Shown: positions 1 through 30,429 of the stretch, piece by piece | How the letters are laid out: each line of letters begins with the position of its first letter | Numbering within the stretch: position 1 is the first letter of the stretch | Notes under the pieces: model-generated | Databases searched by the model: none | Seen by the model: only the letters and a program-made list of their open reading frames with translations | What the model was told of the DNA's origin: nothing | DNA from: Bacilli bacterium | GTDB lineage: Bacteria > Bacillota_I > Bacilli_A > RFN20 > CAG-826 | Assembly (NCBI GenBank): GCA_017618495.1 | Contig: JAFZUD010000020.1 | Coordinates: forward strand, 1-30,429 | Length of the DNA stretch: 30,429 bases | Reading direction: 5' to 3' | Position numbers and translations under genes: made by a program

Positions 1-295
1 ATTTCACTTTCGGCCATAAATCTTCTCTCATCGGAGTCAAAATGAGCTGTTTGCTCGCGTTTTCTAAAGTGAAGATCTCGTAGTATTTGTTGATAGCGGT
101 TCCTTCGCCATGGAAGACGAAAGAGGTGGCCGCGCCAGAGGTCTCCATGATCTTGGTTATGGCGCTGCCCTGTCCTTGGTTAACGACCGTGACGGCGACA
201 TAAAGAGGCACGTAGGCCTTCTTTGCTTCCTGGTTTGAAGGTGCTTCGCTAGCTTTAGGTGCGCGTTTCAAAACGAAGCGTTTTTTCTCGCTCAT
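1..295 (-). CDS. P-II-like protein associated with DUF1538 (N-terminal part only; runs off the window edge)
   Basis: Not in the ORF track; translated manually from ATG at 295, which overlaps the upstream TGA (ATGA): MSEKKRFVLKRAPKASEAPSNQEAKKAYVPLYVAVTVVNQGQGSAITKIMETSGAATSFVFHGEGTAINKYYEIFTLENASKQLILTPMREDLWPKVK. The pattern V-T-V-V-N-x-G...HGEGT resembles the P-II-like proteins that accompany DUF1538. Confidence 0.7.
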   Translation of the reverse strand, partial: MSEKKRFVLKRAPKASEAPSNQEAKKAYVPLYVAVTVVNQGQGSAITKIMETSGAATSFVFHGEGTAINKYYEIFTLENASKQLILTPMREDLWPKVK

Positions 296-1884
296 GCTTT
301 AGCCTCCTCAAAGGAAATGATGACGAGGTCGTCATCTTCGTGGAATCTCTTACGGACGATGTAGTTGTTGATGGAGCGTTTGATGTTGGCGTATAAGCCC
401 ATGCCCTGAACGACAATGAGAGGCATTAAAGCAATCATGGCAATCGCACCGAAGGCGTTCTCGAAAACCTCTTGGGCTCCGTTACTTTGATATGCGAAGC
501 CGATGACGAATGGGACGACGAAAGTGGACGCCATAGGACCACTGGCAACTCCGCCAGAGTCGAATGCCATAGCGGTATAAATCTTTGGAACCAAGAACGA
601 TAAGCCTAAAGCGATGATATAGCCAGGGATCATGTAGTAGAGAATGCTGAAGCCATAGTAGGCACGGATGAGCGCGAGAGCGACGCCTCCGCCAACGGAC
701 AAAGCCATGACAAGCCCGACAGTCATCGATTTGATTGTTCCTTCGGAAACGGTCTCAACCTGATGGATGAGAACGTGGACCGCAGGCTCAGCAAGAACGC
801 CGAATAAGCCGAAGGCCGCACCAATGATGATGGCGATTCCTAATGTGCCTTCTGATGTGCCTAGGCCTTTTCCGACTTCTTGCGCAACAGGAAGGAAGCC
901 AATATTGACCGCGGCAAGGAAAATAACCAAACCGAAGTAGGCATAAAGCATATTGATGAGGATTTTGACGATTCTCACACGACGAGACTTGATGAAGATG
1001 AGGTCGTAGATTAGATAGAAAACGGTCGTTGGAGCAATCGCAATTCCAACCATTCCTAGTTCGCTAAGGAAATGTTGGCCAGAGGAAGAAAGGAAGGCCG
1101 GCCAGAAACCTTCAAAGGTCTCATAGGCGGTAATTGGGTTATCCGTCCAAACATAGACCATTGAATCGACGTCGAGGAAAAGCGAAAGAACCATGACGGT
1201 GATGATCGGGCCAACGGACGCCAAAGCAGTTAAACCGAAGGAATCTTCACCGCTTCTGCCGCCGCTTGCGGTCGATGCCGCTAAACCTGCGCCAAAGGCG
1301 AGGATGAATGGAACAGTGACTGGGCCCGTAGTAACGCCGCCCGAATCAAAGCAGATTGGAAGGAACTTCGGGTTAACGATTCCCGCTAGCATGAACACCA
1401 AGCCATAGAAGCAGATGAACATGATATTGAGGTTCTTGTTGAAGATGATTCTAAGAACACCGAAGACGACAAAGAGGCCAACGCCAACGCCGATGATGGC
1501 GATGAGCAAAACCTCATCCACACCAATCTGAGCAGCCGTGACTTTGAGGTCTGGTTCAGCGATGGTAACAAGGACGCCGATAATGAATGTCGTAGCGACG
1601 ACAAAGAAGATTTTTCTCTTTTTGAAGAGGGATTCGCCGATGATTTTTCCAATCGCGGACATTGAAGCCTCAGATCCAACGTTGAACAAAGAGAGGCCAA
1701 GGACGATCAAAACCGAGCAGATTAAGAAAGATACGTAAGCAGGTAAGCTGAAGTCGCCAACGATACCCGTGAAGAAGACGATTGAGATGACGGCAACGAT
1801 TGGGAGGACGCTCGCAAAAGAACCGCGCAGCTTCAAAAGGAAGGCCGAGCGGAAGAATGTCTTACTTACGGCGTTTGCTTCCAT
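292..1884 (-). CDS. DUF1538-family multi-pass membrane protein, two DUF1538 repeats in one chain
   Basis: 530 aa, highly hydrophobic. Repeated signatures: IAEPDL / FDSGGVTTGPVTVPFILAFG in the first half, LAEPAV / FDSGGVASGPMASTF in the second. GGGAG RBS 6 nt before the ATG. Confidence 0.85.
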   Translation of the reverse strand: MEANAVSKTFFRSAFLLKLRGSFASVLPIVAVISIVFFTGIVGDFSLPAYVSFLICSVLIVLGLSLFNVGSEASMSAIGKIIGESLFKKRKIFFVVATTFIIGVLVTIAEPDLKVTAAQIGVDEVLLIAIIGVGVGLFVVFGVLRIIFNKNLNIMFICFYGLVFMLAGIVNPKFLPICFDSGGVTTGPVTVPFILAFGAGLAASTASGGRSGEDSFGLTALASVGPIITVMVLSLFLDVDSMVYVWTDNPITAYETFEGFWPAFLSSSGQHFLSELGMVGIAIAPTTVFYLIYDLIFIKSRRVRIVKILINMLYAYFGLVIFLAAVNIGFLPVAQEVGKGLGTSEGTLGIAIIIGAAFGLFGVLAEPAVHVLIHQVETVSEGTIKSMTVGLVMALSVGGGVALALIRAYYGFSILYYMIPGYIIALGLSFLVPKIYTAMAFDSGGVASGPMASTFVVPFVIGFAYQSNGAQEVFENAFGAIAMIALMPLIVVQGMGLYANIKRSINNYIVRKRFHEDDDLVIISFEEAKA

Positions 1885-2860
1885 TCTTTACTCCCTTTGC
1901 CTTTGCTTCCGCTTTAGCGCGCTTCTCAGCGTGAGAGACCCAGAAGAGCTTCTTGAAGCAGGCTGGCATCTCAGCGCGGATTTTGTATTCTTTCCCGCTT
2001 AACGGGTTTGTGAAGTCGAGTTCGTAGGCGTGAAGGCCAAGTCTCTTGAGTGGGTTCGATGGCTCACCATAACGATCATCACCGATGATGTAGTGGCCGA
2101 TGTTTCCAAGCATGACACGGATTTGGTTCTTACGTCCGGTGTCGATGTTGACGTCAAGAAGTGCGTATCCGCCTTTGGCGGCCATCTTTTTGTAGTGGGT
2201 GATCGCGAGTTTGCTATTCTTCTTGCTCTTGGTGACTCTCACCTGGAAAGTCGTCTCATCGAGCCAGAGGTAATTCTTAAGGGTTTGTTCTTCAGGGATG
2301 TCTTCACCTTCGACAATCGCGTAGTAGCCACGCTTAGTGACGATTTCCTGCCAGTGATTCTGGAGGGCTTCTTTGACTTCGAAGCTCTTAGCGAAGATCA
2401 AAACGCCTGAGGTATCTTCGTCGATGCGGTGAACGACAAAGACGCGGGCTTTCTTGTTTGTTTGGGTGAGCCAATCGGTGACTAAACGATAGGCGGTTTT
2501 GCCTTTTTCTCTGTCGCTTGCGACAGAAAGAAGTCCTGATGGCTTATCGATAGCGATGATGTCCTCATCTTCGTAGATGATTGGGAGGTCTTTTCTTTCT
2601 CTTTTCTTGATTGGAGTCCAGCTGACTGTGACTTCATCTTCTGGGTAAAGCTTATAGAACCACTCATTGACTGGGGCGCCTCCGACGGCGACTTGGTGGT
2701 TCGAAATCATATGGCGAATATTGTGCTGAGACTGTTTCGCCATCTTCTCACGGAGGAACGTCAAAAGATCGGTTTCATGGTAAACCAAATAGGTCTTAGT
2801 TTTGTTTGGGTCTATGAAACCTTTTCGAGGTTGATTTCTTTTAACGTCGTTTTTGTTCAT
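1862..2860 (-). CDS. RluA/RluD-family pseudouridine synthase with N-terminal S4-like domain
   Basis: Motifs IDKPSGLLS, catalytic HRIDEDTSG, TGRKNQIRV, IIGDDRYG and LGLHAYEL. Overlaps the DUF1538 start by 23 nt. Confidence 0.93.
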   Translation of the reverse strand: MNKNDVKRNQPRKGFIDPNKTKTYLVYHETDLLTFLREKMAKQSQHNIRHMISNHQVAVGGAPVNEWFYKLYPEDEVTVSWTPIKKRERKDLPIIYEDEDIIAIDKPSGLLSVASDREKGKTAYRLVTDWLTQTNKKARVFVVHRIDEDTSGVLIFAKSFEVKEALQNHWQEIVTKRGYYAIVEGEDIPEEQTLKNYLWLDETTFQVRVTKSKKNSKLAITHYKKMAAKGGYALLDVNIDTGRKNQIRVMLGNIGHYIIGDDRYGEPSNPLKRLGLHAYELDFTNPLSGKEYKIRAEMPACFKKLFWVSHAEKRAKAEAKAKGVKNGSKRRK

Positions 2861-2866
2861 AAAAGT

Positions 2867-2875
2867 ATCTTATCA
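2867..2875 (-). promoter_or_regulatory. Extended -10 promoter (TGaTAAGAT) 6 nt upstream of the rluA-family ATG; probably a leaderless transcript
   Basis: Minus strand reads TGATAAGAT-actttt-ATG, with no SD sequence. Confidence 0.55.
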
Positions 2876-2939
2876 AAATGTGATTTTGATATATACCTAT
2901 TCGGCGATTTTTGATGAAAAAAGTCAAAGCAGCTTAAGG

Positions 2940-3803
2940 CTACTTTGAGGCGTCGTGCTTGAGTAAATCTTCGTAAAGATCGGTGCGGCGATCGCGGTAA
3001 ACTCCCCATCCGAAGCGCTCTTTGGCGATTTCAGAAAGGTCGAATTCCGCGTAGCGGATTCCTTCTTCTTCGCGGTTCATCTCTTCGACAAAGTCGCCAT
3101 GCTGATCGGCTATGAAAGAGGATCCATAGAACTTCATGGAGGATTTTCCCATGGACTCAACGCCGACTCTGTTGGCCGCCATGACTGGCATGATGTTTGC
3201 GGCAGCGTGTCCCTTCATGACGTTCTGCCAGTGACTCTTGGAATCTTTTGGAAGAACTGGTTCGGAACCGATCGCGGTTGGGAAAAGAAGGATCTCGGCG
3301 CCTTTGAGGGCGAGGATTCTCGCGGTCTCTGGGAACCACTGGTCCCAGCAGATGCCGACGCCGACATTTCCGGCTTTGGTCTTGAAGACTTTGAATCCGG
3401 TGTCGCCTGGGGTGAAGTAGAACTTCTCCTCATAGCATTCTCCGGTTGGGATATGGCTCTTGCGGTAGATGTCGACTATGGAGCCATCCTTGTCAATCAT
3501 GGCAAGGGAATTGAAATAGCAGTTTCCAGACTTCTCGAAGAAGGAGATTGGGAGGACGATTTTGTATTCTTTGGCCATCTCTTGGAAGTGCTTCAAGGTC
3601 TTGGAATCCTTAGCCTCTTCCGCTTTGGCAAAGAAGTCATAATTTTCGATTTGGCAGAAGTAATAGCCCTCGAATAATTCAGGGAGCAAAAGCAAATCCA
3701 CGCCGTTTTTGCTGGCGGTTTTTATAAATTCATCGGCTTTTTCGATGCATTTCTCATAGTTGTCTGGCATTGAGAATTGGGTAATGGCTACTTTGATTTT
3801 CAT
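2940..3803 (-). CDS. aguB: N-carbamoylputrescine amidase (nitrilase superfamily)
   Basis: Catalytic triad motifs LLPELF (E), YRKSHIP (K) and GICWDQWFPE (C), plus PTAIGSEP typical of AguB. Start moved to ATG 3803 (MKIKVAI): GGAGGAG RBS and TAATG coupling with the upstream stop. Confidence 0.9.
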   Translation of the reverse strand: MKIKVAITQFSMPDNYEKCIEKADEFIKTASKNGVDLLLLPELFEGYYFCQIENYDFFAKAEEAKDSKTLKHFQEMAKEYKIVLPISFFEKSGNCYFNSLAMIDKDGSIVDIYRKSHIPTGECYEEKFYFTPGDTGFKVFKTKAGNVGVGICWDQWFPETARILALKGAEILLFPTAIGSEPVLPKDSKSHWQNVMKGHAAANIMPVMAANRVGVESMGKSSMKFYGSSFIADQHGDFVEEMNREEEGIRYAEFDLSEIAKERFGWGVYRDRRTDLYEDLLKHDASK

Positions 3804-6421
3804 TAGTTCTCCTCCTTGGATGGAACTTGCATGGTGATGCAATGGATGTTTCCTCCGCCATAAAGGATCTCGAGGGTGTTGATCTGATGGATCTCTTTAT
3901 CCGGATAGACCTTCTGCATGGTCTTGAGAGCGGCTTCGTCTTCTTTGACTCCGAAGGCTGGAAGGATGATGAAGTCCTTGCCTTGGTAGTAGTTGACATA
4001 GGAAGCGGCTAAGCGACGTCCCGCCTCTCTCTTATCGAGGGTGTTGTTATTGTTAACGAGGGACTTGGCTTCTTCTTTGCCTAGATATAGCGGTGAAGGA
4101 AGCTTCATCTTATGGATGATGAATTCTCTTCCCTTCGCGTCGGTCTGTTTCTTGAGAGCGCGATAGGCTTTCTGGCAATAGTCGTATTGTGGGTCATTCT
4201 TGTCGGTGGTCCATGCGAGCATGACTTCGCCTGGTCTTACGAAAGAGACCATGTTGTCGATATGCTCGTTGGTTTCGTCTTCATAGATTCCATGAGGAAT
4301 CCAAACGATCTTCTCGACGCCGATATATTCACGAAGGACTTCTTCGATTTCAGTCTTGGTAAGACATGGGTTGCGTCCTGGGGAGAGGAGGCATGCTTCT
4401 GTGGTGATAAGCGTTCCTTCTCCATCGACAGCGATAGAACCGCCTTCGAGGACGAATTTCGGATGGACATAGGACATAAGTCCCATCTTCTTTGAGATAA
4501 CAGACCTAAGTCTGTCGTCGTCTTTGTAGTTCTTATAGAGGCCGTCATAGTCTCCGCCCCAAGCGTTGAAGCGGAAATCAACGGTTCTGAGATTCTTGCC
4601 GTTGGTGATGAACAAAGGCATGTTGTCACGAGCCCAGGCGTCGTTATAGCGGACTGAGATCGTCTCAACGTTAGGAATCCTCTCGTAGATTGGAGCAAGG
4701 GCTTTGTGGAAATTTGGATGGATGCCCACCACAACTTTCTCGTGTTTCGCGATAGCGGTGATGACATCTTTGTAGGCAACCTGAGCAGGTCTGGCTTTCT
4801 TTCTCCAGGTATCGAGACGATATGGGAGAAGGACAAGGGTCTCTTTGTGTTTCTCACCTTCAAATGGGACGTGATATCCGTCATTGAGAGGCGTGGTCTT
4901 CTTGTTGCGGTGATAATCGCTAAGCCTCTTCTCATAGACGGAGAAGCGACGCCAATTATCGGTGTCGATGACTTGGAAGCCATCTTTAAAAGATGAGATG
5001 AGGCGAACGCCTTCTTTCTTGTGTTCTTGGAAGAACTTAACTCTCTTGATGAGGTCTTTGGTCCAGACCTCGCCAGGAACGATAAGCGGGATTCCAGGAG
5101 GATACATCATGACTTGTTCTTTGGATACGGTTCCGTCTAATTCGTCGAGAGGCATAACCTTTCCCGGAGCGTGGAAGGCGACACGAGGCCTTGTGAGCAT
5201 GAATGGGAAAGAACTGTCGAAGTGATGGTCTTCGTAGACGATGTTTTTGTGATAGTGCTTCGCAGAGATATCCTTGAGGGCTTCAACCAAAGCGTCGACG
5301 TGCTTCTTCTTCGTTCCGATGGCGAAGACGCACATGATCTCATAAGTCTCAGCGAGCTCAACCTGAACTTTGTATTCGTCGATGAGGAGGCGGTATAAAT
5401 CAAATCCATCGATATCGAGTTTATCGATCGCTATAACGAATTTGCTGGAGTCATAGTCGTAGGCTCCGTTTGATTTGAAATAGTCCTTGTCTTTGACTTC
5501 GAAGCCTTTGATTTGGTTGATCTTCTTTCTCGCATATTCAACGAGCTTATAGGTGTCCGCCATAGCGGTCTGGCCTTTTTTCGAAGCCATGAAAGCGCGA
5601 GCCCCGTCTAAAGACGCCATAAGCAAAGTCGATGGAGAAGTCGTATTCAAAATGTTGAGAGAGATCTGAACCTCTTCTTTTCTGAACATGTATTCGTTCA
5701 AGAGAAGAACGGAGGACTGGGTCAATGAACCAGCGGTCTTATGGAAGGAGACGGCAGACATATCTGCCCCTGCATCCATAGCAGTCATTGGTTGTCCTTC
5801 GATTTGGAAATAGAAATGGGCGCCATGAGCTTCATCAACAAGGACGGCCATATGGTGTTCGTGAGCGTACTCGACGAGTTCTTTGAGGTCACCGACCGCA
5901 CCAAAGTAGGTTGGATTGATGACAAATATGGCTTTAGCGGATGTGTTTCTGTTGATGGCTTTCTTCCACTCTTCGAGTGTTGGCTGGTTGGCAATCTCAA
6001 GGTCGTTATCGATCTGAGGCATGACATAAACAGGAACGGCACCGGAAATCGTCAAAGCGTTGATGACTGATTTGTGGATGTTACGAGGAAGGATGATCTT
6101 CTCCCCTGCTTTGACCGCGGTCATGATCATGGCGATGATGCCGCTGGAAGTTCCGTTGATCAAAAAGAAGGACTCGTCAGCGTGGCAGGCTTCCGCCATA
6201 AGCTGTTCCGCTTCCATGATGACGCCGGTAGGTTTGGCGAGGTTATCTAAGCCAACCGGGGCATTGACGTCACAAACGAAAACTTCGTGACCTAAAACCC
6301 TTGTCGCGGCGTTCTCGACATTGCCCATATGATGTCCTGGGACATCAAAAGGAGAGACATCTTTCTTGATGTAATTCTCTAGAGCCGTGATAAACGGGGT
6401 ATGTTTCTGACCCAATTTCAT
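3803..6421 (-). CDS. speA-aguA: Fusion of a fold-type I PLP arginine decarboxylase (Orn/Lys/Arg family) and agmatine deiminase, 872 aa
   Basis: N-half (~4965-6421): FDVPGH, LINGTSSG, VDEAHG, PLP-lysine SFHKTAGSLTQ, YPPGIP. C-half (~3806-4898): DAWARD, VLEGGSIAVDGEGTLITTE, EHIDN, GGGNIHCITMQ. Start moved to ATG 6421 (MKLGQKHTPF) because the longer ORF overlaps the GT2 gene and a terminator. Confidence 0.88.
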   Translation of the reverse strand: MKLGQKHTPFITALENYIKKDVSPFDVPGHHMGNVENAATRVLGHEVFVCDVNAPVGLDNLAKPTGVIMEAEQLMAEACHADESFFLINGTSSGIIAMIMTAVKAGEKIILPRNIHKSVINALTISGAVPVYVMPQIDNDLEIANQPTLEEWKKAINRNTSAKAIFVINPTYFGAVGDLKELVEYAHEHHMAVLVDEAHGAHFYFQIEGQPMTAMDAGADMSAVSFHKTAGSLTQSSVLLLNEYMFRKEEVQISLNILNTTSPSTLLMASLDGARAFMASKKGQTAMADTYKLVEYARKKINQIKGFEVKDKDYFKSNGAYDYDSSKFVIAIDKLDIDGFDLYRLLIDEYKVQVELAETYEIMCVFAIGTKKKHVDALVEALKDISAKHYHKNIVYEDHHFDSSFPFMLTRPRVAFHAPGKVMPLDELDGTVSKEQVMMYPPGIPLIVPGEVWTKDLIKRVKFFQEHKKEGVRLISSFKDGFQVIDTDNWRRFSVYEKRLSDYHRNKKTTPLNDGYHVPFEGEKHKETLVLLPYRLDTWRKKARPAQVAYKDVITAIAKHEKVVVGIHPNFHKALAPIYERIPNVETISVRYNDAWARDNMPLFITNGKNLRTVDFRFNAWGGDYDGLYKNYKDDDRLRSVISKKMGLMSYVHPKFVLEGGSIAVDGEGTLITTEACLLSPGRNPCLTKTEIEEVLREYIGVEKIVWIPHGIYEDETNEHIDNMVSFVRPGEVMLAWTTDKNDPQYDYCQKAYRALKKQTDAKGREFIIHKMKLPSPLYLGKEEAKSLVNNNNTLDKREAGRRLAASYVNYYQGKDFIILPAFGVKEDEAALKTMQKVYPDKEIHQINTLEILYGGGNIHCITMQVPSKEEN

Positions 6422-6430
6422 TGCGCATAT

Positions 6431-6458
6431 ATAATACGCATTCGCTACCCCATGTGAA
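6431..6458 (-). promoter_or_regulatory. Putative sigma-A promoter TTCACA-N16-TATTAT, 9 nt before the fusion-gene ATG
   Basis: Read on the minus strand; no SD sequence between the -10 box and the ATG. Confidence 0.4.
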
Positions 6459-6490
6459 ATTATTTTTTGACCCCTAATGGGATAAAAAAT

Positions 6491-6515
6491 AAACCGCACG
6501 GATTTCGTGCGGTTT
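6491..6515 (-). terminator. Intrinsic terminator downstream of the GT2 gene
   Basis: Perfect 10-bp stem AAACCGCACG/CGTGCGGTTT with a 5-nt loop and T/A tracts on both sides. Confidence 0.85.
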
Positions 6516-6542
6516 TTGTCAGCGATTTTTAGATTTTCAAGC

Positions 6543-7574
6543 TTAGTTGAACTTGACGATCTTGTGGCCAAGATGGAAGCCGGTTCTGGCAAGAAGGGTT
6601 CCAATGCCAAGAGGAAGGTTGATGAACCAGATGAGTGGGTGGCGTTTGACCTTCTTGTATTGGCGTTTGTTGTTGGTCTTGCAGTGTCTCCAGAAATCCT
6701 TAAGGGCTTCTCTAGATTCTTTGGTGCCGACATATTTGGCCCAGAGAACTGAAAGGAGCATGTTCATGATGAGATGGTGGAAGACGGCTTTGTAGGTGGC
6801 CTTGTCTTTGATTGAGAAGATGTCGATGGCATCGAAGATGAGCTTTCCGTTGATAAGGAAGTCTTTGTACTTCTTAACGAGGTTGGAAGTCTGCATGGAC
6901 TGGCCATCTCTGCCAGTGAGGTACTGATAGACGCTCACAGGGACATAACGGATCTCTTTGACAAACGCCATTGGGGCGTAGATGAAGTAGTTGTCTTCAT
7001 AAGAGACGTGTCCTGGGCAATGGACTCCGCTTTCTCTAAGGGTAGAGGTCCTATACATGGTGGTATGTAAGGTAAGGTTACGGTCGTAGCGGAAAGGCTT
7101 GATGCAGGACCATGGTCCGCCTTTGGCGGCATCATAGTCTTTGCCTTTGAAAAGGTAGTTGAAGTTGATGGTGGCGTCTTTGTTGTCTCTGCCATGCCAG
7201 TAGGTGTAGTCGGTGAAGTAGAGGTCGGCTTTGCAGTTTTGCTCTTTGACGTCTTTGAGAAGAGCGGCAAATCCATCGTGATCCACCCAGTCGTCGCTAT
7301 CGAGGACGCGGAAGTAGACACCGGTGGCGAGCTCTAAGCCATGGTTGATGCCTTCGCCATGTCCGCCATTTGGCTGGTGGACGGCTTTGATGAATGGGTG
7401 TTCGGCTGCATACTTGTCAGCAATCTCACCCGTTTTGTCTTTAGAACCATCATCGATGATGATGACTTCGACGTCTTCCCCAAACGGGATGAGGGAATCG
7501 ACGGCGTAGTGCAAGAATTCCTCGCTGTTATAAGCAGGGATGCACACTGTGATTAATTTCTGTTTTGTATCCAT
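6543..7574 (-). CDS. Glycosyltransferase family 2
   Basis: ITVCIPAYN, IIDDGSKD, NGGHGEGINHG, DxD motif VLDSDDW, and YED. ATG 7574 (MDTKQK) preferred over TTG 7604. Confidence 0.9.
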   Translation of the reverse strand: MDTKQKLITVCIPAYNSEEFLHYAVDSLIPFGEDVEVIIIDDGSKDKTGEIADKYAAEHPFIKAVHQPNGGHGEGINHGLELATGVYFRVLDSDDWVDHDGFAALLKDVKEQNCKADLYFTDYTYWHGRDNKDATINFNYLFKGKDYDAAKGGPWSCIKPFRYDRNLTLHTTMYRTSTLRESGVHCPGHVSYEDNYFIYAPMAFVKEIRYVPVSVYQYLTGRDGQSMQTSNLVKKYKDFLINGKLIFDAIDIFSIKDKATYKAVFHHLIMNMLLSVLWAKYVGTKESREALKDFWRHCKTNNKRQYKKVKRHPLIWFINLPLGIGTLLARTGFHLGHKIVKFN

Positions 7575-7579
7575 AGGTA

Positions 7580-7618
7580 AATTACTAGCTTCGCTTGTGG
7601 GCAAGCCTAGTAATTATA
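7580..7618 (-). promoter_or_regulatory. TATAAT -10 box (7613-7618) overlapping a compound inverted repeat upstream of GT2
   Basis: AATTACTAG (7580-7588) / CTAGTAATT (7607-7615) perfect 9-bp arms enclose GCTTG-tggg-CAAGC. Confidence 0.5.
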
Positions 7619-7668
7619 CACATTTAAAACTACCTTAAAAGGTAAAGAAGTGTTTTTGTAGGAATTGT

Positions 7669-10149
7669 CTAGTTTTCTAAAGCCTTTTTCGCAGCGTTTT
7701 CTAAAGCTTCGTCGCGGGCTTTCTTTCTTTGTTTTTTGACTTTGCCTTGGTGGATGAACTCGCGAAGTCCTTTGAAGAACTTGCCGTTGCACATCATGAT
7801 GAGACCACCGAGCTGTCCCCAACCGATCATGCCGCCTGAAGCGCGGGACATGTTCCTTAATGGGGTGTAGTACATACCCATGGTCATGGTATCTGCCAAC
7901 GATCTATTGCCGAAGGCTGGGAGAATCTTGATGACGACGCGGATGGCCCACTCGAAGAAGCGGCCAAACCAGCCTTTCGCATAGCGAAGGTCGTAGATGG
8001 TTGTCTCAGGAGTGACCATGATTCTGTTTTTCTTGATGAAGACGACTGGTTCCTCGATCTTTCTGCCTAGGAGGGTTTCGAATTCCTCCTGGTCAACGCG
8101 TCTGACCTTTCCGCTGAAGTAGGAAGGAAGTTTCTCTTTGTCATATGGCGCTGGGGCGTTCGTGCCTTCTTGATGAATCTTGCCAACGAGAGGGAACGAG
8201 GCGCTTGATGGGCCGACGTAGACATCGTAGTCCCCTGCTTCAACTTCCCACTTATTGGTGAGGATGTTGAAGTAACGGAAAGTATATTCATCGAATGGAA
8301 TGCTGACTTCTTTGGTTTCGCCTGGTTTGATTTCGACTTTGGCGAATCCTTTGAGTTCGAAAGCTGGACGGAAGACCACGCTCTCTTTGAGGCCGATATA
8401 CATTTCGGCGACTTCTTTGCCGGCGACGCTTCCGGTGTTCTTGATCTTGAAGGAGACGCCCTTCTCATCGACCTTAAGGTCGCTGTATTCGAAGCTGGTG
8501 TATGAAAGACCGTAGCCGAATGGGTATCTTGGAGAGATGTCGGCGGTCGCGAAGTAACGGTAACCGATGTATGGTCCTTCACGATATTCGACTAAGCCAT
8601 TCTGCCAGCCAAAGGTTTCGGCGCTTGGGCAGTCTTCGTAGGTGTATGGGAGGGTTTCGGAAAGCTTTCCGGAAGGATTGACCTTGCCAGCAAGGACTTC
8701 GATCATGGCTCTCGCACCTGCCTCGCCTCCGAGGTATCCGTGGACGAGGGCGTTCACATTATCGACGAATGGAAGTTCAACAGGTGAACCCGCACTCAAA
8801 ACGCAGACGATTGGGGTGCCGATTTCATGCAATTTCTCCAGCAAATCCAACTGATTTTTTGGAATTGCCATGGTTTTTCTATCAAGGCCTTCGGTCTCGC
8901 TGTGCTCATCTAAACCGAGGAAATAGAGAACGACATCAGCCTTTGAGGCGAGAGCGCAAGCCTTCTTTCTAAGGCCTTTGCTCTTCTTGCCGTATCTCTT
9001 GAAACCAGGCTCGTAGCCAATGACGTTGATGCCTGATCCTTCTTCTTTGGCGACCTCAAGAGCGGACTCGACTTTGATTGGGTTAACGATACTGGAACCA
9101 GCGCCTTGGTAACGTGGTTTATCAGCGAAGTCGCCAATGATGGCAACCTTTGTTTCTGGTTTGAGAGGGAGGATGTCCCCTTCGTTCTTCAAGAGAACGA
9201 TCGATTCTCTGGCGACCGTAAGAGCGGCTTCGTGGTTGGCGTCTTTGTCGGTCTCTGGTTTCTTGTCCTTGAGGTTCTTGTTCGTGAGCAAAGCCAAATC
9301 GATGATGCGATCAATGGCCTCATCAACATATTTCTCATCTAAGGTTCCGTCTTTGACGGCGTTGTAGACGTCGTCATTGGTTTCACCGCCGGTGGAAGGC
9401 ATCTCAACTTCGTTGGAGGCCTTCAAACCGAGGATGCGGTCGTTCTCTCCGCCCCAGTCGGTGATGATGATTCCTTTGTATCCCCAATCTTTGCGGAGGA
9501 TATCGAGGAGAAGGTGTTCGTTCTCATTGGCGTAGGTGCCATTGAGTTTGTTATAAGAAGACATGATGCTCTTGGCTTTGCCTTCTTTGATGGCGATTTC
9601 AAAACCGGTGAGATAAATCTCACGGAGGGTTCTTTCATCGACGATGGAGTTTGACGCCATCCTCTTGATTTCTTGGTTATTGGCAGCGAAGTGCTTTGGA
9701 CATGCGCTGATGCCGTTTTCCTGAACGCCAGCGATGTAGTTGGCGGCCATCTTACCGGCAAGATATGGATCTTCAGCGAAGTATTCGAAGTTACGTCCGC
9801 AAAGCGGATTTCTCTTCATGTTGAGAGCAGGAGCGAGAAGAACGCTGACGTCGTTTGTCGCGGCTTCTTCACCGATGGTCTTGCCCATTAAATGGGCCAT
9901 CTCAATGTTCCAAGTATTCGCGGTTGTCGCGGATGATGGGAAACAGGTAGCAGGAATAGATGGGTTGAGACCAAGGTTGTCGGCCTCGCTTGCTTGTTTC
10001 CTCAAACCGGTTGGACCATCTGAGAAGAACATCGAAGGCAAATCGATGCTTGGCAAGTTCATTGTTTGCCAGAAGTCTTTGCCACTTAATAGAGAAACTT
10101 TTTCCTCTAGGGTCAGTTTGGAGATTAAGTCTTTGTGTTTGAGGGCCAT
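7669..10149 (-). CDS. GH3 beta-glucosidase/glycosidase, cytoplasmic, with FnIII-like domain and C-terminal extension
   Basis: 826 aa. DGPTGLR, GRNFEYFAEDP, KHFAAN, nucleophile motif ITDWG, EGLDRK and YPFGYGLSYT. No signal peptide. AAGGAG RBS. Confidence 0.93.
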   Translation of the reverse strand: MALKHKDLISKLTLEEKVSLLSGKDFWQTMNLPSIDLPSMFFSDGPTGLRKQASEADNLGLNPSIPATCFPSSATTANTWNIEMAHLMGKTIGEEAATNDVSVLLAPALNMKRNPLCGRNFEYFAEDPYLAGKMAANYIAGVQENGISACPKHFAANNQEIKRMASNSIVDERTLREIYLTGFEIAIKEGKAKSIMSSYNKLNGTYANENEHLLLDILRKDWGYKGIIITDWGGENDRILGLKASNEVEMPSTGGETNDDVYNAVKDGTLDEKYVDEAIDRIIDLALLTNKNLKDKKPETDKDANHEAALTVARESIVLLKNEGDILPLKPETKVAIIGDFADKPRYQGAGSSIVNPIKVESALEVAKEEGSGINVIGYEPGFKRYGKKSKGLRKKACALASKADVVLYFLGLDEHSETEGLDRKTMAIPKNQLDLLEKLHEIGTPIVCVLSAGSPVELPFVDNVNALVHGYLGGEAGARAMIEVLAGKVNPSGKLSETLPYTYEDCPSAETFGWQNGLVEYREGPYIGYRYFATADISPRYPFGYGLSYTSFEYSDLKVDEKGVSFKIKNTGSVAGKEVAEMYIGLKESVVFRPAFELKGFAKVEIKPGETKEVSIPFDEYTFRYFNILTNKWEVEAGDYDVYVGPSSASFPLVGKIHQEGTNAPAPYDKEKLPSYFSGKVRRVDQEEFETLLGRKIEEPVVFIKKNRIMVTPETTIYDLRYAKGWFGRFFEWAIRVVIKILPAFGNRSLADTMTMGMYYTPLRNMSRASGGMIGWGQLGGLIMMCNGKFFKGLREFIHQGKVKKQRKKARDEALENAAKKALEN

Positions 10150-10173
10150 ATCCTACTCCTTCTATGTTTATGT

Positions 10174-11295
10174 TTAGGCTATGCCTAAGGCTTTAAGCTT
10201 ATCGAACATCTCTTTGGCAGCGATGATGCAATCATCCATGTCGTAATACTTGTAGACCGCAAGCCTTCCGAGGAAGAAGGTCTTTGGCTCAAGCTTGGCC
10301 GAGAGTTCTTTATAGGCAGCGGCGAGGCTATTGTTTTTCTCGTCGTTGATTGGGTAGCAAGGGATCTTTCCTTCTTCGAAGGTGTCAGGGTACTCGAATG
10401 TGACAAGGGTCGAATGATGGTTCTCGCAGAATGGATCAAAGGCCTTGTGCTCAGCGCAGCGGGTGTATGGCTGGTCGTGAGTGGTGAAGTTGATGACCGG
10501 GTTGTTCTGATAACGGTCCATCTGCATCCACTGATTGTCGAAACGGAGGGATCTGTATTCGAGCTTTCCGAGCTTGAATGAGAAGTACTCGTCAAGACGT
10601 CCGGTGTAGATGACGTGGTCCGCCATCGCATCCCATTTTTCTTTCTCTTCGAAGTAATCCACGCCGGTTTTGACGTCGATTTCTTTCAAAAGGTTCTCTA
10701 CCCACTTGGAATAACCGCCGACTGGGAGACCCTGCCAGGAGTCATTGAAGTAGTTGTTGTTATATTCAAATCTCAAAGGCAAACGTTTAATGATGCTGGC
10801 AGGAAGCTCTTTGCAATCTCTGCCCCACTGCTTCTCGGTGTAGCCTTTGATGAGTTTCTCGTAGATGGTGCGGCCAACGAGTTTGATGGCTTGCTCTTCG
10901 AGGTTCTTTGGTTCATCGATGTGTTCCTTCTCAACCTCTTCAGCGATTTTGGCTTTCGCCTCTTCCGCGGTAGTGACACCCCATAACTCATGGAAGGTGT
11001 TCATGTTGAAAGGCATGTGGTAGAACTCGCCATGGCAGTTAGCGATAGGCGAGTTGATGAATGGATAAACCTCAACATTGTTGTTGAACATATCCCAGGC
11101 GAATTTGTCTGAGGTATGGAAAATGTGTGGTCCATAAGTGTGGACGATGATGCCATCTTGGATGGCTGTGGAAATATTGCCGCCGACATCGTCGCGTTTC
11201 TCGAGGACGAGAACCTTCTTACCGGCGTTCTTAAGTAAGTTGGCGATCGTTGAGCCAGAAAGGCCGCTGCCAACAATCAAGTAATCGTAATGCAT
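10174..11295 (-). CDS. glf: UDP-galactopyranose mutase
   Basis: FAD motif IVGSGLSG, HTYGPHIFHT, YTEKQWG, LEYRSLRF, PYTRCAEHK and FLGRLAVYKYYDMD. AGGAG RBS before ATG 11295. Confidence 0.95.
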   Translation of the reverse strand: MHYDYLIVGSGLSGSTIANLLKNAGKKVLVLEKRDDVGGNISTAIQDGIIVHTYGPHIFHTSDKFAWDMFNNNVEVYPFINSPIANCHGEFYHMPFNMNTFHELWGVTTAEEAKAKIAEEVEKEHIDEPKNLEEQAIKLVGRTIYEKLIKGYTEKQWGRDCKELPASIIKRLPLRFEYNNNYFNDSWQGLPVGGYSKWVENLLKEIDVKTGVDYFEEKEKWDAMADHVIYTGRLDEYFSFKLGKLEYRSLRFDNQWMQMDRYQNNPVINFTTHDQPYTRCAEHKAFDPFCENHHSTLVTFEYPDTFEEGKIPCYPINDEKNNSLAAAYKELSAKLEPKTFFLGRLAVYKYYDMDDCIIAAKEMFDKLKALGIA

Positions 11296-11345
11296 AAGCA
11301 CTCCTATTCAGACCGGTATATTTTACCTTAACCTAGGGTAAAAGT

Positions 11346-11354
11346 GCTACAATA
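11346..11354 (+). promoter_or_regulatory. Extended -10 promoter (TGcTACAAT) for the peptidase gene, in the divergent glf/peptidase intergenic region
   Basis: TGCTACAAT sits 14 nt before the ATG at 11369. A TAAAAT box for glf lies on the opposite strand at about 11320-11325. Confidence 0.5.
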
Positions 11355-11368
11355 CCAAAGGTAAATTT

Positions 11369-12556
11369 ATGAAAAAGAACGAAGTTATACATGAAGCGCT
11401 GGCAAAAGAAGGCGCAGATGCTTGGGTTATCGTCGACTACGAAAACAGAAACAAAACTCTAGTCGAATTCCTTGGTGACAGGATGCTCACGAGAAAGATT
11501 TTCCTCGTCTTCCCGCTTAACAAGAAGCCTTTCATCATCTGTCACTCAATCGACACCGTTTTCCTTAGGGACGAAGAGATCACGAGCCAATTCGACCTCA
11601 AGGTCTACCATACCTGGCAAGAAATGCTCGATATCGAGAAGAAAGAGTTCGCCGAATATAAGAAGGTCCTTATGGACATCTCCGAGTTTGGCCTTCTCCC
11701 AAGAATCTCTTTAGCCGACTATGGCTCAGTCGAATTCGTTAAGAGCCTTGGCATCGAAGTCGCTTCAAGCGGAAACCTCCTCCAGAGATTCAGCGCCTTA
11801 TATAGCGACAGAGCCTATGAGCTTCAGCTTCTCGCCAACAAGAAGACCCTCATGATCAAAGATGAGGCCTTCGCCAAAATCAAAGAGCTCATTCTTAAGA
11901 ATGGCGAGACCAGCGAATACGAGATCCAGAAATTCATCTGCGATAGATTCCATGAAGAAGGCATGGTCTATGACGACCCTGCTATCGTCGCGATTGGCAA
12001 GAACGCTTCCGACCCTCACTATGGCCCGAGCAAAGAAGTCTCCTCCCCTATCAAGAAAGGCGACTTGGTCCTTATCGATATGTGGGCGAAGATGGACGAC
12101 CCTGAAGGCGTCTACGCCGACATCACCTGGATGGGTTATGTTGGAGAAGAGGTCCCAGAGGTTTACGCGAAGAGATTCGAGATCCTGAAGAAGGCGATTG
12201 AAGCCGATTTCGAGTTCCTCAAAAACGAGCTTCCTAAGAGAGCGGTCGCCGGTTACGAAGTCGACCAAATCTCAAGAGATTACATAAAAGACGCAGGATT
12301 TGCTGAGTATTTTGTCCATAGAACCGGACATAACATCGCAGTTGACGTCTCTCCTCATGGCCCTGGCGTGAACATCGATAACTATGAGTCCCACGACACT
12401 CGTGAGATCATCGATGGAGTCACTTTCTCCCTTGAGCCAGGCATCTATGCGCCTGACTTCGGCATGAGAAGCGAGACCAACGTCTACATCAAAAACAGGC
12501 AGCCAATTTACGTTGCTGGACACCAAGAAGAGATCGTCGCGATTCTCAAAGATTAA
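11369..12556 (+). CDS. Xaa-Pro aminopeptidase / M24 family metallopeptidase
   Basis: Metal-ligand motifs ASDPHY, LIDMW, ADITW, HRTGH, SLEPGIY and RSETNV. Confidence 0.9.
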   Translation: MKKNEVIHEALAKEGADAWVIVDYENRNKTLVEFLGDRMLTRKIFLVFPLNKKPFIICHSIDTVFLRDEEITSQFDLKVYHTWQEMLDIEKKEFAEYKKVLMDISEFGLLPRISLADYGSVEFVKSLGIEVASSGNLLQRFSALYSDRAYELQLLANKKTLMIKDEAFAKIKELILKNGETSEYEIQKFICDRFHEEGMVYDDPAIVAIGKNASDPHYGPSKEVSSPIKKGDLVLIDMWAKMDDPEGVYADITWMGYVGEEVPEVYAKRFEILKKAIEADFEFLKNELPKRAVAGYEVDQISRDYIKDAGFAEYFVHRTGHNIAVDVSPHGPGVNIDNYESHDTREIIDGVTFSLEPGIYAPDFGMRSETNVYIKNRQPIYVAGHQEEIVAILKD

Positions 12557-12568
12557 CCTTAACTCCAG

Positions 12569-12602
12569 AAGGCCGGCCTAATTTGACCGGCTTTTTCTTT
12601 TT
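12569..12602 (+). terminator. Intrinsic terminator after the peptidase gene
   Basis: AAGGCCGG/CCGGCTTT stem followed by a T-rich tract. Confidence 0.7.
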
Positions 12603-12611
12603 GTCTAGAAT
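12583..12611 (+). promoter_or_regulatory. Sigma-A promoter TTGACC-N17-TAGAAT for the radical SAM pair
   Basis: -35 at 12583-12588, -10 at 12606-12611, ATG 11 nt later, no SD sequence. Confidence 0.7.
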
Positions 12612-12622
12612 AGGCACGTCTT

Positions 12623-13525
12623 ATGAAATTCTCGTCTTTCATGAAATTTGCTGGTTTCGGAATCAGCACAATTCTCTTTCGTAGGAAGAAACCTATTTTA
12701 GGAACGGTCATCGTCACCGATAAGTGCAACCTCCACTGCAAACACTGTTCCGTCAATAACATCACCGCGGTCATCCACCCATATGAGCAGATCAAAGGTG
12801 AGATGAAGCAGCTCTATGACATGGGCGTGCGCATCCTCTTTTTCTGTGGAGGCGAGACCTTCATGTGGAAGGACGGAGACAAGACCCTTAGAGACCTCGT
12901 CATCGAGGCGAAAAAGATGGGCTTCCTCATCGTTAACATAGTCACAAACGGTACCTGGCCAATCGATTTGCCAGAGGCGGACTTAATTTTATTAAGTCTT
13001 GATGGCGACAAAGTCCACCACAACATCATCAGAGGCGAGACTTACGACGCCATCTTCGAGAACATCTCCAAGGCCACCTCAGACAACATTTGTTTCTATA
13101 TGGCCGTCAATCAGATCAACAAGGATTGCATCCGTGACGTCTGCGAGAAAGCCCGCGACACCAAGAACGTCAGAGCGGTCTCTTTCAACTTCCACACCCC
13201 ATACCCAGACACCAAAGAACTCAAACTCACCAAAGAAGATAAAGCCAAATGCTGCGAGACCATAAAGCAGATGATGAAGGAAGGCTGCCCTGTCTTTAAC
13301 CTCAAGAGCGCATTCCCATATATCATCGAGAACAAATTCCCGACCCCATGCCACCAATGCGTCGTCATGGAGAACGGAAAGCTTTCCGTCTGCGGGCGTT
13401 GCATCGATGTCCCGGGCCTTTGTGATGAATGCGGCTACTTCTTCGTCGCCGAATATACCCTTCTCTTCAGGGGCAACTTGAAGATCATCTTCGAGATGCT
13501 TAAGACTTACCTGAAATACATCTAA
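12623..13525 (+). CDS. Radical SAM protein with Cys-rich C-terminal (SPASM/twitch-like) region; function unknown
   Basis: CNLHCKHC (CxxxCxxC), GGE motif, VTNGT, SLDG. C-terminal CHQC..CGRC..CDEC. Confidence 0.88.
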   Translation: MKFSSFMKFAGFGISTILFRRKKPILGTVIVTDKCNLHCKHCSVNNITAVIHPYEQIKGEMKQLYDMGVRILFFCGGETFMWKDGDKTLRDLVIEAKKMGFLIVNIVTNGTWPIDLPEADLILLSLDGDKVHHNIIRGETYDAIFENISKATSDNICFYMAVNQINKDCIRDVCEKARDTKNVRAVSFNFHTPYPDTKELKLTKEDKAKCCETIKQMMKEGCPVFNLKSAFPYIIENKFPTPCHQCVVMENGKLSVCGRCIDVPGLCDECGYFFVAEYTLLFRGNLKIIFEMLKTYLKYI

Positions 13526-13526
13526 A

Positions 13527-14780
13527 ATGAGCTTCCTTACATCACTTGCAAGATCCTGGCTCACAAGGTCACTCAAACCATTCACTTTCAAGAGCGATTA
13601 CGACCAGGTTCTCCCATATGAAAACCTAGACAATCTAGGTCTTTATGTTCACCTTCCTTTTTGCAAAAACATCTGCAATTTCTGTCCGTATTGCAAAAAA
13701 CTCTACTCAGAAGAGGAGAGCAATAGGTATATTGACGCCCTCATAAAAGAGATTCATTTAGTTGGTTCTCAAAGCAAAGAAAAGAAGAAGGTCACTAGCC
13801 TCTATTTCGGAGGCGGAACCCCTGCTTTGTCCGCGCCTAGAATCCACGAGATCATTGAGGCCATAAACGAGCACTTCATCATCACCGAAGGAATCGGTTT
13901 GGAGCTTCATCCGGATAACGTTAACAAAGAAACCCTTCAGACACTTAAAGATGCCGGGGTCACCAAGATCTCAATCGGCATCCAATCCTTCCGTTCCAAA
14001 TACCAGTCCATCTTAGGAAGAAAGACTGTGGACACCAAAGCCATGAAAGAGGCTTTAGAGGCCGTTCCTTTTGAAACGGTATCCATGGACTTCATCTTCG
14101 CTTTGCCTTCACAAACCTATGAAGACCTTGAAGCGGATGTCGATGAGGCTTTCGAACTTGGCGCCAACCACGTAGCCATTTATCCGTTCATCGACTTCAC
14201 CTTCACCTCTAGCAAAGTCAAAGCCCTCCCAAAGAAAGAGAAGAGAGAACTTCTTGATGCCATAACAAAGCATTGTCAGGAGAAAGGCTATCCTCGCAGC
14301 ACCATTTGGACCTTCTCAAGCAAGCCTGAGGCCAAATACTCGTCTATGACGAGAGAGACCTTCTTAGGCTTTGGTTGTTCTGCCACCACCCTTCTCAAAG
14401 ACCAGTTCAAGATCAACACGTTCGATGTTGATTCCTACATCAAGAGAATCGGAGAAGGGAAACTCCCAACTTCGTTGACAATCAGATTTAAGAAGAGACA
14501 AAGAATGGTCTATTGGCTCTTCTGGACCGCTTATAGCACAAGCGTGGATTCCAAAGACTTCGAGAAGTTCTTCGGCGTCTCCCTTAAGAAGAAGTATGGG
14601 TTTGAGTTATGGCTCGCTAAAAAGATTGGTTATATCACCGAGAAGGATGGTGTTTACACCATGACACTCAAGGGAGCGTTCTACTACCACTACTTCGAGA
14701 ACTTCTACACCCTCTCCTACATCGATAAGATGTGGGGCATTATGAGGAAAGAAGCTTTCCCGAAACAGATCAAACTATAG
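13527..14780 (+). CDS. HemN-like (class C) radical SAM protein; function unknown
   Basis: LYVHLPFCKNICNFCPYC, LYFGGGTP, KISIGIQSF, DFIFALP and FLGFGCSA. Starts 1 nt after the upstream stop. Confidence 0.85.
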   Translation: MSFLTSLARSWLTRSLKPFTFKSDYDQVLPYENLDNLGLYVHLPFCKNICNFCPYCKKLYSEEESNRYIDALIKEIHLVGSQSKEKKKVTSLYFGGGTPALSAPRIHEIIEAINEHFIITEGIGLELHPDNVNKETLQTLKDAGVTKISIGIQSFRSKYQSILGRKTVDTKAMKEALEAVPFETVSMDFIFALPSQTYEDLEADVDEAFELGANHVAIYPFIDFTFTSSKVKALPKKEKRELLDAITKHCQEKGYPRSTIWTFSSKPEAKYSSMTRETFLGFGCSATTLLKDQFKINTFDVDSYIKRIGEGKLPTSLTIRFKKRQRMVYWLFWTAYSTSVDSKDFEKFFGVSLKKKYGFELWLAKKIGYITEKDGVYTMTLKGAFYYHYFENFYTLSYIDKMWGIMRKEAFPKQIKL

Positions 14781-14782
14781 AA

Positions 14783-14813
14783 AAAAGAGGCGCGGAGTAA
14801 GGACGCCTCTTTT
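14783..14813. terminator. Bidirectional intrinsic terminator between the radical SAM pair and hsp20
   Basis: AAAAGAGGCG / CGCCTCTTTT perfect arms between convergent genes. Confidence 0.85.
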
Positions 14814-14868
14814 CCTTTATGGTCGACGAGAACTGTATGTAACAGCGTGAAAGGAGTAGCCGCTGTTT

Positions 14869-15276
14869 TTAGTTGATTGAGATGTTGTGAGCCAACTCTT
14901 TCTTCTCTTCTTCCTTAGGGAAGACGAGGGAGAGAACACCATTTTCGAATTTAGCGTTGATGCTCTTTTCGTTGGTCAGGCCAACATAGTAAGTCCTAGA
15001 AGCAGAACCATAGGTTCTCTCATGGCAAACGTATTTGCCTTTGGACTTCTCGTCCCTCTTATCTTCGCGCTTGGCGGAGATGGTTAAGTATCCATCTTTG
15101 AGGGTGACGTTGATGTCTTCTTTCTTAACGCCAGGAAGCTCTACATCCATCATGTAATGGGTTTCGTCTTCTTTGACATCCGTCTTCATGGAGATGGCGT
15201 GATTTTCTCTTCTGCTAACTGGAGCGAAGAAATCGTAGAATGGATCAAATCCGTAGTTGACTAAATCAAATGTCAT
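14869..15276 (-). CDS. Hsp20/alpha-crystallin small heat-shock protein
   Basis: MKTDVKE, VELPGVKKEDI, ERTYGSASR and AKFENGVLSLVFPK. AAGGAGGT RBS supports the start at 15276 (MTFDL). CIRCE sites upstream. Confidence 0.93.
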   Translation of the reverse strand: MTFDLVNYGFDPFYDFFAPVSRRENHAISMKTDVKEDETHYMMDVELPGVKKEDINVTLKDGYLTISAKREDKRDEKSKGKYVCHERTYGSASRTYYVGLTNEKSINAKFENGVLSLVFPKEEEKKELAHNISIN

Positions 15277-15299
15277 TGTAGTTACCTCCTTGGGATTTT

Positions 15300-15326
15300 T
15301 TAGCACTCATACTTCCTAAGTGCTAA
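15300..15326. promoter_or_regulatory. CIRCE element (HrcA operator), proximal copy
   Basis: TTAGCACTC-N9-AAGTGCTAA, one mismatch to the consensus TTAGCACTC-N9-GAGTGCTAA. Confidence 0.92.
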
Positions 15327-15330
15327 CTAT

Positions 15331-15358
15331 ATATTAGCCCTCTTTTTAGCACTGTCAA
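15331..15358 (-). promoter_or_regulatory. Sigma-A promoter for hsp20, TTGACA-N16-TAATAT
   Basis: Perfect TTGACA at 15353-15358 (minus strand), embedded in the distal CIRCE. Confidence 0.65.
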
Positions 15359-15372
15359 TAGGTAAGTGCTAA
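15346..15372. promoter_or_regulatory. CIRCE element, distal copy
   Basis: TTAGCACTG-N9-AAGTGCTAA, two mismatches to the consensus. Confidence 0.85.
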
Positions 15373-15376
15373 TTTT

Positions 15377-15763
15377 TTATGCGAAATTTTTTGCCCTCTC
15401 ATTCATGCGCGCGAACGCATTAAATAATAAAGATGATATCTGCTTTTCGTAGGCGCCAAAGTCGACTATGAAAAAATCGTTTTTAGTGTTTTCGCGAAAT
15501 AATTTTTCAACTTCGTAATTAATTTCTTTCACCATCTTCTCCGCACATACATCACAGATCTGTTGGTAGCGGCTCATGTCAAAACCCCAGCCGCTGATTA
15601 AGCCGGCTGTGTCTTTAAGGGTCTTGCAGAGTTTTTCTCTTAGAGCGGTCATCTTAAACTTCCCTTTGAACTGGGAAGAATAAGGATCAAGCCCATCGGA
15701 TATGAGCTTTGAGAAATAAGAAAGAACTTCGGTTTCGGTGTTTTGATAGATGTTGTTATTCAT
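15377..15763 (-). CDS. Hypothetical soluble protein, 128 aa
   Basis: Fills the intergenic gap. GGAGG RBS 5 nt before ATG 15763 (MNNNIYQ). No family recognised. Confidence 0.65.
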   Translation of the reverse strand: MNNNIYQNTETEVLSYFSKLISDGLDPYSSQFKGKFKMTALREKLCKTLKDTAGLISGWGFDMSRYQQICDVCAEKMVKEINYEVEKLFRENTKNDFFIVDFGAYEKQISSLLFNAFARMNERAKNFA

Positions 15764-15814
15764 AAGTGCCTCCACTTCTCATATAGAGGCATTTATGAAA
15801 ATGTTCACAAAAAA

Positions 15815-15834
15815 AGGACCGAAGAATCGGTCCT
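15815..15834 (-). terminator. Intrinsic terminator after the 152-aa membrane protein gene
   Basis: AGGACCGA/TCGGTCCT 8-bp stem with a 4-nt loop, followed by a T-tract on the minus strand. Confidence 0.85.
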
Positions 15835-15853
15835 AGATTTTGTTATTTGTTCC

Positions 15854-16312
15854 TTACTTAGCAAGGAAGGCTTTGACACCGATGAAGAGTTCGGTTCCAG
15901 CGGCAAGGAGAGAAGCAACCGCGGTAGCGATGAATCCCCAAGCAAGGGTGAGTTGGAACTGAGGAGCTTCGACCATGACTGGGGCAAGGAAGGCTAAGAT
16001 GCCGGCGACGGCCATGCAGAGGCCACCGACGATCGAAAGGAATCCGCCGAACTTTCCGCCATACCATCCGAAGGCGACTCCGAGAAGCTCGAAGGCAGCG
16101 CCAACGATGAAGAGAACGAACATGGCAACAAGTCCGCCAGTCGCGCTGATGGTGAATGGAGCAGCTGGGTTGGTGAAGACAAAGTCATAACCGCGAACGA
16201 ACTCATCCGCGCCAGCCTGGACGCCAGGGGCGATTGGGAAGAGGAACGCGCAAAGGGTGAAGATGAGGGCGACGATGCCAAGTAATCCACCTAAATTTGA
16301 AGTCTTTTTCAT
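15854..16312 (-). CDS. Hypothetical four-TM membrane protein
   Basis: 152 aa with four hydrophobic segments. Has its own promoter and terminator. Confidence 0.75.
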   Translation of the reverse strand: MKKTSNLGGLLGIVALIFTLCAFLFPIAPGVQAGADEFVRGYDFVFTNPAAPFTISATGGLVAMFVLFIVGAAFELLGVAFGWYGGKFGGFLSIVGGLCMAVAGILAFLAPVMVEAPQFQLTLAWGFIATAVASLLAAGTELFIGVKAFLAK

Positions 16313-16341
16313 ATAGTTAGTCCTTTACTAGAAACGAGTTA

Positions 16342-16370
16342 ATCTTACTAGCCTTGTAATCGTTGTTCAA
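16342..16370 (-). promoter_or_regulatory. Sigma-A promoter TTGAAC-N17-TAAGAT for the four-TM protein
   Basis: -35 at 16365-16370 and -10 at 16342-16347 on the minus strand, with exactly 17-nt spacing. Confidence 0.6.
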
Positions 16371-16391
16371 GGCTTCGTAATTGTTAAACAA

Positions 16392-17900
16392 TTATTTCAG
16401 GCCGTTTCTAATCTCTTTGAGCTTGGTTTGAAGCTCTTTTAATCCGAGGTTAAGCTCATTGGCTTCACCTGGTTTAAGATGACGAACCCTTTCGATCTGG
16501 GCCTCGATGGCTTTGGCCGCCAAGACCTTCGAATAGTTAGGGTTGTTGATGTTGGCATTAAGAATCTGATCCTGCCTTTGGGTCTCGGCAAAGCCGGAAC
16601 TGTGGCTGGCTGGTTTCTTTGGCGCCTCTTTCTTAGGGGCTGGCTTCTTAGCTGGCGCCGGCTTTTTGGTTTCGGCCGGTTTCGCTTTAGGAGCAGCCTT
16701 AGGGGCTGGCTTTTGTTTTGGCTCCGCTTTTGGTTTTGGAACCGCGACAGGTTTTGGTTTCAAAGAAGCGTAGAAGTCATTGTTCTTCTTTTCGAAGACA
16801 ATGGTCGCTCCCTTGATCTTGTATTCCTTGAGCATGTCGTGCTTAAGCTCGGACACATCTTTGTCGACCGCTTTAAGGTCTTTGGTGGTGACATCGTATT
16901 CACCATGGACCATGGCGACATATGCAACGTCCGGGTCTCTGAAGATCCAACCGTTATACTGGCCGAGCTTCTGAAGCGCGAAGCTTGGGGTCCTTCCGAT
17001 TCCGTAGAAGATCTTCGGGGTTTCGGCCTTTGGTTTTTCGGGCGCCTTTGGAGCAGGAGCGGCTGGCTTGGCTTTTGGAGCCGGGGCTAAGCGCTTCTTC
17101 TCCTCAAGAAGCTTCTCTTCTGGGTAACGGAGTTTGAGATTTGCTTTCTCGGCAGGCTTCATGGCCTTGAGAAGAGCAAGCTGTTTGTCGATATCCTCAA
17201 TCTTCCTTGGGGTTGGGTAATTAGGATTGCTGAGGTTCGCAGAAAGTGTGGAATCTGCTAAAACCACAGGGGATTTGTCAGTGATTTTTGGTTTTTCAGG
17301 GGCTTTTTGCTGGGCTTCCTGTTTGGTTTTGATTGGGGTTTTGTTGTTCGAAATTGGTCGAACGTTGTTTCTTGCTGGGGCGCGTTCTTGCGGCTTCTCG
17401 CCGTAGTTCACCTCTAAATCACCGTTTCTACTGATGCGGTAGACGTTGATGATTCTTCCCTTCTGGGATTCGAGGCTATTGAGACCACGGATGTCGTTTG
17501 TAAGTTTCTTGTCTTGGGTGATGATGAGAATCTTCTCGGCGATTCTCAGATCGGTGACCTTGGCAAAGATTGCTCTATCCGCAAAACCGTCTTTGTGGGT
17601 TGGTTTTGTGATCTCAATGGTTTTGCCATGGCGTTTATTGTCTTGCAGGATTTTCATGGCGAGTTTCGCTTCTACTAACTTATCGCCTTCCTTGCTCTTC
17701 GAATGCTTTTTGAGTTCTTCCATGCATTCGCCAAGAACAATAACTTTCAAACCGTCTTTCCAATATTCACGGGATTTGACTAAGCAATCCATGAACAAAG
17801 GGAACGAGTCTTCCATCAAGGAACAAGTATCCATGAACACTTTGTCGAAATTATTCAAAAATTTCGCAAGGTTCGAGGACTTGATTTCCTCGCTGTACAT
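16392..17900 (-). CDS. PIN-domain protein with Pro/Ala/Lys-rich linkers and a duplicated ~60-aa module
   Basis: N-terminal ~165 aa carry the PIN acidic quartet: FMDTCSL, MEELKKH, FADRAI and ITQDKKL. AAGGAGGT RBS. Confidence 0.72.
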   Translation of the reverse strand: MYSEEIKSSNLAKFLNNFDKVFMDTCSLMEDSFPLFMDCLVKSREYWKDGLKVIVLGECMEELKKHSKSKEGDKLVEAKLAMKILQDNKRHGKTIEITKPTHKDGFADRAIFAKVTDLRIAEKILIITQDKKLTNDIRGLNSLESQKGRIINVYRISRNGDLEVNYGEKPQERAPARNNVRPISNNKTPIKTKQEAQQKAPEKPKITDKSPVVLADSTLSANLSNPNYPTPRKIEDIDKQLALLKAMKPAEKANLKLRYPEEKLLEEKKRLAPAPKAKPAAPAPKAPEKPKAETPKIFYGIGRTPSFALQKLGQYNGWIFRDPDVAYVAMVHGEYDVTTKDLKAVDKDVSELKHDMLKEYKIKGATIVFEKKNNDFYASLKPKPVAVPKPKAEPKQKPAPKAAPKAKPAETKKPAPAKKPAPKKEAPKKPASHSSGFAETQRQDQILNANINNPNYSKVLAAKAIEAQIERVRHLKPGEANELNLGLKELQTKLKEIRNGLK

Positions 17901-17962
17901 TAAAAGTACCTCCTTATGAGTTAATTCTACTATATTTAGAACCTATTGGTTCCTAGAGTTTT

Positions 17963-18913
17963 CTAAGCGATGAAAAGGGCGGCTGCGCCGACAACGCCGG
18001 CATCGCTGCCTAGAGCGGAGACGAGAACCTTAACTTCTGGGGTTCTCTTAAAGCCATAGTCTTTGGCCGCGAGTTTCTTCTCAACGGCATCAGTCAAGTA
18101 TTTGCGCTGATTGGAAAGACCGCCGCTGAGGATGACGGCCTCTGGGCGGAAGATATTGCAGAAGTTGATGATTCCCAAGGTGAGATATTCCTCATAATCA
18201 TCAACGACTTTCAAAGCGGTCTTGTCGCCTTTCTTGGCACATTCGAATGAGGTGCGGCCATCAACTTTCTTGATGTCGCCTTTGACGAAGTCCCACATCT
18301 TGGAATCTTTGTCTTTCTTCATGGCTTTTTTGGTGTCGTTGATGAGAGCAGTAACTGAAGCATATGCTTCAAGGCATCCTTTGAGTCCGCAGGTACACTG
18401 ACGTCCGCCTCTTTCAATGACCATGTGGCCGAGCTCGGTTCCTTTGCCTTCGTTGCCTTCATAGAGTTTTCCATCAAGGAAAAGCCCACCGCCGACACCG
18501 GTTCCAAGGGTAAGAAGAACAAGGTTGTTATATTGTTTGCCAACACCGAACTTGGCTTCGCCAAGCATGGCGGCATTAGCGTCGTTGGTCACTTTTGTCG
18601 GAAGCCCCGTGGCCTGACGGATCATCTCAGCGACTGGAGCATTGTTCCAACCAAGGTTTCCGGAGAAGCAGCAAACACCGCTTCTGCTGTTGATCGAGCC
18701 TGGGCAACCTATGCCGATTCCACCGACTTCAAAGCCTTCGGCTTCCACGGCTTTCACGTTTGTGCTGATCAAATCACCAAGCTGGGTGAGAGTGGCCTCT
18801 TGCTTGGCTCCTTTGATGAATTTCATCGTAAAACGATGGCTGATTGTGCCTTCTTCATTAACGAACGCGCACTTTATGGACGTTCCACCAATATCAATTC
18901 CTAAATATAGCAT
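17963..18913 (-). CDS. ROK-family sugar kinase (glucokinase-like)
   Basis: LGIDIGGT, NDANAAMLGE, TLGTGVGGG, ELGHM and the Zn motif CTCGLKGCLEAYAS. Confidence 0.93.
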   Translation of the reverse strand: MLYLGIDIGGTSIKCAFVNEEGTISHRFTMKFIKGAKQEATLTQLGDLISTNVKAVEAEGFEVGGIGIGCPGSINSRSGVCCFSGNLGWNNAPVAEMIRQATGLPTKVTNDANAAMLGEAKFGVGKQYNNLVLLTLGTGVGGGLFLDGKLYEGNEGKGTELGHMVIERGGRQCTCGLKGCLEAYASVTALINDTKKAMKKDKDSKMWDFVKGDIKKVDGRTSFECAKKGDKTALKVVDDYEEYLTLGIINFCNIFRPEAVILSGGLSNQRKYLTDAVEKKLAAKDYGFKRTPEVKVLVSALGSDAGVVGAAALFIA

Positions 18914-18959
18914 GGTAGATATTCTCTCTCATTTGCCCAAAAGAATAAAGAAGCTTGCT

Positions 18960-19475
18960 CTACATCTCCTCGATGGTGTCTTCCAGAGACTTTCTATCGG
19001 TATGCCTTGGTGAAGGCTGTGACTCTGCGGTTGGATAGCCAATCGCAAGCATCATTGCAGGTTTGATGTTTTCAGGAAGTTCGAAGGCTTCTGCAACGAG
19101 CTTCGAGTTGAAACCTCTAATCCAAAGGCTATGAATTCCGAGGTCTTCCGCTTCATACATCATTGAGGTCAAAACGGAACTGGCGTCTTGTTCTCCTGAG
19201 TTATAGCCTTCTTCGCGAGCGTTCTTCCAAACGACATTAGTGTCGTAACAGATCAAAAGAACGATTGGGGCGTTATATGTATGGGTAAGTTTTGCCGCTT
19301 TCCAAAGAGCGTCTTCGCTTTTGATGACGTAAATCTTTTGCGGCTGGAAGTTACAAGCGGTTGGGGCAACCCTTCCCGCTTCAAGGATTTTCGAGAGCTT
19401 TTCTTCCTCAATTGGACGAGACTTATCAAAGCTTCTTTCCGAATACCTTTTCTTCGCTAATTCCAAGAATTCCAT
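18960..19475 (-). CDS. Nitroreductase-family FMN oxidoreductase
   Basis: RYSERSF, APTACNFQP, LGIHSLWI and LAIGYP. AGGAGG RBS 7 nt before ATG 19475. Confidence 0.9.
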   Translation of the reverse strand: MEFLELAKKRYSERSFDKSRPIEEEKLSKILEAGRVAPTACNFQPQKIYVIKSEDALWKAAKLTHTYNAPIVLLICYDTNVVWKNAREEGYNSGEQDASSVLTSMMYEAEDLGIHSLWIRGFNSKLVAEAFELPENIKPAMMLAIGYPTAESQPSPRHTDRKSLEDTIEEM

Positions 19476-19641
19476 AATCAACCCTCCTTCTGGTTAACTG
19501 GATATCTTTTTATTTATAAAAGCTTCCGAAAATATAATGTCATTAATGTTCCTTTAGTACAATCCGAATTGCTCCTTTGGCCGATTCATCTAACGAAATT
19601 TTATGTTGGAGTGAGGTGGTTGCTGTTATATACTTTGCCAC

Positions 19642-20400
19642 GTGAAAAACGAAAGCCAGAAAAAATCGAATATCGGATTCATCATCGCTCTTCTTTTGAC
19701 GTGCGCTGGCGGGTTCCTTGAGGCTTATTCCCTCTACTACCGTGGTTTTTGGGGAATGATGATGACGGGCAACCTTGTTTATGGCGTTGTCAGCATCATT
19801 GAGGGAGAGCCAGTCAAACTTCTCACTTATATACCGGCGATCGTTCTTTTTGCGGTCGGCGTTTTCCTTGCCAGGCTTATCGAAGATAAGATTGCCAAAG
19901 AAGACGAAAGGAAATACCACATCATCGAACTTTCAGTGATCGTTGGTCTTCTTGTTGTTGTCATGGCCATACCAACCGTTGTTGACCCAACAGCTAATCC
20001 TCCGTCCCCGGACAAATTCGCCTGGCCAAACATAATCTCAAATTGCCTTATCGCTATAATCGGAGGCTTCTTAACCAAAAGCTTTGCTTCCTTTGATGAA
20101 CAGCCATACACGGCGACTATGATGACTGCGAACATGGGCCGTTTAGCTATATCGACTTATGGTGCGATATTCGGGGAAGACAAAAAGAAAGGGCGCATGT
20201 CTGCTTTTAAATACGCCGCAATCATTCTTTTGTTCGCTATTTCCGCTGCCGGTTGTTTTGCTTTCTATTATTTTGTTTATCCAAGCCTAAGCGGAGACGT
20301 CGTAATCTCCTACTTCCCTAACCTTACTTTGCTTTTGCCTTTGGCAACAATCGTGACTTCGTTGGTCCTTTTTGTCACAAGCAAAGCCGAAAAAGCTTAA
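19642..20400 (+). CDS. YoaK/DUF1275-family membrane protein
   Basis: GGFLEAYS...MMTGNL and TATMMTANM repeats match the DUF1275 pattern; multi-TM. GTG start preceded by TATACT (19629-19634) at 7 nt. Confidence 0.8.
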   Translation: MKNESQKKSNIGFIIALLLTCAGGFLEAYSLYYRGFWGMMMTGNLVYGVVSIIEGEPVKLLTYIPAIVLFAVGVFLARLIEDKIAKEDERKYHIIELSVIVGLLVVVMAIPTVVDPTANPPSPDKFAWPNIISNCLIAIIGGFLTKSFASFDEQPYTATMMTANMGRLAISTYGAIFGEDKKKGRMSAFKYAAIILLFAISAAGCFAFYYFVYPSLSGDVVISYFPNLTLLLPLATIVTSLVLFVTSKAEKA

Positions 20401-21755
20401 TCTTTGGTTAATAACACAACCGTCTCAACGTGATAGCTTCTTCCAAACTCATCAACAGGTTGGACTTTTTTGACTTTGTATTTTGACTTAAGAATCTTAA
20501 GGTCTCTGGCAAGAGTCAAAGGGTTGCAGGAAACATATACGATCTTCTTTGGCTCTAAGGCTAAAGCCGCGTTTAAGAATTTCGGAGTGGACCCTTTCCT
20601 TGGCGGGTCCATGAATAGCACATCAAGGTGTTCTTTTCGCCTCGCCATTCTAAGAATGAAGGCTGTCGCGTCGTCCAGATTGGCTTCGAAATTTGTAATG
20701 TGATTCGCGTAGGCATTCTTAGCCGCGTCTTTGACCGCTTCTTCGACAAGCTCAACGGAGATAACCTTCTTCGCTCTCTTTGAAGCAATAAGGCCAATCG
20801 TGCCAATTCCTGAATAAGCATCCAAAACCACGTCTTCTTTGCTTATTTCCGCAAAATCCATAGCGGTTTTGTATAGGATTTCCGTCATAACAGGGTTCGT
20901 TTGATAGAAACTTTCGGCCGAGATTTTGAATTTGACTCCGCACAAGGAATCTTCAATGAAGCCAGGCCCATACAAGGTTATGAAACGTCTTCCTAAGATC
21001 ACGTTGGTTCTCTGGCCATTGATGTTCTGAATGAGGGTGGTTACTTCTGGAATCTCTTTTTGAATGAGGGAGATGAGTATTGGCTTCCTTTGAACAAAGG
21101 CTTCCTTGGTCACCAAAACAAGCATGATCTCCTTCTTGTAATAAGAGGTCCTAATCATTGCATAACGGATTGATCCGGTTTCGCTTATTTCATCGTAAGG
21201 CTCTATGCCTAGACGATTGAAAATGTCGTTAAGTCTCTCAAGGATTCTTTGGGCTCTAGAGTCTTCAATAAAACACTCTTTCCTTGGGACGATCGCGTGG
21301 GTTCCTTCCTTATAAAAACCATAAATGGTTTTTCCTTTATCATCTTTACCAAAAGGAACCTGGATCTTGTTTCGGTAGTTGATAGGGTTTTCCATGCCTA
21401 AGGTAGGCAAAACCTCTACATCGATTTCGGCATATCTCTTTAACTGGTCTTCAACCTTTTTGCGCTTATATTCAAGCTCGGCCTTATAGGCGTATTTTTG
21501 GAAAACGCATCCGCCACAGGCAGAAGAAACCTTGCATTGAGGCTCAATGCGATCAGGCGACAAAACGGAAAGTTTCTTTACCCTTCCAAAGTATTGGCCG
21601 TTACGTTTGTATTCAATCTCCACTTCCCCTTCATCGCCTGGGAACATAGCGGGAACGAAAACAACAAGGCCGTCTAACTTGCAGACTCCTTTGCCTTCAA
21701 TGCTTAAATCGATGCATTTCAGGTTATAGGTTTTGTGAAGAATGGTTTCGGTCAT
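20397..21755 (-). CDS. rlmD: 23S rRNA (uracil-C5)-methyltransferase RlmD/RumA
   Basis: TRAM domain, Fe-S motif CKVSSACGGC, SFYQTN, LDAYSGIGTIG, MDPPRKG, YVSCNP and HVETV. Confidence 0.92.
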   Translation of the reverse strand: MTETILHKTYNLKCIDLSIEGKGVCKLDGLVVFVPAMFPGDEGEVEIEYKRNGQYFGRVKKLSVLSPDRIEPQCKVSSACGGCVFQKYAYKAELEYKRKKVEDQLKRYAEIDVEVLPTLGMENPINYRNKIQVPFGKDDKGKTIYGFYKEGTHAIVPRKECFIEDSRAQRILERLNDIFNRLGIEPYDEISETGSIRYAMIRTSYYKKEIMLVLVTKEAFVQRKPILISLIQKEIPEVTTLIQNINGQRTNVILGRRFITLYGPGFIEDSLCGVKFKISAESFYQTNPVMTEILYKTAMDFAEISKEDVVLDAYSGIGTIGLIASKRAKKVISVELVEEAVKDAAKNAYANHITNFEANLDDATAFILRMARRKEHLDVLFMDPPRKGSTPKFLNAALALEPKKIVYVSCNPLTLARDLKILKSKYKVKKVQPVDEFGRSYHVETVVLLTKD

Positions 21756-21813
21756 CTAATATATCGTTTTTGCAGGACAAATATCAAAATATCCCCCACA
21801 AAAATCAGCTAAA

Positions 21814-23421
21814 TTAGGCAGCGGCTTTCTCTTTTGGAGCAGCCATCAAGTCTTTGATGAACTGGACTTCGGCTTCAACGTCAAGACGCGGGAAGAGCTG
21901 ATCGCCCTTAACGACCTTCTGTCCACCGAGAGAGCCAATCTTTGTGGCGGTCTCGTAGTTTCTCATAGAAGGATCGACACCAAGTTGGTCGAAGATCTTC
22001 TCGGATTTGGTAACGAGGATTGGGCTAAGGAGTTCGCCAGCAAGGAAGATGACGTTGGCGAGATGAGACATGCAGCTGGCAAGCTCTTCTGCTTTAGCAG
22101 GATCTTTCGCAAGGGCCCATGGTGCGGACTCTTCAATGTATTTGTTAGCGGCACTGACAAGATCCATGACGGTAGCGTAAGATTCGGTGACTTTAAGGTC
22201 ATCGCTAAGGACTTCGTAGGCCTTGATGGTTTTCTCAGCGGTTTCTCTGAGGTTTTTGTCGAGGTCGTTAAGCTCGCCTTTGTAGGCTGGGATAACACCG
22301 TCGAAGTATTTGTTGATCATGGAAACGCTACGGTTGAGAAGGTTTCCAAGGCTGTTAGCGAGGTCAGCATTAAGTCTTTCGACGAATTGCTCTGGGGTGA
22401 ATTGTCCATCCTGGCCGAAGACGATTTCTCTGGCGAGGTAATAACGGACGGCATCAACGCCGAAACGCTCAACAAGAGGTGGAACAGGGATAACATTGCC
22501 CTTGCTCTTACTCATCTTGCCGTCTTTCATCATCATGAGGCCGTGGACAAAGACTCTGTTTGGCTCACGGAGATTGAGAGCCTTTAAGAACATTGGCCAA
22601 TAGATGGTGTGGAATCTGGTGATGTCCGCGCCGATGACGTGAACGATCTCGGATTCTGGGTCGTTCCAGAACTTCTGGAACTTGGAATCGTCTTCCTGAA
22701 GATATCCAAGGGCGGAAATGTAGTTTGTGAGGGCATCGAGCCAGACGTAGATAACGTGGCCTTCCGCTTCTTTCACTGGAATGCCCCAATCGAAGGTGGT
22801 TCTGGTGATGCAAAGATCGTTGAGGCCAGGTTTGATGAAGTTATTGACCATTTCGGCTTTGCGGCCTTCTGGTGTAATGAACGTTGGGTTTTCGTCGTAG
22901 AGTTTAAGAAGCTCGTCGACGTATTTGCCACACCTGAAGAAATAGGCAGGTTCCTCTTTCTCCACTACTGGACGGCCACATTCTGGGCAGATATGTTCTG
23001 GGCCAACCTGGGTTTCGGTCCAATATGATTCTTCGTGGACGCAATACCAGCCTTTATAGGCGCCAAGGTAAGCGTCGTCGTTTTTAATGAACGAAGAGAA
23101 GATCTTCTTAACGGTTTCATAGTGGCGTGGCTGGGTGGTACGAATGAAGTCGTCATTAGAAATGCCCATGGTGTTCCAAAGGCTAGTGAATTTGACGGCA
23201 ACTTCATCGACGAAAGCCTGAGGGGTAACACCCTTGGCTTCGGCGTTTTCCTGAATCTTTTCGCCGTGCTCGTCTAAACCAGTGAGGAAATAGGTCTCAA
23301 AACCCCTCATTCGTTTTCCGCGGGCGATGATGTCGCAGAGCGTGGTGCAGTAAGCGTGTCCAAGATGTGGAGATGCGCTTGGATAGTAGATAGGAGTTGT
23401 GATGTAGAACTTTTTACTCAT
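21814..23421 (-). CDS. metG: Methionyl-tRNA synthetase, short form without the C-terminal tRNA-binding domain
   Basis: FYITTPIYYP, HLGH, TGLDEHG, YVWLDAL and KMSKS. 535 aa. GAGGAGG RBS. Confidence 0.97.
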   Translation of the reverse strand: MSKKFYITTPIYYPSASPHLGHAYCTTLCDIIARGKRMRGFETYFLTGLDEHGEKIQENAEAKGVTPQAFVDEVAVKFTSLWNTMGISNDDFIRTTQPRHYETVKKIFSSFIKNDDAYLGAYKGWYCVHEESYWTETQVGPEHICPECGRPVVEKEEPAYFFRCGKYVDELLKLYDENPTFITPEGRKAEMVNNFIKPGLNDLCITRTTFDWGIPVKEAEGHVIYVWLDALTNYISALGYLQEDDSKFQKFWNDPESEIVHVIGADITRFHTIYWPMFLKALNLREPNRVFVHGLMMMKDGKMSKSKGNVIPVPPLVERFGVDAVRYYLAREIVFGQDGQFTPEQFVERLNADLANSLGNLLNRSVSMINKYFDGVIPAYKGELNDLDKNLRETAEKTIKAYEVLSDDLKVTESYATVMDLVSAANKYIEESAPWALAKDPAKAEELASCMSHLANVIFLAGELLSPILVTKSEKIFDQLGVDPSMRNYETATKIGSLGGQKVVKGDQLFPRLDVEAEVQFIKDLMAAPKEKAAA

Positions 23422-23529
23422 GGCTAATGGAACCTCCTCGCATTTAAAAATGCGATCTTTGTAATCATAGCATAGTTTTGTTTGATTAAAACAAAAGGGC
23501 GTCCTTTTAAGGTGAAGAAGGCAACAAAA

Positions 23530-23550
23530 AAGACCTCCGACGGAGGTCTT
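23530..23550 (-). terminator. Intrinsic terminator after rpmE
   Basis: AAGACCTCC/GGAGGTCTT perfect stem followed by a T-tract on the minus strand. Confidence 0.85.
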
Positions 23551-23568
23551 AATTTTGCTTTTGTTAGC

Positions 23569-23790
23569 TTATTTCTTGGAAGCTTCAGCCTTGGCAAGTT
23601 TCTTGTTGAACTTGTCGATACGGCCGTCGACAGCAGCGCTTCTTTGTTTGCCGGTGTAGAATGGGTGGCAATTTGCGCAGGTTTCAACCTTAAGCTCGGT
23701 TCCGAGGGTTGAACCAGTGGTGAAGGTGGTTCCGCAGCTGATGCAGGTGACCTTGCACTCATGGTACTTTGGGTGGATGTCTTTCTTCAT
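23569..23790 (-). CDS. rpmE: 50S ribosomal protein L31, zinc-binding type
   Basis: MKKDIHPKY, CISCG, CANCHPFYTG and GRIDKFNKK. Confidence 0.97.
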   Translation of the reverse strand: MKKDIHPKYHECKVTCISCGTTFTTGSTLGTELKVETCANCHPFYTGKQRSAAVDGRIDKFNKKLAKAEASKK

Positions 23791-23844
23791 TTCATTACTC
23801 CTTTCGCCTTGGCACTTACTTTTGCCAAAGAGAGTTCGCGTCTA

Positions 23845-23873
23845 ATCATACGCGAGGGAACTTGCTTTCGCAA
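23845..23873 (-). promoter_or_regulatory. Sigma-A promoter TTGCGA-N17-TATGAT for rpmE
   Basis: -35 at 23868-23873 and -10 at 23845-23850 on the minus strand. Confidence 0.75.
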
Positions 23874-23912
23874 GTAAAAAGTAAGGCTAATTGTAAAGAT
23901 AGATTTTGAGGC

Positions 23913-24398
23913 CTATTCTTCCTTTGTGAGGGTAACCCCATTACTTTCGATGGGCTCTGGTTTGTTGGCGGCGATTCTCTGCTTGATGAACATAGCGATG
24001 CCGGTCGCCATTTCTGAGACAGCAAGGATAATCGATGGCGCGGTTCCTGCTACTGCGTACCAAACATTCAACTCCTTGTTTTCAACGCTAGCAGCGATCG
24101 CTTTTCCTAAAACGATGCCCGAGACGAAGAGTACGGCGGCGAACATAACCACCAATAACCAAGGGTAGATGTTCTCCTCTACTTCTTTTGGTTTTCCGAT
24201 GACGAGGAGCTGGAATAAAAGCATCACTCCAAGCGAAAGAACCACATACATAAATGGCAAGAAAGACTTTTCGTAGGCGTAGAACTCGTCGATATAAGGG
24301 GCTAAAGCAACGGTAACTGAGTTCAATAAGAACAGAGTAGCCGCAGCCACAAAGACAGCATAACTAGCAATTCTCTTAATAATCTTCAAAGCTTCCAT
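23913..24398 (-). CDS. Hypothetical four-TM membrane protein
   Basis: 161 aa with four hydrophobic segments. Starts 2 nt after the MBL stop, consistent with translational coupling. Confidence 0.7.
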   Translation of the reverse strand: MEALKIIKRIASYAVFVAAATLFLLNSVTVALAPYIDEFYAYEKSFLPFMYVVLSLGVMLLFQLLVIGKPKEVEENIYPWLLVVMFAAVLFVSGIVLGKAIAASVENKELNVWYAVAGTAPSIILAVSEMATGIAMFIKQRIAANKPEPIESNGVTLTKEE

Positions 24399-24400
24399 AA

Positions 24401-25000
24401 TTAATCCTTCACGAGTTCGATCTCGTCATTTGGTTTCATAAGCATCGCCATTGGCGCAGTAACAATCATAGCTTGACGGTAGTCCCAAGTCATCCCTGGT
24501 TTCATATGCATTGGGATCATATGTTTTGGGTTGATGGCGATGGCTGCTTTTGTGGCTTCTTGCGGGGTCATGGTATAGGTGCCGTCGATAGGCAAAAGAG
24601 CGTAGTCGATGTTCTCGTTTTTGAGGTCTTCCATCTCGGGGATAAAATCGGTGTCCCCAGCATGGTAGATTTTCACTCCATCAACCTCGATGACGTAACC
24701 AACGCATTCAGCCTTATTGTGATGCGAGTTGTAAGCAGGAACGGCTTTGATTTTTAAACCTTTGGATTCGAAGGAATGATAGACGCCATTGGTAAGCGCG
24801 TCCTTAGCTCTGATAACATATCCGCCAGGGTTAAAAGTGATGAGGCTTGTTTCATTGTGGTCGTAGTGTTCGTGGGTGATTAAAACAAGGTCAGCAGGAG
24901 TCTTGTAACCGAGTCCAGAAAAAGGGTCAATGAAAACGACTTTTCCTTCGTTTGTTGTGAGACGGAAAGAAGCGTGTCCCTGATAAAAAAGCTTTGCCAT
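24401..25000 (-). CDS. Metallo-beta-lactamase-fold hydrolase (UPF0173/UlaG-like)
   Basis: GHASF, THEHYDH (HxHxDH), NSHH, YHAGDT, LLPIDG and IPMH. GGAGG RBS. Confidence 0.9.
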   Translation of the reverse strand: MAKLFYQGHASFRLTTNEGKVVFIDPFSGLGYKTPADLVLITHEHYDHNETSLITFNPGGYVIRAKDALTNGVYHSFESKGLKIKAVPAYNSHHNKAECVGYVIEVDGVKIYHAGDTDFIPEMEDLKNENIDYALLPIDGTYTMTPQEATKAAIAINPKHMIPMHMKPGMTWDYRQAMIVTAPMAMLMKPNDEIELVKD

Positions 25001-25047
25001 AGATCATCCTCCGGAAAATTTGTGGCGGGCAAATTGCCTTCCAATAG

Positions 25048-25076
25048 ATTTTACGATTTCGCTCAACGAGAAACAA
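25048..25076 (-). promoter_or_regulatory. Putative sigma-A promoter TTGTTT-N17-TAAAAT for the MBL operon
   Basis: Exact 17-nt spacing on the minus strand. Confidence 0.5.
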
Positions 25077-25119
25077 TATAACTAATAAGATTAGTAAGCA
25101 TCATAACAAAAAGGGCGTT

Positions 25120-25321
25120 TGTTATATTTTTACCTATTTTGTCGGTAATGTTTTAAACCACTGTTTTACGCATGATTTTGATGTCAAAAACATCTCATTA
25201 CTCAGTCTCAAATGGTTATTTCGCATTTCAGCGGCGCCAGAAACCGTTCCGATCGCGCATTTGGGACAAGTTAGAAAAGTGCTGTGTTATGTTTTTACCT
25301 ATTTTATTGGTTGTGTTATAA
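25120..25321 (+). repeat. Imperfect 37-bp direct repeat (25120-25156 and 25285-25321)
   Basis: TGTTATATTTTTACCTATTTTGTCGGTAATGTTTTAA vs TGTTATGTTTTTACCTATTTTATTGGTTGTGTTATAA: 31/37 identical, copies 165 bp apart. Confidence 0.85.
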
Positions 25322-25322
25322 T
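25314..25322 (+). promoter_or_regulatory. Extended -10 promoter (TGtTATAAT) 6 nt before ATG 25329; leaderless transcript likely
   Basis: TGTTATAAT-tcggct-ATG, with no SD sequence. Confidence 0.75.
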
Positions 25323-25328
25323 TCGGCT

Positions 25329-25943
25329 ATGAGAAATGATTTACTAACAAGCACCAAATCGGTTTTCAAACCAAACGAACTCTTTTCTAGTGCTGACATC
25401 AACGACAAAAACATGTCTGAGGCAGCGAAGAAGGAAGGGTTAGTCAGATTGGTTAAATCCGGTGATCTTAAGCGTTATTCCTACGGTTTCTATTACATCC
25501 CTGGCCATGGTGAGCCTAGCGTATCCGAAGCAATAGAACTCCGTTACATATCACGCGGAAAAGACGTCTATGGATTCTACACTGGCGAATGCTTTTTGAT
25601 GTCTATTAACAACCGCAAAATTTCCGTCAATGAAAAAGTCGAAATCATGACCAATAAGGCCACTAGCGGAAAGAAAAACGTCTATATGTTTGGAAAGCGG
25701 TTTACCCTTAGAAAACCATACTATCCAATAGATAAAAACAACGTCACGCTTAATGCCTTTTTGGCCTATATCGCGATGACTCCATTAAGCCGAATTAAGG
25801 AAAATTATTCTGTCTTAGCAGACTATATTAAGAAGGCCCATTTGGCTGCAAACGATGTCATGGAGATGGCGGTTTATTATCCCGCCAAGACAGCCTCAAA
25901 ACTCCTGGCTTCAGACCTATATAGATCGCTTTGGAAGCATTAA
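25329..25943 (+). CDS. AbiEi/DUF6088-like winged-helix protein (type IV TA antitoxin-like), no adjacent toxin
   Basis: 204 aa. LVRLVKSGDLKRYSYGFYYIP (wHTH wing), IELRYI, VYGFYTG, EIMTN and LRKP follow the AbiEi pattern. Start moved to ATG 25329 on the basis of the promoter position. Confidence 0.65.
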   Translation: MRNDLLTSTKSVFKPNELFSSADINDKNMSEAAKKEGLVRLVKSGDLKRYSYGFYYIPGHGEPSVSEAIELRYISRGKDVYGFYTGECFLMSINNRKISVNEKVEIMTNKATSGKKNVYMFGKRFTLRKPYYPIDKNNVTLNAFLAYIAMTPLSRIKENYSVLADYIKKAHLAANDVMEMAVYYPAKTASKLLASDLYRSLWKH

Positions 25944-25971
25944 AAAACAGGCCCTAAACGAGCCTGTTTTT
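25943..25971. terminator. Bidirectional intrinsic terminator
   Basis: AAAAACAGGC/GCCTGTTTTT perfect arms between convergent genes. Confidence 0.85.
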
Positions 25972-25988
25972 ATTACCTTTATATTAGG

Positions 25989-27152
25989 TTATTTTTGCTC
26001 TTCGCCAAGGGCTAATTCGCCATACTCAGAGAAGTCCCAATCTTTATGTTTTTTGACGATAACCTTGAGGGCTTCTTTCATAAGATATTCTTCCGCGGAA
26101 CGTTTGTCTTCACCGGAGTTTTTAATCGCGGACTCGGCTTTATCCATAGCAAGCTTTGTTTCGCCTTCGGATTCTTCAACCAAACCACTGATAAGGATAT
26201 AAGCTCTAACAGCAGGTCCAGTGCTTAAGTTGGCGATAAATTTCTTCTCCTCGAGTTTGAGGCTGATGTACTCCTCTTTAGCCTCATTTAATGGGTTTAA
26301 GTAGAGGTGAAGAGCCATCTTCTGAGCGACGGCGTTGAGGTAGATTTTAGAAGAAACAGAGTTCTTGCTGTTGATGGTAAACTCGTTAATTCTTAAGGCC
26401 TCATCGTAGTTCTTTTCGTTCAAAGCTTTGTATAAGGCAACTTCGTTGAGCTTAACGGTGAAGTCAGTGACTGATTCATAGACCTTGGTCTCACCGACAT
26501 CTTCGCCACGGGCCATCTTGTCCTCGGCCATAAGGATTTGGTTATAGGCAATAACGTTGGTTTTGCTGTTGAAGATGACGAAGTAGGCGCCATCGTTTTT
26601 GGAGTCGAGAGCGGCCGGGAAGATATCGTAAATGAAGATCAAGCAGCCAACGGTAAGAACCGTAATACCAACAATTTTTAAGGTAACCGCACCCTGAACG
26701 GCGGAGTTATTTCCAAGGACGATAAGGACAACGCAAAGGATGACTTCGAGAAGGAAAAGGACAAGAGGCATGAAAATAAATGGTCTTGGGTTGCTCTTTT
26801 CGACATCATTAGGAACAACCTTGGTTTCTCCTGTCAAACCGTCGAATCCACCGAATCCAACCTTCATCTTGCCTTCTTTATCGCGCTTAAAGGCAATGCC
26901 TAAGCAGGTCCAGGAGGCAACCTTATAACCCCCTATTTTCGCGCCCAAAAGGTGTCCGAGCTCTAAAACTACGGCAGTTAAGACGAGTCCGACTAAGACA
27001 GAGAGCAAAATAAGTAAGAAACCTTCCATTGGTAACTGGCTGGAAATGCTATTGTCGGTTAATAAAGGTCTAATGACGCCAAAACCGACGCCAACTGCGG
27101 CGCCGAGCATGATGGCGTATACGATATAACCCATCACATCGTTCTTCTTCAT
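25989..27152 (-). CDS. M50/site-2-protease-like membrane protein with degenerate Zn motif and helical C-terminal domain
   Basis: 387 aa from ATG 27152 (AAAGGAGGA RBS). TM helix with VVLELGH at the HExxH position, downstream KNDG, and a soluble alpha-helical C-terminal half. Confidence 0.6.
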   Translation of the reverse strand: MKKNDVMGYIVYAIMLGAAVGVGFGVIRPLLTDNSISSQLPMEGFLLILLSVLVGLVLTAVVLELGHLLGAKIGGYKVASWTCLGIAFKRDKEGKMKVGFGGFDGLTGETKVVPNDVEKSNPRPFIFMPLVLFLLEVILCVVLIVLGNNSAVQGAVTLKIVGITVLTVGCLIFIYDIFPAALDSKNDGAYFVIFNSKTNVIAYNQILMAEDKMARGEDVGETKVYESVTDFTVKLNEVALYKALNEKNYDEALRINEFTINSKNSVSSKIYLNAVAQKMALHLYLNPLNEAKEEYISLKLEEKKFIANLSTGPAVRAYILISGLVEESEGETKLAMDKAESAIKNSGEDKRSAEEYLMKEALKVIVKKHKDWDFSEYGELALGEEQK

Positions 27153-27168
27153 ATAAAAATCCTCCTTT

Positions 27169-27324
27169 AATAGGCAATAAATCCTCTTATCGCCTATTCG
27201 TCTAGTGGTTGGTGGTAAAGCCAATCACACGTGTACTTATACCCTTAACCAGACGAATTAATTGGGAGGTCGTTAACTCAATTATCCTAGGAGAAACTAT
27301 ATTGTTTCTCTTCGGTCGACCTCC
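27169..27324 (-). ncRNA. Candidate structured RNA or cis-regulatory element, unassigned
   Basis: Five helices visible in a 215-nt intergenic region (see findings). Not matched by eye to a known family. Confidence 0.45.
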
Positions 27325-27367
27325 ATTATAATTGCTTTCCCTTTCTATTTCTTCAAAAAACGAACTT

Positions 27368-27925
27368 TTACCTCTTTTTCTCTTCTCTTGAGAGCTCAAC
27401 CAAGGCCGGAAGAACGGTCACAAGCGAAGCAGTTATATAGCGTTTCATATAACGATCGAATTTGCTAACAGTAATTGTCGCATCGCGGAAACAGTAACCA
27501 AATTCATTACCGACGATGCTTGCGTATCTACGTGAGATATTACGATAGCTAGCAACGCTTAAGCTGTAGTTATTCGCGTTGTTTAAGATGGTGAAAACCT
27601 TCGAGATTATCTTGTTATAGAAGAAAGCGTCTACCAAATCGTGGGCGGCGCTGTTATAGCTCGAACGGATGAAAGAGAAGTTGTTTTTGGAGTATTCGAG
27701 GATTGCTAAAAGAACCCCTTTAACATCCTTGGCTTCATTAACCCCTTCGACAACCTCGTTGAGGAAAACAGCGGCGAGAAGGTCATAGATGTCGGTGTAG
27801 TGGTAGTAGAAAGTCTGCCTGTGGCACCCACATTTCTCACAAAGAGTGGTGACGTTGATGTCATTAAGCGATTTCGTCTGCATTAATTCCTTTAACGCAT
27901 ACTTTAGCTTGGCTTCGGTGATCAT
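27368..27925 (-). CDS. TetR/AcrR-family transcriptional regulator (DhaS-like C-terminal type)
   Basis: HTH motif INVTTLCEKCGCHRQTFYYHYTDIYDLL. ATGA overlap with the ATPase stop; AGGAGG RBS. Confidence 0.9.
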   Translation of the reverse strand: MITEAKLKYALKELMQTKSLNDINVTTLCEKCGCHRQTFYYHYTDIYDLLAAVFLNEVVEGVNEAKDVKGVLLAILEYSKNNFSFIRSSYNSAAHDLVDAFFYNKIISKVFTILNNANNYSLSVASYRNISRRYASIVGNEFGYCFRDATITVSKFDRYMKRYITASLVTVLPALVELSREEKKR

Positions 27926-30405
27926 AGTCCCTCCTTTCCTTTTTCTTTATTTCTTCTTCTGTTGTTTCTAATGTTCTGGAAAAGGATATCGAGAAGGACA
28001 TAAATGATGGCCACGAAGGCGATCATCATACCTAATATCGCCCAATGTGCGACATCTAATGCCTGGATATCCAAACCCATAAGGAACGTTTCTTTTCCGC
28101 TTTGAGCAAGCGGTGGCCAGAAAACATCCACATAGAAGATCAAAATCGAAACGACAACCGCTCCCGCAAAAACGGTGCCTCTGTAGAGGTCGAGAGGGAA
28201 GCAAATGATGAGGAAGGAAAGTAATGATATGACCGTGAAAGCAACGACACTCATGGTTTTTGCTTCCTCAACTGACACGAATTCAGGAGCGAAGACGCTG
28301 GCTAAATAGAGGGCGACAACACACAAGACCTCGGCTATTCCGCCAGGGATGGTATGTGACATAACGCCTTCCATAAACCCGCCTTTGAGCCTCTTTGACG
28401 CAGGTTGAAGCGCGAGGAAGAATCCTCCGGCACCGATGGAAACGATTTCCCAAATGAGCATGTTTCTGGTTTCGAAAGGATAGCTTGGTCCGCCAACAAG
28501 CATGGATATTAAGAAGATAAAGCTTACGATGACCGCAAACATATTCTTAATAAGGAAGAGCGAAGCGGTTCTCTGGAGGTTATTAATGACACGGCGTCCT
28601 TCGGCAACAACATCAGGAAGCTTGGAGAAGTCATTATCGACGGAGATCATATGGGCGCTGCTTCTAGCTGCGCTCGATCCGGAAGCCATGGCGATAGAGC
28701 AATCAGCGCTCTTGAGAGCGAGAATGTCGTTAACACCGTCTCCGGTCATAGCGACTTTGTGTCCTTGTGCCTGCATGGCTTTAACTAATAAGGATTTTTG
28801 CTCAGGTGTAACGCGCCCGAAGACAGAGTACTTGCTGACAATCTCAGGAATCTGTGAGTCTTCGATGGTCTGCATGTTCACATAGTTGTCCGCGTTTTCG
28901 ACTCCAACACGCTTAGCAATTTCTTTAACGGTGATTGGATCGTCACCAGAAATGATCTTGATATCAACGCCGTTGTTCTTGAACCATTCGATGTTCGCCT
29001 TGGCGTCTGGTTTGATTGTGTCAGTGATTCCTAAAATACCAATTAATTCAAGTTTTGCAGGCAATTTTTCGTTTTTGATAGGCTTTTGGCTCCAATAAAC
29101 AGCCAGGACACGATAGCCAATTCCCATAAGTTCATGGATCTTGTTGGCCACAAAATCCTTATCCACGGAATCAACGAAACCATAGGCTCCAATAACGAAG
29201 GTTCCTTCTTCTCCGAAGGTTGCCGCGCTGTACTTCTTCTCTGAATCGAAGGCGATGGTTTCGGTTGCTTCAATCTCCAAAGGATTAAAGGCGGCAGCAA
29301 TGGCTTTGGCGGTTCCGTTCTGATCGCCAGTGGCTTTAACAATGCTGGCAATATAGGAGCCAAGCATCTCGTCACTATAGTTGTTGCTGTAGTTGTAGAG
29401 GGTCTCGACACCAAGGTTTCCATCCGTTAGGGTACCTGTTTTGTCGAAGCAAATCGTGTCGACTCTAGCGAGCATCTCAATACAGTAGAGCTCTTGAACG
29501 TTCATGTGTTTGTTAGCGAGATTAAGAACACCAACGGTTAAGGTTAACGAAGTTAAAAGGTATAAACCAGCTGGAATCATGGCGACTATAGAGCCAGATA
29601 AGTTCTTTGCGAGTTCCTGGAAATCTTCGAATGTGATGTTCCAATTAAGCTTCGCGGCCCAAACAAGGGTCATCGCAAGGCCCATAACTACGGCGATTGT
29701 GCCGGTCACATAGAAGATGTTGAGGGTTGAACGCTTGATTTCGCTCTTTGGTCTGTTGAATTTCTTTGCCTCGTCTTGGAGACCTTCCGCATAGTTGGCA
29801 ATTCCGACGCTAGTGACTCTAACGTAGGCTTTTCCAGAGACGACAACGGTTCCAGAAAGAATCTTGTCCCCAGGAACTTTGTTAATCTTTTCGGCCTCGC
29901 CAGTAACCAAAGACTCATCAACTGAGATAGTTCCCTCAATCAAAACGCCATCGGTCGCGATTTGGTCTCCGGTTTGATAGATAACGATGTCGTGGAGAAC
30001 GATCTTCTCCATTTCGATATCTACTTCTTCGCCGTTTCTGACGCCGCGAACCTTTGGGTCGGTGATAAGCTTAAGCTTATCAACCGCAAGTCTTGCTCTG
30101 ATGTCGGAGACAACGCCAATGATGACGTTACTAACGACAGGAACCAAGAAAAGGAAGTTCGAAAAAGCCAATTTGGCGTTCGCCATCAAGTTGACGATGA
30201 TGATGTAGATGAAGTTAAAGAACGTGAAAACGTTGTCCAAAAGGATCTGCCAAATGGATTTGGTGACCTTCTTTTGGGTCTTATTAACGAAGCCTTGTTT
30301 CTTTCTAAGCTCAACTTCTTCGGTTGAGAGACCTTCGTGTGGACCCTTTTCTATGTATTCTGCTTTCTGAATTAAATTAATTAATTCATCTCTTCTTTTG
30401 GACAT
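27922..30405 (-). CDS. P-type ATPase (CtpE-like), M4 motif PAGL
   Basis: DESLVTGE, phosphorylation site DKTGT (29431-29445), SGDDP, FGRVTPEQK and MTGDGVND; about 10 TM segments. Confidence 0.92.
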   Translation of the reverse strand: MSKRRDELINLIQKAEYIEKGPHEGLSTEEVELRKKQGFVNKTQKKVTKSIWQILLDNVFTFFNFIYIIIVNLMANAKLAFSNFLFLVPVVSNVIIGVVSDIRARLAVDKLKLITDPKVRGVRNGEEVDIEMEKIVLHDIVIYQTGDQIATDGVLIEGTISVDESLVTGEAEKINKVPGDKILSGTVVVSGKAYVRVTSVGIANYAEGLQDEAKKFNRPKSEIKRSTLNIFYVTGTIAVVMGLAMTLVWAAKLNWNITFEDFQELAKNLSGSIVAMIPAGLYLLTSLTLTVGVLNLANKHMNVQELYCIEMLARVDTICFDKTGTLTDGNLGVETLYNYSNNYSDEMLGSYIASIVKATGDQNGTAKAIAAAFNPLEIEATETIAFDSEKKYSAATFGEEGTFVIGAYGFVDSVDKDFVANKIHELMGIGYRVLAVYWSQKPIKNEKLPAKLELIGILGITDTIKPDAKANIEWFKNNGVDIKIISGDDPITVKEIAKRVGVENADNYVNMQTIEDSQIPEIVSKYSVFGRVTPEQKSLLVKAMQAQGHKVAMTGDGVNDILALKSADCSIAMASGSSAARSSAHMISVDNDFSKLPDVVAEGRRVINNLQRTASLFLIKNMFAVIVSFIFLISMLVGGPSYPFETRNMLIWEIVSIGAGGFFLALQPASKRLKGGFMEGVMSHTIPGGIAEVLCVVALYLASVFAPEFVSVEEAKTMSVVAFTVISLLSFLIICFPLDLYRGTVFAGAVVVSILIFYVDVFWPPLAQSGKETFLMGLDIQALDVAHWAILGMMIAFVAIIYVLLDILFQNIRNNRRRNKEKGKEGL

Positions 30406-30414
30406 AGCCTTGAA

Positions 30415-30423
30415 AGTATAGCA
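30415..30423 (-). promoter_or_regulatory. Extended -10 promoter (TGcTATACT) 9 nt before the ATPase ATG
   Basis: TGCTATACT-ttcaaggct-ATG, with no strong SD sequence. Confidence 0.6.
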
Positions 30424-30429
30424 TTAAAA

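Follow-up and report, generated by a model that had tools for sequence, protein, structure and literature searches.

A horizontally acquired two-gene radical SAM cassette in which a six-cysteine enzyme depends one-sidedly on a HemN-like neighbour

Several described radical SAM systems resemble parts of the two-gene locus studied here. The oxygen-independent coproporphyrinogen III oxidase HemN (1olt) and the class C methylases NocN/NosN (9p2u) have a CxxxCxxC motif, a GGGTP motif, a conserved Glu, a GxQSF motif and residues that stack against and bind a second SAM molecule, while the ChuW/HutW enzymes, anaerobic methyltransferases that degrade heme, are HemN-like proteins that stand alone in gut bacteria. 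Cfr-type radical SAM methylases connect nucleic-acid modification with antimicrobial tolerance. The tetraether lipid synthase GDGT-MAS/Tes, which couples lipids through C-C bonds, combines a radical SAM core with a Cys-rich, metal-binding C-terminal part in a protein of about 500 aa, and two-gene cassettes that are so far uncharacterised couple a radical SAM protein to a MenA-like prenyltransferase. HemN-like enzymes also methylate menaquinone (PMC10114718). Lastly, Mss, the bacterial membrane-spanning lipid synthase, is a radical SAM enzyme from anaerobes that joins fatty-acid tails by itself, with homologues reported in rumen Butyrivibrio and membership defined by at least 30% identity and an E-value of at most 1e-50 to Tmari_0825 or WP_129545148.1 (Sahonero-Canavesi 2022, PMC13159169).

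Our window is a stretch of 30,429 nucleotides from a Bacilli bacterium, and a sequence-only reading of it had picked out two adjacent radical SAM genes, here called A and B (Table 1), as a self-contained unit. The unit is real, with both open reading frames in place and the TAA stop of A separated by one base from the ATG of B. The reading also described the unit as bounded by its own promoter and terminator. A promoter-like site lies 11 nt upstream of the A start codon, which would make the transcript near-leaderless, and there is no clear Shine-Dalgarno sequence; since sites of this kind are no more numerous in this region than chance predicts, it is a candidate only. A hairpin lies on either side of the unit. 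The upstream one more likely ends transcription of the M24 peptidase gene that precedes A, and the downstream one is common to B and the convergent hsp20 gene. A riboswitch or leader upstream of A was considered and rejected, with no Rfam element found there in the window or at 11 loci. Many cassette transcripts would begin with a GTGTACAC palindrome, but it was found in 13 of 147 upstream regions and is lineage-specific and too short as a search query, so that inferring a regulon through it was abandoned.

Table 1. Coordinates of the cassette, its genes and its borders in the window
Feature	Position	Strand	Description
Gene A	12623-13525	+	300-aa radical SAM protein; amphipathic N-terminal helix, CxxxCxxC, three C-terminal CxxC pairs
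Gene B	13527-14780	+	417-aa HemN-fold radical SAM protein; residues for two SAM molecules
Inserted cassette	12557..14781	+	hairpin/promoter region, A and B; absent from same-genus genome G112
Upstream hairpin and U-run	12567..12596	+	-14.2 kcal/mol, z -3.5; left edge of the insertion
Promoter-like site (candidate), TTGACC-17-TAGAAT	12583..12611	+	10/12 consensus matches
Bidirectional terminator, resident	14783..14813	.	-15.1 and -16.6 kcal/mol, both strands

The cassette reached this host by horizontal transfer and is not a trait of the host lineage. This becomes apparent when comparing it to the empty site in G112 (L007), where the M24 peptidase stop codon is followed by about 20 nt and then by the terminator found here after B; the upstream hairpin is missing there. 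Against that genome the pair is a precise insertion of 2.2 kb. In three other genomes of the genus the pair is present with a DNA identity of about 96%, and a search of 100 further genomes from the host family did not find A. Genes for A with at least 80% identity occur in more than 590 species genomes. By the labels given to the metagenome-assembled genomes, these hosts belong to Bacillota, Verrucomicrobiota/Kiritimatiellia, Lentisphaeria, Spirochaetota and Actinomycetota, and the habitat of all labelled A loci is gut or rumen. Between contigs with different phylum labels, DNA similarity is limited to the interval from about 126 nt before A to about 150 nt after B, with 87-90% identity inside and unrelated flanks. 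No repeats flank the cassette at the host locus. In one cassette lineage a partly decayed NikA/MobC relaxosome gene lies just downstream. A plasmid or phage as the carrier was rejected, as a tblastn search with A found no match among either, and so was a compositional island, the GC content of the cassette being that of the host. A mis-binned contig can likewise be set aside, as the composition is typical of the genome and the whole region is common to three same-genus genomes. Cultured hosts of the cassette are Lachnospiraceae bacterium AC2028 and Hominicoprocola fusiformis CLA-AA-H269.

The pairing of A with B is far above chance. B lies directly 3' of A in all 78 testable genome loci and in 74 of 80 metagenome loci. 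Four of the six exceptions end at or within about 125 nt past A, one has about 300 nt in which B was not detected, and the last has an acyltransferase in place of B. Where the genes are arranged differently (B then A, or convergent), the pairing still holds, with identity falling as low as 45-53% in A and 30-40% in B. The flanks of 80 loci yielded no third conserved gene, and an XRE regulator occurs only in the B-then-A clade, at 3 of 5 loci. The sequence-only reading had expected the two genes to co-occur across genomes, which is borne out for A but not for B. Full-length B-family genes were found in 24 of 400 Bacillota_A genomes, with A in only 10 of those 24, and in 13 of the 24 B-bearing Clostridia genomes the B-family gene (about 50% identity) stands alone. 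Neighbours are unrelated at twelve solo loci, a search of five solo-B genomes at E ≤ 1e-8 did not find A, and in the tree the solo B genes lie scattered among the paired ones. The dependency is thus one-sided: A's clade always adjoins a HemN-like gene and a B-family gene can occur without A. Since B occurs alone, we regard it as the autonomous core and not as half of an obligate pair.

The HemN fold extends over the full length of B, which the reading had called HemN-like (E. coli HemN, 1olt, TM 0.75 over 414 columns), and NocN is its second-best PDB sequence match. In Pfam the sole match is Radical_SAM. Residues Y40, Y93, K148, R165 and D188 of B correspond to Y34, Y96, R153, R171 and D196 of NocN, where they bind the second SAM (PMC12871812), and HemN Y56 is a further counterpart. 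Three of these positions (Y40, Y93, R165) do not vary in the orthologue alignment, D188 reaches at least 90% conservation, and position 148 is Lys or Arg in most sequences, with Met or Ala in two distant ones. These retained residues suggest that B is a class C-like dual-SAM enzyme. It shares with HemN and NocN/NosN the motifs listed at the outset, but identity is only 21% and neither a heme pathway nor a natural-product cluster surrounds it. B has conserved motifs of its own (R.WLTRS.KPF.F, WTF..YSSMTR and a C-terminal aromatic block ending in YIDKMW), the first of which accompanies an amphipathic helix at residues 3-13 (model pLDDT 89.8), and the fourth Cys of HemN is lost in distant B orthologues.

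Protein A likewise matches only Radical_SAM in Pfam, with the motif at C35/C39/C42. The six extra C-terminal cysteines to which attention had been drawn form three CxxC pairs (C243/246, C257/260 and C267/270) and are 96-100% conserved in the clade. Its amphipathic helix (residues 3-19; AF2 pLDDT 94.6) is conserved, so that the amphipathic N-termini reported for both proteins are genuine. GDGT-MAS (7tol), which like A has a Cys-rich part after the core, is the best PDB match of A, with E 3e-5 in the sequence comparison and E 1e-10 in the fold comparison. This likeness is weak: identity to Tes is 22%, the Tes/GDGT-MAS model (NF045702) gives 34.4 bits against a cut-off of 450 over residues 23-188 only, A is much the shorter protein, and isoprenoid ether lipids are absent from its bacterial host. 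The peptide maturases SkfB, SuiB and CteB and viperin match the fold of A about equally well. The top NCBIfam match is the PTO1314 family (TIGR03961) at 41.2 bits, far from its cut-off of 306, and the HpnH C-terminal domain DUF3463 was not found in A at E ≤ 0.01, nor in the T. maritima control. The match to prokaryotic viperins (pVip) is partial and confined to the core, with 37 bits in PADLOC and 33.7 bits against an NCBIfam cut-off of 180; a role in anti-phage defence was rejected because PADLOC gave partial viperin-core matches only. By description A differs from Mss, which acts alone, in that it never occurs without a HemN-like neighbour. All the tested NCBIfam cut-offs were missed by both proteins, and so, for the families tested, the contention that neither falls in a characterised cluster has held.

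The reading that we prefer, tentatively and in the knowledge that it may well prove wrong, is that B is a class C-like enzyme using two SAMs and working autonomously, with A as an accessory second radical step, both acting on a hydrophobic and probably membrane-resident substrate, likeliest an alkyl or acyl chain. One SAM in B would yield the 5'-deoxyadenosyl radical and the other would be the methylene-radical or C1 donor, as in class C, with a molecule already present in the cell as the substrate. A would then provide an optional second step on the product of B or on the same molecule, in which hydrogen would be abstracted and one or more Cys-bound auxiliary metal sites would accept an electron, giving a C-C or C=C bond. 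The likeliest candidate for this molecule is a membrane lipid acquired from the surroundings and modified on its alkyl or acyl chain; it would be neither a peptide nor a menaquinone or heme made by the cell itself. The presence and absence of the two genes across genomes suggests the order of B first and A second, and the short amphipathic N-terminal helices suggest that both proteins associate with the membrane. In favour of this reading are the full-length HemN fold and second-SAM residues of B, the place of GDGT-MAS as the nearest solved relative of A, the membrane prenyltransferases and membrane acyltransferase coupled to relatives of A, and a host genome in which UbiA, polyprenyl synthase, cytochrome bd and a FabF-type ketoacyl synthase were not found. 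No lipid gene or transporter ties the pair to a substrate.

An unlikely alternative, though the best of those that we considered, is tetrapyrrole handling, where B would open, modify or deliver heme in the manner of ChuW/HutW or HemW and A would act on the same porphyrin like NirJ or AhbD, yielding iron or a modified heme. Heme is abundant in guts, all the labelled loci come from gut or rumen, and iron acquisition, if mobile, would easily spread. The family scores lean the same way, with ChuW/HutW (TIGR04107, 156.5 bits), HemW (TIGR00539, 150.5) and HemN (TIGR00538, 143.3) as the runners-up for B and weak matches of A to AhbC, NirJ, NirJ1 and NirJ2 (25-30 bits). However, these are far under the cut-offs, which are 400, 205.4 and 324.95 for B and 500-650 for A (AhbC/AhbD/NirJ). 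The same is true of HemZ (TIGR03994, 112.4 bits against 321.4) and of the best match of B, the PRK08629 coproporphyrinogen oxidase family (NF006385, 193 bits against 355), of which no true member was found among 250 Bacillota genomes. Where HemW would have HNxxYW after the radical SAM core, which we take to be its motif, the aligned B orthologues read YSSMTR..F, and the host already has a separate HemW-like paralogue on another contig (C75, 29% identity). Unlike at ChuW/HutW loci, no chuX/chuY or heme-uptake genes lie near B, and more than 150 flanks show no recurring heme transporter, iron regulator or gene of the ChuX/ChuY type. The earlier statement that the locus has no precursor peptide, transporter or heme gene applies equally to the host locus and to more than 150 others, where no substrate gene was found either. 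Additionally, the partners of A's sister clade are MenA-like prenyltransferases and not heme genes.

Those partners point to quinone or isoprenoid tailoring, which we consider quite improbable for this pair: B would resemble the C-methylases MenK, MqnK and MenK2, for which there is the menaquinone precedent given above, and A would tailor the same quinone scavenged from neighbours or diet. In the tree of A, clade I (support 97/93) contains every HemN-partnered member but one, L207, whose long branch falls in clade II. In 7 loci a member of clade II, the sister of A's clade, is coupled directly to a MenA-like prenyltransferase of the membrane, and three of these partners exceed the TIGR00751 cut-off. 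The radical SAM protein in these cassettes belongs to the same family of about 300 aa as A, but its partner is not HemN-like and only two of A's six C-terminal Cys are common to both. The MenA link is one of clade II and not of A's own clade. Other clade II relatives are located in arginine operons, so that the family context is not uniformly lipid-related; a clade II relative matches DUF3463 at 33 bits, and a membrane acyltransferase is the coupled partner of one member of clade I. The host genome (92% complete) also argues against a quinone made by the host, which would be expected with the MenK-type enzymes, since UbiA (PF01040), polyprenyl synthase (PF00348) and cytochrome bd were not found in it; nor was a FabF-type ketoacyl synthase. 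UbiA is missing in three of five other cassette hosts too, and quinone-using genes do not recur nearby.

Modification of a peptide or protein encoded elsewhere is more doubtful still. Here A would be a maturase of the twitch/SPASM type, as its fold matches to SkfB, SuiB, CteB and anSME could suggest, and B a class C methylase of the thiopeptide type (TbtI/NosN-like), in keeping with the place of NocN among its PDB matches. Yet the ORF list of the locus leaves no space for a precursor in or beside the cassette, the N-terminal RRE or PqqD-like domain is lacking because the radical SAM motif of A begins at residue 35, protease and exporter are absent, and flanks are unrelated across more than 150 loci. 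Methylation of nucleic acid, for example of rRNA or tRNA to give antimicrobial tolerance, would account for the horizontal spread among gut bacteria and has the Cfr-type precedent, the candidate promoter and the adjacent mobilisation debris on its side, but it is very improbable given that there is no RNA-binding domain, no RlmN/Cfr or MiaB similarity beyond the common radical SAM core, no plasmid or phage record with A and no co-located resistance gene.

A more specific form of our preferred reading, with B and A acting on a hydrophobic substrate, is oxygen-independent tailoring of lipid tails, in which B would add a SAM-derived C1 unit to a membrane lipid chain and A would cross-link or desaturate it through the six-Cys module. 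We offer this as speculation that is rather unlikely to be right in full. If it were true, gut anaerobes, including fatty-acid auxotrophs like the 1.1-Mb host, would be able to remodel scavenged saturated lipids, and the product would be an undescribed class of bacterial membrane lipid, with A and B as the first pair of radical SAM enzymes that work on acyl chains.

New in this analysis are the one-sided dependency, the sister clade with its MenA-like or arginine-operon context, and the host without UbiA, polyprenyl synthase or a FabF-type ketoacyl synthase. Thousands of gut and rumen proteins that are labelled 'radical SAM protein' or, wrongly, 'coproporphyrinogen oxidase' are members of the A/B module, and fusions among the distant matches add no further domain. 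Given that a 2.4-kb unit with its own candidate promoter moves between labelled phyla, it presumably confers a portable advantage in the anoxic gut. The system is also experimentally tractable, as B can be studied alone with A as an add-on, cultured hosts exist, and solo-B and paired strains occur naturally; the switch of partner in the A family, between HemN-like enzymes and membrane prenyltransferases, is a further aid. Once solved, the substrate would provide a new reaction for class C radical SAM chemistry and would allow a widespread misannotation to be corrected.

The A-B pair, a radical SAM gene (A) followed by a gene for a HemN-fold radical SAM protein (B), is a horizontally acquired cassette. 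The host assembly, 1.11 Mb in size, is 92% complete, and in composition the window's contig is like the rest of it. A search of 100 other genomes from the host's family did not find A, and a DNA search of relatives returned three same-genus genomes that carry the entire region at about 96% identity. In the relative G112 the flanks are 86% identical, yet exactly the cassette is missing, and a resident terminator lies no more than about 20 nt after the stop of the M24 peptidase gene. At 80% identity or more, A occurs in more than 590 species genomes, all from gut or rumen samples, labelled as Bacilli, Lachnospiraceae, Oscillospiraceae, Erysipelotrichales, Treponema, Kiritimatiellia/Verrucomicrobia, Lentisphaeria and Coriobacteriia-type Actinomycetota. 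When contigs labelled as different phyla are compared, their DNA is similar (87-90%) only in the stretch that starts about 126 nt ahead of A and ends about 150 nt past B, and the flanks are unrelated. A MAG's phylum label could be wrong singly; independent MAGs of the same group show the same context, and cultured isolates carry the pair. In one lineage B is followed by a NikA/MobC relaxosome gene, internally deleted in other copies (loci L021, L031 and L073), which looks like a remnant of a mobilisable element. Searches of plasmid and phage records returned no match to A.

The slot between the M24 peptidase and hsp20 genes is variable within the genus, being empty or holding either an FprA-like flavoprotein gene or the radical SAM cassette. 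The flavoprotein, called from sequence as metallo-beta-lactamase plus flavodoxin-like, fills the slot in a more distant species (G106), and the same gene probably occupies it in G108 and G110 as well, a call made only on the size of the gap.

The sequence-only reading placed both genes correctly; the TAA stop of A is followed by one base and then the ATG of B, and Radical_SAM is the only Pfam match of each. It had the pair bounded by its own promoter and terminator; a hairpin does follow B but is common to the hsp20 gene, and the promoter-like site belongs to a class of matches no more numerous than chance. If that site is used the A transcript would be nearly leaderless, since there is no clear Shine-Dalgarno before A. 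No Rfam element was found in or before the unit. Many other cassettes have a common promoter (TTGAAA, 17 nt, TATAAT; upstream of A in L021, L026-L029, L031, L034, L040, L042, L050, L053, L061 and L073) with the palindrome GTGTACAC, which may be an operator, at about +1, and then about 50 nt of conserved 5' UTR that includes a GGAG Shine-Dalgarno. The window's copy is without the palindrome.

Co-occurrence of the two genes was borne out, B following A in all 78 testable genome loci (gaps 3-105 nt) and in 74 of 80 metagenome loci, with no recurring third gene found in the flanks. The order A then B is kept at 57-70% identity for A and 49-50% for B, the order is B then A at 48-54% and 31-34%, and B is upstream or convergent at 45-48% and 30-40%. 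Upstream of the B-then-A module, three of five loci have an XRE-family HTH regulator of about 160 aa, its C-terminal half without an assigned domain, which may be translationally coupled to the module. One half of the maximum-likelihood tree of the A family, clade I (support 97/93), holds every HemN-partnered member except L207, which is HemN-partnered too and has a long branch within clade II. In clade I each of the six C-terminal Cys is 96-100% conserved; in clade II only two are conserved.

Clade I A was not seen without a HemN-like neighbour. A B profile search found full-length B-family genes (>320 bits) in 24 of 400 Bacillota_A genomes, and only 10 of those 24 have A. Stand-alone B-family genes (L224-L235) turned up in 13 of the 400 Clostridia genomes sampled; most are 46-54% identical to B, and three are at 34-38%. 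None of twelve solo-B loci has an A-family neighbour, their contexts are unrelated, and searches for A in five solo-B genomes at E <= 1e-8 returned nothing. Solo and paired genes are interleaved in the B tree (at least four changes needed), one solo gene being sister to a paired gene with strong support. These solo genes in genomes without A suggest that B can work without it.

Neither protein reaches any curated NCBIfam family cut-off tested. The alternative of most weight is tetrapyrrole handling. The B model (pLDDT 89.8) aligns with HemN (1olt) from end to end (TM 0.75, 414 columns); the fourth cysteine of HemN is present in the window's B, but is not conserved in distant B orthologues, and all the Hem-type scores lie below cut-off. 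Another contig of the host carries a further HemN-like gene, which is probably HemW. Binding of two SAM molecules is a hallmark of HemN-like and class C enzymes. Since the residues binding the second SAM, mapped through the NocN structure paper (PMC12871812) and alignments, are kept in B, it most likely binds two. A review of HemN-like enzymes leaves several clades without assigned function (PMC10114718).

In seven loci (Bacteroidales, spore-formers and others) a clade II gene is directly coupled to one for a MenA-like UbiA prenyltransferase, which lies upstream or downstream. Some of these prenyltransferases are extended at the N-terminus by about 130 aa, and three exceed the menA cut-off. 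One clade I member is paired with a membrane acyltransferase. These membrane-enzyme partners suggest lipophilic substrates. A large Clostridia subclade lies within an arginine operon (argJ, radical SAM, PNPOx-like flavoprotein, argB) in a dozen of 400 sampled genomes (L196-L206, L208, L211); its radical SAM protein has a weak DUF3463/HpnH-type match and about 30% identity to A. This context gives no pointer to lipophilic substrates, and we know of no explanation for the clade. Tailoring of scavenged quinones is the alternative second in weight. UbiA, trans-polyprenyl synthase, cytochrome bd and FabF-type ketoacyl synthase were not found in the host genome, UppS is present, and UbiA is missing in three of five other cassette carriers. 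Self-made menaquinone is therefore ruled out as substrate.

The closest fold to the A model (pLDDT 94.6) is GDGT-MAS/Tes, also its top PDB sequence match, followed by SkfB, SuiB, CteB and viperins at about equal likeness. Protein or peptide modification comes third in weight, and the locus has no room for a precursor peptide gene. An anti-phage viperin was rejected, the PADLOC matches being partial and covering the viperin core only. Nucleic-acid methylation ranks last.

Features of the cassette, its relatives and its profile and residue comparisons
Feature	Position	Detail
Cassette	12557-14781	
M24 peptidase-hsp20 slot	12557-14868	
M24 peptidase gene		upstream of A
Upstream hairpin + U-run	12567-12596	-14.2 kcal/mol, z -3.5
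Promoter-like site	ends 11 nt before A's ATG	TTGACC-17-TAGAAT; candidate
A	12623-13525	300 aa; CxxxCxxC (residues 35-42), three C-terminal CxxC pairs
B	13527-14780	417 aa; CxxxCxxC then PYC; GGGTP; GxQSF
Downstream hairpin	14783-14813	both strands fold well; also terminates convergent hsp20 gene
G112 empty slot	L007 480-620	
G106 slot with FprA-like gene	L009 2646-3860	
NikA/MobC gene	L021 8183-8530	
XRE-type regulators	L216 10509-10982 (-); L217 6251-6805; L219 6376-6864	
MenA-like/clade II loci	L097 5970-7894; L098 6003-7894; L102 5012-6900; L099 5015-7239; L101 6001-8073; L103 6001-8239; L194 1495-3681	
Arginine operon (example)	L196 211-3830	
B vs PRK08629		193 bits, NCBIfam cut-off 355
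B vs ChuW/HutW		156 bits, NCBIfam cut-off 400
B vs HemW		150 bits, NCBIfam cut-off 205
B vs STM4012		150 bits, NCBIfam cut-off 380
B vs HemN		143 bits, NCBIfam cut-off 325
B vs HemZ		112 bits, NCBIfam cut-off 321
A vs PTO1314		41 bits (A's top NCBIfam score), cut-off 306
A vs Tes		34 bits, NCBIfam cut-off 450
A vs AhbC and NirJ-type		25-30 bits, NCBIfam cut-offs 500-650
Second-SAM residue	B Y40	NocN Y34, HemN Y56
Second-SAM residue	B Y93	NocN Y96
Second-SAM residue	B K148	NocN R153
Second-SAM residue	B R165	NocN R171
Second-SAM residue	B D188	NocN D196

We favour a reading in which B would be an autonomous dual-SAM enzyme and A would add a second, accessory radical step; the substrate would probably be a hydrophobic small molecule. 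Such a pair is not among the lipid-modifying radical SAM enzymes listed in a 2026 review (PMC13459092). Judged from its gene content the host may be auxotrophic for fatty acids, and we therefore infer that scavenged lipids are a plausible substrate. Fatty acids, and also an isoprenoid primer, may have to reach the organism from outside.

Follow-up and report, generated by a model that had tools for sequence, protein, structure and literature searches.

PIN nucleases are well known; little is understood, to our knowledge, about what targets and restrains bacterial ones that lack an antitoxin. One such gene lies in the window, the whole stretch of 30,429 nucleotides analysed here (contig JAFZUD010000020.1, from a Bacilli bacterium), and it raises the question of what its product, P0001, does in the cell. 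The protein is predicted from its sequence to be cytoplasmic and is very basic (pI 9.7; net charge +34); its peak 19-residue hydropathy is 1.15, and it therefore appears to be without a transmembrane or signal segment. AlphaFold2 divides it into four confident domains (residues 1–170, 210–272, 298–381 and 436–501; block pLDDT about 85–96, and about 70–95 along residues 1–170) and disordered linkers (residues 173–206, 276–281 and 385–422; pLDDT below 50). An earlier note, made from the letters alone, had described these domains and linkers, among them basic flexible tethers and a separate globular domain of ~90 aa, and all are present where it placed them (Table 1). The order of the parts—PIN, NPNY module A, an alpha/beta middle domain, NPNY module B—recurs in an alignment of 29 representatives and serves here to define the PIN-NPNY family; P0001 has all four parts, and its N-terminal MYSEE is kept in all the homologs aligned. 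Searches of P0001 against Pfam, NCBIfam, PADLOC, PHROGs and PDB sequences returned nothing except low-complexity linker matches, those of the full-length protein in the PDB being only to the linkers of 2-oxo-acid dehydrogenase E2 subunits.

Table 1. Coordinates, in the window, of the PIN-NPNY gene, its parts and its immediate surroundings
Feature	Position	Strand	Details
Complete CDS of the PIN-NPNY protein P0001	16392..17900	(-)	502 aa + stop
Predicted PIN domain, Fcf1/PIN_4-like, with a conserved N-terminal helix before it	17391..17900	(-)	aa 1-170; Foldseek, PIN_4 HMM
D24 codon (DTCS motif), end of strand 1, first acidic residue	17829..17831	(-)	invariant; AF2 position
E62 codon (ELKK), helix after strand 2, second acidic residue	17715..17717	(-)	invariant; aligns with Glu of Utp24 AELEKL
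D108 codon (FAD), start of helix after strand 3, third acidic residue	17577..17579	(-)	invariant; aligns with Utp24/Fcf1 YADD
D130 codon (TQD), end of strand 4, fourth acidic residue	17511..17513	(-)	invariant; aligns with Utp24 TND
D136 codon, fifth acidic residue	17493..17495	(-)	nearly invariant; alignment
Linker 1	17274..17390	(-)	aa 171-209; disordered, basic (net +6), fastest-evolving part; pLDDT <50
NPNY module, copy A	17085..17273	(-)	aa 210-272; helix, NPNY turn, helices; E 2e-24 to module profile
Linker 2	17016..17084	(-)	aa 273-295; 87% Pro+Ala+Lys
Middle alpha/beta domain	16758..17015	(-)	aa 296-381 (~86 aa); stand-alone model pLDDT 94, pTM 0.84
Linker 3	16596..16757	(-)	aa 382-435; 80% Pro+Ala+Lys, net +13
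NPNY module, copy B, C-terminal	16395..16595	(-)	aa 436-502; E 1.5e-21 to module profile
Ribosome-binding site AAGGAGG	17909..17915	(-)	8 nt 5' of ATG; read from sequence
Gene for a 152-aa four-TM protein, downstream, probably co-transcribed	15854..16312	(-)	79-nt gap, no terminator between
Intrinsic terminator-like hairpin + T-run, ending the probable transcription unit	15815..15834	(-)	

The identification of the N-terminal domain as a PIN domain with all four acidic residues stands. Strands and helices alternate along residues 1–170 of the AlphaFold2 model, in the three-layer alpha/beta/alpha arrangement of the PIN fold, and the top 11 Foldseek matches in the PDB are all PIN domains (probability 0.99–1.00; target TM 0.5–0.67). 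AF0591 (1o4w) is the best of them, and 3ix7, SMG6/EST1A, an archaeal PIN-ATPase and 3i8o are others. D24, E62, D108 and D130 are invariant among 34 diverse homologs. In the model, D24 and D130 sit where strands 1 and 4 end, and E62 and D108 lie in the helices that follow strands 2 and 3. These are the canonical positions of the four-acid active site, as described for SMG6 and Nob1 (PMC5499597). The PIN_4 HMM (PF13638) matches 12 of 29 homologs (best E 5e-6); P0001 itself has no PIN_4 match in Pfam even at E<=1, and none appears in a six-frame search of the genome. When a PIN-only profile is compared with the PDB, Fcf1 and Utp24 are the top matches, weakly so (E about 0.06–0.08), and the motifs ELxK, FADxxI and ITQDKxL align with those of Utp24/Fcf1. 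Many homologs are labelled FCF1, the COG1412 name, by JGI alone; the Pfam model for Fcf1 (PF04900) matches none of the 29 members, in which Pfam finds no domain beyond PIN_4 except for a marginal UPF0004 match. The domain is predicted to belong to the VapC-like group within the PIN superfamily, where the COG1412/Fcf1-like and PIN_4/SMG6-like subgroups come closest to it. Its activity would be that of an RNase, with RNA rather than DNA as substrate.

The proposed duplication of the NPNY module is equally clear. Local alignment of residues ~215–270 with ~443–500 scores 80, against 25.3 +/- 4.7 in shuffles, and none of 2000 shuffles reached 80. The module is a helical unit of 62 aa, with three helices; 33 copies from 17 proteins align without gaps, and both copies are conserved throughout the family, with an invariant N..Y turn. 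Copies A and B of P0001 are 27% identical in amino acids and 39% identical in DNA. In a tree, the A copies and the B copies form two separate clades (support 99/100), and the duplication is therefore ancient, as the note had concluded from the divergence of the DNA. It had also called the module unrecognized: there is no match in Pfam, NCBIfam, PHROG or PADLOC, and a literature search found no paper that uses 'NPNY' in this sense. The middle domain likewise has no match in these four collections, and a search with its structure found no PDB neighbour at E<0.05 and no BFVD neighbour at E<0.04; the weak, sub-threshold structural matches scatter among Roadblock/longin/LAMTOR and PAS-GAF folds. 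Alignments of this domain reveal a conserved polar set (R321, D322, H332, G333, D336, T338 and D341). Module and middle domain are indeed previously undescribed. Linker 3, which follows the middle domain, is longer in many homologs and carries an additional short motif.

The hosts of the family are two genera of uncultured, reduced-genome Bacilli of gut and rumen, of the RFN20/CAG-826 type. In a sample of 179 genera of the class, this PIN subtype was found only in the PIN-NPNY gene of these two, and the same is true of the middle domain. The gene is present in 23 of the 24 genomes of the genus, and in 6/6 and 2/2 genomes of its two genera, at one copy per genome. Sister genera are without the protein, which is therefore not generally essential. 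Where it occurs, the gene is under purifying selection (dN/dS ~0.1): values are 0.11–0.15 overall and 0.05–0.10 in the modules, and are relaxed, at 0.4–0.8, in linker 1. Between close relatives, nucleotide identity falls to a trough of 74% in the middle domain and linker 3, versus 86–99% in the flanks. Positive selection on this divergent segment was considered and rejected, dS being high and dN/dS staying near 0.1; the neighbourhood as a whole is a recombination mosaic throughout.

No antitoxin-sized gene lies upstream at the locus, as the note had observed; the gene there encodes a 316-aa ROK kinase. This and the other neighbours (MetRS, a RumA-type methyltransferase and Hsp20) are housekeeping genes, and synteny with Hsp20 is found in 35 of 74 loci. 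None of the defence models of PADLOC-DB matches P0001 (0 families at E<=1). Because the gene is so nearly universal in the genus, single-copy, surrounded by housekeeping genes, constrained and without a PADLOC match, the evidence leans towards a core gene, inherited vertically, and against a mobile gene for defence. Downstream, the gene for the four-TM protein is similarly lineage-restricted (g1 3/3) and is found near PIN-NPNY in 20 of 74 loci, and 28 kb off in one genome; its product is a possible associate. A conserved operon partner was rejected as an explanation: the gene directly downstream differs among subclades, being that of the four-TM protein, of a ~518-aa one-TM protein (from a multi-copy family), of a YbaK-type editing domain, of a dUTPase or of a solute-binding protein. 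The genome also encodes RNase Y, two RNase J paralogs, RNase III, RNase M5 and YbeY, and thus offers no obvious vacant RNase role. Mini-III has no match in the genome, and nearly all genomes of the taxonomic family lack it too, with or without the PIN-NPNY gene; the idea that PIN-NPNY stands in for a missing standard RNase was rejected, there being no complementary pattern of presence and absence.

What, then, might P0001 do? We tentatively favour a lineage-specific housekeeping endoribonuclease, docked to RNA or to a ribonucleoprotein partner by its tethered modules; both the housekeeping role and the docking are what we infer from the features described above. Such a protein would be a cytoplasmic, metal-dependent PIN endoribonuclease, vertically inherited as a housekeeping enzyme of the two genera, and its catalytic domain would be restrained without an antitoxin. 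The long, basic, disordered linkers would join this domain to three small docking units: the two paralogous NPNY three-helix modules, and the alpha/beta domain with its conserved polar patch. Their target would be a conserved partner in the cell, an RNA–protein particle (e.g. the ribosome or a precursor RNP) being the most plausible, and the cationic linkers would supply non-specific RNA affinity and reach. With the partner held in this way, and affinity and reach so provided, cleavage would be limited to RNA near the docking site, with a possible use in the processing, decay or quality control of RNA. Several observations run against the housekeeping reading. The analysis turned up no family-wide partner; no obviously vacant RNase role came to light, and the sister genera manage without the protein; the sole other architecture that contains the module carries TIR, an immune-type effector; and P0001 falls below every Pfam threshold.

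That other architecture emerged from a search of 1.84 billion representative proteins with an NPNY profile, which gave 124 matches, most of them with two module matches each and lengths of 450–750 aa. These comprise the PIN-NPNY family, fragments, probable assembly chimeras and two TIR-type singletons. P0187 (porin-PIN), P0223 (half-terminase-module) and P0194 (acyltransferase fragment) were discounted as other architectures, as probable assembly chimeras. The search for other architectures that the earlier note had suggested thus yielded one convincing pair. In P0233 a TIR domain (TIR_2, E 4e-12) stands where the family has its PIN domain. P0232, a homolog of P0233, shares this layout, and a search seeded with P0233 returned TIR matches only.

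This pair bears directly on the main rival, an unlikely one in our view: that P0001 is an anti-phage or conflict effector fixed in the chromosome, whose NPNY modules, middle domain or both sense a signal or protein from an invader and release the PIN domain to degrade RNA (abortive infection). TIR is a typical immune effector, and the swapping of effectors, seen here as the replacement of PIN by TIR, is typical of immune proteins. A solitary, antitoxin-free nuclease with sensor-like accessory domains suits such a role, as does the trough of identity in the middle domain and linker 3. Unlike patchy defence genes, however, this gene is near-universal, single-copy and syntenic in the genus; its neighbours are neither defence genes nor mobile ones, PADLOC finds nothing, and even the middle domain has a dN/dS of about 0.1. 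The TIR-module family, moreover, consists of just two singleton sequences, one of which adjoins ribosomal protein genes. The note's suggestion of a defence sensor therefore draws support from the TIR architecture, and runs counter to the core-gene distribution, the housekeeping neighbours and the PADLOC result. For its other suggestion, a scaffolded decay enzyme, the analysis turned up no protein partner by which P0001 could count as a scaffold. A related proposal, which we regard as distinctly unlikely, is that NPNY is an unrecognized docking or sensor domain with swappable effector heads (PIN here, TIR in P0233). PIN-NPNY would then be a fixed, bivalently tethered immune or quality-control RNase, activated when the two modules and the middle domain engage a target (e.g. 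a stalled or foreign ribonucleoprotein).

Repeats rich in Lys, Pro and Ala bind DNA in several bacterial nucleoid proteins. The composition of the linkers and the net charge of +34 could accordingly suit a DNA-directed or nucleoid nuclease, its linkers acting as histone H1-type or HU-tail repeats and its PIN domain on DNA flaps or structured DNA, and weak matches to T4 RNase H and T5 5'-exonuclease do appear far down the Foldseek list. We consider this improbable: the best neighbours in structure and sequence (COG1412/Fcf1-like proteins, SMG6 and Utp24) are RNases, the FEN-like matches have E 0.2–0.7 and TM <0.3, and neither a FEN-type helical arch nor an H3TH is evident in the secondary structure of the model. 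PIN domains are the commonest toxins of toxin–antitoxin systems (PMC5499597), and the small downstream gene, probably co-transcribed, has an equally narrow distribution. A solitary VapC-like toxin with an unrecognized antitoxin (e.g. the four-TM protein, or an intramolecular inhibitory module) is nonetheless quite improbable, since no gene for a DNA-binding antitoxin lies upstream, P0001 is 3–4 times as large as VapC, the four-TM gene lies next to PIN-NPNY in only part of the family, and PIN-NPNY is distributed like a core gene. Inactive PINs have lost acidic residues; here, the four acids and the fifth are invariant or nearly so family-wide. This makes it very improbable that P0001 is a catalytically silent, Utp23-like RNA-binding or scaffolding protein that uses the PIN fold for RNA binding only, despite the precedent of Utp23 and SMG5, PIN proteins that act as inactive binders (PMC5499597).

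PIN-NPNY is a clean case: an apparently active PIN domain that disordered cationic linkers tether to three small domains unmatched in the sequence libraries. If the modules dock on the ribosome or another RNP, as the favoured housekeeping reading supposes, they represent a new solution to the targeting of bacterial RNases. If they act as sensors, which the relative with the TIR domain hints at, the architecture is a new immune one, and if PIN-NPNY is a switchable, sensor-coupled RNase, it is a new type of effector–sensor architecture in uncultured gut Bacilli. On any of these readings, family databases stand to gain two small new domains, and the RFN20/CAG-826 group has a testable candidate for RNA metabolism peculiar to its lineage.

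Among known systems, P0001 resembles the COG1412/PIN_9 and Fcf1-Utp24 PINs (AF0591, 1o4w; Utp24) in structure, in the E/D/D motifs and in the four conserved acids, although the sequences are not significantly similar (E about 0.06). Members of that group come from archaea or eukaryotes, occur as single domains or processome subunits, and are without NPNY modules, middle domain or PAK linkers. The PIN_4 group (the SMG6/EST1A PIN; bacterial PhoH2/YlaK) is alike in that PF13638 matches 12 of the 29 homologs, though P0001 itself stays below the Pfam threshold, and in its Foldseek rank and its four-acid layout. PIN-NPNY differs from it in being without a PhoH ATPase, TRAM or 14-3-3-like domain, and its accessory domains are unique to it; none of 29 members has the C-terminal PhoH ATPase of PhoH2/YlaK or the TRAM of YacL. 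With the VapC of VapBC, P0001 shares the fold class (VapC-like group) and the acidic active site. VapC is about 130–150 aa, whereas P0001 is a multi-domain protein of 502 aa with no small antitoxin gene adjacent in the same operon, and its gene is distributed as core genes are, not in a mobile or patchy pattern. The C-terminal half of RNase E, and RNase Y, are also like P0001 in combining a catalytic domain with long, flexible, charged segments that bear small docking elements, and the Pro/Ala/Lys hinges of 2-oxo-acid dehydrogenase E2 resemble its linkers; there is no homology to these beyond low-complexity sequence, and RNase Y is encoded separately here. The TIR proteins P0233 and P0232 share the NPNY-type module itself, flanked by Pro/Lys-rich linkers, and differ in having a TIR domain (or a divergent relative) at the N-terminus, one module rather than two, and a beta-rich C-domain in place of the alpha/beta middle domain.

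The start codon of the PIN-NPNY gene is secure, because the MYSEE N-terminus of the protein is kept in all homologs and a strong ribosome-binding site precedes it. The protein is strongly basic (pI 9.7, net charge +34) and has no hydrophobic segment, its maximum 19-residue hydropathy being 1.15. Searches of Pfam, NCBIfam, PADLOC, PHROGs and PDB sequences with the window protein returned only low-complexity matches to the linkers. An AlphaFold2 model made from 29 family representatives has four confident parts divided by three disordered linkers, in which proline, alanine and lysine account for 41% (linker 1), 87% (linker 2) and 80% (linker 3) of residues; linker 3 carries a net charge of +13. 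Linker lengths differ widely, and the proteins of the family are 486 to 726 aa long. A short conserved element, (A/V)-P-x-G-x-x-L-x-V-G-x-P, often followed by IERRxRRED, lies inside the disordered linker 3 of at least 29 of 69 full-length homologs (related loci L021-L085). It resembles a linear motif embedded in the linker and is missing from the window protein, the window's subclade having lost it.

Features of the PIN-NPNY gene, its protein and its surroundings, with the gene for a TIR-module protein
Feature	Position	Strand	Length	Remarks
PIN-NPNY coding sequence	16392..17900	minus	502 residues	
Ribosome-binding site	17909-17915			AAGGAGG, strong; 8 nt ahead of the PIN-NPNY ATG
Part 1 (PIN domain)	aa 1-170			strands and helices in alternation (AlphaFold2)
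Part 2 (module A)	aa 210-272			helical (AlphaFold2)
Part 3 (middle domain)	aa 298-381			alpha plus beta (AlphaFold2)
Part 4 (module B)	aa 436-501			helical (AlphaFold2)
ROK kinase gene				upstream of PIN-NPNY gene, 62-nt gap
Four-TM protein gene	15854-16312	minus	152 aa	downstream of PIN-NPNY gene, 79-nt gap; no Pfam match
Intrinsic terminator	15815-15834			good; after the four-TM gene
Open reading frame	15377-15775	minus	132 aa	between four-TM gene and Hsp20; no Pfam match
P0233 (TIR-module protein) gene	L089:174-1343			3.3-kb contig; rplU-prp-rpmA follow directly downstream

In a Foldseek comparison of the model with the PDB, places 1-11 are all PIN domains (target TM-scores 0.5-0.67), including AF0591 (1o4w), 3ix7, SMG6/EST1A, an archaeal PIN-ATPase and 3i8o. 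PF13638 (PIN_4) is matched by 12 of 29 homologs (best E 5e-6), and many homologs bear the JGI label ‘FCF1’ (= COG1412). With a PIN-only profile, Fcf1 and Utp24 come out as the top PDB sequences, at weak E-values (0.06-0.08); in the alignment to Utp24, ELxK, FADxxI and ITQDKxL fall on the corresponding motifs. Residues D24, E62, D108 and D130 never vary among 34 diverse sequences, and D136 hardly does. The model places D24 at the end of strand 1, E62 in the helix after strand 2, D108 at the start of the helix after strand 3, and D130 at the end of strand 4. These positions make up the canonical four-acid site of PIN domains, which a paper on PIN classification (PMC5499597) tabulates for SMG6 and Nob1; there, 1o4w is classed as ‘PIN_9, COG1412, Fcf1-like, function unknown’. 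Given the fold matches, the four acids and the class of 1o4w, the domain belongs to the VapC-like PINs, where it falls between the COG1412 and PIN_4 subgroups, and is probably catalytically competent.

The NPNY module is a genuine repeat. Copies A and B align locally with a score of 80 (shuffles 25.3 +/- 4.7, 0/2000 as high), and 33 copies from 17 proteins align without gaps across 62 positions. Their shared pattern is D-x-x-L-x-A-N-L-x-N-P-N-Y-P-x-x-x-K-x-x-D-I-x-x-Q, then spaced leucines. The model puts the NPNY turn between helices 1 and 2, with one or more helices after them. The window's own copies are 27% identical in residues and 39% in bases. On a module tree all A copies group in one clade and all B copies in another (support 99/100), so the duplication predates the radiation of the family. 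The middle domain, modelled alone from 33 sequences, is predicted with high confidence (pLDDT 94, pTM 0.84) and has a conserved polar set—R321, D322, H332, G333, D336, T338 and D341. Foldseek found no significant neighbour for it in the PDB (best E 0.12) or BFVD (best E 0.05).

The protein is confined to a narrow clade, in which it behaves as a core gene. It is single-copy and occurs in 23/24 genomes of its genus (the window's assembly is 1.11 Mb, 92% complete), and was not found in 16 genomes sampled across seven other families of the order. The whole-protein profile matches only 2 of 48 genera of the taxonomic family; the PIN-only and middle-domain profiles each match just the same two of 179 genera of the class, in 6/6 and 2/2 genomes. 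Among 1.84 billion representative proteins the module profile finds 124, nearly all of them the two-module PIN-NPNY architecture or its fragments. Scanning 185,579 species, one genome each, for a sequence pattern yielded 74 loci, all from uncultured MAGs of rumen, horse, human-gut or similar origin, labelled ‘Bacilli bacterium’, ‘Mollicutes’ or ‘Erysipelotrichaceae’, or carrying a plainly wrong name. Among them is one ‘Candidatus Enteromonas’, a genus placed in family CAG-826 of order RFN20 (PMC8035907). Many gene-bearing public bins (CAV... accessions; L029, L031, L033, L038, L047, L049, L050, L059, L073 and others) have unrelated titles such as Escherichia coli, Alistipes communis, Roseburia hominis and Bacteroides uniformis, and the taxonomy labels of this batch look unreliable. 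Three proteins (P0187, P0223 and P0194) carry PIN-NPNY pieces behind an unrelated N-terminal porin-like segment, half a large terminase and an acyltransferase fragment, respectively; they sit on short contigs and are most likely chimeras from assembly or gene calling rather than true architectures.

The neighbours are ordinary chromosomal genes; farther out lie Hsp20, two radical-SAM genes, a nitroreductase, a RumA-type methyltransferase and MetRS. Hsp20 is downstream on the same strand at 35/74 loci, the four-TM protein likewise at 20/74, and ROK is upstream at 13/74, the directly adjoining gene differing from subclade to subclade. By its position the four-TM gene is probably co-transcribed with the PIN-NPNY gene; its distribution is similarly narrow, being restricted to the same genus (3/3) and nearly missing from the 47 others tested in the taxonomic family, but in one genome it lies 28 kb away. 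Such an arrangement points to vertical inheritance within a region that rearranges slowly, not to a fixed operon. The 132-aa frame is conserved (40-100% identity) at 10/74 loci. At 26/74 loci there is a nearby gene for a ~518-aa protein that matches no Pfam model and has a single, N-terminal TM segment; this gene is abutting on the same strand at some loci (immediately downstream at L036, L038, L042, L044, L046, L053 and L065), convergent and 2-4 kb off at others; the window's genome has unlinked paralogs (G000:C166:21-1310 and G000:C1:3644-4528).

Comparison with close orthologs gives a dN/dS of 0.11-0.15 over the whole gene. By segment it is 0.05-0.10 in both modules, 0.09-0.12 in the middle domain, 0.09-0.29 in the PIN domain and 0.4-0.8 in linker 1. 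Within the gene, dS spans 0.05 to 1.5. Nucleotide identity of the 13000-20400 neighbourhood to the loci of close relatives (L013/L015) is a mosaic: 73-80% at 18800-20400, 97-99% across the PIN region, dropping to 74% in the middle domain and linker 3 (16601-17000), and 90-96% farther downstream. The mosaic suggests frequent homologous recombination between related species.

We tentatively favour a lineage-specific housekeeping endoribonuclease, the most economical reading of an apparently active PIN domain, no antitoxin, three tethered conserved domains and narrow-clade core-gene behaviour. The three small domains, on cationic flexible tethers, would dock to a conserved partner and so fix the reach and specificity of the nuclease. 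That partner is most plausibly an RNA-protein particle, in view of the protein's charge and because its nearest PIN relatives act in rRNA and mRNA surveillance. A vacant RNase niche was rejected as an explanation, RNases Y, J (two paralogs), III, M5 and YbeY all being in the genome. Only one RNase III-family (PF00636) gene per genome is found nearly throughout the taxonomic family (the window's genome and 100 others), so that the lack of Mini-III appears to be general in this lineage.

A fixed defence effector, the main rival, is rather unlikely. The one observation behind it is the only other convincing module architecture, in which a TIR domain takes the place of PIN (P0233, with its homolog P0232). 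These have TIR_2 or a divergent N-domain, a Pro/Lys linker, one module, a second Pro/Lys linker and a beta-rich C-domain, and are homologous across the alignable module and C-domain (E 1e-12). This family is just two singleton sequences, one of them beside ribosomal-protein genes, and the PIN-NPNY gene is not distributed patchily or linked to islands as defence genes are. Minor possibilities are a nuclease directed at DNA, a cryptic toxin or an inert scaffold.

The protein has both the fold and the active site of the PIN superfamily, within which PIN_4 and Fcf1 are candidate curated families for it. Unlike a VapBC toxin, it has no antitoxin gene beside it, and it matches neither the PhoH2/YacL types nor known defence systems. 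No Pfam, NCBIfam, PHROG or PADLOC model corresponds to the accessory NPNY module or to the middle domain.

Follow-up and report, generated by a model that had tools for sequence, protein, structure and literature searches.

A promoter-like box and a candidate leader-RNA switch in a Fe-ADH 3'-end relic preceding a membrane-protein gene of uncultured Bacilli

Genomic context and structure of the gap

The window analyzed here is the whole 30,429-nt stretch of contig JAFZUD010000020.1, and the genes of the locus all lie on its minus strand in the order P-type ATPase, TetR, gap, and MEM (Table 1). The TetR gene product matched the NCBIfam DhaS model with an E value of 7e-16, under the model's cutoff, and a TetR-like gene precedes the element in nearly all relatives. 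MEM was found in 75 of 78 genomes of the genus. Searches of Pfam and NCBIfam found no family for it; its homologues are hypothetical proteins of uncultured Bacilli, and the presence of Peptidase_M50 in 11 to 21% of the members of its atlas neighbors provides a weak link. Every MEM homologue examined has LLExGH where M50-type proteases have HExxH, and the missing first histidine is, judging from these homologues, a trait of the family rather than a lesion of this genome. Judging from record titles and from the origins of sequencing runs, of which small shares were covered, the hosts of the element are uncultured Bacillota sampled from the ruminant gut and from digesters. Metatranscriptome contigs (small shares of the runs) cover parts of MEM and TetR, with the gap lying outside the contigs.

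Table 1. Positions of genes, signals, and helices at the locus, in coordinates of the window
Feature	Position	Strand	Remarks
P-type ATPase	27922-30405	minus	
TetR-family regulator, DhaS-like	27368-27925	minus	185-aa ORF; upstream neighbor of the element
Gap between TetR and MEM, 215 nt	27153-27367	minus	
ADH-derived sequence upstream of the -10 box	27331-27367	minus	Counterpart in sister species: ADH codons 5' of AAIMG
TATAAT, putative -10 box of a MEM promoter	27325-27330	minus	Exact in 66/66 motif-bearing loci
Domain 1	27265-27324	minus	Outer helix 27317-27324/27265-27272 around hairpin 27291-27310 (27304-27310/27291-27297)
Domain 1 3' arm, candidate anti-SD	27265-27272	minus	Predicted pairing with the SD in the post-TATAAT leader
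Core motif (domain 2 of the initial annotation)	27196-27258	minus	Covariance model match 27188-27262, 73.9 bits
P0 outer helix	27250-27258/27196-27204	minus	Often encloses P1 and P2
P1	27236-27243/27214-27220	minus	82% paired in alignment A1
Invariant ACACGUG	27228-27234	minus	In the loop when P1 forms
P2	27221-27228/27205-27212	minus	88% paired in alignment A1
Domain 3, 12-bp hairpin shortly before the SD	27169-27198 (27187-27198/27169-27180)	minus	Inverted repeat I3
SD GGAGG and MEM ATG	27161-27165; 27150-27152	minus	Read directly; invariant in clade A
MEM, 387-aa membrane protein, M50-like with LLExGH	25989-27152	minus	Translation; gene preceded by the element

An initial annotation of the window described a structured element of three domains, probably RNA, between TetR and MEM. 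The helices it listed are all present on the minus strand, as seen by direct reading and by a repeat finder that returned the same inverted repeats; one of them (27236-27243/27214-27220) carries a bulge, and another (27221-27228/27205-27212) has one A·C mismatch on that strand. Folded as the minus strand, the 215-nt gap reached -57.4 kcal/mol, compared to -41.2 ± 3.8 kcal/mol in dinucleotide shuffles (z = -4.3; 0 of 200 as good), and the plus-strand fold gave a z score of -5.4. The other window gaps of at least 100 nt, a small comparison set of three, had z scores of -0.4 to -2.8, in line with the annotated impression that helix density here is above that of other intergenic regions.

The remaining general features of the annotation also held. 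No U-tract was seen behind any helix, and no intrinsic terminator (GC-rich hairpin plus U-tract) was found between positions 25800 and 28100. A search of the window against Rfam 15 returned no known RNA family at the gathering score, the sole match at E values up to 10 being a 13-bit chance match to a Brucella sRNA, and the loci of 15 relatives gave no match. The annotation had named occurrence as a multicopy DNA repeat as an outcome that would argue against a dedicated RNA. BLAST and the covariance model each returned one copy of the element in its own 1.1-Mb genome, and all positive relatives likewise have one copy per genome; a REP- or MITE-like repeat is therefore ruled out.

Origin of the gap from a Fe-ADH gene

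In distant species of the genus, approximately 1.19 kb separates TetR from MEM and codes for a 391-aa YqhD-like Fe-ADH. The gap in the window is collinear, base by base, with the last ~240 nt of ADH in sister lineages, from which it differs by internal deletions of 27 and 9 nt and by stops in the old frame. On this alignment, the gap of 215 nt descends from the 3' end of a Fe-ADH gene deleted in this clade and has been exapted; it is not plain spacer DNA, and in most relatives the element itself is located within ADH coding sequence. A conserved leader ORF in the relic was ruled out by the old-frame stops and by indels of 1 to 3 nt among species.

Three locus layouts occur in the genus: TetR-ADH-MEM; TetR and MEM separated by the ~215-nt relic, which is the layout of the window's clade (clade A, nine species); and several shorter noncoding versions of 108 to 366 nt. 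On the TetR tree, the ADH-less state requires 8 changes, at least 6 of which are forced by well-supported branches. Considering that each ADH-less group is nested among ADH-bearing sisters and that the outgroup genera have ADH, the gene was lost repeatedly. At each loss, the exact TATAAT and the core motif were kept, and by calculation the deletions end 19 to 67 nt upstream of TATAAT, with one exception at 157 nt. Locus L229 of another genus (G323, genus g28) retains, at about 1135-1601, a ~470-nt frameshifted ADH pseudogene spread across three reading frames, in which TATAAT and the P1/P2 motif are intact. This remnant is an intermediate stage of the process behind the window's gap.

Farther upstream, the ATPase and TetR genes overlap in the window (ATGA, 27922-27925), whereas the interval between them is ~0.9 to 1.1 kb in relatives L233, L234, L235, and L236. 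This difference suggests that a second gene, besides ADH, may have been lost from the block in the window's clade.

A conserved and covarying core motif

All locus layouts share a core of ~45 nt; of 72 loci in the genus, 61 carry it. The inner hairpin of domain 2 and the partner assigned to its loop in the initial annotation correspond to two conserved helices, P2 and P1, respectively. In alignment A1 (MAFFT, 58 distinct motif copies), 76% of cells were paired, compared to 30 to 49% with partners slid, and the covariation score was 0.354, compared to 0.06 to 0.14 (0 of 500 shuffles as high), with double-sided changes in both P1 and P2; the sequences are related and belong to one bacterial family, and these shuffle statistics overstate significance. 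P1 was seen as 41 different sequence pairs. Independent switches from one Watson-Crick pair to another on the TetR tree numbered at least 34 in P1 and at least 10 in P2, and GC-rich lineages keep both helices with wholly different sequences. G·U pairs outnumber A·C oppositions 69 to 33 on the MEM-sense strand. This excess indicates that the element acts as RNA of the window's minus strand, despite the A·C in the window's own P2, and agrees with its annotation as a structured RNA.

The covariance model was positive in 24 of 151 sampled genomes, with one copy each, and these genomes represent 10 of the 48 genera of the family. The site is always the ADH 3' end or its relic directly upstream of MEM, and no comparable element was found in other families of the order within the genome sample. 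An exact 14-mer scan yielded mostly chance matches and is useful only as a specificity control: among the matches listed, 4 of 80 loci fit the covariance model, and those 4 were in TetR-(ADH)-MEM context. Comparison of homologous regions, which had been proposed as a check on the annotation, thus establishes at the level of aligned sequences both the covariation of the two helices across ten genera and the link of the motif to MEM. Reading GUG-UGA of the motif as a start-stop or as a mini-ORF was ruled out, as common variants are without the stop.

A different reading of the same conservation is a DNA operator, in which the ACACGTGT palindrome would be bound by the adjacent TetR or another factor and act as a roadblock downstream of TATAAT, with the flanking inverted repeats secondary. 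ACACGTGT is a conserved and perfect 8-bp palindrome, and its G-to-A variant still gives a shifted palindrome; it also occurs only twice in the genome, has a TetR-like gene upstream of it at almost all loci, and is present as two direct copies behind a TATAAT, beside a divergent TetR-like gene, at a locus of another family (L104). However, an operator does not predict that P1 and P2 should change sequence yet stay paired through the independent switches counted above or that G·U should exceed A·C on one strand. The palindrome is off the center of P1 and is dropped in GC-rich lineages that keep P1 and P2, the site lies 23 to 118 nt downstream of the -10 box, and three of four relatives are without a second such site near the TetR or ATPase starts. 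Together, these observations make an operator quite unlikely as the explanation of the motif.

Two further observations concern the palindrome itself. At L104 (G122, about 1490-1580), the two direct copies are of an 11-nt unit containing ACACGTGT, placed right behind TATAAT and upstream of a membrane-protein gene, and this arrangement looks like a classical operator. In the genome of the window (G000), CACGTG is strongly depleted (49 sites, compared to ~245 expected from base composition), as is ACACGTGT (2 sites, compared to ~17 expected). A restriction-modification system, or avoidance of palindromes in general, might account for this depletion, and against this genome-wide background the retained site in the motif stands out. 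The other ACACGTGT of the genome (contig C86, about 1996-2011) lies in a perfect 12-bp palindrome within a 239-aa ORF on the minus strand and is probably there by chance.

The TATAAT box and constraint on the module

TATAAT precedes the ACAC of the motif by 118 nt in the coding layout and by 23 to 111 nt in the noncoding layouts. Sigma-70-type promoters have -35 and -10 hexamers spaced 16 to 18 nt apart; no consensus -35 was found upstream of TATAAT in the gap, so that no full-consensus promoter is present there. Since the box is exact in all of the motif-bearing loci, it is probably the promoter of MEM and presumably fires. The initial annotation had cautioned that domain 1 would be truncated if the abutting TATAAT were a promoter. 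This caveat was apt, as transcripts initiated at the box would be without the 5' arm of domain 1.

Where the module is still part of a gene, its constraint can be read from synonymous codons. Across 29 motif-bearing ADH genes (7-codon windows), synonymous-codon identity averaged 0.42 ± 0.09 and reached its maximum of 0.88 exactly over the motif (codons TRVIGCC); a second peak of 0.73 covers TATAAT (codons AAIMG) and ~25 nt upstream. Within ADH, amino acids covary with silent changes in a manner that keeps P1 paired. Both TATAAT and the motif are missing from six ADH genes (L072, L074, L076, L083, L085, and L086), which form one nested clade. The absence of TATAAT from the very genes that have no motif indicates that the two signals behave as one module and are lost only together. 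In this clade the ADH stop abuts the MEM SD, which suggests that MEM expression is coupled to that of ADH. Taken together, the codon comparisons demonstrate selection on the DNA of the module.

In the window's clade, the gap of the window differs from those of the eight clade-mates by 2 to 16% (one clade pair reads 24% in pairwise alignment), compared to 11 to 62% at four-fold degenerate sites of TetR and MEM, so that the relic evolves 4 to 7 times more slowly than such sites of both flanking genes. Positions 27331-27352 are nearly invariant among the nine species. Changes in the gap affect the domain 1 hairpin loop, linkers, and the nucleotides that immediately follow the TetR stop; the others are compensatory and lie in P1, P2, and the domain 3 stem. 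Domain 1, which derives from ADH codons with the 27-nt internal deletion, has invariant stems and a variable hairpin loop across the nine species. Domain 3, the 3' arm of which is homologous to the last ADH codons, shows a compensatory U-A to C-G change along with G·U/A-U changes. Considering that neutral sites are ~50% diverged across comparisons in which these stems are unchanged or compensated, domains 1 and 3 are not junk. The annotated three-domain element is therefore upheld in part: domain 2 is conserved in ten genera, whereas domains 1 and 3 are confined to the nine-species clade, although constrained there.

These comparisons also bear on the simplest account of the gap, namely a decaying pseudogene with chance helices, the conservation of which would reflect recent ancestry or past coding constraint. 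The region is demonstrably the remnant of a gene, with its old-frame stops and deletions. However, decay does not account for the slow evolution of the relic, for constraint on synonymous sites where the element is still coding, or for the persistence of the motif in at least six independent noncoding lineages in which the sequence is otherwise unrecognizable. Neutral decay is largely refuted by these alignments, and we regard it as very improbable.

Alternative helices and possible control of MEM

The initial annotation proposed that domain 2 folds as a pseudoknot. In the aligned motifs, P2a directly abuts P1b, the linker between P1b and P2b is 0 to 3 nt, and P1 is 5 to 8 bp long. In H-type pseudoknot geometry, a 0- to 3-nt linker is too short to cross a stem of 5 to 8 bp; P1 and P2 therefore cannot coexist and are instead alternative hairpins. 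An H-type pseudoknot aptamer, in which both stems form at once, is ruled out by the same linker. With each state forced, the energy of P1 minus that of P2 averaged -1.6 ± 3.5 kcal/mol over 58 sequences, of which 15 were within 1 kcal/mol, 30 favored P1, and 13 favored P2. A pair of mutually exclusive helices, each maintained by covariation and close to the other in predicted stability, is the signature of a switch, and we infer that P1 and P2 form a conformational switch. When P1 forms, a 15-nt loop presents ACACGUG together with the conserved P2a strand, and this loop would be a natural target for an effector.

The reading that we favor, and consider rather likely, is that a promoter and a leader-RNA switch controlling MEM were kept from the ADH 3' end. 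The ancestral module would have comprised the -10-type box TATAAT and a leader RNA with the ~45-nt core, both inside ADH coding sequence. In P1, the loop would present ACACGUG together with the 5' strand of P2; in P2, that strand would pair with the sequence directly after P1, with P0 often enclosing both. An effector, which could be a small molecule, a protein, or an RNA, would recognize the conserved loop and shift the balance between P1 and P2, and MEM expression would change as a result, the likeliest route being SD accessibility. For the window, the candidate anti-SD (27265-27272) is predicted to pair with the SD (27161-27165). Only transcripts that read through from the TetR operon would contain the 5' arm of domain 1 (27317-27324), and in these the arm would leave the SD free.

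Predictions for the leaders are consistent with such an output to varying degrees. For the window leader starting after TATAAT, the predicted probability of an unpaired SD was 0.02, compared to 0.47 ± 0.23 in shuffles, 2% of which were as low. Pyrimidine-rich segments resembling an anti-SD recur in independent leaders, where they frequently make up one arm of P0 or of a helix close by. Predicted SD sequestration was strong in approximately 8 of 18 lineage representatives and absent in 4 to 5, and anti-SD duplex energies were mostly weak relative to shuffles (z of about -1). Translational control would be the preferred output on the basis of these models.

It is also conceivable that the element is a structural part of the mRNA without a sensor, acting constitutively as a 5' stabilizer, as a site of RNase processing by which MEM is uncoupled from the operon ahead of it, or as a fixed translation damper. 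A conserved structure directly upstream of MEM without a terminator, the clade A hairpin kept beside the SD by compensatory change, and the absence of any ligand-related gene association would all fit such a role. Two exclusive helices that are near-isoenergetic and both covary are hard to explain in this way, however, and a 7-nt loop that is invariant across ten genera suggests specific recognition. We consider a static element unlikely, while giving it somewhat more weight than an operator.

The initial annotation had listed a riboswitch-like switch, a small ribozyme, and a processed ncRNA as possible roles. A switch-like role remains the best reading, and nothing points to the other two. 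A small self-cleaving ribozyme or a processed stand-alone ncRNA could be expected to have a compact conserved structure with invariant unpaired nucleotides, as is found here, and the lack of any matching family leaves room for a new class. However, no ribozyme model matches, two alternative hairpins are atypical of a catalytic core, and the element always occurs as a single copy at one fixed position in the leader, with no terminator that could define an sRNA. Either role is, in our estimation, highly improbable.

Returning to the favored leader-RNA switch, what is found at these loci is a conserved and structured 5'-leader element with covariation, as in riboswitches in the generic sense. A more specific proposal, which we put forward as tentative and rather doubtful, is that the P1/P2-ACACGUG motif is a new class of orphan riboswitch: a bistable sensor, ~45 nt in length, of some metabolite or ion connected with the M50-like MEM protein, which was born inside ADH and has repeatedly outlived it. 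Since the element precedes one gene family only, and that family is without an assigned function, there is no pointer to a ligand.

Relation to known systems and significance

Several known systems resemble the element in part. Small translational riboswitches that consist of a hairpin or pseudoknot close to the SD (preQ1-I/II, SAM-II/V, SAM/SAH, and guanidine-III) are likewise ~45 nt in a 5' leader near the SD and have two helices, the loop of the first giving a strand of the second, with invariant unpaired nucleotides and covarying stems; SD sequestration is plausible for the element. In contrast to them, the element has no Rfam match even at an E value of 10, has a 0- to 3-nt linker that bars an H-type pseudoknot, is tied to a single gene family, and is mostly inside coding sequence. 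Bistable leaders and attenuators, such as riboswitch expression platforms and protein-dependent leaders (PyrR or ribosomal-protein leaders), share with it exclusive helices, both maintained in evolution, of near-equal predicted stability and cis action before one gene but differ in having a terminator/antiterminator, a leader peptide, or a known binding protein. TetR-family operators are similar in that an 8-bp perfect palindrome adjoins a TetR-family gene; here, however, the arms covary, pairing is strand biased, the site sits at some distance downstream of the -10 box, and GC-rich lineages have retained the helices but not the palindrome.

The element is also comparable to regulatory signals embedded in upstream coding sequence, as a promoter-like box and an RNA structure occupy the last 65 codons of ADH and coincide with its two strongest peaks of synonymous constraint. 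The difference is that here the host gene has been deleted repeatedly, with the module surviving as "intergenic" DNA, and to our knowledge, supplemented by a limited literature search, no case with such a natural deletion series has been described. The motif itself was likewise not described in the literature covered by this limited search. Structured cis-regulatory leaders are a known kind of element, whereas this family, its bistable 45-nt architecture, and its history appear to be new.

If the favored reading is correct, the module represents a new cis-regulatory RNA family carried by uncultured Bacillota of the gut and rumen. Its small size makes the element easy to probe, and both of its alternative helices are backed by covariation. 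The locus also amounts to an unusually clean natural experiment: a hidden module comes to light through suppression of synonymous change and because the host gene was deleted at least six independent times, each deletion halting just short of the module. Exapted gene ends can pose as structured "intergenic" elements, and most copies of this motif would escape RNA motif searches confined to intergenic DNA. For reduced genomes such as these, the annotation of gene remnants and that of regulatory elements should be read jointly.
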